From contig ML996693.1 in assembly GCA_010356995.1 (NCBI GenBank), positions 496,001-560,000 on the forward strand: a stretch of 64,000 bases of DNA, in the 5' to 3' direction. The stretch's first letter is position 1, and the number at the start of each line of letters is the position of its first letter. The DNA comes from Trichodelitschia bisporula. Taxonomy: Eukaryota. This document shows positions 1 through 64,000 of this stretch, piece by piece. The translations under genes were made by a program, and so were the position numbers. Below the pieces are notes generated by a model. It did no database searches and was not told the DNA's origin. It saw nothing but the letters and a program-made list of their open reading frames with translations.

Positions 1-30
1 ACTTGCCGACCACGCAAGCGAAGTTCCACG

Positions 31-654
31 ATGCCGCGCGGCAAAATCGATGTCCTGCTCAACCTCGTCCCCGATGCCCCGTCCTCTGTTCTCGAACACC
101 TCGCTTCGGACCCCGCGCTCGCCACCGCGCAAGACGCGCATGGATACTCCCTCCTCCACGCGGCGGCGTCGTACGGACATGAAGACCTGGTCCGCACACT
201 CGTGAACACGTATGCCGTCCCTGTAGACATCGTCGACGAGGACCGCGAGACCCCCCTCTTTGCCGTGGAGACGGTGGACATGGCACGGGCGCTGCTTGCG
301 CTAGGCGCTGATACCGAATGGCGGAATGCGGAGGGCTTGACGGCGGAGGAGAAGATTGAGGGGGAGGGGGAGTGGCCGCTTGTTGCTGCGTTTTTGAGGA
401 GTCGGAGGGAGGAGAGGGATGGGGAGGCGCCGGAGGGGGTGAAGGTTGATGTTAGGACGGTGGAGGAGCAGAGTATGGGGGAGGGAGAGGTGGATCCGGA
501 GTTTCGGAGGAGGATTGAGGAGCTTGCTGCGAGAGAGGACTTTCAGAGTGAGGATGGGCAGAGGCAGTTGAGGGAGTTGATTACGGATGCGGTTATGGGA
601 CTGAGGAGTGAGGGGGCTGATGCCGATCGCGAGGTTAGGAGACGGGTTGAGTAG
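31..654 (+). CDS. Ankyrin-repeat protein, YCR051W-like (207 aa, intronless)
   Basis: Ankyrin motifs QDAHGYSLLHAAASYGHEDLVRTLV and DEDRETPLF. The C-terminal DPEFRRRIEELAAREDFQSEDGQRQLRELITDAV segment is typical of the fungal YCR051W family (recognised from memory). Confidence 0.85.
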   Translation: MPRGKIDVLLNLVPDAPSSVLEHLASDPALATAQDAHGYSLLHAAASYGHEDLVRTLVNTYAVPVDIVDEDRETPLFAVETVDMARALLALGADTEWRNAEGLTAEEKIEGEGEWPLVAAFLRSRREERDGEAPEGVKVDVRTVEEQSMGEGEVDPEFRRRIEELAAREDFQSEDGQRQLRELITDAVMGLRSEGADADREVRRRVE

Positions 655-1335
655 TGCGGGGAAGTGACGGGATGTCTGCCTAAGTGGAGGGGTAGACAGA
701 GAGAATACCAAAAGTACCGGGCTTAGGTGCCGAAGCATCAATCCTAACTTTAAAGCCATGTTAACCGTAAGTATCTGCCTATCCTCACTCTCCAACATAA
801 GTCATTGAGCACTGGTCTAATCCTCTATAGATATTCGACATAATGTGGAAAACAGTTCATGGCAAATAATTCAGTGTTGGTTGCGTGCCAGTGATACGAC
901 ACCTCGATGGTTCTCTGTCAGGTCCATTCGTGTTGGGTCAATATCGTTCCCTCGGGATCGCTCCTTTTGTTGTACCAAGGCCACACAGTCGTGCTGCGTC
1001 CCTCTTGCCGTTTTGGGAAACAACACAAAACCGTGCCTGCTTTCTGGCAAGAACATCAAGGCCGCTCCCAAAAGCACGGTGCTGTGGTGCTGTGGTGTTG
1101 CGGTCTTGGCCGCAACTCCAGCTACATAAATATCGCGATTTTGGCAGCAACATCGATTCCTCTCCAACACAACCACATCTCCTATCTCGAGCTCCCCCCA
1201 TCTTTTCGAACGCTCCCACAACCTTGACGTTCAGTCTCCTCAATTCCTAAGGAACTACTTGTCTCACTCCGTTGCGACCACTTACTTCAAGGTATGTTCC
1301 CCTATTCATTCCCACAAACAAAGCTGACAGATCAG

Positions 1336-1590
1336 ATGGTTTCTTTCAAGAACGTTGTCGTGGCCGCGGTCTACGGCATCACCGTCGTTGGAGCCCTGGC
1401 CGTTCCTGTCACCCCTACCAACATGGACAAGCGCGCTGTCCTCGACAATCAGATCTCGGAAAACATCGACAAGAAGAAGCCTCATCCGGCCGTGGCTCCG
1501 CTCCAGTGCCCGGCTGAGTGCGGCTGCGACTCCCCCTTCCCGGCCTGCGACATCACGGAGTGTCGCAAGTGCTGCTCCGAGATGTGTTAG
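1336..1590 (+). CDS. Small secreted cysteine-rich peptide precursor (84 aa; signal peptide, Kex2-type KR site, 8-Cys C-terminal domain)
   Basis: Sequence MVSFKNVVVAAVYGITVVGALA|VP..DKR|..LQCPAECGCDSPFPACDITECRKCCSEMC*. A canonical 5'UTR intron at 1292-1335 (GTATGT..GCTGAC..CAG) ends immediately before ATG 1336. Codons are strongly C/G-ending. Confidence 0.85.
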   Translation: MVSFKNVVVAAVYGITVVGALAVPVTPTNMDKRAVLDNQISENIDKKKPHPAVAPLQCPAECGCDSPFPACDITECRKCCSEMC

Positions 1591-2018
1591 GATGGATCTT
1601 CAGTGCGGGATCTTAATGGACGGTTGTTGTGATGGATTGTTATCGGACACGGAGTGCACTTTCTGCGCTCTAGTTAGAATAGTTCTATGGCTTTTTCTGC
1701 TTGAGTTCTGCGTTGACACCTCCTTTATGGGAGTGGAGTCGACCGTCTCGGAGCAGCTATACGGCTAGTTCTTTTCGGATTTGTTTGATAGCTACGCCAT
1801 CTTCTGTCATGTTAGCGCCTAATACCAACCACTGTGCGCTTACTCTTGATACGTGATATGTGCATTCGACTTTGCTAGACTTACACTGGAGTCGAGTCAA
1901 GCGAAGTCCAAATTATGTGAACATCATTTCGCGAGGTCTAGCAGTACGAACAATTCCCTCCAAGTAAGATAAGACAGACTTGACTTTTTAGCATGCCACA
2001 AGCATGAGCATGAGCCTG

Positions 2019-2275
2019 GCTATTCTATATAACCGCTAATTAGTACATACTCTTTCCATGTACCTGCTAACAAGTCCATACTCTTTCCATGTACCTGCTA
2101 ACAAGTCCATACTCTTTCCATGTACCTGCTAACAAGTCCATACTCTATGTAACTGCTAGGAAGTACTTACATTTTCTATGAAACTGGAAGTGAGTACATA
2201 CATTTCTATGTAACAGTAAGTGAGTACATACATTTCTATGTAACTGTAAGTAAGTGCATACATTATCTATATAAA
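2019..2275. repeat. AT-rich minisatellite, about 8-9 units of 27-31 bp
   Basis: Three perfect copies of CATACTCTTTCCATGTACCTGCTAACAAGTC (2046-2138), then diverged units such as CATACATTTCTATGTAACAGTAAGTGAGTA (2197-2226) and 2227-2256. No spacers. Confidence 0.95.
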
Positions 2276-2786
2276 TCTCCTCAATTTTAGACCTTGAGGT
2301 ATGCACCGAATCCATGCTCTGTCGTCATATACCGAATGCCCGCTTCAAACTGAAGGGATGAGTTCCAGGGGAACGGGAAGAGGATAGAGCTGAGAGATTG
2401 GAGTCAGACTACCATCATTCAGACACTGGCCGTTACTGGTTATACTAGCTTCACATTGCCGACCAAAGTACAAGATGTCATCTTATTGTGAGAATATGTG
2501 ACACTATCTACTTGATTATGATTATGTGCTCCAGCATCGCTCACCACCTGTTCACCTGGCACATGTCCCCTATCAGCCCCACAGGGTATCGACCCAGACG
2601 TAAAGTTTCCGCCCCCACCGCCCCCAAAACAGCCACAACACCTCCAATGCAACCGCCGGGAGCCTGGCGGTTAAAGAAAAGAAAGGCCATCTCCAGAGTA
2701 ATGCATTCAACCACTGTCTATATTCAGACCACCCAAAGCACTCCCCTCGCGGGGCCCAGCTCTTTACCAACACCTCCCCAACATGC

Positions 2787-5700
2787 CTAACCGAACGACT
2801 GCAACTTCTCCTGTTCGGCGGGCGAGAGCGCATTGAAAATATCGCCAAAGCCCGGCTTCGCCGCCGCATTGCGGAAGAACTGCATGAGGTAGGCCTGCGT
2901 CTCGTCGTCGGGCTGGCGGTTCGCAAAAGGTGTCTCCTCGGCGAAGGCCATAAGCTCTGCGTGCGAAGGACTTAAGATTCCGTTCCTCCAGTGCGCTACG
3001 CTGGATGCCTGGAACTTACCTTGCTTCGTGGTACCTAGACCAAGATCGAGGACGTCGTCATCGTCCTCCCATTCCTCATTCTCGTCGCTGCCTTCTGAGA
3101 CCGCATCTGCGGTATTGAAGTCACGCCGAGAACCACTCGCGTGCAAGAGCTCTTCCACCAGTACCTTGATGATCTTGATGTTTGCAGGAACAATGGTAAA
3201 GTGATCCGGATCTGCACGCGTTAGTAGGGCTCAGTATACAGCGGGGAACTACGAGTTCAACGCACTCCGACGCGCTTGGGACCGAGTTACGATCCTACCT
3301 GAGTCATTGATAACGAGGTCACCCTTGACCTGAATCTGAGACAGACGGGGATCATCGAGGTCATAGAGCTTGGACAGAGCAATCACGCTGGAAAGTTAGT
3401 GAAGGCTAAGACATATCAGGGAACGAAAGACATACTTCTGACGGATCTCGTCATAGCCAACGAAATTGACCGAGTTCTCAAGCCATTTGCTCATCACAAC
3501 CTGCAGCCCGTTCTGGTCGCCCACCTGAACACCCGCAAGGAAGTCGAGGACTTCGCGGGCGCTAACGAGAGAAAGACGGGCAAACACAAGGATCAAGCTC
3601 TGGATAAACTGCGCCTGAGTCGCAGTGCCGAGCCGGAAAGCAACCGCCCTTAGCAGCTGCTCGAGATATGGCCCGAGCCGCTCAGCACCAGCCTTCTCCA
3701 CAACTTCAGCTGCGAGACCACCAACCTCAGCGGCAGAGTTGTCGTCTACACTGGGACCGAGCAGCCGGTCGATGATAACGAGCGCAATCTCGAGTCCACC
3801 CTTGCCTTGCTCATTGCGCCACTCGAAGAACTGCTTGTAATCATGTACAAGGATGTTCCGAACGCACGAAGTCGCGGCCTTGAGTAGCTCGTCGTCCGTC
3901 GCCTCCATCAGAATACGGTTCAGCTTTGGCATAACCGTAGCCACAAACCCGTTTGGCAGCGGCTCTTGTCCATGCTTGGAGAGCTTTGAAAGAAGCGTGG
4001 CGGCAAGGTTTGTGAGTGCATTCTCCTCCGTGAGCGTACCCATGTCGAAGACGCCCATCAGGGACGGCAGGACCTTAGCACAGAGCTGAGTATAAGCATC
4101 GGGGCCAGCCTTCGAAAGATCCTCAGCTACCTCCTCAAAAGTCTCGTCGACTAGGCAGGAGATGTTAAAGTTGTTCGCGCTCTGGCTTGCGATGGTGAAC
4201 AAAAGATCCAGCCCGGATCCCGTGAGGCAAACCTGCTTGTCGAGGAGGATGGCATCACGGAGCGTCTCAACCATAGTAACCAGAAGGTCCTCAGATTCCG
4301 CGAGGTCGGCAAAATCCTGGGCTCCGATATAGTTGGACAGCGCTTGGATAACAGCGGCTTGGAGAGAAAGGGTGATTTCCGACCGCACGGCTTGTAGGTA
4401 AAACTGAAGTGTGCGGATGCAAGAAACTTGGACCACCTCGGAGGAATCCTCGTTGATGGCCTGGAGGCTCGTCTGCATGAAGGTGCTGGAGACTTGGCCA
4501 ACCGCCGCAGGGCATGCCATCGTCAAGCTGCCAGCAAGTATGTGGCCGCGAGCACGCAGGAACTCATCGTCCTGCTGGATTGCGTACTGAGCAAACTCAA
4601 GACAGGCCGCCGCAGCCTCGTTGGTGAAGTGCTGCTGGATGTGCTCGTAGTCCCCGAGCAGCTGGCTTAAAATGTACAACGCAGCCTCTTTTGCCTTCCA
4701 GTTGTCTGGGGTCGAATACAACTGGCGCGTGTAGGTCAACAGGGCCTCGATTGTCGGCACCGAAAGCCACTCTCCGAGCTTAATCACTAGATCGCCGCAG
4801 GCCGTACGGGGAGTAAAGTTGGCGGTCACGCTCGTCTCTTCAGAGAGGAAAACGTTGATGTCGATGTTCCAAAGACCTTCTTCCTCCGTAGTGATCTGCG
4901 AATATCCGACAACAAGCTTCATTACCTCGACAATCCAGTTTGACCCGGTGCCCTGGGACTGTTGCAATTGATTCTCAAGCTCCTTACGCACAGGGGCTGC
5001 CCGAAGGCAAGACTGCATGAAGTCAAGCTCCTCGAGAACCAGAAAGTCCAAAGAGAACGGCAAACCATCATTATCAACAAGACGACCCTGTCCCTGGGCT
5101 TCAATGAAAAGTCGATTATATGCAGCCTGGAGTGATGACAGCTCCTCCCAAATCGAGGAGAAGAGCACGGGGCTCTGTGGAGCAAGAATAGAGGGAAAGA
5201 GGGTCCGTATCCGCATGAGTACCTACTGAAATGAGTTGATGCCGGGCAACACTTGTATTAACTGACCTTGATAACCTGCAGTTTCAGCGCAACGAGTCCC
5301 CTGTACGTTTGGGCCGTCTCGCTCCGGGAGTTCTCCTCCTCCTCGGACGGCGGAGGCGGCAGCTGCGTCTTGATCACCTCCATGAAGAAGGGCATCCAGG
5401 CACTCAAGGCCTCATCGGCAAAGACCTTGACCGTATCCTTATTGTCTGCCATGATCATCTCAAGAATATCGAAGCACACTCGGAAGACATTAACCGCCAA
5501 AGCCCGATGAATGGGTTTCCTGTTGTTGTTGACTGCAACGTCATACACCGTCTTGACGAGGTCCCGTGCGTAGCGAAAGAATTGCACATCGTTGAGGCAT
5601 TCGTCGACTAAGTCACCCAGCACTTTCAGAGCTCCGTGCAGCTGGTCCTCGGCGCCTGTCTGAATGACCTGCAGTATGGTTCCCAGCAAATCCGGCCAGT

Positions 5701-6076
5701 CTTCCGGAAAATCAGCATTGGCGATCTTACTCACCACGTAGCTGGCGGCACCCTTGACCTTGCGGTCCTGGGTTCCGCTAACAGCAAGCGTGAGAAGCAT
5801 CTGGCGAATCCGTAGCTTTTCGTCATCAGGTACCAGCACTTGTCCTTTGAACTCATCGAATTGGGGGCTCCACGCTTCAAGAACAAATATCTTCAGGCTG
5901 AGAAGTGCCGATTGGCGGATGTTTACGGGTACGGAGTCGTGCGAACCGATGGACGTCAGAGCAAGAGCAAAACCAGGTGCGGCGTAGAGGGAACGCAGCT
6001 GCTGCTCGGCATGCTTCCGCGGCCCCTCGGCAGGCAGCTGGGTGTTCGCCAGCAGGTGGATTAACTGGTCTTCCAT
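2787..6076 (-). CDS. KAP114: Importin-9 / Kap114 family karyopherin (IBN_N + HEAT repeats), 4 introns
   Basis: Starts MEDQLIHLLANTQ..AEQQL. Contains IBN_N-like RQSALLSLK, IANADFPEDWPDLL and the C-terminal VKGDLV..GRIVTRSQARRNPD..IKIIKVLVEEL. Introns 5223-5266, 3388-3435, 3212-3265 and 2957-3019 restore the frame. Confidence 0.9.
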
Positions 6077-6429
6077 TGTAAACCCGAGGTAGATGTCGTT
6101 TCCATGCACGGAAGGACGCTTCTGTAGGGGGACGGTTGGGTTGAAGCGGGGTGGGAGGAGGGGTTGTGTACACAAAATTTGCTAAGACTGGTGAGCTCTG
6201 GAGATGGGGTGGATTCCTGAAGTTGTGAATAGGATGGAGAAGTGGGGTGTGGGATTGGTAGTACGTTAGTGGGACTTCAAATGTGGGGGGGGTTGTCTAA
6301 GGACAGTTGAGGATGGCGGGAGAGTTTCTAGGCACTGACGTGCAGTTGTCAGTGGAGCGCGTCTCGTGGAGAAGCTATCGATAAACTGCTTGGCATGGCA
6401 GAATCTCAAGGGTCCGACAACCGCCTTTG

Positions 6430-6435
6430 ACGCGT
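6430..6435. promoter_or_regulatory. MluI cell-cycle box (ACGCGT) in the KAP114/REV7 divergent promoter
   Basis: GACGCGTC lies about 115 nt upstream of the REV7 ATG, with a second CGCGTC near 6358. MCB sites are typical of fungal DNA replication and repair genes. Function here is inferred. Confidence 0.4.
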
Positions 6436-6548
6436 CCTCGTCACGCTAAGACCAGCTGGTGCTACACCACTTCGAAGATATATCAGAGCAGTGCGGGGTG
6501 CCATTCTGCGCGTTCTATTCTCACGATCATTCAGCAACGACGTTGACC

Positions 6549-7226
6549 ATGACTGAGCCTATTACTTATACTTCGCTGGTGTCAACATTTGCCGACTTTC
6601 TCATCGCCGCCATCCACACGATTCTCTACGAGCGACAAATATACCCGCGCACTTCCTTTCTCTCCGCGCGCAAATACAACTTCCCGGTGCGGCAGTCTAG
6701 GCATCCGAAGGTGTGCACATGGATCGCCGATGCCGTGGCCGCTGTTGAGGCAGAGATGCTCGACTGTGCCGTAGAGCGCGTCGCTGTGGTCATCTTCTCG
6801 CAGCAATCCCAGCCACTCGAGCGCTTTATGTTTGATATGAGCCGATTCCCAGTCGTCGGCAAGGAGGACATCACCACACCGATCGAGAATGCTGTGTCGA
6901 TTGTCAATCTGGAGGAACAGTTTCGCGCAGTCATGTCCAAGCTCAGCGTGTGCGGTTCTTCCCTCAAACCTCTACCAGAGGGATGCTCCTTCACCGTAGC
7001 CATTGAGTTGAAGGATGAAGCCGATGCGCCAATTGGCCACCCGCAGCCCTGGATTCCTACGCAGCCATCGCTGCAGCGGGAAATTTGCCAGCGCGATACG
7101 GTGGACACGCAGGTCAGGCGAGGCAAGGATCTCGGGGGTGTCAGGACGACGCCTTTGCGGGCCGTCGACGCGGGGGATGTGGTTTTTGAGATGTGGATCG
7201 AAGAAGGGCAAGCAAAGGCCACTTGA
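6549..7226 (+). CDS. REV7: DNA polymerase zeta accessory subunit Rev7 (HORMA domain)
   Basis: FADFLIAAIHTILYERQIYPRTSFLSARKYNFPVRQSRHPKVCTWI, PLERFMFD, LEEQFRA and LPEGCSFTVAIEL are Rev7/MAD2L2 HORMA motifs. ATG 6549 is in ACCATG context. Confidence 0.92.
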   Translation: MTEPITYTSLVSTFADFLIAAIHTILYERQIYPRTSFLSARKYNFPVRQSRHPKVCTWIADAVAAVEAEMLDCAVERVAVVIFSQQSQPLERFMFDMSRFPVVGKEDITTPIENAVSIVNLEEQFRAVMSKLSVCGSSLKPLPEGCSFTVAIELKDEADAPIGHPQPWIPTQPSLQREICQRDTVDTQVRRGKDLGGVRTTPLRAVDAGDVVFEMWIEEGQAKAT

Positions 7227-10200
7227 GCAGCGGCGTTGCATTGAAAGCAAACGTCCCTGGTCTTGCTGATGTGGTGAATTGGGTGGTACAACAGCGGTCA
7301 GATGGTCGGGGCATTTCACGGATTGTGGGACTTTTGCTCATCAGAGACCGATCTCACGCTACTCTCCCCACGAGGCTGAGCTAGCCCGCGACACCGAATT
7401 CGCAGCATCGGATGGCAACAAAGCACCCAAACGTCCGGCGCAGGGTCAGAGACATTGGGGGCTGGTTACGGTACTTTGACTCTGGCTTATCGATGCGCTA
7501 CCATTGTAATTGGTGCTGGTGGATGATAGCCGCCGGCGACAGTTCGATGTTGTGATACTTGGCGGACGCCCCGATAATCGCGTCGTCTCTCATTCGGAGG
7601 ATCGGATAGCCTTAGCCAACCTCCCGGGAGCTTTGGCTTCAGCGGGGAATCGAGTACGCACTATCGCGACGCCATGGTTGCAGGCCCCATTCCACAGGCC
7701 CTGAAACACATCTTCCGGCCATGCATTAGCTGCGTCACGGGTCACCGTTCCGCCAGCCATTGCCCACAGTGCATCGAGTACACATCTGCAGTGCAATAGC
7801 GCCGGCGCCGAGGTTCGCTTTTCCGATCCATACCCCCGATGCGCGGACATGACAATGCAGCAGCTCTGCAGCAACGAGGCACGGCAGGATGGCTTCGGCG
7901 TCTGGCGGCGGCATTGACATGAGACGTGGACGAACAATATTCTCCGCTGCCAGGATCAGCATGCTGGCTCAATCAAGCGGCATGAAACTCATATAAATCT
8001 CTTTAGCCCGCATTTCCATCCTCCACATGGCGGCAGGGTGGATCCCGAGGAAGCGGGCCGATTGTTATTTGGGAGTTCGGCACACAAAGGCCAAATTTGG
8101 ATGTTGGAACAACAAATCACCGGAACTGGCATCAACACAGCGCGAGGCTAAAATTGCTTGCGAGCAGCCGACCAGGTCTTCAAATAAATCAGATTGTTCT
8201 TGTTTCACATTCAAATTCAAATTCGTCAACTAGAAGAGGTGCGGTCCGTCTCGCAATTTTTTCTCGGGAGTTGATCAGTCGCTTTTGCTGTTGTTGGAGT
8301 GACCGGGGCACCCCGGCAGCCACAGTCAATCCGCATGAGCCTGGAGAGACAAGAATTGGCGTAGTCTCGGTTCTTGTGTGTGCGTCTCGCTAGAGAGCTG
8401 GGACGACATGGCGGTCAGCGGTAGCTGGTATCAGAATACATGGGAGCTCAAGGTGTCTCAACTTGCATGGCTGGCACGACCGTATTACCCGGCTCATCGT
8501 GGGGCCACAGTGTCGGTGGAAACAGACAATGGAGTGCCTCGGAGGCGAATAGGTCGCGGTGCGAGGCTCGTACTGTTGAGCAAAAGCTAGCATGTGCGAA
8601 GTTGACGTGTCGGTCCTAGGCCTAACATGCTGGTCCAATGTGCGACAGCATGATTACTCGACGCGAATCTATTTGATTTAGCCATCTGATTTTGAGCATC
8701 AAGGCTGACCACCGTAAGCCTAGTCCATCATCAGCCGAACAACCGCGCGGATATCGGCGCGCCTTGCACGGATAAAGATAGGGCCGAAACAAGGCTGCGA
8801 CTTGACCTCAGGCGCGTTGGGCTGCAACTCAAGACGCCAGAGAAACCGAGTCGAAACGTCATGAAGGATTTCGAGATGAAATATTGGGAGGCCTTCCGCT
8901 ATGCGGGGCGTAACTCGGATCGACGCCGCTGCCGAATGGCATATGCTGCCGAGCCAGGCCCGACGATACACAACACGCCGTTGTCTGCACGGCGCCCAGA
9001 GTGTTTACATCCCGTCAAATGAGATGGTGCAGAATAACTGACAACCCCGCGAAGTTTCTTCTTCTCATCACTCGCAGCCGCCATGAAGGAGGCCGTACAC
9101 CCATCTTACGACATAAGGCTGTCGCCAGCACATCTCGTTCGCCGACGTCGAAAGAGGCTCAGCGAGGCAGCGTTGCTGCCCAAAGAGTGATGCAATCCTG
9201 CTGCAGTTCAGGTCAACGCAGGTCTGATGTGAGTCACGAAGTTTTACGCGTCGGTCAACGCCCGTTCACAGCCTCGATGAACAAGCGCTGCCTGCGCATC
9301 TTTTGGTACCCCTTTTTGGGTATTTCTCTCCAATACATCCGTACTGTGTCAGCATGGCGGCGACACTGCCCGGCCCCAGGTCAACAGGCAGACGGATATG
9401 AACCTCTCAAGAGGCGGCTTTTGAACCCTCATTTCAAAGGTCTCCCAGTACTGCCCTCTACGCGACACTGCCCGATATCAGGTGCGCGAGTCCTTACCAT
9501 GTGATAGTATCCCAAACCAAATCGCGGCCTCAATCTGGTAAGCTCGATCGTCCATTCGCACGCAGGGTTCGGAAAATTGATTGCTTATTGGGACGCGGGG
9601 CCCAGACCGAGGGGCGATGACGTCCGGCCGGTTGCCTCCCGCCGTCGCGTCTCGCATCTCGCTTGAGCTGCTCGAATCTTGCTGCTTGCGGCTTGGTGCA
9701 TTCTTCCATCGCCTTATGGCTTCGCAGCCACCGAGCCAAGTGTGGCGCACGCTCTCTTCAGCTTTCCATGTGCTTCCGCCACCGTGGGACACCCCTGCTC
9801 GCGATGTCCGTGGGCCCAATCGGAGTGCAAGGGCTGCACCGCCACAGAAAACGGCATCGCACACCCCTGTCGAATCGGTGACTCAGTGTGCGGCCTCTGT
9901 CAGCGAGTGGAATGGCTGGCGATTCATCCAAGGGGAGTGGCCGGTCGGGATGCCGAAACGGGTGGAGTGGAAGGAGAGGAGACGACCAAGCGGAGGAGGG
10001 AAGAGGCCTGTCTCTGCTGGCCTTGTCTGCCTCCTTCCACCACCCGCTCCCTTGCTCTCCCCCTCGACCCGCGGCACGGCCGATCTCAGCTCTGTTTCCG
10101 GCGCACCTTCTCCTCACGTTCCAAACGTTAATTTGACTTCCTGCGACCCATATGCCGTGTGTGGTCCAAGAGCATCCGCTGCGTCGTCACCTCGCCTTTT

Positions 10201-13200
10201 GCCTGAAGAGCTGAGCCGCTAGAAGTTCACAACCACTGGTCGGCCCTCAGCCAGGCAACCCAAGCTAGTTAGCAGACAGCCAGCAATTTAGACGCAAGCG
10301 CGGGCAAATCGCAACCCACGGACGTTGGCGCTCCCTACGCTCCAAAAAGTGGTACGTACCGTCCCTATCCAGTGGACCGTTCCAAGGCCGCAAGGGGGAT
10401 CGCGCTCGGGCTCACTCCCGGTTGCCGTCCGGCGCGCTGCAAGCCAGCCAGCAGGTGGGTTGTTAGCAGAGCCAGCGCACGGCAAAACAGCGGCCCATCC
10501 CAAGCCACGCCGGCCCGCCGCCAGAAAGCGCGAACAGCCTCGACGGTACCCACAACAAAAACTGTTGGAATCCCAGCAACGGTGCGCATAGCGGGCGTTT
10601 TGCTTTGAAGAGCCAAGATCTTGTTGCTGCTTGATCAAAACATACGGTGAGCGCGCGCTGCTCGACGACTGGCTCGCGATGCGCGCGACGGACGACGCCC
10701 CGCCTACAGAACTGTGGATGCCTGCCGCGCTGATGAGCTGGCGGGAGGGATGCGAGGCTGGGAGAGGTCAGCCCGCTGCAGAAGCGGTAAGGACGCATCG
10801 CATGTTCAACCCTACAACCCTACGACGGGCGTGTTGTCGGCGCACGTTAAGGCGCTGCCGGGGGGACGGGATGCAAAGACGAGCGCCACATTCTCGAAGG
10901 CCAACAATTGCGCTTCTCTTGATCGCTTTCTCATTTCCTCACGGTCTTCTCCCGCGACAAGGCGCTTCCCGGCCGTCGTTCCGGCTTCCCCTCCCAAACC
11001 GTAAGTGGCCTAGGGTGTAGGCGGTGCACCCAAGCCACGGTTCCCGTATTATGGCAGCAAGAAGGAAAGCACCCGCGCTGCCAGTTACAATTTTTGCGAT
11101 GTTGTGTGCGCCGAGTTCACTAGGGGATGGTGAGAGTTGTGTGGTCGGAACGATAGGCTTGCCCCGTCTCCGGGCCTTCTCTTGCATCCGCTGCAGGTTT
11201 GGGCTCCACGAGCCGGCACTCCCTGCAACACCGTGCCTTTGAGGAGCGTTTCACCGAATCACGAAAAGAGCATTAAAAGAAGTTGCATGGGGAACGCCAG
11301 GCTGGCTGCTCCTGGGGGTAGATTGGGTGGGGGGTAAAAGTTGGAGTGGACAATTTTTTGATTGTTTTTCTTTTTGGTTTCGGCACACAGTGAAAATTTT
11401 TCTCTCCCTCTCTCGTGTGGGAAATTGGACGTCGTGTCGTGGGACTGATGCACGGAGCGTGGAGGAGCTCAAGCCACCTTCATCGTTTGCGGCGTCTCTT
11501 TACTTTGTCCGCGCGCCGAGGGAAGGGGAGGGGGTGTGCGGCCGACGGACGGGGGGCGGGAAGGGCAGATCCTGAGAGGACGTTCAGGGCGCGGGAGGCT
11601 GGGCGAACACGGCGGGACGTGATACCGAGACACCACAGACTTATCACCTTTTAAGGAAGAGGAGGGGAGGGGACGTACCACCCAATTCCTGCGCGCCGAG
11701 GGAGGGAGGAAGGATTGGATGAAGGGCTACGGTGCGGGAGGTAGGAGTGGAGAATGCGGAGGTTCGAGCAGCAGACTACGGGAGGAGGCGGAGTCGCTTT
11801 ACCTTTAGCTAACGAGCAGCGGCCGAGCCGAGAAAGAGAGAGATGCTGACGTCGGAGCAGAGACCTGGACTGACGACTGACGCGACAGCTTTGGACGACT
11901 GCGACCTTTTTTGCGGGACCGGTACGTCTTCGTTGGTCCTTGGAGAGAGGCTCAGGCGGGCCCGGGCGGCGGGTGCATGCGGGATTGGGGCGTTGAACGA
12001 GGTCAAGGAACGAATTGTAAGGTAAGACGAACTGCAGCGCGGGCCTTTCTTCCTTGCTCGCTTCGGGATGCGCAGAGCAACAATGACTGGATATATAAAG
12101 CAAACGAGTCATCTTGCGCGCGTGTGCGAAGGCAGTACGGTGAAGGCGGACGAACTGGAGCGGTCGGAGGCTTCGGCGTGATTGATTTCCCCATTTCTCA
12201 ACTTCATGACTCCAAGCCGAGGGAGAGGCTGTGATGGCTAGCAGGCGGCCTTTTGGTGGAGAATTGAGGGAGGCGGTAATGTGATGTATTGCTATCCTCG
12301 AATAGAATATTGAACGATGAATCGACGAGCTGTACGGAGGTATGGTGATGAGTGATGAGTGTTGAGTGACCAACCTTCGGCGAGAGATGGGGTACGTACT
12401 GGTTCGATGGTGGAGCAAGATGAGGGGTAGGAGGTGGATAGTTTTACCCGGCGCTGCGCTTGTGGATTTCCTGTGCATGGTAGAGCAGCCGCGTGCTGCA
12501 GCGATCAAGCCAATTTGCCATATATTCGCACCGTTGATTTTTTGTCTTTCCACTTAGCTCACTTGCAGCGTTGAAGCAAGCGACAGGTTAGCAAGCCATG
12601 TGGGAAGGCTTGAGACTCACAAAGGATTAGGAAGCACAACAAAGAGAGAGAGAGAGAAGCTTCAAACATCTACTAGAAGTTACCATGGAATAAAATCCGA
12701 TGTGATGGATTACAGAGCATGTCCGAAGAGGACAGTGCCGAGCGGCCATCCCGGCCCAGAGCAAAGTCCAGAGATGGAGATGGAGGAATGGGAGACGCCA
12801 TTCTCCGCGTGTGTGATGATGTTTAAGGACTGCTTATCATGCTGTTTACGGAGTTCCTATCACGGCTAGTCAACCCCCAAAGACGTGAAAAATCCTTGAT
12901 CCTTGCTCATTTATCTCCTCTTTTCAGCCATCCCTCCCCCTCCCCTAGCGCCTCTTGCAGGGATCGCAGTGGGCGAGAAATGGCCACAGCCAACCTTTCT
13001 CATCCCTGTCCTGCCTCCTCTCTTGATGTAGCTCTCCTAATCGCCACCCCCCCCAACTCTTAAACATACCTCACACACAGAGGCTCACTGCGAGCACTCC
13101 CTTCCCACCCCCCCAACACTCCCCCGAACAGCCCGAAATGTCACTTCGCCCACCTGTTACTTAAGCGATCCCCGGCCCATTTTTCTCACTCTTCTAGCAA

Positions 13201-13495
13201 TTTTGCACCTTCATCCCTCTGTGTTAACAGATCTACGGCTTTCCATCTCGCTTAGCAATCATCTGGCACGCAGCTCAAATCGTTACCGAATTCTAAATGC
13301 CAGCTAACAGGCAACGGACTCTCTCCTCATCCTCTACATATTCAGAACCTTCATCTCAGGACAACTCAAGACAGCCTCCGCCTTGACAGGATTGCTACAG
13401 CATAAAGTACCAGGAAAGCCACTCCTCCCTCCCCTCCTCCATCTCACCCCGTCGCCACTCTGGTGTCTCCGGCATCCGGACACCATCCTTCACAA

Positions 13496-14725
13496 ATGTA
13501 CGCTCAACAACAATATCCGCCGGGCGCTGTCCCCTCCGGCTTCCCTCACGACTTCCGTGGTGTGCCCATGTCTCCTCCTCCTGGCACCCACTCCTTCGCC
13601 TCGCCCATCTATCGCGTCGCGACGGCAACACCCTCTCCTCGCGGCTCTCCAAAGACGCATTCGCGGCGTGCTAGCCATGCGCCGCCCGGCTACACCTCGC
13701 AGTCGCGCGTCCCGCCGCACTTCTACGCCGAATCAGGCTCATCGCCTCGCTACTACACGCCGAACTCTTCGACTCCGCTGCGAAATCAAACCGAAAATGT
13801 AAGTGGTTTCGATTACGCACGGGAACAGACTCGAAGTCAACGAGCGCCCGGTGGTTCAACGCACAAGAAAAATCCCTTCCGAGACGACGACAAGCGACGG
13901 TCAGCCTCATGGCAGTACGTTTTTGTCGACGGCGAGAACCCAAAATACCGCACTCCACCGCCGCCGTACAAAATGTATGAGGCTTACGCTGATCACCCTT
14001 CTTTTCACGCTCAGGCTAGCCCCAGATACTCTGCAGAGCCTGAAGCAACACCTGAGCCTTACTCGACGCCTCTGAAGGCGAACTCGACGCGCCCGCGCCG
14101 CGCCTCGCACTCGAGTCGCCCGAACCCTCCGAAGCCCAAGTCGGCATCAGCGAAGAAGGAGACTCGCAAAGCGACTGAGGAGGACGCGCGCCGCGCCGGC
14201 ATTCCCGCCGGCTACTCCTACAAGAACTGGGACCCCAGCGAAGAGCCCATCACGCTGCTTGGCAGCGTCTTCGATGCCAACTCGCTCGGTCGTTGGATCT
14301 ACGACTGGACCGTCTTCTCCTACGGTCCCGCCACCCCCATGTCAGATGTCGCGGGCGACCTCTGGCTGCTCCTCATTCAACTCGCGGGCAAGGTCAAGCG
14401 CGCTGACGAAGGCATCGAGAAGATTCGTCAGGAAGAGAACCGGGAACTTGTCGAGGACTTTTTGGAGAGTGGCGAGCGTCTGTGGGTGCGGTTCAAGAAG
14501 CTCCTCAAGATTTGCGAGGACTACATGTGGAAGGCGGCGCAGCGCGACAGTGGCGAGAAGCGTCCCATGGCTATGGGCAAGAACAGCGGCTGCGAGTTCG
14601 TCGACTCCATCTTCGGTCGCGACCGCGAGCTTGACAAGACGGAGAAGCTCATGAGCGCCATCCGCCTGTGGTCTATGCGCTTCGACGCCAACTGCGACGA
14701 GATCCTGCGCAACCCTACCGTTTAG
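13496..14725 (+). CDS. Conserved Pezizomycotina hypothetical protein (often annotated 'vegetative cell wall protein gp1'); disordered Pro/Ser N-half, conserved helical C-domain
   Basis: C-terminal block ATEEDARRAGIPAGYSYKNWDPSEEPITLLGSVFDANSLGRWIYDWTV..GDLWLLLIQLAGK..FVDSIFGRDRELDKTEKLM..RLWSMRFDANC. Strong coding bias; ATG in CAAATG context. Confidence 0.85.
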   Translation: MYAQQQYPPGAVPSGFPHDFRGVPMSPPPGTHSFASPIYRVATATPSPRGSPKTHSRRASHAPPGYTSQSRVPPHFYAESGSSPRYYTPNSSTPLRNQTENVSGFDYAREQTRSQRAPGGSTHKKNPFRDDDKRRSASWQYVFVDGENPKYRTPPPPYKMYEAYADHPSFHAQASPRYSAEPEATPEPYSTPLKANSTRPRRASHSSRPNPPKPKSASAKKETRKATEEDARRAGIPAGYSYKNWDPSEEPITLLGSVFDANSLGRWIYDWTVFSYGPATPMSDVAGDLWLLLIQLAGKVKRADEGIEKIRQEENRELVEDFLESGERLWVRFKKLLKICEDYMWKAAQRDSGEKRPMAMGKNSGCEFVDSIFGRDRELDKTEKLMSAIRLWSMRFDANCDEILRNPTV

Positions 14726-17700
14726 ATACCCGATGTTTTCAACAACACCACTCTTGGATACGGTTCGACTTGCTTTGCCAGAGTTGATCTTGGGCAAGGC
14801 CTCATTACTTTTCCGACCCTTCTGGGTCTCTATTTTAACACACGAATGTTGCGGAGGTTGGGTGGTCTGGAGTTTTTCTTTGGTCTGGTTTCTCTTTTAT
14901 GATACCCCGGTGTCGCCACTTTTTTCTAATGCATTTTCAACGGGGATTGTTTCGCGACGGGTCTCTTTCCTACGATGTACCAACACTCTACGGGGCGGAG
15001 CATTGCATAGGGCGGACTGCTTTCCGGCTTGGGTCACGATTCAAGGTCCCTTCTCTCTGAGTCACGTTCAAGCGTCCATTTATGCGGCTTTATTCTGGGA
15101 ATCGGGTTCTACAAAAAGTTTGATATCCCTCGTGCGCGGTTTCTGTGCTTTTGGTTGTTTTGTCTTGTTTTTGGTTAAGGGAGCAAATGTCTTTCAGGGA
15201 TCGGCTGGTGGTGATGGTTGTATCTTGTGTTGGGGTCTGGGAAAAATCACTTCTCTTCACCGGAACTGTTATCTTTTTTTGGCTGGGACAGGGAAAGAAC
15301 GGGTTGGATTCGCTTCTAGACACTTGTGGTATTAATCACTGGCTTTGGGGAATCGCAACGGGCTCGCGCAAGCGATGCAATTGCGACGGCGCTGGCTTGT
15401 CATTTTTTTCCACAATCCCCTCCATACTTCATCAATACCCTCAACTACACCATCAATCTACACTTATGATTTATCTTCAATTGTCCTGCCCTCATGATCC
15501 ATGACTGCTGTAGTGAACTCGAACAACCTGATACACATTGTCTTTGATGCCAGCCCCCCCTCCACCACGATCCCAGCGACCAGCCTCATGAAACGCTGCC
15601 CTCTGACTCGTCCCCTCCACACCCCCGGCCCGGCACGGCGGCTGGATGCGCGCGACCCCGCCTTGCCAGCGTGCGACCCCGCTCGACGTCGCCAGGCTTG
15701 AAGGCATTTGAGTTTTTCACCTTGCCTCGCGCGAAGCGAGGAGCGAGTAAGTCATGCGGCGAGGGCTGGAAGAGCTAGGCTTCTTGGGTTTGCATTCCTG
15801 CGCGTTGAGGGCGCCGCGCTAGATGCCCGACATGCGTTGCGTTGCGTGCTTGCTTGCTGTCCGCGGGCGTGGGCTGCAGGGCAGTGATGTCAGAGGGGGT
15901 TGGGCGTGCGAACAGGCTGCGCTGTGGAAAGCCTTGCTCTCGCTCGCTGGCGTTCGGCGGGGAGTCAAAGGTGGTTTGATAATGGCTGGGATGGCGGACG
16001 CACACCGGTGAGGCACTCGGTGTGGTTGGACGCTGGAGGTGATGCGCGCGATAGGCGCCGTGTTGTCCTCAGCCTTACCCTGTGCGCGGCCTCGTGGGCA
16101 TGCGAAGAGCGCTGTCAAGGAGGGGGAAGCATTTACCCTCCGCGACGCGCGGGTCTTCCTCTCCCAGCAGCAGAGCTGGAGGGGAGGGTGGGATGGCGGG
16201 GGCGGGACACGAGGAAGGATTGTTTACCGTATCGGTGTTGGTTTAGTGCAGCCCTACCGTATGTTGGAGGCTTCTATGTACAGAACTCTCCGAGAATATT
16301 CCAACACGACGATAAACGCTGCTGCGCCCCCGATGCTGCTTACGCGCATACCGCTCGATGGCAGTTTGTATTGGGGTCGGGTTGGTGAGGGAGCGGCGGG
16401 CGGGTGTTGCTCGCTCACCGCGCCGTCCCGAACGCATGTCATCACGCCCGTTCCCGGACCGGCGACCTGCAGGGCTATTTTTGGCGTGGGCTGAGCGGGG
16501 AATTTCGTGCAGCGGGAGGGTACAACGTCGATAGATATTGACATTGTACGCTCTGCGGAATGCAAAAATGCATTGGAGTATTGAGTGGAATAATGGTTTG
16601 CATAATTCATTGTTGGTCTGCGGCTGCGATGTTACGCCCGTCTGCCTGCCCGGTAGTGTTGCGCTCGGAGGCCCCGGAGGCGGGGATGACGTCGTTCGAC
16701 GCGGGACAGGTTTTCTGAGCTAAGCACGGCAATGGGGATTGATGCGCGCCGGCCGGACGCGGGGAATGACTGCATCTTCCTCCGGGACGTGATATGCGAA
16801 CTTGAGCCTCGAGCTTCAAGGTCGATGCTTGATACTGAGCGCTCACTCAGCCTCATCATCCATGGCCACCATCGGGATGCACCTCCCGATGCAAACAACC
16901 TCCCAGCGACACCAACCTAACGCTGATATCCCGACTGCAATAGCGAGTACTGTGGATATTCGAGCTTCCGCGCTTGGGAGACTTCAAATATCCGAATCCA
17001 TAGGACGAATAGACTTACGGATATTCCTCCATGCGGATTGGTCCCGAAATTGTGTTTCGGACCCGCGATCACACGCGCGCCGCCTACCCCATTCTGCCTT
17101 TCCGATATTACAGTCCCCAGATCATGGCCGCGTCTCGCTCCCCACATCCGCCCTCTCCGCAATCCCACCTTCCGGGGAGGAACTCTCCACACAACCGGCA
17201 CGCGGACGAAGAGTAGTCCGAAGTGACTAGCACGAAAGTTTCGCCGCCTCCATCCCGTCTCCCAGCAGGCAACCAAAAAAGGTAAATGAAGTCGGCGGCT
17301 CGCCATCCCCGATCGCCGCCCCAGACTCATCTACCCCCCGCCTGCAACTTGAGCCCCATAACAGCAGGTCGTATAGGCCGGGGATTACGGGCCCGGGTCC
17401 GAGGCGCGTGAGCTGCGCTGCGCCGGGGGGGATATTAAAGAGCTGGGGGAAGGAGAGATTTGAAGAGCCGCAATGCGGGACGTTTTGAGCTGTCCAGGGG
17501 GGGTTAATATATGTTGGTCTGGGCTGGGGCAGTTTGGGGAGGTGAGTTTAGCGGAGGACCGGGGCTGGCAAGGCAAGGTCCGAATGGTGGTCGCGGGGTT
17601 TGAAACATCGATCTGGCATACCGGCCGAGGCTCGCGAGTGTGGGATGTGTTTGATGCGGCGCAAAAACGTGCGGTGTCGAGACATTCTGCGGCACTGGCT

Positions 17701-20648
17701 CCAAGAGGCGGGGTGCATGGGTTCGGCGTTATGGCATGCCGCTGCCTTGCTTTGCATCCTGGTTTTTGGCTGTGAGGGATGGCGGATGTGAGCTGGATCC
17801 TCGCTGATGGGCCTTGGTTGCTTGGTTTGATATGATGACTGGTGTGCGGCGCGGCTGGGCTGGGGATGGAGGCTGGTACGTACTATCGGCGAGGCAGGCA
17901 GCAGAGAGACGCGGCGCGTGTTCGTCGCTTCTCTCGTCTGGGTGAATGTCAGCCACGGATCGCGATAACTTCCATCACGAGCACATCGACATCGCGATTG
18001 CACCCGCGCAAAATCCACACCAAAAACCCCACCCAATAAGCAATTCCTCGTCCGCGATAGGCCCACGCCGCAGCCCTATCACCGCCCACCCCACCCCCAC
18101 CAGCCGCGACATCATCCCGCATATCACCGCTGAGCTCAGCAATCAGCGCTCGGCGACGCCCACCCTCTCGCCCGCCCAGCCCAAGGCCTGTCGAAGAAGA
18201 CGTCTCAGAACAGGCCCGAGAACAACACCCCGGAGCCTGCCAACCACTCAGCGCGCAGGCCGCGCAAGGGGATCCCGGTTCGGGTCTCCCACGTTGCACA
18301 GCGGAGCACCGCCTTGGCCCTTGGCCCGCCCGGCCCTCCTCGTCTTCGCTACACTTTTGCGCCGCGGCGCTCGCACGGGCTTTTTTCAAGGCCGGAGGGG
18401 TTGTGCCCGGCCGCCCGTTGTCGTTGCGGGCCGAGGTGGTGCTCGGGGACGGGGCACGGTATGAGGGCCGACTGCGAGTTGTGTGCGAGGGCTTCGTTTA
18501 GGGTAACGAAGCGGACTTTGGGTTCTCGGTGTTGGAAACTCTGGGGAGTGTGGAGGCTCCGGAACGACGCTGTCCGCTCGAGACGCGACGCTTGGTTTCC
18601 GCGATTCTTCGTGACGATCGGGCTACGGAAGGAGGGCACGGACCCCACCCTCCCTTTCCTTGGGCAGCGCCTCCACGTGCGGGTCGCAGAAGCGGCCACC
18701 GGCGGAGGCGCTAAGCGCCGCAAGGAAGTTGTCCCGCGGCCGGTATTGGCCCGCGATGCGCCGCGGATGGTGATGGGCAGGCAGCAGCGTTGCACGTTTC
18801 GGGAAACACAAAACCATGAGGGTGTGAGAAAATATTGGCGATTGCAATCGCGATCTGACTGTCCTGTTAGACGCGAGAGCTCTGATATCATGTCACAAAG
18901 ATGATGGGCAAAAGGCCACGATTCGCGGCTGCGCTTGTGGGAAGCCGCCGAGTCAGCTGCACGCCCTCATTCCCACCCGCGCGCCACAGCTTCTAGCGCG
19001 GAATGGTGCGGGGAGCCGGATTCCGGCGCGGGATTCAAGCAAGGGATAAGTAGCGCATGCCGGGACGGTAGGGCGGATAGCCGAAGTGCATGACCGCTGT
19101 GCATAGCCGTGCCTTTGTTTGTGGAACGCGTTTGGACCGTTTTCACGGTTGGGGGTTGGGGCTGCGCAGAAGTGTCGCGATAACAACGCGCGGGGACCCA
19201 CTTTACCGGTCAACGTCAACGACACCGTAGCAAGCCCGAGCCGCGCGCCCAGCGCGTCTACGCCGCTGGTATGACTCTCAACGGGGCCATGAAATGAGGT
19301 CTCAGCCAGATGGTAGAACCCGCACCTCGCCGGCAGCACGCCGAAGCCACAACGAAGCCTGCGCACGGGTGCGGGAGCGCTGCCGGCCGTAATGCAGGCG
19401 GCGCGTGGGGAGGCGTCCAGTGGGAGAGGGGGAGTGTTTCATGCTTCGTTGGAGGTTTTCAGGGAGGTGATAAGAGAGGAGGGATTAGGGGAGGGGGGAT
19501 AAGGGAGGTTGAGGAAGGGGGATTAGGGGAATCAGGTTGAGCCGCTGCCGCGCGGGTTGGTTGGTGGGGGCTGTGAAGACGGTAGGGAGAGGAGGGGTGA
19601 TGTTGGCGTTTGCTGGGAGCATGGCTCCTTTTTCCGCGCCCAGTATCGAATTTCGACACCGTTGCTTGATGGGGAAAGTGATTCAATGGGTCGGCGGTGG
19701 GAGATGCCTACTGACGATTCAAACGGACCTTATTCACCGTCGTCCATTCAGTCGCTCCATCGCAACACCTCGAGCGGTGACGGTGATGATGCAGCCCTCT
19801 CACATACCACGCTCTCTTCATTCCATTCACACCCACCGCCAAACCCCAGCGGTGTGCCGCCGCCCAGCCCTGCCCTCCTTACGGTACAGATTCCCAGTTC
19901 ACATCTGTCACCTGCAGCGATCGCCATCACCCGCCCTGCATTAGCTCCTAAGGCACCGTTTTTAGCGCCGGCGATCGGGCACCCATGCTCTGTCTCACCC
20001 ACGGGACACCATTGACCGGGATGCCGTTTTGGAGCTTCTTCCCACCACACATGACCTCTGTCCGCATATCAATGTCTCGAATGCGCTGGGCGGTATGCCA
20101 AAGGTGCCGAGTACGGATGTACGGCGCAACCCGACTAAATCGTGCATTACCGTAGTTGCTTTGTCTAGGATCTGTCAATTCCAGATTGTCGGTTTTTAAG
20201 GAGGGGGATCTGGCCTGGGAAGAGACACACGTGATGCGAGGATGTGTTTGGGGTTGAGGACGTTAGTGGGTTGGAAATGTCACCGGACGACACGGAGATG
20301 CGGCTAGCATGTTTTGTGCGCAGACGATGAATCATGCTTGAGGCCGCGAGGGTGAACATGTGTAGGGTGCTGTGCACGAACTCGATATCAGACTCATTGT
20401 TGGTATGGAGCAACTAGGACGATGAGTCCGGCCGATTCCTTTGCTACAAGGCAGACATGATATAACTAGTCTAGTGTCTACGAAACTACCAGGTACAGTA
20501 TCAATAGATTATTCCATTAGGCCATCGTCACTCGACTCTGACTCTACGCAACAGCAATGACCCCGTCACAACGCCGACTCATAGCGAGCGCCAGGGCCTG
20601 AGGACGTGATGTATTCAGCTCCAAACGCTCATTGCGAGCGTAGAGACC

Positions 20649-21803
20649 TCACCTGAACCTATCGAACCGAGGATCGAACCGACGATGGCGGTTGGCAACC
20701 GGCGGGAACTGGCGGAACGGCGGTATATGTCTATCGAACTCATCGCCCTCAATAGGCATGCCAGGATGCCAGAGATTGCCGCGTGCCTCCGCATCCGCAC
20801 GCCGGAGGCGCCGCTGGTCGTCCTCCTTGACGCGTGCCGACATCTCAATCTTGAGATCTTCATCCGTGATCTCTGGATGTTCGGCCTTCATCTTGGCCGT
20901 GGCCTTCTCCACGGCTTGCTTGACCTCTTCGTTGTGCCGCTCCTCCGTATTTTCGAATAATTTGCACCGGGTGTTCCCGAAGTGGTCGTAGCTGATGCCG
21001 GACTTGCCGCATACGTAGCATTGGGTATTCTGGCAGGAGGGGCATTGCATCTTGTTGCAACCCTCATCCTTCATGAACTTAGATTGACAATGCGCGCAGG
21101 TGCGAAGAATCGCCTCTGTCATGGCCTCTTCGACGAGGTGACGAATGTCCACCTTCTTCCCCTTCTGATGATCCTTGCAGTTGCCAGCGTGCGCAGCGAG
21201 TTTGCATTTTCGACAGGTGACCTTCTCGCACTCCGGGTTCTGGCAATGAAAATTCGGTTCCTTTGCGATGGGCGGATAGCTGACCCGGAAGCCGCATACT
21301 GGACACTCGGTCATGTCCTTAATCCCAGCCTTGCGTACCGCATCTTCGGCCTCAAGTCGTTCCATGCGCTTCAGCACATTCTCGTCGATGATCTCGACAA
21401 GCGTCGCAGGGCGATAGACCCCTTTACACCGTGGCGACACCATGCACGCTGGCTTGTAGCGGTTCTGGCCGATGATGGTATCGATTTGCTTTTTGATGCA
21501 AGCGTGGCAGTGTGTGTGGGTGACGTCACCGGTGCAAGAGCCCATATTCTTCTTGGAGCAAGACTCCATGCAGATTTCGCTAGATTCCTTAGCAAACGTA
21601 AGGTTTGGAGGGTTGGACAACTTACCAGGTCTCCGTCAGGACATCGCCGTTTCCCTTACGACGAAAGCGCTGCGGTTTAGGAGCTATGGAGTGGATGTTT
21701 AACAGAAGAAACTGGGATGGGCATCAAACTTACCGGCATCTTTGAGGCGTTTGGTGCGCGCGGCCTCAAGTTCTCGGTTGAGGTCTCCAGGAGCCCCACT
21801 CAT
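20649..21803 (-). CDS. RBR (RING1-IBR-RING2) E3 ubiquitin ligase, RNF216/TRIAD3-like, about 352 aa, 2 introns
   Basis: Removing introns 21684-21733 and 21580-21625 rebuilds RING1 (CEIC..C..HTHCHAC..C..C). IBR is CPVC..CQNPEC..CRKC..H..C. EEAMTEAILRTC is followed by RING2 KDEGCNKMQCPSC..CYVC, which carries the catalytic Cys. Confidence 0.88.
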
Positions 21804-23616
21804 TGCGGTCAGTTCGTGACGGTTGACGGAATATGGTAATGAGTGTAATGAAGAGCAAGAATGGAGAAGACGTTTGATAGTATGAATGATGGGAGCGCGG
21901 CGATTAGGAGGGGATCTTGGACGGGGAGGAGGGGGGGGGAGGAACCTTCCGTTCTGGTTCTTATCGACGGGGAGGAAGGTGACATGGTGATGATTGTGAC
22001 GGTCCATGACTGAAACAGACAGTGATTCTGACGATTGCTACAGCAATCCAGTGTCAGAAATGAAGACCGCGACCGTTCACGCCGGAGAAGCTGTCATCAA
22101 TATCTGAGGTGCTAGGCCAGACAGAGGAGTGGTACCATATGCCAAATATAGAGTTGAAGACAAAGAGGGCCGTGACAACCACTTTGTGAATTCGTTGAGA
22201 AGTACTTGTGTATGCCTTCAAGATCTGAGAAGCACGAAGAATTTATCGAGAGAGGTGTCCTAATGCATGGTAGGGCACCGCTTAAATAGTACGTCTTCGG
22301 CCCCGCACCCGGACGGGGTGGGGTAGTGGGCCCGCTGAACAACTGTCATCTGGTATTAAACCCTTAACGGATACAAAAAGTCCGGTGGTGGTGGTTTTGA
22401 GATAGATCCGAGCAGCTGGGTGCTGTGAGAGAGTTATATTGACGGCTTCCTTCTATAATTTGAGAGATTCACTATGTCAAAGGCGACGGTGTAGAGCATG
22501 CGGTTTCCTGTAAACGTATCTACCCGGTGGCTGGACCCTGGGCGTTCCATGAGATGCTAAGCGGTGCGGAGCCGGAGGCTGCTGTACGGTAGTGAAGACG
22601 CGTTGGCGGTACGTAGTAGGCTCTGGCGGACGTCAACCTCGAGGATTGGGCAAGGAGTCACAAAACGTGGGGAACCTTCAACCCGACAATGGCCCTGTGG
22701 TGTATCTCATACCGACTTCATACCCGGGCCAATGTCATCGGGCTGCTGTGGAATTGCGGGCATCTGAATGTCCACTGCCATCTAGTCAGCAAGATGTGAA
22801 CCTGAGGATAGGGGAATGGGAACGGTGAATGGTAAGAGGTCGGGCAGAGAAACATGCACTGGATCCGCCTGAGATGCTATGATGAACTTTCAAAGCCTCC
22901 ATGAGCATACGCTTGGTTAGTCCAGCATTCACCAGTGCACATTCAGTGTAGAATCGGATCACAATATGGAGGAAAGCGAAGTGAAGTTGCGACTTCCTTG
23001 AGCTTGCCTGCCCCGCTTGGTCCAAGCTCAGCTTCAGCTGCCAGACTGTGGGGCGCAATTCACCATGATGTATTGCTGCAGATGGGGATTCCCCCTTTTC
23101 TCATAAAGAGAAGGTATTGTAATTGATATGACCTGTGTCCAATTGCCGCATTGTACGAGGGGAGCCGATCATAAGGAAAAAGTACAGCGTTTAGGAGAGC
23201 TGAAGCAGAGAGACGGCCACCGCGTAGCGGTTCGATCTGGATGTACTGGTAAACCAAAGTGCCCACGAGACTGCCCTTTCTCGCTAGTTTTACTGTAGTA
23301 CGGTAGTAGCAGTTGTGATAGAGCTGTCGAGGCATTGTGGGCGGCTCTTCAAGGCGAGAGGGGGTGAGGTGTAGTGTTGGCATCAGCCTGTCCGCAGTTG
23401 TCAAACTTGCTCAGCCACCACCAATCGTCGCATCCCCAGATATCAGCCAAGACGACTGCGCCGCGACCACGATTCGCTCAAGCTCACGACCGTCGCAGCC
23501 TTAAACCTCGCGCTCAGCTCCCCCTCTCTTCGTGTTTGCTTGCTCTTCTTGTGCATGCTTCCATATCACATATCTAGCGACTCGGCAGCATATGTCAGCA
23601 AGCGATCTCCGTTGGC

Positions 23617-26600
23617 ATGGTTCGTAAGCAGCAGAAGCGCATTTCCTATGGTCAGTTGCTGCATCTCATCATTCTAAAGCCAGCGCTCATCGTAATGGTG
23701 CCGTAGTCTTACCCCTTGCGAATTCCACCGTAGGCCATCGCCTCGGCGTGAATGGCTTGGCCGTGGATTCTTACGGCTCCATCCTGTACGTAGACCCCGT
23801 CCTCCCCCCCCAAAAGACCGCAACTGAATGCGACAGCTACTCCGGCGGACGAGACGGCGTCATTTGCGCATGGGACTTGAATCTCGATCTCAACCCTTCC
23901 GACGGCCGCAGCCGCCATTCATCACTGACCGGCGATGAGCTCGCGAAGAATCCACCGCCAACGGCACTGAAGCAGCAGGTCCAGGCGCACACACATTGGA
24001 TAAACGACATTGTCCTCGTAAAATCGAATGAGGCACTCGTGTCGGCATCGTCGGACATCACGGTCAAGCTCTGGCGACCGGCGGCGCATGACGTGCAGCG
24101 GCCGCAGACCATCGGACTACATGGAGACTACGTCAAGTGTCTAGCCTCGTCAGGCCTACAGAATTGGGTAGCATCCGGGGGCTTGGACAGGAAGATATGT
24201 CTTTGGGATCTGAATGGTGCGGGGCAGCAGCTGCAGATCAATGTTGGCGAGGACGAGAACACGGCCAAGGGCTCCGTGTACGCGCTTGCGGCTACACCTA
24301 CAATGATTGCGAGCGGGGGTCCGGAGAGCATCGTGAGAATTTGGGATCCTCGTTCTGGAAAGCGCATTACGAAGTTTGTTGGACATACGGATAATATTCG
24401 CGATGTACTCATTGCGCAGGACGGGGACACGGTAATGACGGCTTCGTCTGATCAGACAGTCAAAGTTTGGTCGATGACGGCTGGCCGTTGCATGTATACG
24501 CTGACCATGCACAATGACAGCGTCTGGTCGCTGTACTCGGACCACCCGCAATTGTCAGTCTTTTATTCGAGCGACCGCTCGGGGTTGGTCGCGAAGACGG
24601 ACACCAGAGGCTGCTCGGAGATGGACGAAGGTCTGTCGGTCGCCATCTGTCAAGAGCACGAGGGCGTCAACAGGGTGGTCAACGCGGCAGACTACATTTG
24701 GACTGCCACATCCAGTTCCAGCATCAATCGGTGGAGAGACGTCGATACGGATGCCGAAGTCACGGTCCCTGATTCGTACACCTTTCGACGTATTAGCGTC
24801 GCGACGACGAAGTCTCGAATACCATCACCACCAAACTACTACAGCCCAACACCACCGCGGGGTCAAAAGCAGATTCCATTCAAGTATACGCTCAGACTAT
24901 CAAATACCGCGCCGTTCCCGGTTCACCGCCTCCGGGAAGAAACGGCGACCATCTATTCTGGGACGAGTATGAGAAAGGCATCTGAAGGTATTACAAGTGA
25001 CGATATGTCTCAAGGAGTGCCGATACACAGCCTGCCTGAGTATACCATCGAGGGACAGCACGGGCTGATCAAGCACGTCATGCTCAACGACCGAAGACGA
25101 GTATTGACTGTAGATACCGCAGGGGAGGTTACTATGTGGGATCTGATAAAGGTAAGTCTCCCCGTTATTGAAGGCACCTCTGACGTCCAAAGTGTATTCC
25201 TGTGAAATCTTTTGGCAAGCGCCACTTGGATGCCGTGTTCGCCCAGGTCAATACCGCCGAGACCATTGCGCATTGGTGCGCCGTAGATACCCGCACTGGG
25301 AGCTTGACCTGTACTCTGGAAGAGAACAACTGCTTCGATGCCGAGATGTACGCAGATGACGCGGAATTAGAGGAGAATGCCGAATTCAGGGAAGATCAGC
25401 GCAGTAAGTAGGTCCGTCGATTTTCCACTTGTACTAACTGTGCAGTCAACATTGGAGCTTGGATACTGCGATATCTATTTGCAAACTTAATCGATGAAGA
25501 GATCCGGCGCGATGAGATATACCGGCGCGAGCTTTTGGATGCTAAGAAAAAGGTGTTGGAACGCGCAAAAGCTCCTACCAACATCATAATCCCACCCTCA
25601 GATCTTACCAGCTGGGGCGATGCTTCCGGCCCTGCGTCGGCTTCAACACTTAGGCCGAACGGTCTCAATTTCCTCACTCCGGGCATAGGAATTGGGCTTG
25701 CGACTCCTGGACCGCCGCAGCTGCAAACGCCGGGATTGCCGCCCGGTACTCCCGGGGAAGGCGAAGAGAGACATGCTCGGACATCAGGAGACAAGGCACG
25801 GTTCGGTGGTGACTACTTCACGTCTCAACAGGGCGCGAATGCGGCACATCCGGGCGCGACGCAGGCCGGTACGACACAGGCAGGTTCGGCAGCAGCGCCA
25901 CCTCCGACCCCTGGGGGTGACGGCACAGGGCAGACATTCCTTGTACCACCAACACCATCTGAGCCAGCGGTGCAGTCTTTAGATCCTGAAAAAGAGGGCC
26001 AAGAGAAAGGCAGGTTCGGAATGTCGAGGCTCCGCATGAATTTTGGCATGAAGAGCCTCAAAAAGACACAGACTTCAGACTCTACCAAGCCCGTAGTGGC
26101 AGAGGCACCGTCCGAGGATTCCGATTCGCGGTCATCGAAGACTGAGGAGGTCGTCATCGAGCCGAACTTCCTTGGCACCATCCAGCGCATCCGCCAAAGG
26201 TACGAGCAGGACTTGAACGCTCAAGTAAATGACGATGTAGAGACTCCGGAACTGGAGTCTCACATTACGCCCAGCTTGCCGAACGAGACGCCGGTTCTCA
26301 AGCCGCCGCCGAACACGACAATTTTGATCCAGGAGGATCGCATCGACTCCGGCGGAGTCGCGGACTTGTTCGAAGGCACTGTCGGCAACGTCGGACAGCA
26401 CGCCGATTTGGTCGAAAAAGTGGCTCCAACGTGGCTCGGAGACCTCCTGCTTAGGGTAAGTGCTGTTCTTCCCCCTAGTTCTTCCCTAACCTTTGACAGA
26501 ACGAGAGGGTCCCCAAGGATATTGTTAAAATCTCCTTCGTCCTCGAACCTATCCAGGGCCTGCTCCCGGATGTGTCCAACGAGAAGTGAGTTTTCATCTT

Positions 26601-27099
26601 CCGTCTTTGTTTCGTACTCATCTCATGTCGTAGCAACCCCCGCCTCAACGCGACCCGCATGCTTCGCGCGCGCAAGGTCCTCGCCTACATCGCCGAACGC
26701 ATCGAGCCGGTCCCCGAAACTCCTGATCCTAACGCGTTGAAGCCGGAGCAGTATCTCGAACTGTACTGTCAGAACCAGGTTCGATCTTCGACTCTCTCCG
26801 TCTGTTTAGCTGCTAACCACGCCCAGCTGATACCCCCGACCATGACGCTCGCGACCATCCGCGCCCACGTTTGGCGCGGCGGCGGCGACATTATCCTGTC
26901 GTACAAGGCCAATGGCCGCAAGGAGATCCAGCACGCTCCGCTGGCAGCTGCGCAGATTGCCTTCCAGGAAACTCCCGCCAAGGGTACCGCCAGCTTTACG
27001 GGCAGCCACCGGAGCCAGCGCAGTCAGGGCAGCCAGGATCAGTACTGGACCGGTGAGGACCGACGGGCAGCGGGCGAGCGCGAGAAGGGACGGTACTAG
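23617..27099 (+). CDS. WDR48: WD40 + DUF3337 deubiquitinase activator, WDR48/UAF1 (yeast Duf1, S. pombe Bun107-like), 6 introns
   Basis: [94 protein letters not shown]. Intron donors near 23651, 25152, 25403, 26456, 26586 and 26779. Confidence 0.9.
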
Positions 27100-27179
27100 T
27101 GCTTTGTCGTTAGGTTCTTTGGCGCGGAGTAATGAGTACATGAGTGTATGATACATGTTGGCCTACATGCGTGACCGAT

Positions 27180-28134
27180 CTATAGCGGCTTCACCACCTC
27201 GCCGCTGAGCTTATTGCTCGCCCACTGGTAGCTCCCTAGGAAAATCGCCCCCCCGCCCGATATCCACAGCACCCGCGGCCCGATCCCCGCAAACAGCGCC
27301 CGCGCCCCACTCTCCTTGACTATCCGCGCCAGCATCTCCGCCGCCCCAACCCTTTCCCTCGATAGCATCAACCGCGTCTTAAGCACATCAAGCGGCGTCG
27401 TAACCCCCGCCGCCACCGCGCCGCTCACACTCCCATACAACGCCGATTCCGCCGCGCCCACATCCCCCGCCCGCCCACTTCGCCGCAGCGACCACGCCTT
27501 CAGGCCCTCCCAGAGCGGGAACTGGATCACTGTGAACGGGACCTCGCGCATGATCGTCACGCCCCACCCGCGGTACAGCTCGCGCCACACCCCCGCGATG
27601 CCCGCCGTCCCGTACCGGCCCAGGATGTCGCGCAGCGCAGCCGCGCTGCTAGGGAACTGCACCGCCTGCGCGCGCTGCTTGACCACCTCTGTCGGCACAC
27701 GCACAGCGCACGCCGCGATCTCACCTGCCGTGGCCGCAGCCATGTGGATCAGTGGCTCTGCCGCTGGACTCGGGGGCGCGGCATAGGGGGTGCCGGTGGC
27801 AGTGTATGCGGGCTTGGGTCGGGCGAGAGCGCGCTTGGTGGTGTCGTAGGTGACGAAGAAGAGGGCGGCTCCGGGGGCGGAGCCGACGACTGCGGACCCG
27901 ATGCCCCGGTATATGCCGGTGAAGCCGCCGGAGGGGAAGAAGCCGGCGCTGGATTGGAGGCGGGTTTTTAGGGTGTCGATGGGGTAGAGGGAGAGGTCGA
28001 CTGTTGTGCCTGCTAGGGCGCCGGCCTTTGGGGGGGAGGTTAGGATTTTGGGCTGGGGAGGGGGATGGGAAGGGACATACCAGGAGCGAGCGGAGGAAGG
28101 GTGACTCAGCCCATTGTTTTGGTGGGCTGGACAT
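27180..28134 (-). CDS. PET8: Mitochondrial S-adenosylmethionine carrier (SLC25A26), 1 intron
   Basis: Three carrier signatures (PIDTLKTRLQ, PTEVVKQRAQ, PLDVLKTRLM) plus REVPFTVIQFPLWE and PRVLWISGGGAIFLG. Exon 1 is MSSPPKQWAESPFLRSLL; intron 28026-28080. Confidence 0.92.
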
Positions 28135-29222
28135 GCTGGTGTTATGAGCAATGCATTATGGTGAGCTCTGAGCTGCGCACGCGGAGGTGAAGCGGGACCT
28201 CAAAAAGTTGAGTTACACGTGACTGATAGCTCTCCCGATGTGTTTAACGTCATGTCATTCACCTCATGCCATACAAGCGTAAAATTCAGCGGATGAACGA
28301 CAATTCCTCCTTCGGTCGATATATCGTCGCCAACCGCCCGTTTCTGTCAAGACAGACCGTGTGGCAATCTACAGCATATGCTGGCGTTCCTTGTCAGGAC
28401 GGCTGGACAACGACTCTGAAATTCCTCGCCGATTGAGGACTTCCTGTCTTTACTGTTCCTGGCTAGCAGCATTGTGGCATTGTATACTTTATCAGCTGCT
28501 TTGGTCTGAAGAACTTACTCACGTCACATCCACAGCAATTTCCTCAAGCTCAAAGCACATTCACGCGAACCTGGGACCTAACGGCAGTCCAATGATCGCG
28601 AACGTCTCAACTCCCGGGAAGCCAGAGTCTCAAACGCATCGTTCTCCTCTTTGAACTTCTTTCACGAAGATATTTAGGCATCGTTTCTTCTCTTGCCAGT
28701 GAATGGCTCTTGACTCTTTAAAGCCGCTTGAATCCCGCCCATTTGATGCCAAGCCATGCCTCTCGCCATGTCGTCTTGTCTCTCTCCTACGCAATACTTC
28801 AGAGTCGCTGCCTGAGAGAAGAAGAAGAAGGTAGCCATCGAAGGGTAGAAGAGTTAGGGAAGCCACAAGGAAGCATCTTGGTTAGCAGTTTCCCCCACCT
28901 CCAGGCCCGATACTGCATCACGTGTTGTCGCGTTTGCTCGACCATTTTTACTTCTCGAGACAGCAACGCGTTCATCACGTCTACATATCAACTTCTGCAT
29001 CTTTAACTCAGCTTTTGGATGCATCCGTCGGACTCCACCACTACCTTCACTCTAGGGCTTATCACCGCCCTTCTCGTAAGTCATCCATAGATCATTCCTC
29101 ACGGAACACCGATTCGCTTCCATAATTGATGATTACTTCTCTGACAAAACCTGTGCCAGTGAATAAAGGCTGGCATGATAGAGACCAAGGTCATTTAACC
29201 GTCAATCAATTAAGATTCAATC

Positions 29223-30697
29223 ATGAGCTTCGATCTCTCATTATCTGCCGCGGAGGCGTTCCTGCCCGAAGCGCCGCCATCCAATCCAGCCTTTTATGGC
29301 TCTACCCACGCGCGGTCACGCGATTCTGTTCGCTGGTACGTTATTGTAGATGCATGCCACTCTCGTACTCAATTTCTGCAGGACCCCGACCAACCATATC
29401 CTCTCGACAACCGCGCATAATGAGATTCGACTCCTTGGTCCGTAAGTTGAGAACTCGCTAGAGCTTGAAGATCGTCTGCTTATATTTGCAGATCTGGAGA
29501 CATCGGTGAACTTAAGGATGTCTCGGAGATTCGGAGTAGTGAACCCATCTACGCATGTGAGCCTTGTCCAATCTTAACAGAGTACGAAAATGCTGTGTTC
29601 CTATACTCCGCTAGAGAGCACCACATTCAACTGAGGAATGCGTACGATCCTGAAATGGGGCTTGTAGCCAGTTATCGCTACACCAACCCGACCACGGAGG
29701 CGTTCATGAGCCCGAGAAGTCTTTGCTTTACTCCAGACGGCTTTCACTTTCTCGCCGGGGCAAAAAACGAGATCGCACTCTTCGACCTCAAGGACCAATT
29801 CAATCCCGTTAGCACCTACGTTACGGGTGGACGGAACAGATCCATGCATATGGGTGGACTTCCAACCGGTGTACGTGGACTGGTTACGGCAATCGCCTGC
29901 CAGGAACAGACTTTCGCCATCGGAACTTTCGAACGTCACGTCGGCCTGTACGACATGCGGAGTATGGGACCGATTGTCAACTTCACCTTAGATGTTCCCA
30001 GCCGGCAGGAGACGAATGGACGTGGCGTATCCCAAATCAAATGGAGCCCGTGCGGGAATTTTCTCTACCTGGCTGAGCGCTGTAGCGACGGTATCTGCGT
30101 GATGGACGTTCGTTCCGGCGGTCAGTTGATTAGCTGGCTGGCAGGGCGGCGTGCAGGGACCATGATGCGTCTGGAGTTCGACGTTGTTCCCACCAGCGAT
30201 GGCCATGAAGTCTGGGCTGGCGGTGTTGATGGGAAGCTGAGGGTGTGGTCAAATCCCCATCGCGGCACCGGTAGCCAGACGTTTTCATCCACGTGCCAGA
30301 TGTTTGAAGACAACGGTAAGATTCTTCCAATGGGTTGCAGACAGCACTGACAGTTTGTAGTCCCGGTTTCATCTGTGGCATTCGACAACGGCGAGACACT
30401 GATGGCGGTGACTCGGGGGGTTGACCCATTCAATACGTTTGCGCAGTACGTAAACCGAAGACCGTGCCAGTTCTCATCTCACATTTTGACAGGGATTCAG
30501 ATAAAGACAGTTCATCCGACGCTGGTTATCCAGCTGCCTCTACCGAACCGACTTTCACTCGTCGTACTGGGCCCCCAGGCGACGAGCTGCTTGAAAACCT
30601 AACTGCAGGATTTGGGAGCTTGAACTTACCATCTGGAGGCGCACTGTGCCGACCCAACTCTCGGGTCAACGTTTGTGAGGTGCAGCGGCAGCTGTAG
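29223..30697 (+). CDS. WD40 protein of the TCAB1/WRAP53/Swt21 family, 4 introns
   Basis: Introns 29336-29381, 29442-29491, 30316-30360 and 30446-30492 give one continuous frame. It contains SEPIYA, FLYSAREHHIQL, LVASYR..EAFMSPRSLCFTPDG, GVSQIKWSPCGNFLYLAER and VWAGGVDGKLRVW, matching the TCAB1 motif order. Confidence 0.78.
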
Positions 30698-31314
30698 GGT
30701 ACTTGTGTCACATTGGACATTCGTTGCATGGGGCGGCGTTACTGACAAGCGGTGATGGTATCTGTTCGATCCCAGTAGTCACAATCGGCGTTATGTAAGC
30801 TGACAGCTTTACCTGAGAGACGCTTCAGTCTAGTTCTAGAATCCGTGAATATGCTCAAATAGCCATGATTCGTGGTATGAATCATGAATCGAACGTCTAT
30901 AGTCAGGCCCCAAGGCCAAGAACAAGGCATCCACTTGTAGGAACGACGTCTCTCGAGGCGCAACTCCAACATCTTCCCTAACCTCACATCAGTGCCATGT
31001 AGACCAGTGGTAGCTTCTTCTTAACTCCAAAAGTTGAAACGCACCGCTCCCATCTTAAACTGATTGGACAGTGCGCCCTCTAATCCAACCACCAGCGCTT
31101 GTATGCGGGGTTGCGGTTGTTGATCTCCGCCCGCCTCCGCACTTGACGAACATTAAACCTTGCTCCGCCTCGTCTTACACCGAGATCCCCACGACCAACG
31201 TCGGCACTTACCTCGGCCGCGGGCCAGCCCGCAAGCCATAATGGACGTACCACCGGCCAACCGAGCGACATCAAGCACACCAAGCCCATCTCCATCGTAG
31301 CTCCATCCATCACT

Positions 31315-33188
31315 ATGGCACCCTCAGCACGTCCCATCCGTATCGCCGGCTGCTCCGGCTCAACCTCCGACCGCCGCCACGCAATGCGAGTCTTCGCGAA
31401 AAACCACCCGCAGGACCCAATCGACGTCATCATCGGCGACTGGATGTCAGAAGCCAACATGACCGCGCGGGCTGTCGCTAAGGTCGACGGCGCAGGCGAG
31501 GCTTACGAGCCTACCTTCCTCGAGGCCCTGGAGCCTGCATTGCCGGACCTGGCACGGTATGGCATCAAGGTTGCGGTTAATGCGGGCGCGTCGGATGCAA
31601 GGGGCTTGTGTGAGGTGGTGAGGAAGATGGTGCATGCGAAGGGATTGAAGCTGAGTGTGGCATGGGTGGAGGGGGATGAGGTTCTTGATGCGGTGAGGGC
31701 GGCGCAGAAGAGCGGCGAAGTGGCCTTTGAGAATGTGTGTACGGGCGAAGTGCTGCGCGATTGGGGCTTTGAGCCCGTGTACGCGCAGGCGTATCTGGGT
31801 GGGCTGGGGATCGCGGCGGCGCTGGCTCGGGGGGCGGATATCGTCGTTTGTGGGCGCGTGTCGGATGCGTCGCCTGTGATCGGGGCGGCGGTATGGTGGC
31901 ACGGATGGAAGAGCGGGGATCTGGATCAGCTCGCGAATGCGTTTGTTGCGGGGCATTTGATCGAGTGCTCGAACTACGTGTGCGGGGGCAATTTCAGCGG
32001 GTTTAAGGCGCTGGAGGGCCGCGGGTGGGATGATATCGGGTATCCGATTGCGGAGATTGGAGCCGATGGCCAGATTATCATCACGATGCAGAAGGGCGGC
32101 GGAGGCGAGGTCTCGGTTGATACATGCACCTCGCAGCTGCTCTACGAGATCCAGGGCCCATGGTACTTCAACTCCGACGTTACGGCAATCCTCGACGAGC
32201 TCTGGTTCGAACAGCTCAGTACCAACCGCGTCGCACTGCACGGCGTCAAGTCCGGGCCTCCGCCGCCTACAACTAAAGTTGGCCTTACCGCAAGGGGCGG
32301 CTTCCAAGCCGAAGTTCACTGGTTTATGGTCGGGCTGGACATCGACGCCAAAGCCCGGATGGTCGAATCTCAAATCCGGAAAGAGCTCGCGCCGTACTCC
32401 TCGCGCTTCACCAAGCTCACCTTCACGCAGAACGGCACATCGCCCCCTAATCCGACGAATCAAAACGCCGCCACTGTCGACTTCCGTATCTTCGCCCAGG
32501 CACCCACGGCTGCTGATCTGGCGCCTACGCGCTTCTTCCGCCACTGTATCGATCCTATCATGGAGGGGTACCCTGGGGCGACGCCGCATCTTGATTATAG
32601 GCAGGGGTTTCCGAAGGTTGTGCATGAGTATTTTGTCACGCTGCTCCCGCAGAAGGCAGTGCAGCATTGCGTGCACCTTGAGGGCGGTGAGAGAATTGAG
32701 ATTCCGCCGCCGGAGGTGACGCGTGTGTGGCCGCGGCGGCAGCCGAGTGCTCCGGTAACGGCGCTCCCGGCTGACCTTGCGAGCTTCGGGCCGACGGAGC
32801 GGGGTCCGCTGGGGTGGGTGGTGCACGCACGGAGCGGGGACAAGGGCAGCGACTGTAATGTGGGTTTCTGGGTACGGCGGGCGGATGAGTGGGATTGGTT
32901 ACGGACGGTGCTGAGCGTGGAGAAGATGAAGGAGTTGCTGGCGGAGGAGTATGAGGGGAAGGAAATTGTAAGTTTCTGGATTGGGGGTGATGGGACAGGG
33001 ACTCACTTTCACAGGACCGTTTTGAGCTGCCGAATGCGAGGGCGGTGCACTTTTTGCTTCGTGATCATCTGGATCGCGGTGTGAGCTGCTCTAGCTCGTT
33101 GGACTTTTTGGGGAAGAATTGTGCGGAGTTTTTGAGGGCGAGGCATGTTGATATTCCGGTTAAGTTTCTGGCGAGGGGCAAGATCTGA
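31315..33188 (+). CDS. DUF1446 / AtuA (acyclic terpene utilisation) family protein, 1 intron
   Basis: IRIAGCSGSTSDR, DVIIGDWMSE, AQAYLG, ADIVVCGRVSDAS, AGHLIEC, QLLYEIQG, HARSGDKGSDCNVG. Intron 32968-33014 is followed by DRFELPN..LDFLGKNCAEFLRAR..RGKI*. Confidence 0.92.
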
Positions 33189-34076
33189 TCTCGAGGCATG
33201 GATCTGTGTCCGTTTCACTGAAGAGCATCTGGAGCGCTAACGAAGAGGTGTGAATTTACATCGTTGCTGAATGCCGGGTAACGGGTTTTCTGTCACACCT
33301 TGAACACAACATCCTGGTTGAGGGTGATATCTTGCAGTTGCTTGGTCCCAACGCTGACCGCAAATAGCTATCATCAGTGAATGAGCTTTACTGAACTTCT
33401 AACTCCACTCACCAAACTCATAGTTCAGCCATTACCTGGCTGACTGCATACCGAGCTCCTCCATGCATGTCGGGCCTGTGACGTGCGTGAATCGTAGGTA
33501 AAGAGCACACTCTGGCTGATACACTAGTTCCCGACATACCCGTCTCATTTATGGCAGGGGTCCAAACAAGAAGTTGGCGAAGCTTCAGCTGAACAGCGGC
33601 TTAACCTATTTTACCATAGGCCGACCAATGAAACTATGTGTGGAAATGGGGTTGCAGATCTGACCTGCACGATGTTCAGCCCCACCATTCCTTTGACAGC
33701 GCAGCTGAACCTGATGGTGGAGTTATCTGGCATTGTGACCGTCCTCGATACGCGCTAATTATGTTTTTCCAAGCTGAACGTCACTAGCTAGCGCTCAGAA
33801 TAGCAGAGTATGCATCGATTTCTGGCTCTCATTGGCGTAACGTGCCGTAACTTATGCTTTTCATCCTGTCCTCGTGAACCGCGCTCAGCTTGACCTCACG
33901 GAGGTCGCTCAGCTCGACGCCAATGCCCCGCTTCAGAACGTCGTAAGTGGTATATATCAACCCCATCACTCCAGTGTCGAGCCAAATCGTATCCCCCTCA
34001 AACCCCAATCTCAACACCGATTCCTCGTCAGACTCCAATTTCAAGATATCACAAATTCCGCCTCGCATCTCTCAGC

Positions 34077-34607
34077 ATGACGGTCCCCACCACCCCCGCC
34101 TTCATCGTCCCTAACGCCACAGACTGGAAGGACCTCATCGCGCATCCCGTCATGGCGTGGATGCAAGAGTACACGCGTCGCTTCGACAAGGGCGAGATCC
34201 AAGGACTTGACTTCAACACCTTCTGTACCTCGGACCTCAAATATGAGAAGATGGACGGGACGATCTGGACCGGAGGTGAGAGGGCCTGGGACGCCGTACT
34301 CGAAACCTACGCGCCCTTCAAGGAGACGAAGCACGCGCCATCTGGCACTGTAGTTGTGTGGGAGACGGAGAAGGGCTGGGAGATGATGGGTCAGGTTACC
34401 CTCTGGGGCGACCTTAAACTCCCGGGCGACTCGCTTGTGGTCGACTCTGAGGGCCGCGCTTGGGATACTGCCGGGCCGGCTATGTTCCACTTCAAGTATG
34501 TGAAGGACCCGGAGGCGCCCCATGGCGGACTGCGCATCAGTGAATGCAAGGTGTGTGCGGATCGGGCAGGGACGTACCAGGAGATGATGAAGCGTGGAAT
34601 GGTGTAG
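34077..34607 (+). CDS. Fungal hypothetical protein, probable SnoaL/NTF2-like fold (176 aa), copy A of a tandem pair
   Basis: Intronless ORF with coding bias. The helix-then-beta-strand pattern and size fit an NTF2-like fold (inferred). Clear paralogy to 35256-35878. Confidence 0.75.
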   Translation: MTVPTTPAFIVPNATDWKDLIAHPVMAWMQEYTRRFDKGEIQGLDFNTFCTSDLKYEKMDGTIWTGGERAWDAVLETYAPFKETKHAPSGTVVVWETEKGWEMMGQVTLWGDLKLPGDSLVVDSEGRAWDTAGPAMFHFKYVKDPEAPHGGLRISECKVCADRAGTYQEMMKRGMV

Positions 34608-35255
34608 ATGTAGGGGCTGGGGAATGTTTTCTTCAGCTGTAGGGAGCTGCTACCTTCCTAGTTGAGCAAACGAAGTCGCCTTTTACTTCGCGAATTTCAT
34701 AGTCGTTGTGACTTGCTTTAAATGATAGTAGCCGTTGCCGAGATGACTGCTTTCTAAGCTGTACTACATATGTTGTCCCCAATGATAGCCCACTCCATCA
34801 AGATAAAGGTCGGCAAAGCTTCAGCAGAATGGTCGCTCAACATGCTTAACTACAGCTCAACCAAATATTTCGAGGCGAGGGCGGCGAGTTGCTGATTTCA
34901 CCGTCACATTCTTTAGCTCTACCCAGCTACGTGATGCCTTGACAGCGAGCTGAACCTAATGGTGGGATTATCTGGCTTTGTAGCTCTGCTGAAATATGAT
35001 TAGCGTTAACGTGCCGTAGCATCTGCTTTCAGTCCCCCCTCGCTTCACCTTTGCGCCAAAATCTCGGCCCTTCAGATCCCAATATCAATCCCGAATCCTC
35101 TAATCCTCATCGGCGTTGACGTGCCGAAGAGTACGCTTTCAGACCTCCCTTGCTTCAGCTTTGTATCTCGTCCCTTAAAATACCAATCTCAACCCCGATT
35201 TCTCCTGATTGCCATTTCAACACATCCCAAAGTCTGCCTCACATGACTACTCAAC

Positions 35256-35878
35256 ATGACGTTCCCCACCACCCCCACCTTCATTGTCGCCGATGCCAAA
35301 GGCTGGAAGGACCTCGTCGCGCACCCTGTTATGGCCTGGACGCAAGAGTACGTGCGGCTCTTTGATGAGGAAAATAAGCTAGACGACTACACCCCCTATC
35401 GCACCTCGAACTTCAAATACTGGGATATGGACGGAAAAATGATCAGCGGGAACAGGGCCTGGAACTACTTAATCGCGTTCTACATGCATTTCAAAGATAC
35501 CACCAAGCACGAGCCCTCCGGGCCTGTGGTGGTCTGGGAGACGGAGAAGAGCTGGGAAATGATGGGCCAGTTCGTCTTCTCGGCCACCATTTGGAACCCG
35601 GCAAAGGGAGTGCGATCGATTCCGAGGGCCGTACGTGGGATGTCAGCGAACCGGCGATGCTCCACATCAAGTACGTCAAGGATCCGGAGGCCCGGCATGG
35701 TGGACTGCGCATCGATGAGCGGAGGATGTATGTGGATCGGGCGAGAGTCTACGGGGAGATGATCAAGCAGAACATGCGCACTGCCTGGGGCCGAGAACTA
35801 GCAGAGCTCTATGGGTATTGGTTCTACGCTCCCAGGCCTGATATGGGTGAAGTGCCAAGTTCCCCTCCAGAAAACTGA
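35256..35878 (+). pseudogene. Frameshifted tandem paralog (copy B) of 34077-34607
   Basis: Frame 1 shares PTTP.FIV..WKDL.AHPVMAW.QEY and VVVWETEK.WEMMGQ with copy A. DSEGR.WD..PAM.H.KYVKDPEA.HGGLRI continues in another frame. The segment between GQ and DSEG is 47 nt versus 48 nt in copy A, i.e. a 1-nt loss near 35590. Confidence 0.75.
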
Positions 35879-36288
35879 TGACCTCCCATCCCTGGTTCAC
35901 TGGCCGTATGCCTCATCAAAAGTCGCGGGGCGGCCGGGGGGTTTATCACTTATCCGGTGCGTCCTTGGACGCCTAACATTCATTTGAGATTGTAGTAGAC
36001 GTACCCAATATCTTTTGCTAGGAGCAGTTGCTTCCAAACTTGAACAAATCAAATTGTCTTTTACCCCGCGAATGTCAGCTAATCGCCTGTGGCTTGCCTA
36101 TCCGGGACTACTGCCGTTGTGCTACAGTACCGTAGAAGGCAGTTAAGGCACAGCCTTGCCACGCATGCCGCGGTGCATGCAAGGGCTGGGCACTACCCCG
36201 CAGCCCCGCAATTCAAGCTTCCCCCAGGCACCTCTCGTAACTCCCAACAACAACTCACTGTTGCTACATCCCCCACATCACCGCAATC

Positions 36289-38493
36289 ATGGCCATCGAC
36301 GAAGAATCCCTCAAGCACTACCTCGCTGACAGCCCGCCCACTGTTGTGCCGCTGGGCATCAAGCCACACTTCGAGGCCCTCAGCGAGGAGGAGAAGCTCT
36401 ATGCTCACTACATCTCCGTGTAGGCTGATCCGTTGCCTGTCTTACACCGCTAATAGCTCCCCAGCGCCTGCTTCGCTGGCACCCGCATCGTGCTGCGCCA
36501 GGTGAGTCCTGAGGCGGAGTCGATCTACGACTTCATCATCACACTGCACAACGAGTTCAACGGAGACTGGGAGGAAGTCAAGAAGAAGGCGAGCGTGTCG
36601 GACGAGGACATCAAGGATTTCCTCGATTACGCGGCGCAGTTCTTGGGCAACACGGGCAACTACAAGTCCTTTGGGGACAGCAAGTTCGTGCCGCGCATCG
36701 GGGTCATTGCGCTCAAGGCCATTGCGTCCGCCACGCCCAAGACAATCCAGCTGTGGGAGCAGATCAAGGATGGCGTCTTTGCCAGCCGCGATATTGGGCT
36801 TATGCACCTCGGGTATCCCGATGCCGGCCATCTCAGCACCTATTACCCAGATAGTCCGGATATTACGAAGGAGGAAATCACGCTGCTGAGCGACTTCCTC
36901 GAGGCCAAGAAGCTGCTACCGGCGAACACACGGCTGCGCAAGACACCCGCGGGCTACGAGGTGCTCATTGCATCGGCGGAGAAGGCGCCCGCGGAGAGCG
37001 AGCGCGACATCCCGGTCAAGGAATGGGACTTGGAGGGTGCGCTGCGCGGCAAGAAGCTGTTCCTGACGTTCGGTGATTACAGCGCCGAAATGGCGAAGAT
37101 TGCCGATGCACTCGAGGAGGCGGGCAAGCATGCGGGGAATGAGACGGAGAAGCAGATGATGGAGGCGTATGTGAAGTCTTTCCGCACCGGTTCGCTTGAG
37201 GCCTACAAGCAGAGCCAGCGGTTCTGGATCCGTGACAAGGGGCCCATGGTTGAGAGCGATATTGGCTTCGTCGAGACGTACCGTGATCCGCATGGCATTC
37301 GTGGTGAGTGGGAGGGCTTCGTGGCGATGGTGAATAAGGAGCGGACGCGCGCTTTTGGCAATCTGGTTGAGGCGGCGCCGTCGCTGATTCCTAAGTTGCC
37401 CTGGGATAAGGAATTTGAGAAGGACAAGTTCTTGAGCCCGGACTTTACGTCGCTGGAGGTGTTGACCTTTGCGGGAAGCGGGTATGTTTGGTTTTCCTGG
37501 TAGCTGCGTGACTGACTCCTTCGCAGCATCCCCGCTGGCATCAACATCCCCAACTACGATGATATCCGCCAGACGGAGGGCTTCAAGAATGTGTCGCTGG
37601 GGAATGTGCTCAGCGCGAAGGCGCCCAATGAGCCAGTGCCCTTTATCAAGTCTTCCGATCTGGAAGTCTACAACAAGAACCGCGACGTGGCGTTCGAAGT
37701 ACAAGTCGGGCTCCACGAGCTCCTCGGCCACGGCTGCGGCAAGCTTCTCCAAGAAACCGCGCCGGGCCAGTACAACTTCGACCACGAGCACCCACCCACC
37801 AACCCACTCACAGGGAAGCCCGTGACGTCATGGTACAAGCCGGGCCAGACCTGGGGCAGCGTCTTCGGCCCCGTAGCCGCGAGCTACGAAGAGTGCCGCG
37901 CCGAATGCGTCGCCATGGCGCTCAGCTGCGACTTCAGCGTCCTGCAGATCTTCGGGCTCGGCGATGGGACTGAGGATATCAACGGCCCGGCCGGCGACGT
38001 GCTGTACGCGAGCTACCTCAGCATGGCGCGGGCCGGCATCGCAGCGCTCGAGTTCTGGGACCCGAAGAGTCGGAAGTGGGGCCAGGCGCACATGCAGGCG
38101 CGCTACAGCATCTTGCGCACGTTCCTTGCTGCTGGGCCGGAGTTTGCGAGTCTGGATTTTGAGAAGAGTGATTTGAGTGATTTGACGGTGCGGATTGAGC
38201 GCGGGAAGATTTTGGAGCTGGGGAGACCGGCGGTCGAGAAGTATCTCCAGCAGTTGCATGTGCTTAAGGCGACGGCGGATGTGGTGGAGGGGGCGAGAGT
38301 GTATAATCAGATTACGGGCGTGGATGAATTTTTTGCGGAGAAGGTGAGGCCGGCGGTGCTGGCGAAGAAGATCCCGAGGAAGGTTTTTGTGCAGGCGAAT
38401 ACGGTGGTTGAGGATGGGAAGGTGGGCCTGCGTGAGTATGAGGCGACGCCGCAGGGGATGATTCGCAGCTATGCGGAGAGGACGTATATCTGA
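36289..38493 (+). CDS. DPP3: Dipeptidyl peptidase III (M49 zinc metallopeptidase), 2 introns
   Basis: HELLGHG and EECRAE catalytic motifs, GNYKSFGDSKF, ETYRDPHG, GIPAGINIPNYDDIRQ and WGQAHMQAR. Introns 36420-36464 and 37482-37526. Confidence 0.96.
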
Positions 38494-39145
38494 TTTGTCT
38501 GGCCGAGATTGGAGGCATACTTCCGTATTTTGCAAGTAAAAGAGAGAGTTCTGAGCCTAAAACGTCAGTGCTGACATGACATCATGAGCCGCGAGCATCC
38601 GCAGTGAAGGGTAATTAACGCAAGGCTGGAATGCTATTTCGCATGCTGATGGACGGAGGGGAGGAAGAGAAGCCGAACACAATTCCCGCAACTCAGCAAC
38701 AACAGCAACGCTGCAGTGTTCCTGCACATGCTCCCCCCACATCCGGCAAGTACCGGTCGCCACAAGGCCTCCCACTAGCGCCCGGCTTAGGTTCAATTGG
38801 CGCGCGGGGTCGCGCAAGGCCGCCCCTCCCCGCACGAGAAACCAGGCGTTCGGCGATCCATTCCCGGGTAATTTGCTCATTAAGCGAGGAGGGGGCGAAC
38901 GGGGAAGCTGAGACATTACAGAGAAGTACAAATGAGCATTAATTCCCCGCTTGTTGGTCTTTGTTGTGACTTCTGCGATTTTTGTGCCTGTTCCTGAACC
39001 GAGTGTCGAGATCTCGTATCGAGCCTTGTATCCGATCTTGCGACCCTGCAAGGCTGAGAGCTAAGCTAGCATCGCGTTCGCGACGACGACACTCATGATG
39101 GCGGGAAGCAACACCACCAGCACTGCCATCCCGGCGTCAAGCAAG

Positions 39146-40457
39146 ATGTCGTTCTCCGCTCCCAGCGCCCCCATCCTCATCTCCGCTCTCCTAGGCTACA
39201 TCCTCCTCGTCCGGCTCCTGCGCTACCGCGCCCTCGCCGCCCTCCACCGCGACTACCCGTACAAGACACGCGCCTCGCTCGCCACCATGACCAACGCAGA
39301 CGCAACCAAGATCCAAGCCACAGTCTTCGAAACCGAGTTTCCGTTCACAGCCGAGAAGGCGCTGCAGTTCGCGCTGTTTAAGACGTATGGCATACCGAGT
39401 ATATCCAAGGTCCTGGTTAAGACGGGGCAGTTTGCGGGAAAGATGGCGAGTCGGCGGTTCGCGGATACGGAGGTCTTGATCAGCGAGTTTACGGCGTGGG
39501 CACCGGACTCGGACCGCGCGACGGAGGCGATTGCGCGGATGAATTACCTGCATAAGTACGTCCCCCAGTCGCCCGTGGGCATACCCGCTAATTCAGCGCA
39601 AGTTTGTACCGAAAATCCGGCCTCATCACCGACGACGACTTGCTGTACACCCTCGCGCTCTTCGCACTCGAGCCCAAGCGCTGGATCGCGCGCTACGAGT
39701 GGCGGAAAATGAGCGACATTGAGCTCGCGGCCTTGTACGTAGCGCCATCCACCCTGCCCCTCAAATTGAACCCTTGTTCCTAACCCCCCCTCCCCACAGC
39801 GGCACCTTCTGGCACGCCCTCGGCGTCGCCATGTCCATCCCCACCACCGCCCTCGGCCCCTTCGAAGACGGACTCTCCTACCTCGACGCCATCGAAAAAT
39901 GGTCTGACGACTACGAAGCCCGCACGATGGTCCACCATCCCAACAACCAAATCGCAGGCGACGCGACCGCCGCGCTGCTTTTGTGGGATGTGCCGCACTT
40001 TCTGCACGGATTCGGGAGGCAGGTTGTTGCTGCGCTGATGGACGAGCGCTTGCGCCTGGCGATGGGGTTCGAGAAGCCCCCGCGCTGGGTGGCGGGGTTG
40101 GTGCATGGGGGGCTCCTGGTGCGGAAGTATGCGATAAGGTATTTGGCGTTGCCGAGGCCGTATGTGCTGCGGAGACGGACGGTGGAGGATGAACCGGGGA
40201 GGGATGGGAGATTGCATCGCGTGGCGTATGAGAGTGAGCCGTGGTATGTGGATGATGGGTTTGTGAGTCGGTGGGGGCCGCAGGCGTTGGTTAAGAGGCT
40301 TATGGGACGGCCGGTGCCGGGGAAGGAGTGGCAGCCGCAGGGGTATTTGCTGAGGGAGGTTGGGCCGGAGAAGTTGGTTGGGAAGGGGGTGAAGGAGGTT
40401 TTGAGTGAGAAGGAGAGGTTGATGAGGGCGGGGAGGGTGGGGTGTCCGTTCCGGTGA
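39146..40457 (+). CDS. ER-bound oxygenase MpaB / rubber-oxygenase-like (DUF2236) protein, 2 introns; alternative in-frame start at 39095
   Basis: N-terminal TM helix followed by LRYR, EFPF..ALQFALFKTYGIPSISK, RRFADT, AIARMNYLH, DDLLYTLALF..WIARYEWR, GTFW..LG.AM.I and C-terminal GCPF. Introns 39556-39602 and 39735-39799. Confidence 0.88.
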
Positions 40458-40590
40458 GGGGCTGAAGGTTGATAATAAGGTGTCCCGGGTAATATATCGG
40501 ATAGACCCGTATGCCGTAGTTCTCGTGATTCGGCATACAGCGCTGGTTTACGCGCCGATATCCGGCCTTCCCGCACCGTTCTCGGCCCGG

Positions 40591-41445
40591 CTACCGAAAC
40601 CACCAGTTGACCGAAGCATTAATCCCTTCCCCCACGCCCCGGACGCTATGCCACCACCCCAGTGGAATGTACAGCGCATCGCCGGCCTCAAGCTGTGCCT
40701 CGAACCCCTCAACCACCCCGTCCCATCCCCCGTCTCCCCCCTGCTCCTTCCACGCTCCCCAAATCCACCCCTCGACTCCTTCCCCCTCCTTCCCCTCCCC
40801 CATCAAGTTCCCCCGCACCCGTCCCCTCCCGCCAAACACAGCCGCATGCACCCAATCCCCAACATGCGGCGCCAACAAACGCACTACCTTCCTCCCTGCA
40901 ATCTGTACCAAAAGATTCGGATTCGGATCGCGATGAAGCGGCGTCCGGGTGGGTGGGATGCCGAGCCACAGCGATGACCCATAGACATCGCCCTTCCCTA
41001 CCTCAGACAACAGCGGCGGGGTCGGGATATCGGCAGCCAAGGACGGGGGGAGGGAAATAAGCGGCGTTTGCGCTATGTAGAGTTGGTCTTGGGAATTAGG
41101 GGGGGTGGAGGAGAGCGCGGCTGCAGCCCATGTATTGAAGAGACTGAAGGGGGCGAGGGCGCTGGTGAAGCCGCCTGGCGTGGTGCGCTCGAGGTTTACG
41201 GAGAAGGAGGCGTGGGAGGGGGAGGCGGTAAGGTAGGGGGAGAGTTGTAGGCCCAAGTGCGGGGGTTCGCGGGGGACGAACCATTTCTGGCTGAGAGGGA
41301 GGGGCGCGCAGAGTTGCGAGAGAGGGAAGAGGGTTGGTGTCCCGGGGGCGATATGTGCGGTGCGGAGGTGCGTGGGGGAGAGGGGGTGGAGGGTGCGGAG
41401 GGGGGTTATGCGGAGGGGGAGGGTGCGGAGGGGGAGGGGGAGCAT
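40591..41445 (-). CDS. JmjC / cupin-8 Fe(II)/2-oxoglutarate oxygenase with probable mitochondrial presequence
   Basis: YIAQ, GDVYGSSLWLG, TPLHRDPNPN (HxD), QIAGRKVVRL, LEAGDALYIPLGWWHSV (distal His) and SVNWWFR. The N-terminus is Arg/Leu/Thr-rich and lacks acidic residues. Confidence 0.88.
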   Translation of the reverse strand: MLPLPLRTLPLRITPLRTLHPLSPTHLRTAHIAPGTPTLFPLSQLCAPLPLSQKWFVPREPPHLGLQLSPYLTASPSHASFSVNLERTTPGGFTSALAPFSLFNTWAAAALSSTPPNSQDQLYIAQTPLISLPPSLAADIPTPPLLSEVGKGDVYGSSLWLGIPPTRTPLHRDPNPNLLVQIAGRKVVRLLAPHVGDWVHAAVFGGRGRVRGNLMGEGKEGEGVEGWIWGAWKEQGGDGGWDGVVEGFEAQLEAGDALYIPLGWWHSVRGVGEGINASVNWWFR

Positions 41446-42171
41446 GGTTGGGGAGTAGAGTTGGCGGGGAAGAGGGCGGAGCGGTGAGGATCGTCGTTTT
41501 TTGAGGGTGGTGGTCGAGTTAGGCGTTGAATTTGGGGTGCAGTGCGGGTGGAGGGATGCGGAGCGGATGCAGGTACCGCCGCGTGGGGTTGACTAGGGGT
41601 GGGAGACTAGTTTGATGTGGCTTCTGTTGGCGACATCGGGTTGAGGTTGGACAGATGTCGGGTTCTCCAGGATGAGGATGGGATGGTCGGTGCTGTGAAG
41701 AGAGATATCGCATGTCATGCTCGATCCGTTGTTGTACTGCGGGTTGCCGATACAAAGATTTTCGGGACAGGTGTTGTGGGGAAGGAGATATCAAATACAT
41801 TTCTGGCTCAGCCGACTGGTTGACTTCACCATTTCCGAAACTGTTCCGGTTCGCAATCCAACGGCAGTCCGTCGGCTTAATTCTCTATGCCGACACGGAA
41901 GCCATCTTAACAAGCAGCCATCTCACACTCTAAAGTCCCCTCGGGCCACAAACCGCAGTCTGACCTCCTCTGTCCAACCGGCCCGACCGTTAGGCCTCCC
42001 GGGACGCCAGGACCGGCCCGCCCCACCGCTCTCTTCGGTCCCATAAAACAGCTTCCCGTCGCCAAGAGCAGGAGCTCCCGCGAGCTGGCAGCTCTCTTAT
42101 TGCTCCGCAAAGTGTAACTCATGACGTGGGCGGATGCGACCGGAGGATGGGTGGGGCGGTGCATGCTGGGC

Positions 42172-42198
42172 TGGTGTTGGTGTTGGTGTTGGTGTTGG
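42172..42198. repeat. (TGGTGT)n microsatellite
   Basis: About 4.5 tandem TGGTGT units. Confidence 0.8.
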
Positions 42199-42491
42199 CG
42201 TGTTGCTAGTTCCAGTGTTGCTGCTGCCGCTGACTGCTTGCGATGCTTTCATGCGGTGGGATCGCTGCATACCCAGCTCAACGCTCCAGCGATAGATCCA
42301 AGGCGAGTTGCTGCGCCTGCACCTCGCCGCCTCTCCCGGCGTGGCTGAGACGAAGTGCAAAGCAAAGGCATTGGGGCGACTCGAAATGCGGACGGGAAAC
42401 AAAGAACTCGAGTCGAGTCGGGTGGCCAACAGCACTCTAGCTGCGGACAGCAGATTAAGGACAGGGCGCGTGAGAGAGAAAAGGCCCAGAA

Positions 42492-42573
42492 TACGTGTCT
42501 ACTCTTCACGTTAGTAACCCGCTAGAATAGAAGGAGTAGTGAAGATGCGGCTCGTGAAGTTGGTTTGTACGTG
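42492..42573 (+). promoter_or_regulatory. Candidate UPR elements (TACGTG x2) upstream of ERV29
   Basis: TACGTG (yeast UPRE-2 core) at 42492 and 42568, with TGACGTGG at 42122. ERV29 is a Hac1 target in yeast. Function here is inferred. Confidence 0.35.
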
Positions 42574-42810
42574 ACTTATTGCTTGTGGTACTGTACATAG
42601 CAACCCCCCTCCCCCCCGCCCCAAGCACAAGCCCGCACGCGTTCCAAACCTTCTTTCAGGCCACATTTCACCTCAACCTCCAGCTTGCCTACAACCCCAC
42701 ATACTTCACCACCCATACTTCACCAACCACATCACCTCGCTTCTTCTCCCCCGCTCTCCCCCGCGCTCTAAATACACCCATCGCCCTCATTCTCCTATAC
42801 CTTCACCACA

Positions 42811-43964
42811 ATGGCCCAAATACGGGGTACCGCCGGCTACCACCTGGGCAACCAGAGCCCCTTCGGTGGCCCCGGCATGAGCGAAGCTACGAACGATCCC
42901 AGTCCCCTCGATGCTATCCGCGAGCAGACGAGCAAGATTGAAGACTTTCTTGATACCGTGTCCGATCCCTTGAAGCCGTACGTCTCCTCTGCTGCTGTTC
43001 CCGTCTCGGGAGCCGAGTGGGGTTGTGAAAGCTGACAGCGGCTCGCGACCCAGTTACCTCCCCGCAATCGGACGTTTCCTCATTGTCGTAACCTTCCTCG
43101 AAGATGCACTCCGCATAGTGACTCAATGGAGCGATCAGCTCCTGTACCTGCACGACTACCGCCACAGTGAGTTTCACGCCGACCTCTAACTACAATCACT
43201 ACGAAAGGACCCCGCTAACCGCCGCTCCAGTCCCCCGCGGCATCACGCACATCTTCCTCATTGTCAATGTCATCGTCATGACCGCCTCCTCCATCATGAT
43301 CATCGGACGCAAACACTCCGAGTACGCCGTGAGCGGCCTCCTAGGCGTAGTGGTAACACAAGCACTGGGCTACGGTCTCATCTTCGACCTCAACTTCTTC
43401 CTGCGCAACCTGTCCGTCGTCGGCGGGCTGCTCATGGTGCTGTCGGACTCATGGGTGCGCAAGCGCTTCACCCCAGCTGGGCTGCCGCAGCTCGATGAGA
43501 AGGACCGCAAGATGTATATCCAGCTAGCCGGTCGCGTGCTCCTTATCTTCCTCTTCGTTGGCTTTGTCTTTGCTGGCGAGTGGAGCATCTGGCGCGTTGT
43601 GGTCTCGATGCTCGGCTTTGTGGCGTGTGTTATGGTAGTGGTTGGGTTTAAGGCCAAGTTCAGCGCTGTGATGCTTGTGTTGATTCTGAGCATTTTCAAC
43701 CTGCTGGTTAACAACTTCTGGACAGTGAGTTTCCTTTGTGCTTGCTGGACGGCCCTTGCTGACGAGAGAAATAGCTTCACCCGCACCACCCGCACAAGGA
43801 CTTCGCCAAGTACGACTTTTTCCAGATCCTATCTATTGTGTATGCGCTCCCTTTCGCTGTCAACCTGGACTCTTTACTAACCTTCTCCCAGTGGCGGCCT
43901 CCTCCTCTTGGTCAACATGGGCCCCGGCACGATCAGCGTGGACGAGAAGAAGAAGGTGTATTAA
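42811..43964 (+). CDS. ERV29: ER cargo receptor Erv29 / SURF4, 4 introns
   Basis: KPYLPAIGRFLIVVTFLEDALRI..QWSDQL, FFLRNLSVVGGLLM, KDFAKYDFFQ and the di-lysine tail DEKKKVY*. Introns 42978-43053, 43167-43230, 43725-43774 and 43840-43891. Confidence 0.96.
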
Positions 43965-44085
43965 GCTGGTGGAAAGGCGACGGGGGAGTTGGTGTGCAAG
44001 CAGACCACGACCACAGGATGATGGATGCGGTAGCGAAATAGGAGGGGGGGGCGGGGCATTTACGTCAAAAATCAATCTCACACCT

Positions 44086-44106
44086 ACACACACACACACA
44101 CACACG
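44086..44106. repeat. (CA)n microsatellite in the ERV29 3' region
   Basis: About 10 AC units. Confidence 0.85.
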
Positions 44107-44391
44107 AGTTTCATGGAGTTTTTCACGCGGGAATCTGCTCGGGGCGCCTCTTGTACATTATCAAAAGGCAATTCTTTTTGACTACTTATGGCCCGATGAA
44201 TGCTTGCTTTTTTTTATGGTGACCGGTGTGCACGTGGGTTAGGGACCAGATATCTGGGCGCGGGGTCGTGACGTCTGGTGCTCAACTACAGCTCTTGGGA
44301 TCTTTCATATCTATTTTCAAGTATGATTCAAGTGCGGACAGTCCATTGCAACCTGCTAACAATGTTGTAGTCCCTGATACTCGCCGCGAAC

Positions 44392-45952
44392 ATGGCCCGA
44401 CATCGTGTCATTATCGACACTGATCCCGTAGGCCATCCTACCGTTTCTCTCAACTTGCTAACCCGATTAAGGGTGTCGACGATGTCCTCGCCCTGCTGCT
44501 GGCGCTGTCGGCACGCGCCGAGGACATCGAGGTGCTGCTCGTATCGGTGACGTTTGGCAACATCGACGTGCAGAGGTCCTTTCCCCCTCTATCATCTGCC
44601 TCCCCGAGCTAGTTCTAAACGCCCCCCAGCGCCCTCCGCAACGTCATCGCGACCTTCCATCTCGTCGGCCGCGAAATGGCCTGGCGTAAAGCCCAGGGAC
44701 GCGAGGAGGGGTTCGGCGCCCTGAGGGCGTGCAAGCCGCTCGTCGCGGTCGGTGCGGACGCGCCGCTGGCCGATCCCCTTGTCATGGCGGTGCGTAGCGG
44801 GCCTCTCACGCGCGGCACGGCTCATGTCCCGGCAGGAGTATTTCCACGGCATCGATGGGCTGGGCGGCGTGCACACATCGGTGCGTTGCCGCGGGATGGG
44901 ATGGGGGGCCGTGGCTGACTGAGTAGCACCCGCATCTTGCGCCGCCGAATGGCTGGCAGGCACGGTTTCCGCAGCTCCAAGTCCAGGAAGCGACGGACAC
45001 TTTACCAGCAACCACCGAACCCGCAGGCTCCTCCCCGCCCGAGGAGCTCTATACGCCCTCGCCCCTCCCCGCCCACCGAGCTATCCTCGACATCCTGGCC
45101 GCCAACCCGCCCGGCACAATCACCATCCTCGCCCTCGCGCCGCAGACTACGCTCGCCAAAGCCGCGGCCGCTGATCCAACGACTTTCATGCGTGCGAAAG
45201 AGGTCGTGGCTATGGCGGGCGCGCTGGGCGTGCCGGGGAACGTGACGCCCGTGGCTGGTGTGTCCCCTGGCTTGTGGTAGTGAAGCGAGGGTCAGGTAGC
45301 TGATGTGGGCAGAGTTTAATGCTTTCGCTGATCCCGTGGCTGCGGCGCGGGTGCTCGCGCTTACGGCGCGCGATCCGGCGCGCACCATGCCGCCCGATGT
45401 GCCCGGCGGGCTGGGGCCGTATCAGGCGGGTTTGAAGGGGAGGCTGGATGTTGTGCTTTTCCCGCTTGGTGGGTGGTGGCACAATTCTCGACCTGCCGAG
45501 CTGACCGGGTAGATATAACCACGCCGCACGTCCTCCTCCCCACCACATTCTCGGCCCTAATCGCGCCGTCCGTAGCCGCCGGCTCGCCGCTCGCCACGTG
45601 GGTAGCCGCGTTTATGGTAGCGTTGTATAAGACGATTGCGAGGCTGGAGGGTGAGGGCGAGGGGTTAGGCCTGCATGATCCGCTTGTTGTGGGATACTTG
45701 CTCCCCGGGGTGGGGGAGGGGATTGAGGTTGGTCCCACGGATGTGAGGGTTGAGACGGGGGGGCAGTGGACGAGGGGGATGACGGTGTCGGATCGACGGC
45801 CGAGGGTTAGGGAGGAGGGGGGGGAGGTGGTGGGGGATGAGGGGGGGTGGCTTGGGGGATTGGGGAATCGGGTTAGGGTTGCGGTGGGGAGTGGGGTTGT
45901 GGAGAGTTTTGGGGAGGGGATGGTTAGAAGAATTTTGGGGATCGAAGGATGA
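44392..45952 (+). CDS. Inosine/uridine-preferring nucleoside hydrolase, 6 coding introns plus a 5'UTR intron (44321-44370)
   Basis: The spliced product gives IIDTDPGVDD, VTFGNID, FHGIDGLGG, PGNVTPVAEFN..DP.AAARV, FPLDITT, LHDPL and VRVETGGQWTRGMTVSDRR, the IU_nuc_hydro motifs. All exon phases are consistent. Confidence 0.9.
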
Positions 45953-46162
45953 TGGGGTTGGGGGTGTTTCCATGGCACATGTTGTCGGGCGTAGTTCAAG
46001 GGATGTTGTTCATTCTCCTCTACCCACACCCTCGTGGGGAGGTCTATTCGTCAACTTCATGCCGCTAAATACCCGAAATCCCAGCCCCATGAACACCATG
46101 AAGCCCCCGAAAAAAATGCCGCTAAATGCAATATCAAACACCGCTCATAAAAATCCGCATCC

Positions 46163-47635
46163 TCACCCCGAAAACTCCCCCACCGGAATCGGCACCAGCG
46201 GCTGGGCTGTAAACTGCTGCATTACTCTCGGAAAGAACGCAAATCGAATCGCACGTGCCTCTGGCGTCATATCCTCGACTTCGCGCTTCATCTTCGCAAT
46301 CTCGCGCAGCGTCTGCATGTGCACCGCGCAGAACTCACGCGCATCGTTGTACTCCTTCATCAAGACACGCATGTAAGCCATCCCACCCGCAGAAATCAGA
46401 TGGTCGGTGATCGGCACCTCGCGGTCGCGCTTGTACCATCCCACCGCCGCCACAAGCGGGTCAGAATGGAAATCGAGTTCGAAGAGCGGTCGCGGACCGA
46501 TAGTCTCAAAGTTTTCCAAGTCCGCCGGGCTCGGATCGTCGAAGCCGTCGGTGATGTCCCTATCGAGTTCCGGTCCCCATTGGGCGTCGGAATCGAGTTC
46601 CACGACCTTGAGCTTGAGGCATGGGTGCCAGGTGCGGATTTTGCGGACGACGGGTTGGAGGGTGCGGAAGGCGTTGAGCAGGCGCTGCACCGCGCCGATG
46701 TAGCTGATGGTCAGTTTTTTGAAGGGGTATTCGTGGAGGAGGGACCAGATCCAGGCGCGCAGGTCGGTAGCGTCGTCCTGGGTGAAGAGTTCCTGGTACT
46801 CGAGTTCGAAGTCAAGGTCTGAGGGTGGGGGGCCGAAGTGGCGTTCGCCGCGCATGGCGATGCTGAACGGGTCGACGAATTGGCCGTTGAGCAGCTGTGT
46901 CGAGACGCGGTCGATGAGAGGGAGGGAAATGTGGAAGTTTTGGATCATGGGGGGAACGGGACCGGTGCGTGATTCAGGGGGTAGAGTGCCATAGTGGTCG
47001 GTGTTCAGAAAAGCCGCTGTGACCTCCACCATTCGCTTTGCGTCGATGTTCTGAAAGCTGTCGTCGCCTTGCATGTTCATGTGAAAGGTGTTTTCCCGGT
47101 AGAACACCTCTGCGGCTTCGAGCGCGACGGGGCCAACGTGGTGCCAGCTCAAATACATCGCTTCATCCCGCGGCATGCATATGTGTATCTTGTTATCAAT
47201 AATCCGGGGCCAGACTTTGATCTCCTCGGACTTGACGTAGAGGTTGCGGTATACCATGTCTCTCAGTTCCCGCGGGAACTTCTGCATAAACCGCTCGGCC
47301 TCTAACCGCATGACCCTGGCAACTTTGGCGTGTCTTTCGCGCATGTCCTTCAGCCTGCAACCCGGTCAATATGCGTAACACCGCGTCGAGGACTAGACTC
47401 ACTTCTCTTCAACCATGCCTTGCTTCTTTGTGTTCCCAAGTCTATGGAATTGTGCTAATTGGGCTTCCAAAAAAGGGATTCTGATTACAAGTTAGGCTGC
47501 GCACGAGCGCATAAAGGCAACATTTACTTACTGCTCGTAGGAATAAAAGGTCACATCGATATGTTTAGAAGGAAATTCTGACGGATCAAGAGTGATTGCA
47601 CCCAAGAGGGTTACAAACTCGCACTCTTCCGCCAT
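46163..47635 (-). CDS. Lineage-specific hypothetical protein with F-box-like motif, 2 introns
   Basis: Exon MAEECEF.. and introns 47481-47531 and 47355-47402 join in frame to the 393-aa ORF. It contains FMQKFPRELRDMVYRNLY and EAAEVFYRENTF, motifs common in fungal F-box-like orphan families. Confidence 0.72.
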
Positions 47636-48765
47636 CCTTCCAAAGCAGGACTCGGTGTGTGGGAAATGAATAGAAACGGAGAGTGATGAAGATGAGAATG
47701 AAGGGTAAGGTAGAGGGAATCAGGCTGAAGTTGAAGTTGGGGGTTAGGCACCAAGTGGCTTGGCACTCGAATTCACGAAGGAGTCCGGGTTAGTTAGACA
47801 AGGTGCGAATGAATGAAGCAGTGATGTCGAGGAGCAACGAAGCTTTTAATCCTCTCGGACTTGAGTGCTAAGAGGAGCTTTTATGACTGCAGCGCCCTGG
47901 GGGGAGAGTCCGGGCGTGGCGCATGCATGAGCCGAACATCCATAGGAAGCGATAGGCCAAGGCCATACCTGCTCACCTTCAAGCATGGGGGGGAGGGGGG
48001 GCCGCAAGCCTGCGTGGCTGGAGCACCGTGGGCGTGGGCGGAGCCAAAGCTGGGGGAGAAGAGTGGGGAGCGGCTCACGAGCCACTTGTTCGACGCCATC
48101 TTGCCGCCAACGGAGACTCCATCCCACTGTAATCACAGGCAGACACGGCGGTCATGGAGACACCTTGCATGCGGTGTCCACTCTCTGCCATCGCCGGCGA
48201 GCCTTAGCATACGCAATGTAGTGATGGATACTAGGTCACTAAGTAAAATGTCTCGTCATTCGCTGTGACTCAACGTCCGATGGAAGAGAGGAAAGCTGGG
48301 AGAGAACTCACCAAAAGACTCCCATGGGGGGGATTTGAAGCTGGGGGAGACCGGTCAACATCACCGCCTCCCAGGTTCGCCTCAGCCACAGTCAAAAAGG
48401 TCAGCGGCGGAATGCGATGCCTGCCTGGGCAACACGGCATTGGCCTAGCTTATCTTGCACAGGCAGAATCCCAAGCAGGATCGGTTCACCCCGTTCAGTG
48501 CTGAAATCCGGAGTCTGATGTGGAAAATGGACATGATCTGAGCAACATGTCGAACCAACCTCGAGGAAGTCGAGACGTCGACTACTTGTATTTCAGCCTC
48601 AGGCATCAACAACCCGGGACCGGATTATCTTTTGAAGATGCAAGGCCTTGACCCTGGTCCAAAAATTATTCGCGCCTGCAAAGAGCGGAGAAAGTCGATT
48701 GCACCGCGCTGTATCAACCCTCCCGTCTCTTTGCACCTCACCCCAATTCCACTACTCCAGCAACC

Positions 48766-51003
48766 ATGGCTGGAATCAAGCGCAAGCAGTCGGGTACGGG
48801 CAAGAGCGATGCCGCCGCGAAGAGCAAAAAGCTGAAGCCGTCGCCGAACTCGAAGAGCTCCAAACCTTCGTCTAAGCACGCCGACAAATCAGCCTCCAAG
48901 TCCAAGTCGAAGCCATCCAAGAGTGATGCGCCTAAGAGCAAACCTCGTCGCGAACCCGAGCCCGATATTGTTGAATCTGATACGACGGAGGACGAGGCGG
49001 ATGGCTTCGATGGCTTCTCCGAGGGCGGTGCCGACAGTTCTGATGAGGCTCCTCAGAGCAAGAAGCCCAGGGCTCAGGCGTCCGGTTCTGCAGGCGCTAC
49101 TACTACTACGGCTAACGGAGGTATGTGTGTTGCTATACAGGAAAGAATACTGCTAACGTCGTCTAGGCTCGAAATCTCAAGAGTCCCATGCTAAGCAGAA
49201 AGTCCTTGTCAAAGAGCGCAAGGCACAGAAGCCTAATGCGGACGTGATCGCAAGAGCCAAACAGCTGTGGGAGCGCCTGCGCAGAAAATCGCATGTGCCG
49301 AAGGAGGAGCGGCAGCAATTGGTTGCCGAGCTATTCGAGATCGTCACTGGCAGAGTTAAGGACTTTGTCTTCAAGCATGACTCTGTCCGCACGGTGCAAT
49401 GCGCGCTGAAGTATGCGACCATGCCTCAGCGCCTTGCCATTACCGAGGAGTTAAAGGGGGAGTTTAGGTCTCTGGCGGAAAGCAGATATGCCAAATTCTT
49501 GATCGGAAAGATGCTGGTTGAAGGGTGAGATACATCCTGACCTTCCCTACACCGCAGCTAACCAGTGACAGTGACGACAAGATTCGGGATATCATCGTGC
49601 CAGAGTTTTACGGCCACATCCGCCGCCTCATCAACCATCCCGAAGCCTCGTGGATTCTCGATGACATCTACCGCCAGAAAGCCAGCAAGGAGCAGAAGGC
49701 CATGATGCTCCGGGAGTGGTACGGGCCCGAGTTCGCCGTCTTCAAGGTCGCGGACAAGTCGAAGTTGACAGCCAACCTATCGGAAATCCTGAAGGAGAAC
49801 CCCGAGAAGCGGAAGCCCATCATGGACTACCTGCACGGCATGATCAACCAGCTCATCCAAAAGAAGCTCACCGGCTTCACAATGCTCCACGACGCCATGC
49901 TCCAGTACTTCGAGAACCTAACCGAAGGCAGCGCCGAACTAGGCGACTACCTAAAACTCATCATCGGCGACACCAAAGAAGAAGAAATCGACCTCCTCAA
50001 AAACCTCGCCTTCACCAAATCCGGCGCACGCATCGTCTGTCTCACCCTCGCCCACTCCCCTTCCAAAGACCGCCGCGCCATCCTCAAGGCCTTCAAGGAC
50101 GTAATCGAACTCATGGCCTACGACCAGTACGGCCACACTATCTTGCTAACCGCCTTCGACGTCGTCGACGACACCCGCGAAATCTCATCCCGTATTCTGT
50201 CCGAGCTGATTAAGCTGAGTAAGTCCGCTGACGCAGACGCCATCGCCGCGTCCGTCCTCGCCCTCGCAGACCACATCGTCGGCCGCATCCCGCTCCTGTA
50301 CCCCTTCGCCGGCGCAGCGAAGTGGCTCATCCGCCCGGACACCGCACCGCTGATCGAGGAAGTCCACGCCCTGCGCGCCCAGACGAGCAAGAAGAACCCC
50401 GAGACGCGTCGCGCAGAGTTGATTGCCGCGCTGTCGCCCCCGCTGCTCGCGACCATCGCGGCACATGCGCGCGCGCTGTGCGCGACGCAGTTCGGCCCGT
50501 ATCTGGTGACGGAGGTGCTCCTGCACGGCACGGGGGATAAGAATGCCGCTCTTGCGGCCGTGGCGGATTTGGCCGAGGGGGATCCGAGCGCTGAGGAGCA
50601 TGTTGCGCAGAGCGCGGCTGTGCGGCGTATGCTGAAGACTTTGGTTGGAGGAGGGCCGTTCGATCCGGTGCAAAAGAAGGTCATCCCGGTTGACCCGCCG
50701 CTCGGGTTTCATAACCTCCTGCTGGAGCGTGTGCAGCCGTGGGTTGGGAAGTGGGCGGTTGGAGAGGGGGCGTTTGTTGTTGTGGGGTTATTGGAGGCGG
50801 AGGGGTTGGAGGGGCGGGAGGGGTTGATATCCGCGCTGCGTGAGGTGAAGGGAGAGCTGGAGGGTGTTGCTGGGGAGGTAGGGGAGAAGAATGGGGCGAA
50901 GAAAGCGAAGAAGGGTAAGGGGAAGAAGGAGGTGGTGGAGAAGGGGGAGGGCAAGAAGGGGAATCCCGGGGCACGGATCATTCTGGGTCTGTTGGATGCG
51001 TAG
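48766..51003 (+). CDS. PUF6: Pumilio-homology protein Puf6 / PUM3 (60S biogenesis), 2 introns
   Basis: K/S-rich N-terminus, then SRESHAKQK..ERKAQKPNAD, LWERLRRKSHVPKEERQQLV, VFKHDSVRTVQCALKY, EASWILDDIYR, REWYGPEF and TSKKNPETRRAEL. Introns 49121-49166 and 49525-49571. Confidence 0.94.
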
Positions 51004-51102
51004 GACGTGTGGTTGAGCTAGTGGCGAGATATCAAAATGGAGGGTTAACTGAGTTGGTTATCCTGCGCCTTTTGTCGTGATGTTCTATGCCTCACTTCCC
51101 TC

Positions 51103-51130
51103 ACAGCAGCAACAGCAACAGCAACAGCAA
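51103..51130. repeat. (CAGCAA)n microsatellite between the convergent PUF6 and WHI2 genes
   Basis: About 4.5 tandem units. Confidence 0.8.
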
Positions 51131-51779
51131 TCCACATCCGACTTCAACTATCTGCATATACCGCACACCCTACGCGTACAAGTCAGCCGCCAACCTACAT
51201 AAACGAGTGCAGCCAAAGCCGAGAACCCCCATCCACCCCATCAAGTCCAATGAAAACGACAGCCTCACCCACGAAACCTACAGCCATTCTTATCATTGTG
51301 CCCGTTCCCTTGCCCCGACTCCCTACTTCCTACACCATCCTCCACCATCCATCAGACAGCGCCAGAATGCCCTCCCTCTACTAAGCGAAGGTGTCCTCCA
51401 ACAAGTCTCAAAGCGCCCAGTAAAAGCCAGCATTTTACTAAGAATATATCGTATGCGCCCGACCATTGTGCAAAGGGTGACAGCTAGTGTAAATGCCGAA
51501 GAACAACAACCGCATGAACGAAAGAGTCCCTGTGGAATACATCGGTTATGTTACGTGCAAGAATGAGAAAGAAGCAGCACCACCCCACAAAGCTAGAAAG
51601 CACGGTGCAGCTAAGGACACAACCCCCGGAGAGACAACATACAAAAACCACTAGCTCCGCTTTTCGCCCTAGATATGAGAAAAAGTACACAAGAGTAATA
51701 TGAAAAGAGCTACGTCGAGGAATGGGAAACAAAGGCCCACCTCTTCCTCGGGTTCTCGAGGACGCTTGGTCCTCCATTA

Positions 51780-53450
51780 TTAACGCAGTCCAATGACGCT
51801 CATCTCCAGCGTCCACACCCTCCTGGCCCACACCCTCACGCGGCCGAACCCCTCCAGTTCTAACGACACCTCCGATCCCTCCCACCAGCAACGCCGCGCC
51901 GGTTTCCGCCAGAAAAGCAGAAGCTTTTGCGCCATGCCGACTGCGTTGTTCGACAAGTCGTTACCGCGGATGTCCGTGCGGAGGCGGGCAAGGGCTATGC
52001 TGCAGATAACGGCCTTGTTGGGTTCGCTGGCACGATGGCCCCACCGGTCGTCATGGTTGAACCCACTTCGGAGGTTAGATGGAGACGGATAGAAATGAGA
52101 GGGAGCATACCCAGCTGTCAGCATCTCAATCAGATGCTGTTCCGTCGATCCGGGTTCGTCACTTTTCCGCAGACCCGAGAAGATGCCGTCCTGCTTCAGC
52201 AGCGCCTGTCCTGCCGCACGCTTCACCTGCGTCATCTCAAGCTGCTCGATATCACGCCGCGGAGGAATGACATAAAAGTCGAGATCCTCGCGCAGGACAA
52301 TGATACCAGCGCGATCCTGCAGCATGTCACGTGCAGACCCTTGCATCGGCTCAATGGACACGGCTTCAGATTGCGGCTGTTGTTCGGTCGCTGTGGTCGG
52401 CGAAGGCGGCGATGCCGGTATCGTCTGCGCCACTTGGCGGAAGAAGTCGAGCATGTATTGCAGAGAATCTGGGTCATACTGGGAATGATAAGATATGTCA
52501 GATATGTATAATGAAGAGTTTGAGAGAGCAGAACGAAGGAATATCGCGGGGGCACGCAAAGAATTCTTGCGAGTGAGGGCTTTACTGACATCTACAGGGT
52601 ATACGTCGCCATCGTGGTACGACGTCATGTGGGCGTCCGGCAGCAATCCGTTCGGGAACAACGAAAGGAGTACGAATTCGGGTAGGGTGAGCAGCTCATC
52701 GCGGGAGAGTGTGAATCGTTTGCCTCTGTGAAACCGATCAGCAATTGTTGTCTTACCTAGTGAAGGGGGGGCGGGGTTGCTTACCGCAGATCAAGGGTGA
52801 TGTTTTCTTCCGAAGGGCCTGCACACACACGAAGATCAGCCTCCATATGTCGCATAGACATGCGAGCATGAGCACAGCATTCTAGTCTTACCTCCTAGGG
52901 CATTTATCGGTGGACCCCCTCCCTGCGAGACTTGAGTAATGATACTCGAAGGGCCGCCTGCTGTTGCCATGACGTATGTAAAAGACTGGATAGGACTGGA
53001 GCCCTCGCTGTACGGCGGTGGCGGTTCTCCGTCGTCGAGATCCTTACTCGACCCGTCCTTGGTATCGCGCGGAAGGGCAGCCTTGGTATCTGCGACAGCG
53101 GCGGCGACAGCAGCTGCGGCAGTGGATGATCCTTCCTGGCGAGGCGGGACAGCCGAGAACGCGGGAAGCGCTTCAGAGAATGCAGCCGAAGATGCCTCGG
53201 GTCCTGTTTTGTGCGCTTGCTGATTATCGTTGTCTGCGTCGTCAGACGGGAAGTAGAGCGAGGAAAAGGGGGGCGGGTAAGGAGAATCGGCCGTAGTAGG
53301 AGATGACGGGGCGGAGAATATGGCACGATCGAGAATATCGGCGGTTGCGTCAATGTCTAGAGGTATTCGAGGATGAAGAGGTGTTCGAGATGGTGGTGGT
53401 GGGAGAGAGGGCGCGGCTTCTCCGCTGGGTGTTTCTTGCGTGGCCGTCAA
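51780..53450 (-). CDS. WHI2: Whi2 growth/stress regulator (BTB-like, Psr phosphatase partner), 3 introns; first AUG at 52970, open non-AUG extension to TTG 53450
   Basis: SSIITQVS, ITLDLRGKRFTLSRDELLTLPEFVLLSLFPNG, IIVLREDLDFY, EQHLIEML, WGHRASEP, KLLLFWRKPARRCWW and RRVWTLEMSV match Whi2. Introns 52819-52891, 52726-52784 and 52479-52589. Confidence 0.88.
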
Positions 53451-53836
53451 TTTGATGGACGATACGCCGTTTTGACAACGGGATAAGCGCTGGTAAAGCG
53501 TCGTGATAATTGCGCAAGAGAGCGAAAGCGATGGCTGCGGTTGTCGTCGTTGCGAAGCGCGAACGCGATGAGGTGAGACGGGGGTGGGTTTGGACTGGGA
53601 ACAGAGGGATGCGGTTCTTGCGGCGGGCGGCTAGTTCTAGCTCATTTGCAACTGGTGCATGTGGATTAAGTAGGACTTGGACGAGGCGTCGTCAACATTG
53701 GGATATTGCTTCGAGACCAAAGATGCTCCGTTGGGACTTCTGGATGCTTATTGACTTTTGTGAGGGGTTGATTTTGCTGAAAGAAGTTTGGAAGTTTGTT
53801 GTGAGCTGAGGTTGCGTAGACTTGCAACTGTGCTTT

Positions 53837-53866
53837 NNNNNNNNNNNNNNNNNNNNNNNNNNNNNN
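53837..53866. other. Assembly gap (30 N)
   Basis: Run of N in the sequence. Confidence 1.
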
Positions 53867-54770
53867 GAAGCACGGGGGGGTGGGAGGGTTGCGCTTGGCC
53901 TTTGGGGAAGTGTTGGCTGTTTGGCTGTTGGATGAATTGGGGAGGCGAACTTGCATCTCCTCTGAAAATATGTCGTTGCTGTACTTTCCTGTGGGAATTG
54001 CTATAGCAACCTGCAATCACTTTCCCTCAGCCCTGCATTGCCATTGGATGAGCGACTGAGGCCCAGCCTGTGGATAAATTTAGCTCCGGACCCCGGATCC
54101 TCTCTTGCTGCCTCGTTGCCTTGAGATCCTGACATTCTTGATGTTGGGTCTCATATATGACGAGGTTCGCCACTTGGTCGACTTCTGTTCTGTAAGGCCC
54201 ACATCAACAGGAGGTTCAGCCATGGCTCATCTATACGAGTAAGGTCGCTCTTCCAAATTATGGGCAATTTATCCCTCCCCCAATCTTCAAGAATAACGCT
54301 TCTAACTGTAAAAACGCGCGGCATATGCATTATATATCAGGCCGTGGGTCGTGTAGCAGCTAACGACCAGTTTGGACTACAGCACAATCATACTTACTCT
54401 GGATCGATACACTCGCAACAACCCTCACTCGCAGACATCAGTGTGGAATGAGCCTGGAGGAGTATCGCTGTTCCATCTGTATCCTTGGGAGGATTCACCA
54501 AGCACAGGAATAGTACATATGATTGTTCAGTCCCGCTCTTCGGTTGAATTTCCAGGTCATGTCTTAGAGTGTATATCTTCCTTCCAAGTCCGTCCGGTCT
54601 TCCAGAGGTCAGCAGCAAGTCTTAGCACCTTGCCAGCTGTCATCGCAGAGAAACAAGCAAGCCGTTAGAATTGTACAACCGGTGTACATCACTCGTAACA
54701 CAGCCCATGGAAATGATCTAGATCTCTTTAGACCCCTTTTGTTTTCCGTCTACATGCACCATGCAGTTCT

Positions 54771-57124
54771 TTAATGCTTCGCCACCACACCCGCCGCATC
54801 CGCCTGCGCCGTAATCCTTTTCTTATAATCCGTAACCGTCCCACCAAAATGCTCAATCGTCCCATGATCACACACCCACAAGCTCGTACATACATTCTGC
54901 AGCATCGTAACATCATGACTAACCATGAGCACACCCCCCTGAAACCTCTGCAGCGCCTCAGACAGCGCATCCATCGCCTCGATATCAAGATGATTCGACG
55001 GCTCGTCCAGCACCAGGATATGAGGATTCGTCAACGAGAGGCAAGCAAATGCAACACGACTCTTCTGCCCACCGGACAGAAGCTCCATCTTCTGCAGACC
55101 CGTCATACCCGTGATACCGAAAGCCCCCAAGTGCCGCCGGTACTCCTCGTCCGTGCGGCCCGGGAACTTCTCCGTCATGAACCCCACCGCGCTCTTGTTG
55201 AGATCCAGTCCGTCGACGTGGTGCTGTGCGAAGAAGCCGACTCTCAGCCGCGGGTTCTGCGATATCAGGCCGGAGGTCGGTTGTAGCGCGCCGATGAGCA
55301 GTTTCAGTGCTGTGGTTTTACCCGCGCCGTTGGGGCCGACGATGCCGATACGTGAATCGAGCTGCACATCCAGATCGACGTTCTTGAGCAGGATGTTGCC
55401 GGGAGTGTAGCCGAAGGTGACATTTGTCATCTGGATGATGGGCGGAGAAAGCTTCTCCACCTCCGGGAACTTGAAGTGCACACTGTATTCGGCCTCTGGA
55501 GCTTCGAGCACGGGCATGCGTTCCAGCTTTTTGATACGCGATTGCGCTTCTGAGGATTTGGCGGCGTTGTAGCGGAACTTGTCGATGAAGGCTTGGAGAT
55601 GCGCACGCACCGCCATCTGGTTCTCGTACTCCTTCTTCGCAGTCTTACGCCGCTCCTCCTTGGTCGCGTAGAAGGAGTCAAAGTTGCCACCCTTGTAGTA
55701 GTCCAGCCGCTCCGAGTGCTGGTGGATGATATCTGTCGCGACTTCATTGAGGAAGGCTCGGTCGTGAGAGACGACGAGCACCGTGCTTGGGTAGCCTTGG
55801 AGGTAGTTTGAGAGGAAGGTAATGGAGGGGACGTCCAACATGTTAGACGGTTCATCGAGCAGCAGCAGATCAGGCTCGCAGAACAGCGCTCGCGCAAGCG
55901 CCAGTCTCATCCGCCAACCACCGGAGAAGGTCTTGGTGGCAAACTGCTGGCGTTCGGGCGAAAATCCCAGACCTGCGAGAATGCTGGCCGCACGGGATTC
56001 AGCCTTGTCGGACTCCATCTCGGCCAACTTGGCGTGGATGTCGCTGAGGGTGATATCGAGACCCTCGCGTTGCTTGTCGAGACGGGCAGCATCGGCGGAG
56101 GTGTCGGCCATAGAGGCCCGCTGGCTTTCGATCTCTGCCAGCTCCCTCGAGATTTTCTACATCCGTTAGGAAGTGCTCATCGGTGAGAAGCATATCACTT
56201 ACGTCTTGCTCCCGAAGGAGATGTTTCCGCCAGACATCCGCATCGAGAACGGCCTGTATCGCCGGCGTGTCGTCTCCAGTAATCTAAGCCACATGAGCAC
56301 ATGGTAAAAAAGAGGGATATACAGAATTCTACCTCTTGCTCGACATGGAGAATGGATATGTGGGTAGGAATGGGGATTTCTCTCCGACTGAGCGCCCTGA
56401 GCAGAGTGGATTTACCGATACCGTTCTGACCGACCAGACCGTATCTATGACCATATGCCAGAGTGAGGGTGGTATCACTGAGGATTCTCTTTCCTCCAAT
56501 CGACACATCAATCCCATCAACTTTGATATCCTTGCTCTTGTTCGACACATCCGAGCCAAGCTGCAAAGGATTCACAGCCATATAAAACTCCTCATACGAC
56601 TGCGCCTCATCGGTCTGATTGAGCAAGCGGGAAGCCTCGTACTCGACATTCTTCATCGTCTTCCGCTCCTGCTTTGCACGGATCTTGCGCTCCGCCTTTT
56701 CGAGCTTCTTACGGTCAACCCGCGACTCCACCCGCCGGCCCGCCGCAGCCTCTACATCGACACTGCCGGTCGCAAGCGCCATCGTCGACGAGATATTCCG
56801 CTGCGACCCAACATGGATCGTCTGATCCAACTTCCGCGCCGCCATCTGGTGTATCTCGCCATCGGCCGCCGCCGCCGCCGCAGCGCCCAACCGCTCCACA
56901 AACCGGCCGACGAGGTTCCGGATAGCAACCTCGTTTTGAGGCGAGAAGTCGCCGGAAGCGGAGAGCAGCAGGGCGGCTACGGCATCGGCGGCCTCATTGA
57001 GCGGGGAGTCGGCGTCGCCGTCAGATGATGAGGCGCTGTGCGCGGCATGGTTTAGATACCCAACCGAGTAGTCTGCTACGACCTGGTCAATCTGGGGGAT
57101 TTGGGATCTAATCTCGGTGTCCAT
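54771..57124 (-). CDS. GCN20: ABC-F translation regulator Gcn20 / ABCF3, 2 introns
   Basis: Two ATPase domains (GQNGIGKST, FSGGWRMRL, LLDEPSN; GPNGAGKT, LSGGQKSRV), no TM domain, and the Gcn20-type N-terminus RVDRKKLEKAERK..YEEFYMAVNPL. Introns 56285-56332 and 56157-56202. Confidence 0.93.
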
Positions 57125-60100
57125 GGCTTTATTGAGGTGAGTAGCGCGGGGGAGGGGCTGCGCGGGGCTGAGGTCTGAAGTCGGGGTCGGATTTTTTCGT
57201 TGCGTGGCGGGAGGGGCGGGGTCCCGGAGGTGAGGCGTTTGTGTGGGGAGGGTGTGGGTGGGTGGTTGTTAGCGTGCAGGTGGAAGGAGCGGCTTTGAGA
57301 TATTCGGTGGCGTCACACTTTCCCGACCCCAACCCTCATGTCTTGCCCCTCTCCAAACCGCTTCCGAGAGATCTGCTCTGCAACGAGGTGAATTCGGGTT
57401 GAAGACGAGACGAGACGGCAAACACGAGGAGCTTTTTTCACGGGGGAAGGCGGGGGAGGATGCGGTCTGGGCTCGGACAGGGACTGGCCGCAGCAGGAGG
57501 AGCAGCAGCAGCAGCAGCAAGCAACAAAGTCACAGGCGACAGGGACGAGGGACGAAGGGTGAACACGAATGTTGCAAGTGCCCCCCGGCCCAGCTAGAGG
57601 CCGCGATGGCGGTTGGTGCGGAATGCGAAGTGGGGAGCATAGAGTGCGGGAAAGCCAACAGGCAACGAAACAGGTGATGACCGATCGCGCTGGGGCCCCT
57701 CTCTCTTAGTTCTCACTGGCATCAGCTCGTGGAAAGGAACTGTTGGGATCTTACGGAATGTCCTAATGGCATCAGAGGTGAGTACGATAGGCGAGCAAAT
57801 CAGCTGCACAGCACAGAAGGCCAATATTCGATGCTTAGGGCAGCGCATATATATAAGACCAACGGATATGGCTGACCTTGGAACGTCTGCAATAAGAACG
57901 CCACTTAAGAGGCCGCTTTCTCCTGCTATTGCTCAACTTCTGAATGAGCGGTTACGACGTCGCTTGGCTGCGCATGATGGCGAAATGGCCGGCCTTGGAC
58001 CTGACGGCTATGCGGCGAGCCCCGCGGGACCTGCGCAAGTCGGCGTGGGAGGAAGGCATGTCGTCCTGTTGCCTCATCGCTCTTTACCGGGGCTGTCCTT
58101 GTGTTTCAAAGTATGCGACCTGACCGTCTGACTGTCCGTTTTGACGCCGCTTACGGAGTACTCTCTAGATAGGGTGCGGAGAACTGCGGAGAAGGATGGA
58201 CGGCGTAGCGACGGCGGGAAGGGGCGGCGTAAGAGGAGCGGGAGACGGCTCATCTGTGCCTGCAGATGGGTGTGCTCATGATATGACAGGAAGACGGGAA
58301 GCGATGCCGTGGTTGACGAGCAGACGCTCATGGTGTGTTGTGTCATGGCTGTGTTCCCCGCATCGCCGAGCGAAGGTGGCTGGAAGGAAGGGACGAGGTG
58401 GGCCCTCCCCGGGTCACGACGGTTGACAGTGAGGTGATTCCAACTGACGATGTTCGCCGTACATACAGATTGGTACCTCCATTGGCCGTACTACGTACTT
58501 TGATGGGGTTCACTGGGGGGGAAATCTGGGAGCGCATCGGAGCCTATTAGGTGTCGTCGCACTGTAGTGGCCTGGGACCTGCAGCGGAACACCGCATAAG
58601 TAAGGTGCGTTTCTCTGGGACATATGCGTTGACTTGGTACGGATATATGCGTTTGGTGAAGCGACGCCTTCACTGTGGCCCGTTGTGCCCATTGCGTTTG
58701 GTGAGAGAGTGTCTCTTTGTTGAGAAGGAGAGAGTTAATTTGGAGAGCGGTATGAACTCCGTCGTCCATGGGGGCCGTGAGCACCACGACATGGGACCCG
58801 AAGGACGAATGGGAGACGTAGAATGCAGCCTTTTTTCCTCTTCAATCACGGAACGGGAGAGTGCTTCTAGAAGACGTCGGGATGGGAAATTCGGGCCTGT
58901 GTGTTTCGGAGAGGCTTTTTCGGCGTTGAGCCATCTCATCTCCCGAAGTGCCTCGCGGCGGAACCCGCGACAAATGATGAGACGCGTCGCGTTGACCATC
59001 TTGAGCCTTGCGATCTCCGTTCATGATACCACTCTCCACATCGCTCAGCCGGAGTACTCCGGTCAAGCTTTCTCGCATCCCATGGTACATTGGTCTATTC
59101 TCGGATAGGTACTTTCAATGAACCGACGGACAACTTCCTCTTGAACCAAGTTCCAACAGCGTTGAGTGCATGCTAATAACATAAACAAGCGCGCCAACGC
59201 CACTCTCTTCTCCACACCCGACCCCTGCGACGTTGACGTGTGCCTTGTCTGACTGGCTCGAAAGAAGTCATCGCCGCGTCGCACCCAGCGCCTAGTCGCG
59301 CGCCGTTGCGAGGGCTGGAAGGAAGTCGTCCCTGTTTTGGCCTGCCCGTTCAAGCGTGGCAAGCAGATGATGAGCTTCAGGGGCCTTGGTTCATGGCATG
59401 GGAGTAAGGTGAGCAAGTAGTTGAGGATGACGATAAGGCCGAGAGCTAGTGAATTAACTTATGTTCACGCCCTAGGGCCGGAGTAGAGGTTGGTGACGGT
59501 GCACTGCTGCTGGTCGCCCCGGCGCCTGCTGCGACTTTGCGCGACTGCGGGAAGACGGGATATTGTTTGCTGGAGAGAGAGCAAAGACTTCGCAGCGATG
59601 ATGGCCCTGCCGAGCTCCAATTACGCCCGTGGATGCTGTGATGCTCTTCAGCTCCGTGCTGACGGCAAATGCCCGCTTCAACAGCTTGGACCTCACTGCG
59701 GTACTGCCTCCAACGCCTTGCAGCGACCTCCCTCACTCCTCTCATTGCTCCCAAGAAGCCTTTCAACCTCTCATCCCGCAGCACTCCTCATCAACCCACC
59801 ACTCACGTACCCCCCACACCCCGCTTGCAAGCCCACATCCTTGGGAAGCCTTTGACGCCTGAAAGGAAGCGGCTGGCTGGCCTGGCCGCCTGGGCGGGAG
59901 AATCTGACGCCGGCGACATGAAGCCGAGTGGAGCCAAAAGGGCAATCGAACGCCTGCCTTGGGGCCGGCGGGCCAGTAAGAAGACCGGTAGTGCCGGGGG
60001 TCTTGACGCGTGCCTCCGCGTTCGCGTGTTGCCGATGGACACGATTTGGAGATTTGGTGGGGCCCGCGTGGGTCCCCGGCAGCCAAAGCGCGCGGCGGCG

Positions 60101-62866
60101 CAAGCCTCAGTTGACGCCTTAAGGTTTACGATGCCGTTGTGTGGGTGGTTGCTGCGCGTCGGTCGGTACGTCGCGGCATCGCGGAGACGCAATTGGCGCT
60201 GGCGGCAGCCCCCACCCCTCCCACCCCTCCCCTCCGGACATCATTACGGAGAAGAGGCACGCGAATGTGGTGTACCAAGAATTGAAAGTTCGGAGGAACG
60301 TCCTTGTCAAGCGCGGTCTTTGCCGATGGGATCTCCAGAAGACGTCCCATCTTTTTCCATTTCCGCTTCCACAGACCCACGTCGCGTAAACCCAGGGTAC
60401 ATACCTACCGCGAAAGAACCCCTCCAGATGCCTAATTACAGCCCCGCCATGAATAATATATATGTGTGAGTTGTACACACCAGGGTCATGGAAGGTGGGG
60501 CAGAGAAGCAGGAGGGGTCGAAGAGTGAGCAATATCGAAGTGTGCGCAGCAAGCACCTCCAGTGATTCCGGTCAGGCGTGAAAAACGCGATGCACCGAAG
60601 AGGCGTAAAAGCAGGCTCACAAGACAGCTTCCAGAGACTCATGCGGCATTCGGAGTATCACGCTGATTCCTCCGGTTATCGTTCTCCACTCATATCTCGC
60701 CGGGCCTTTCGATTGTATGTACGATTCAAGTATTGGAGCGGGGCGGGGCAGCTAGGCGTAAGGTCAGAAGCGCAAGACTGCAATACTCACAGATGCAGGT
60801 GGAAAACCTGCATCAAACGCGCATAGAGCAAAGACCAAGTGCCTTTACTATTGAATCCTTGATCCTCACCATGAAGGCGGAAGATTGACGAGTGGCAGAT
60901 GGTCTGGGGCGCCGACACGAGACGCCAGGCTTGCTGCAGTTGACACACGAAACCGAAGATGGAGCTCCGACACGAAAAAGCAATGATGATTGCGCCAGCT
61001 GCGGGCCGCCCCAAACGGCGCATGAGTGGGTACGGGATATCTCGCACATTGCCGCACTAATTATGCAAGGTAATTATGGATTACCGGTATGGAGACTTGG
61101 GAACAAATCGATGCCGGCTCAAAGATAGGATGGGGAATTTGGGGGTGAGGTGTTGTTTTGACGTCGTTGTCTGCTGTCCCTTTGTTTGTTGACGTGTTTT
61201 GGATGTTCGTTGATACCAGTCGAGTCAAGGACGACGCGACGGAACTAAACCTTGCGAACCTAGACTATGAGAGCGGATCAATCGCGACCATTCGATGCAT
61301 ACATTATGTACATCACTACGGGGTACGTCCATGCTGCCCAGAGGCTACGGGTTGGTTGGAGGTATGTGCGTACAGTGTCATGGGAAAGTCGTACGTACCT
61401 CATCACAGCAAAGCGGCTCGTCAGACCCGTCAATGTATGCAGCAGACCAGTGGTTAGTCAGTGAAGTCGAGCATCAGGTCTGACGACATCCGAAAGAGTA
61501 TCAGTGTAGCAGTAATTGCCTTTGCAGCACGCTTCTGAGAGCCTACCAGTCCGTACATATTGGAGAGCTAGAGGATGAGCTGTTGAAGACCTGCAGGTTT
61601 TAATGTTGACTGTTATTACCTGCTCCTCAAGCAGCAGCGCCGGGACCCATAGATAGATTGAGGGGGTACCCTTGAGCATCTTCATCCTCCCTTTCCCTTT
61701 CTCTCTCTCCCTACGAGCTCCACCCCCGTCCATCTCTCTTCCCCGTCCTCCCGCCAGTGTGCAGTTTGTGTGTGCACCACCACGGCCACCATCGCCGACC
61801 CCCGTCACTCTCTCTTCTCTCTCTCTCTCTCATCCAGTGCCCCATCAAGGCCAGTGCCTTATGCCAGTGCCCACACTACCCCGGTCCAACAACCGCGTCG
61901 GTCTAACAAGCGAAGAGCAACGCGCATATGCTAGAAGGCGAGCGTCCCAAGCCAAAGTAACTACAGTCCACATCCCAGGCTTTTTCAACTCAACTATCCC
62001 TCCCTCCGGACCAGCCTAGTTCCCGCTTTCAGTCGAGCTTTGGAAAACAATTCGTCTACAGCCTGGTTTCTCTCTCTCCTCCCCCTCTCTCTCCTCATAA
62101 CCTTCTCTTCTCTCAGCGGGAGGAAAGCTCCGCCGGTGCTTCCCTTCTGTGAAGCAGGGACCCCTTCCCTCATCCTCGTACTCTTTGCTTTGATCCCTAT
62201 TCCCTTGACGAACCGACCAACCTTACTCGTTCCTCGCCCGAACCTGGGAAGGCTTTCGGGTAAACGAAAGCAAAACAGCAAGAGGAAACACTTCTGTCGT
62301 CCTCGCAACCAAACCTCCATACCCTGGCTACCTGTACCATCCTCGCCTTCACGCACTCTCACGCCTTCACACATTACGCCCCCATCCATCATCCTATCCA
62401 TTCTCGCCTTTCTTCCCCCCTCCACCACCCCCGGAGCCTCGCGAACACCCCTCCCTCCTCCCCTCCTCTCTCCAACATACTCCCCGCTCCATCATTCATC
62501 ATCCCTCCTTACAGCCCGCCACTCGTTCCCAAACTTTCTCTTAGCTCTTGCTCTCCCGCTTGAAGCTCTGAGCCTCCAACCGTCCCCCCCCCCCCCAGTT
62601 AACTTCCGCCGTTAGCTTCCCACTCATCACCCCTCCCCCTTCCCCCCGCCCACGCGCGCCGCGTTCAGCTTTGTGGGAGAGATTCGGAGAAAGTACCAGG
62701 GAAAGAGAAAAAAAATAAGACGAAACTAGAGCAGCCAACAGCTTCCTTCTCTGGCTACCCCTCCTCCAAAAACCCTTCCCCCCCTCCACGCCGTCGTCAC
62801 CACCGCTCTACGCCAGTTTCCCCCCTCCTCCTTCTCATCCATGTTTGCTCCGTTAGTCGCCATGCA

Positions 62867-64000
62867 ATGACCGCCAATCCGGTTGCAGCTACCAATTCCT
62901 CGTGTCCTTTTCCTCCTGCTCGTCGACGATTACGCGACTGGGACTTCCGCGAGAATGAACTTTTTGTGGACACCCACGGTACGTCAATGACCCAAAAAAA
63001 TCAGATCCCGACTGCGTTGATGTATGCTGTGCTGCAAACGCGGCTGCAAAGACCTGCAGACCAGCTCCCGTCGCAGGATGCTCGGCGCGCCATAACTGGC
63101 CTGTCCGCATGCCTTGCTTAGGGCCTCCCGCTGTTGCTCGCATTCCTGCTGGTCTCTCCACCTGCATCTGCTTTTATCTCCGCCCGCCTTATTATCTTGA
63201 TCCATTATAACTGACTTATTCCGCTCCTGTCTCAATAGCTCTGCGCCTCTGCCACCGTTGTGGGTGTTTCTGCCGTCGGATTTGCCTTCGGACGTCAAGA
63301 TTACCACTCGCCCGTGAGCCACCCGAACACAGCGCCCACCAAGAGGAAACAGTCCTCGGAGCCAACCAGCCGCCTGATGCCTCCCGATCCATCACAAGCG
63401 CAGCGGGCACGCACAGCACACGGTAGCAGCAGCAATGCTACGACGCCGTCACCCTCCGCCGATAATACATCGTCTCGCCCACCTAGTCGCCTTAGCAACG
63501 ATGGTCGCACGCGGACGCGCAAGGCTCGGAGAATGACGGTCGCGGACGCACCGGCACTAAAGAGGCAGGAAGTAGAGCGCGCAGAGGGTTCAGCGAGTGA
63601 AGACGTTACCTCCGAGTTTGGCGCCCGATTGACTCTCCGCACGCGTCCGTCCTGGATGAAGCGACTCTCCGCCATGTCCTCGAGAAGCACCAGCCCTTCG
63701 CCAAGCCCCCGGCCAGAGTCACCTGCAGTAGCAGCGTCCTTTACGTCCGCTGGTTTCTCCCAAAGCGGGTCGACGGTGCCCATGGTGGGGTCGCGTCCCT
63801 CGCCCTTGCCTCCTAACAAATTGGTGAAGAGGACATCGTCGCAGCGCATACCCTTTGAACCACCCCCAGGAGCAAGGCGGCCAACTCTGCGAAGACCAGC
63901 GACGAGCCACCAGCGATTGGGGAATTTGCACGCCCTTACACGCATCACCGATTATCACCATCCGGAAACTGTGGAGTCGGAGCCTGAGGACGCATTGAGG
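62867..64000 (+). CDS. 5' part of a Ser/Pro/Arg-rich hypothetical protein, truncated by the window end
   Basis: Open frame 63239-64000 (LCASATVVGV..SWMKRLS..PPNKLVKRTSSQR..TLRRPATSHQR). Upstream exons 62867-62978 and 63005-63021 join it in frame if introns 62979-63004 and 63022-63238 are removed. The 5' exon model is tentative. Confidence 0.65.

Follow-up and report, generated by a model that had tools for sequence, protein, structure and literature searches.

A conserved near-cognate codon precedes a putative N-terminal extension of Whi2 in filamentous ascomycetes

The WHI2 locus and its transcript

The window analysed here is a 64,000-nucleotide stretch of the Trichodelitschia bisporula genome (contig ML996693.1, positions 496,001 to 560,000), and WHI2 lies on its minus strand, as do all features of the gene given below. 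The Whi2 core coding region (51780..52970) comprises five exons (52970-52892, 52818-52785, 52725-52590, 52478-52111 and 52065-51780) and four GT..AG introns, with a TAA stop codon at 51782-51780 in the last exon. RNA evidence came from contigs of two runs on one sample, X1 and X2; these skip exactly the four predicted introns, and thus derive from RNA. Relatives of the protein bear the source names 'General stress response protein Whi2' or 'WHI2-like protein P4H10.16c', and the core could be aligned end to end with 19 of them. InterProScan is described as assigning a BTB/POZ domain to N. crassa WHI-2 (PMC6987382).

Translation from the first AUG of the core (52968..52970) gives a 300-residue, 33.4 kDa protein that begins MATAGGPSSIITQVS, as stated in the initial annotation. 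This peptide presumably corresponds to the N-terminus of yeast Whi2 (MDDIITQVS). Above the AUG at 52970 the WHI2 frame stays open for 220 codons, from 53630 down to 52970, the nearest in-frame upstream stop being a TAG at 53631..53633. The next minus-strand ATG above the one at 52970, whatever its frame, is at 53645. Frame reading and an ATG scan of the minus strand therefore reproduced two starting observations of the initial annotation, a WHI2 frame open up to this TAG and an absence of ATG in all frames from 52971 to 53642. Within the open frame, a TTG at 53448..53450 is the candidate UUG start of a longer form. Read from this codon, the exons join into a 1383-nt coding sequence that has a single, terminal stop and would encode 460 residues (49.8 kDa), in which codons 2–160 (52971..53447) form an N-terminal extension. 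The peptides quoted earlier from this region are all found in its translation.

How surprising is such a stretch by chance? The 672-nt stretch has 59% G+C and 39% C, and 2000 dinucleotide-preserving shuffles of it contained a mean of 3.4 ATGs. The initial expectation of about 10 ATGs was about three times too high, because it ignored base composition. ATG was absent from 24 of the 2000 shuffles and the WHI2 frame was free of stops in 17, but both held in only two; the remaining two frames of the actual stretch contain 2 and 5 stops. Taken alone, the absence of ATGs and stops in the window is thus suggestive, at about 1 in 1000.

The whole stretch is contained in a single spliced transcript contig (X1 record 1, 2429 nt), which covers 51300..53836 and shows no differences from the window. 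It is unspliced between 52891, in exon 1, and 53836, reaching 386 nt beyond the TTG on the upstream side, and it terminates in a homopolymer at a run of Ns that masks the leader 5' of 53836. A transcription start below about 53100 or an upstream spliced exon would have undercut the extension; the contig runs to 53836, the true 5' end being unreadable from such contigs, and crosses the entire extension without splicing. Further upstream, 53874-54107 has zero contig cover, and the transcript contig of the adjacent ABC-F gene stops at 54516 or 54383.

The leader within this transcript contig contains two short upstream open reading frames (uORFs). The first (53666..53698) has its AUG at 53698 and spans 10 codons plus a stop; the second (53637..53660) has its AUG at 53660, spans 7 codons plus a stop and includes a nested AUG at 53645. 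With these three AUGs ahead of it, access to the UUG would depend on leaky scanning or reinitiation. Many Pleosporales-like loci also have a short uORF ~96–138 nt above the NTG, which can be aligned within that group. A conserved uORF element was considered and rejected: no alignment extends across classes, and the window has no uORF within 170 nt.

A near-cognate codon at a conserved position

We compared the window with 80 orthologous metagenome loci (81 in total), and used 60 distinct assigned loci to tally start codons; nine locus contigs are truncated at the 5' end of the extension region. The position aligned to the window TTG reads TTG in 43 loci, GTG in 14, CTG in three and ATG in none. 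The near-cognate codon expected to be conserved is thus NTG in 60/60 distinct loci, a figure reached after re-inspection of motif-based assignments, the start position in L004, L008, L034 and L067 having been picked by seeking NTG, which is circular. When starts were assigned from the peptide motif only, 66 of 69 loci had NTG (TTG 48, GTG 16, CTG 2). One exception is L006, with CTT at the start position and, as sole candidate, an ACG immediately 3' of a stop. The background frequency of these codons is much lower: TTG and CTG make up 9.2% and 4.9% of the 490 leucine codons in the extensions, and GTG 9.1% of the 339 valine codons. The loci are mutually related, and these counts are therefore not independent events.

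The context of the codon is also conserved. In the window it is preceded by TCCATCAAA (53451..53459), with A at −3 and C at −4, and the tally of 60 loci bears out the earlier description of this TTG as lying in an ideal fungal start context: position −3 is a purine in every locus (A 49, G 11) and −4 is C in 51/60. Position −2 is C in 44 loci and A in 13, C occupies −7 and −8 in 49 and 50 loci, respectively, and A occupies −9 in 43. In N. crassa, UUG reportedly ranks below CUG in start-codon efficiency. An in-frame stop lies just 2–8 codons 5' of the start codon in many orthologues; in L052 and L053 the sequence reads TAA CCC GAC TTG. No stable hairpin was found 3' of the UUG in the window, where the minimum free energy of −21.6 kcal/mol hardly differs from the −21.9 kcal/mol averaged over shuffles (z = 0.11).

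The extension evolves as coding sequence

In all 81 loci an in-frame open stretch of 67–296 codons lies above the internal ATG. A global alignment of 253 upstream parts was unreadable because of fused gene models, and a motif-anchored analysis was used. Among 56 locus pairs at 70–97% identity, substitutions at the three codon positions numbered 942/640/2626 below the NTG and 1490/1553/1478 above it, while all 74 gaps below it had lengths divisible by three, against 51 of 223 above. The third-position share of substitutions rises from 0.26 to 0.55 on crossing the NTG, and sequence identity also increases from this codon onward. The median dN/dS is 0.24, with none of 256 usable pairs at 1 or above; the ratio is rough, since dS is saturated (median 1.87). 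Coding conservation, on which the initial proposal hinged, is therefore strong: the frame is open throughout, dN/dS lies below 1, and third-position bias and gaps in threes set in at the NTG. By these comparative signatures, the extension evolves as protein-coding sequence from the NTG onward.

A search of representative proteins gave 188 relatives of the extension at E<=1e-3, of which 165 also pass E<=1e-10, and relatives from Sordariales, Xylariales, Hypocreales and Helotiales possess it. Several intron-free full-length relatives of 417–525 residues, encoded on contigs of 1.6–3.4 kb, include the extension, and an intron-free relative of 442 residues, P0047, starts at the TTG of L016, L037 and L041, in line with an mRNA that contains this codon.

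In the window, the extension is rich in alanine (16%), proline (16%), serine (14%) and aspartate (9%), and contains no methionine, cysteine or tryptophan. Conservation was read from an alignment of 26 sequences (A1). In the motif SPYPPPFSSLYFP (53247..53285), P119 and P120 show little or no variation and F122 and S123 are nearly invariant. In ADTKAALPRDTK (53058..53093), K183, A185, L186, P187, D189 and K191 are each conserved in at least 90% of sequences. The third motif, DLDDGEPPPPYSEGSSP, contains the PPPPY (53010..53024) that had been noted as a PPxY motif, and P203, P204, P205, Y207, E209, G210, S212 and P213 are invariant in 26/26 sequences. The invariant pattern is PPP[P/A]Y; the PPPAY variant occurs in Sordariomycete-type sequences, where a second PPxY, SPPPQYP, is also present. 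At E<=0.01, neither the extension nor the core exons hit any Pfam family. The predicted structure of a full-length relative, built from a 19-row alignment, is too weak to interpret (mean pLDDT 39, pTM 0.24), and in that weak model residues 1–174 have no predicted secondary structure; the extension arm is probably disordered.

ATG depletion between the two starts

The internal AUG is ATG in 81/81 loci. Among the 60 distinct loci, its −3 position is a purine in 56 (G 49, A 7; C in the other 4) and its +4 position is G in 59. It falls within a conserved peptide, FTYVMAxAGG, whose residues F217, Y219, M221, A222, A224, G225 and G226 vary little or not at all in A1.

Counted in all frames, the stretch from the NTG to this AUG contains one ATG in 26,220 nt of 60 distinct extensions, where 96.1 were expected. 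The flanks behave differently: observed and expected counts are 360 and 422 in the 500 nt above (ratio 0.85) and 577 and 455 in the 500 nt below (1.27). No in-frame ATG occurs in the open frame immediately above the internal ATG in any of the 81 loci, and the ~8,700 extension codons include no methionine; in 12 full-length relatives, the extension has none against 8–10 in the 300-residue core. The single ATG is an out-of-frame one in L034, 200 nt 5' of the internal AUG. Ten further loci have any ATG in the open frame, and there it is never closer than 520 nt to the internal AUG. Where the window alone was suggestive, this comparative deficit is decisive against chance, and it extends to orthologues the AUG absence first noticed in the window. 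The almost complete lack of ATG in all three frames fits leaky scanning and a long (460-residue) and a short (300-residue) form, and lends indirect support to the suggestion that ribosomes reach the internal AUG in this way.

Leaky scanning and its alternatives

We consider it likely that a single WHI2 mRNA gives rise to a UUG-started long form and an AUG-started short form by leaky scanning. Scanning ribosomes would meet the UUG at 53450 first, in the best fungal context (C at −4, A at −3), and a minority would initiate there to make the 460-residue, 49.8 kDa Whi2, whose residues 1–160 would form a Pro/Ser/Ala-rich arm with conserved proline-rich motifs including the invariant PPxY. Ribosomes passing the UUG would scan 480 nt more, where selection has excluded AUG from all three frames, and then start at the AUG at 52970, yielding the 300-residue, 33.4 kDa Whi2 of the annotated type. 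Both forms would then accumulate, in a ratio that may respond to start-codon stringency or amino-acid supply.

An unlikely alternative is that the long form alone matters, the NTG being the sole functional start and the internal methionine just a conserved residue of FTYVMAxAGG. The peptide around that methionine is indeed strongly conserved, so that protein function could suffice to keep it, and the extension is under purifying selection. However, a single long product leaves both the three-frame loss of ATG (1 against 96 expected) and the absence of methionine unexplained, and gives no reason why the start never turned into ATG in 60 distinct lineages or why the internal AUG retains its +4 G in 59/60. 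Published Whi2 sizes also match the short form, N. crassa WHI-2 being given as 297 residues (PMC6987382).

Less probable again is a pair of transcription starts, in which a shorter mRNA beginning within the extension would supply the short form. Alternative starts are common in fungi, and the contigs cannot reveal 5' ends. Yet the transcript contig is unbroken across the extension, and ATG depletion is not confined to the neighbourhood of the AUG but spans the entire stretch from the NTG, which matches what leaky scanning from the NTG requires.

That an upstream exon with an AUG is spliced into frame, giving an ordinary AUG start, is very improbable, even though many gene models (60 and a further 18 of the 120 relatives listed) join the extension to upstream parts. 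The transcript contig is unspliced to 53836 and the ABC-F contig ends at 54516 or 54383; periodicity begins at the NTG and not at a splice acceptor; L052 and L053 have just TAA CCC GAC, with no AG, before their TTG; and the fused partners differ by lineage. We give practically no weight to an untranslated conserved leader, given the third-position excess and the 74/74 gaps in threes, or to a TTG misread from ATG, an error the initial annotation had allowed for, given RNA contigs identical to the window and NTG in 60/60 distinct loci with ATG in none.

The putative WHI2 extension invites comparison with a second non-AUG extension in the same subphylum. The N. crassa GCN4 homologue cpc-1 has a conserved N-terminal extension initiated at near-cognate codons (Ivanov et al., 2017, PMC5487733). 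As described there, it shares several features with WHI2. Both are Pezizomycotina genes with a long leader that contains uORFs, an in-frame extension lacking stops and AUGs, and conserved near-cognate codons whose context is good; both also act in the response to amino-acid limitation. In contrast to WHI2, cpc-1 has several near-cognates (ACG, AUU, CUG) interleaved with two regulatory uORFs, whereas WHI2 has one conserved NTG followed by ~480 nt free of AUG in all frames, and PPxY motifs in the extension. WHI2 is not named in the main text of that paper.

A putative ligase-docking motif and a possible sensor

Known PY-motif partners of the Rsp5/Nedd4 family include arrestin-related adaptors, Bul1/2 and Bsd2. 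The Whi2 extension resembles these partners in having one or two PPxY motifs in a low-complexity region, but differs in having no arrestin or other adaptor fold and no matching Pfam family. The PPxY of the long form could bind the WW domains of the Rsp5/HulA ubiquitin ligase. Judged by their titles, 12 of 21 papers naming both Whi2 and Rsp5 concern other topics.

Whi2, with the phosphatase Psr1/CSP-6, is described as restraining TORC1 under amino-acid scarcity, and in filamentous fungi as controlling cell fusion, conidiation, clock output and appressorium formation (PMC6987382, PMC5800702, PMC8295519). A tentative extension of the leaky-scanning model, which we regard as doubtful though worth stating, is that Whi2 serves as a translational sensor, in which stringency-set use of the UUG fixes the ratio of a long, Rsp5/HulA-recruiting form to a short one and so feeds TORC1 suppression. 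Acceptance of the UUG would be set by the eIF1/eIF5 balance, by amino-acid limitation and by reinitiation after the leader uORFs; the long form, through its PY motif, would recruit the ligase, which the short form could not. Initiation fidelity would in this way feed directly into the signals by which filamentous ascomycetes suppress TORC1 and communicate between cells.

On this doubtful reading, human KCTD11 may represent a separate origin of the same logic. A review (PMC6566181) describes KCTD11L as a Whi2-like BTB protein with 39 added N-terminal residues initiated at AUU; as proposed for WHI2, this is a Whi2-related TORC1 suppressor with a non-AUG N-terminus above the annotated AUG, long missed in databases. 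The KCTD11 extension is 39 residues long, starts at AUU and is said to complete the BTB domain. The fungal extension has 110–200 residues and UUG, GUG or CUG as its candidate start; it is located outside the BTB core and appears to be disordered.

Published Whi2 proteins and gene models

The literature searched returned no report of an extended Whi2. N. crassa WHI-2 (NCU10518) is published as 297 residues (PMC6987382) and M. oryzae MoWhi2 (MGG_11241) is described without the extension (PMC8295519), a comparison of published descriptions; the window short form, at 300 residues, matches the annotated filamentous-fungal Whi2 in length and in its conserved starting methionine. The CSP-6 pull-down text does not give a mass for the WHI-2 band (PMC5800702). 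In the studies as described, work on filamentous-fungal Whi2 has used a protein of ~300 residues; if the 460-residue form exists, one third has been omitted, containing the most highly conserved proline-rich motifs and the putative ubiquitin-ligase docking motif, and AUG-started constructs would express just one of two forms. WHI2 would also offer a clean natural setting in which to study near-cognate initiation: a single codon in a single context, followed by a 480-nt scanning track without AUG.

From the comparisons of loci and proteins, the predicted extension is conserved in many moulds, where genome annotation has overlooked it or modelled it wrongly. Among the 120 relatives listed, 60 are fused to the adjacent ABC-F gene; another 18 are joined to different long upstream parts, and several extension-bearing models are labelled 'partial'; WHI2 models are fused upstream or marked partial because predictors find no AUG. 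The fusion partner varies by lineage (ABC-F, peptidase M49 or a G-patch protein), which fits predictor artefacts. An annotation rule admitting a conserved NTG start would mend such fused and partial models. Separately, in some NCBI models of other species, Cercospora berteroae, C. beticola and Periconia digitata among them, seen as protein models alone, an initial methionine that may reflect either a real ATG or a modelled exon is placed inside or just above the extension.

WHI2 is transcribed with an open, ATG-free frame upstream of its first ATG

As read from the sequence, the minus-strand WHI2 gene comprises five exons (52970-52892, 52818-52785, 52725-52590, 52478-52111 and 52065-51780, with the stop TAA at 51782-51780), and the start of the annotated type is ATG 52970. 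Transcript contigs from two RNA runs of one sample, X1 and X2, skip four GT..AG introns exactly as in this model and confirm it. The initial annotation had proposed an N-terminal extension started at a UUG codon and bearing a PPPPY motif. The WHI2 frame is indeed open beyond ATG 52970 for 220 codons, up to an in-frame TAG at 53633-53631, and the extension holds no ATG, the nearest further minus-strand ATG in any frame being at 53645. From the proposed start codon, TTG 53450-53448, preceded by TCCATCAAA, the spliced frame encodes a long form of 460 residues (49.8 kDa); from ATG 52970 it encodes a short form of 300 residues (33.4 kDa).

The transcript reaches beyond the TTG without an upstream spliced exon up to 53836, as had been anticipated. 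X1 record 1 (2429 nt, no differences to the window) spans the four splice junctions and shows no further splicing between 52891 and 53836. The mature mRNA thus holds the entire extension and 386 nt or more of leader above the TTG, a lower bound because the true 5' end cannot be read from contigs. Within this leader three upstream AUGs form small uORFs: AUG 53698 (10 codons), AUG 53660 (7 codons) and a nested AUG at 53645. X1 record 1 terminates in a plus-strand G run at the N-run 53837-53866. Both RNA contigs stop there in a loose tract of 17-25 G; as these are plus-strand letters, the WHI2 leader reads poly-C, and the 30 Ns therefore probably hide a homopolymer within it. Introns 3 (52479-52589, 111 nt) and 4 (52066-52110, 45 nt) have lengths divisible by three and no in-frame stop, and both are spliced out in the RNA contigs. 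Several NCBI models of other species keep intron 3 as coding, the insert in database proteins P0005, P0033, P0042 and P0043 ending in LYLSD.Y.SQ; this conserved 'peptide' overlaps the apparent branch-site (CTGAC) and acceptor (CAG) signals.

With 59% G+C and 39% C, the open stretch would be poor in ATG and stop codons anyway. The initial expectation of about 10 ATGs was too high, the mean being only 3.4 in dinucleotide-preserving shuffles (n=2000), of which 24 were ATG-free, 17 had no in-frame stop and 2 had neither. The two other frames contain only 2 and 5 stops. The open, ATG-free stretch is real and unlikely by chance, and alone it is no proof of translation.

The upstream segment is conserved as protein

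Against 1.84 billion representative proteins, a full HMMER scan returned 188 relatives of the extension at E<=1e-3 (165 at E<=1e-10), a word-indexed search among longer proteins returned 126, and a search seeded with a Sordariomycete-type relative returned 639. Named sources include Dothideomycetes, Eurotiomycetes, Lecanoromycetes and other lichen-formers, Sordariomycetes and Leotiomycetes. The conserved blocks are SPYPPPFSSLYFP, PAF..PP, (A/V)(D/E)TKAALPRDTK, DDGEPPPPY(S/T)EGSSP and SFTYVMAxAGGxxSIITQV. In a 26-sequence alignment P203, P204, P205, Y207 and M221 are invariant, and the PPPPY motif is thus kept as PPP[P/A]Y; a second PPxY, SPPPQYP, is present in Sordariomycete-type sequences. 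The window extension is rich in Ala (16%), Pro (16%), Ser (14%) and Asp (9%), with no Met, Cys or Trp. It matched no Pfam family, and a structure model, itself of low confidence, predicted no secondary structure in it. PPxY motifs bind the WW domains of Rsp5/Nedd4-type ligases, and the long form could recruit such a ligase or be marked by it.

For orthologous DNA we scanned metagenome contigs, yielding 198 relatives, of which the best 80 were kept; with the window this gave 81 loci. The 80 are the most similar of the 198, and the loci are mutually related, so that the counts that follow are not independent. The frame is open above the internal ATG in all 81 loci, for 67-296 codons, and an in-frame ATG is found in this stretch in none. 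An ATG in any frame occurs there in 11 of 81; in ten of these the distance to the internal ATG is 520 nt or more, which places such ATGs upstream of the proposed start, and the remaining locus, L034, has one out-of-frame ATG 200 nt above the internal ATG. Among 400 random pairs (Nei-Gojobori), dN/dS had a median of 0.24, with 254 of 256 usable pairs below 0.5 and none at or above 1; these values are rough, as dS is saturated (median 1.87) and protein-guided alignment is biased to low dN. These comparisons point to the extension being a conserved protein segment.

The coding signature begins at a conserved near-cognate codon

At the 5' edge of conservation lies a motif, x-(T/K/N/A)-L-(S/T)-x-x-(Q/R)...(D/G)G.S, which aligns with K-L-T-A-T-Q-E in the window and is replaced by T-V-DSD-(G/T)-SSVHTTPSLRG in one Mycosphaerellales-like clade. 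By motif alone, the start position was TTG in 48, GTG in 16, CTG in 2, CTT in 2 and TTA in 1 of 69 loci, with 12 unplaced; nine contigs end short at the 5' side of this position. L062 was moved from a wrong motif copy to the right one (TTG), and L004, L008, L034 and L067 were placed by seeking an NTG (TTG, GTG or CTG) with a purine at -3, which is circular for these four. Over the 60 distinct of 71 assigned loci, the codon is TTG in 43, GTG in 14, CTG in 3 and never ATG, bearing out the expected near-cognate start. The sole locus lacking NTG at the conserved position is L006 (CTT), where the only near-cognate codon close by is an ACG immediately following the upstream stop; it may represent a lineage with a moved or lost start, or an assembly error. 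Of 490 Leu codons inside the extension only 9.2% are TTG and 4.9% CTG, and of 339 Val codons 9.1% are GTG, so codon usage does not account for an NTG in every assigned locus. Counted as in-frame NTG in the extension alone (60 loci), the shares are 14% of Leu codons (CTG 24/490) and 9% of Val codons, perhaps a sign that additional starts are avoided along the scanned track.

The start context in the 60 loci is A (49) or G (11) at -3, C (51) at -4 and C (44) or A (13) at -2, with -9 to -7 tending to ACC. The filamentous-fungal optimum before a start is CAMM, with which we take this context to agree. Many loci have an in-frame stop just 2-8 codons above the NTG; in L052 and L053, which read TAA CCC GAC TTG, this leaves no space for another start or splice acceptor.

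Substitution patterns change at the same codon. In 56 locus pairs whose extensions are 70-97% identical, substitutions at codon positions 1/2/3 numbered 942/640/2626 below the NTG and, over 240 nt upstream of it, 1490/1553/1478. All 74 internal gaps below the NTG had lengths divisible by three, against 51 of 223 above, and mean identity was 0.83 vs. 0.64. In 30-nt bins (65 pairs), the third-position share was 0.32, 0.32, 0.35, 0.33 and 0.26 above the NTG and 0.55, 0.47, 0.46, 0.48, 0.59 and 0.72 below, and identity at the NTG stepped up from 0.77 to 0.88.

Within Pleosporales-like loci (L001, L011, L013-L017, L019, L023, L031, L037 and L057), a short uORF of 2-13 codons, which often starts with ATG CGC, lies at one aligned position ~105-130 nt above the NTG; L026 and L039 have a similar uORF. 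In the window the uORFs are farther up, 186-248 nt above the TTG, and no cross-class alignment of the short uORF was found.

ATG avoidance suggests two forms

On the stretch from the NTG to the internal ATG, the 60 distinct loci (26,220 nt) contain 1 ATG vs. 96.1 expected under a first-order Markov model. Other words there occur about as often as expected, and the reverse complement CAT occurs 341 times vs. 282 expected. For ATG outside this stretch, the observed/expected ratio over 500-nt flanks is 0.85 upstream of the NTG and 1.27 downstream of the internal ATG; within the 100 nt nearest to the NTG on its upstream side, ATG is mildly depleted (31 vs. 71 expected, ratio 0.44). In twelve full-length relatives (12 of 19 rows) Met is absent from the extension and occurs 8-10 times in the 300-residue core. 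The internal ATG has G at +4 in 59 of 60 loci and a purine at -3 in 56 of 60. Translation from the NTG alone would give no reason to shun Met or out-of-frame ATGs, whereas ribosomes scanning across this track to a second start would. The ATG loss, a start that is never ATG and the kept internal context would thus favor two forms rather than one; an internal transcription start could add to the short form. In yeast, amino-acid limitation raises near-cognate initiation, according to PMC5487733, and a link between such limitation and the Whi2 isoform ratio is speculation.

The probable WHI2 extension among known non-AUG extensions

Conserved non-AUG N-terminal extensions are a known kind. Examples are N. 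crassa cpc-1 (PMC5487733) and the Whi2-like human KCTD11L, which starts at AUU (PMC6566181). Searches of a paper library for Whi2 with non-AUG initiation returned only this KCTD review, and for Whi2 with near-cognate initiation returned nothing. Whi2 is absent from the main texts of PMC5487733 and PMC7049704, whose supplements could list further genes. N. crassa WHI-2 is given as 297 aa (PMC6987382), and in the parts of PMC8295519 consulted M. oryzae Whi2 is described without an extension.

Gene models and the upstream ABC-F gene

Directly upstream on the same strand lies an ABC-F gene (GCN20/ABCF3-like, 54771-57268, minus), with a separate transcript contig ending at 54516 (X1) or 54383 (X2). 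The ABC-F and WHI2 neighborhood is common to many Dothideomycetes. This adjacency explains chimeric 'P-loop NTPase' gene models of ~1225 aa. Among the 120 relatives listed (of 126), 60 are fused to the upstream ABC-F gene, 18 have other long upstream parts, among them peptidase M49 and a G-patch protein, 37 are stand-alone models and 5 have no Met at the N-terminus. Fused and Met-less models are as would be expected if predictors detect coding potential yet find no ATG. In the intron-free 442-residue database protein P0047, the 'M' falls exactly on the TTG of L016, L037 and L041, so an initial 'M' in such proteins is no sure sign of an ATG. Where the ABC-F transcript ends on its 3' side (54238-54383), one X2 contig has a 144-nt skip, with GT..AG on the plus strand, opposite both genes, and only 30 nt on its short side; either antisense transcription or a chimeric assembly could account for it.
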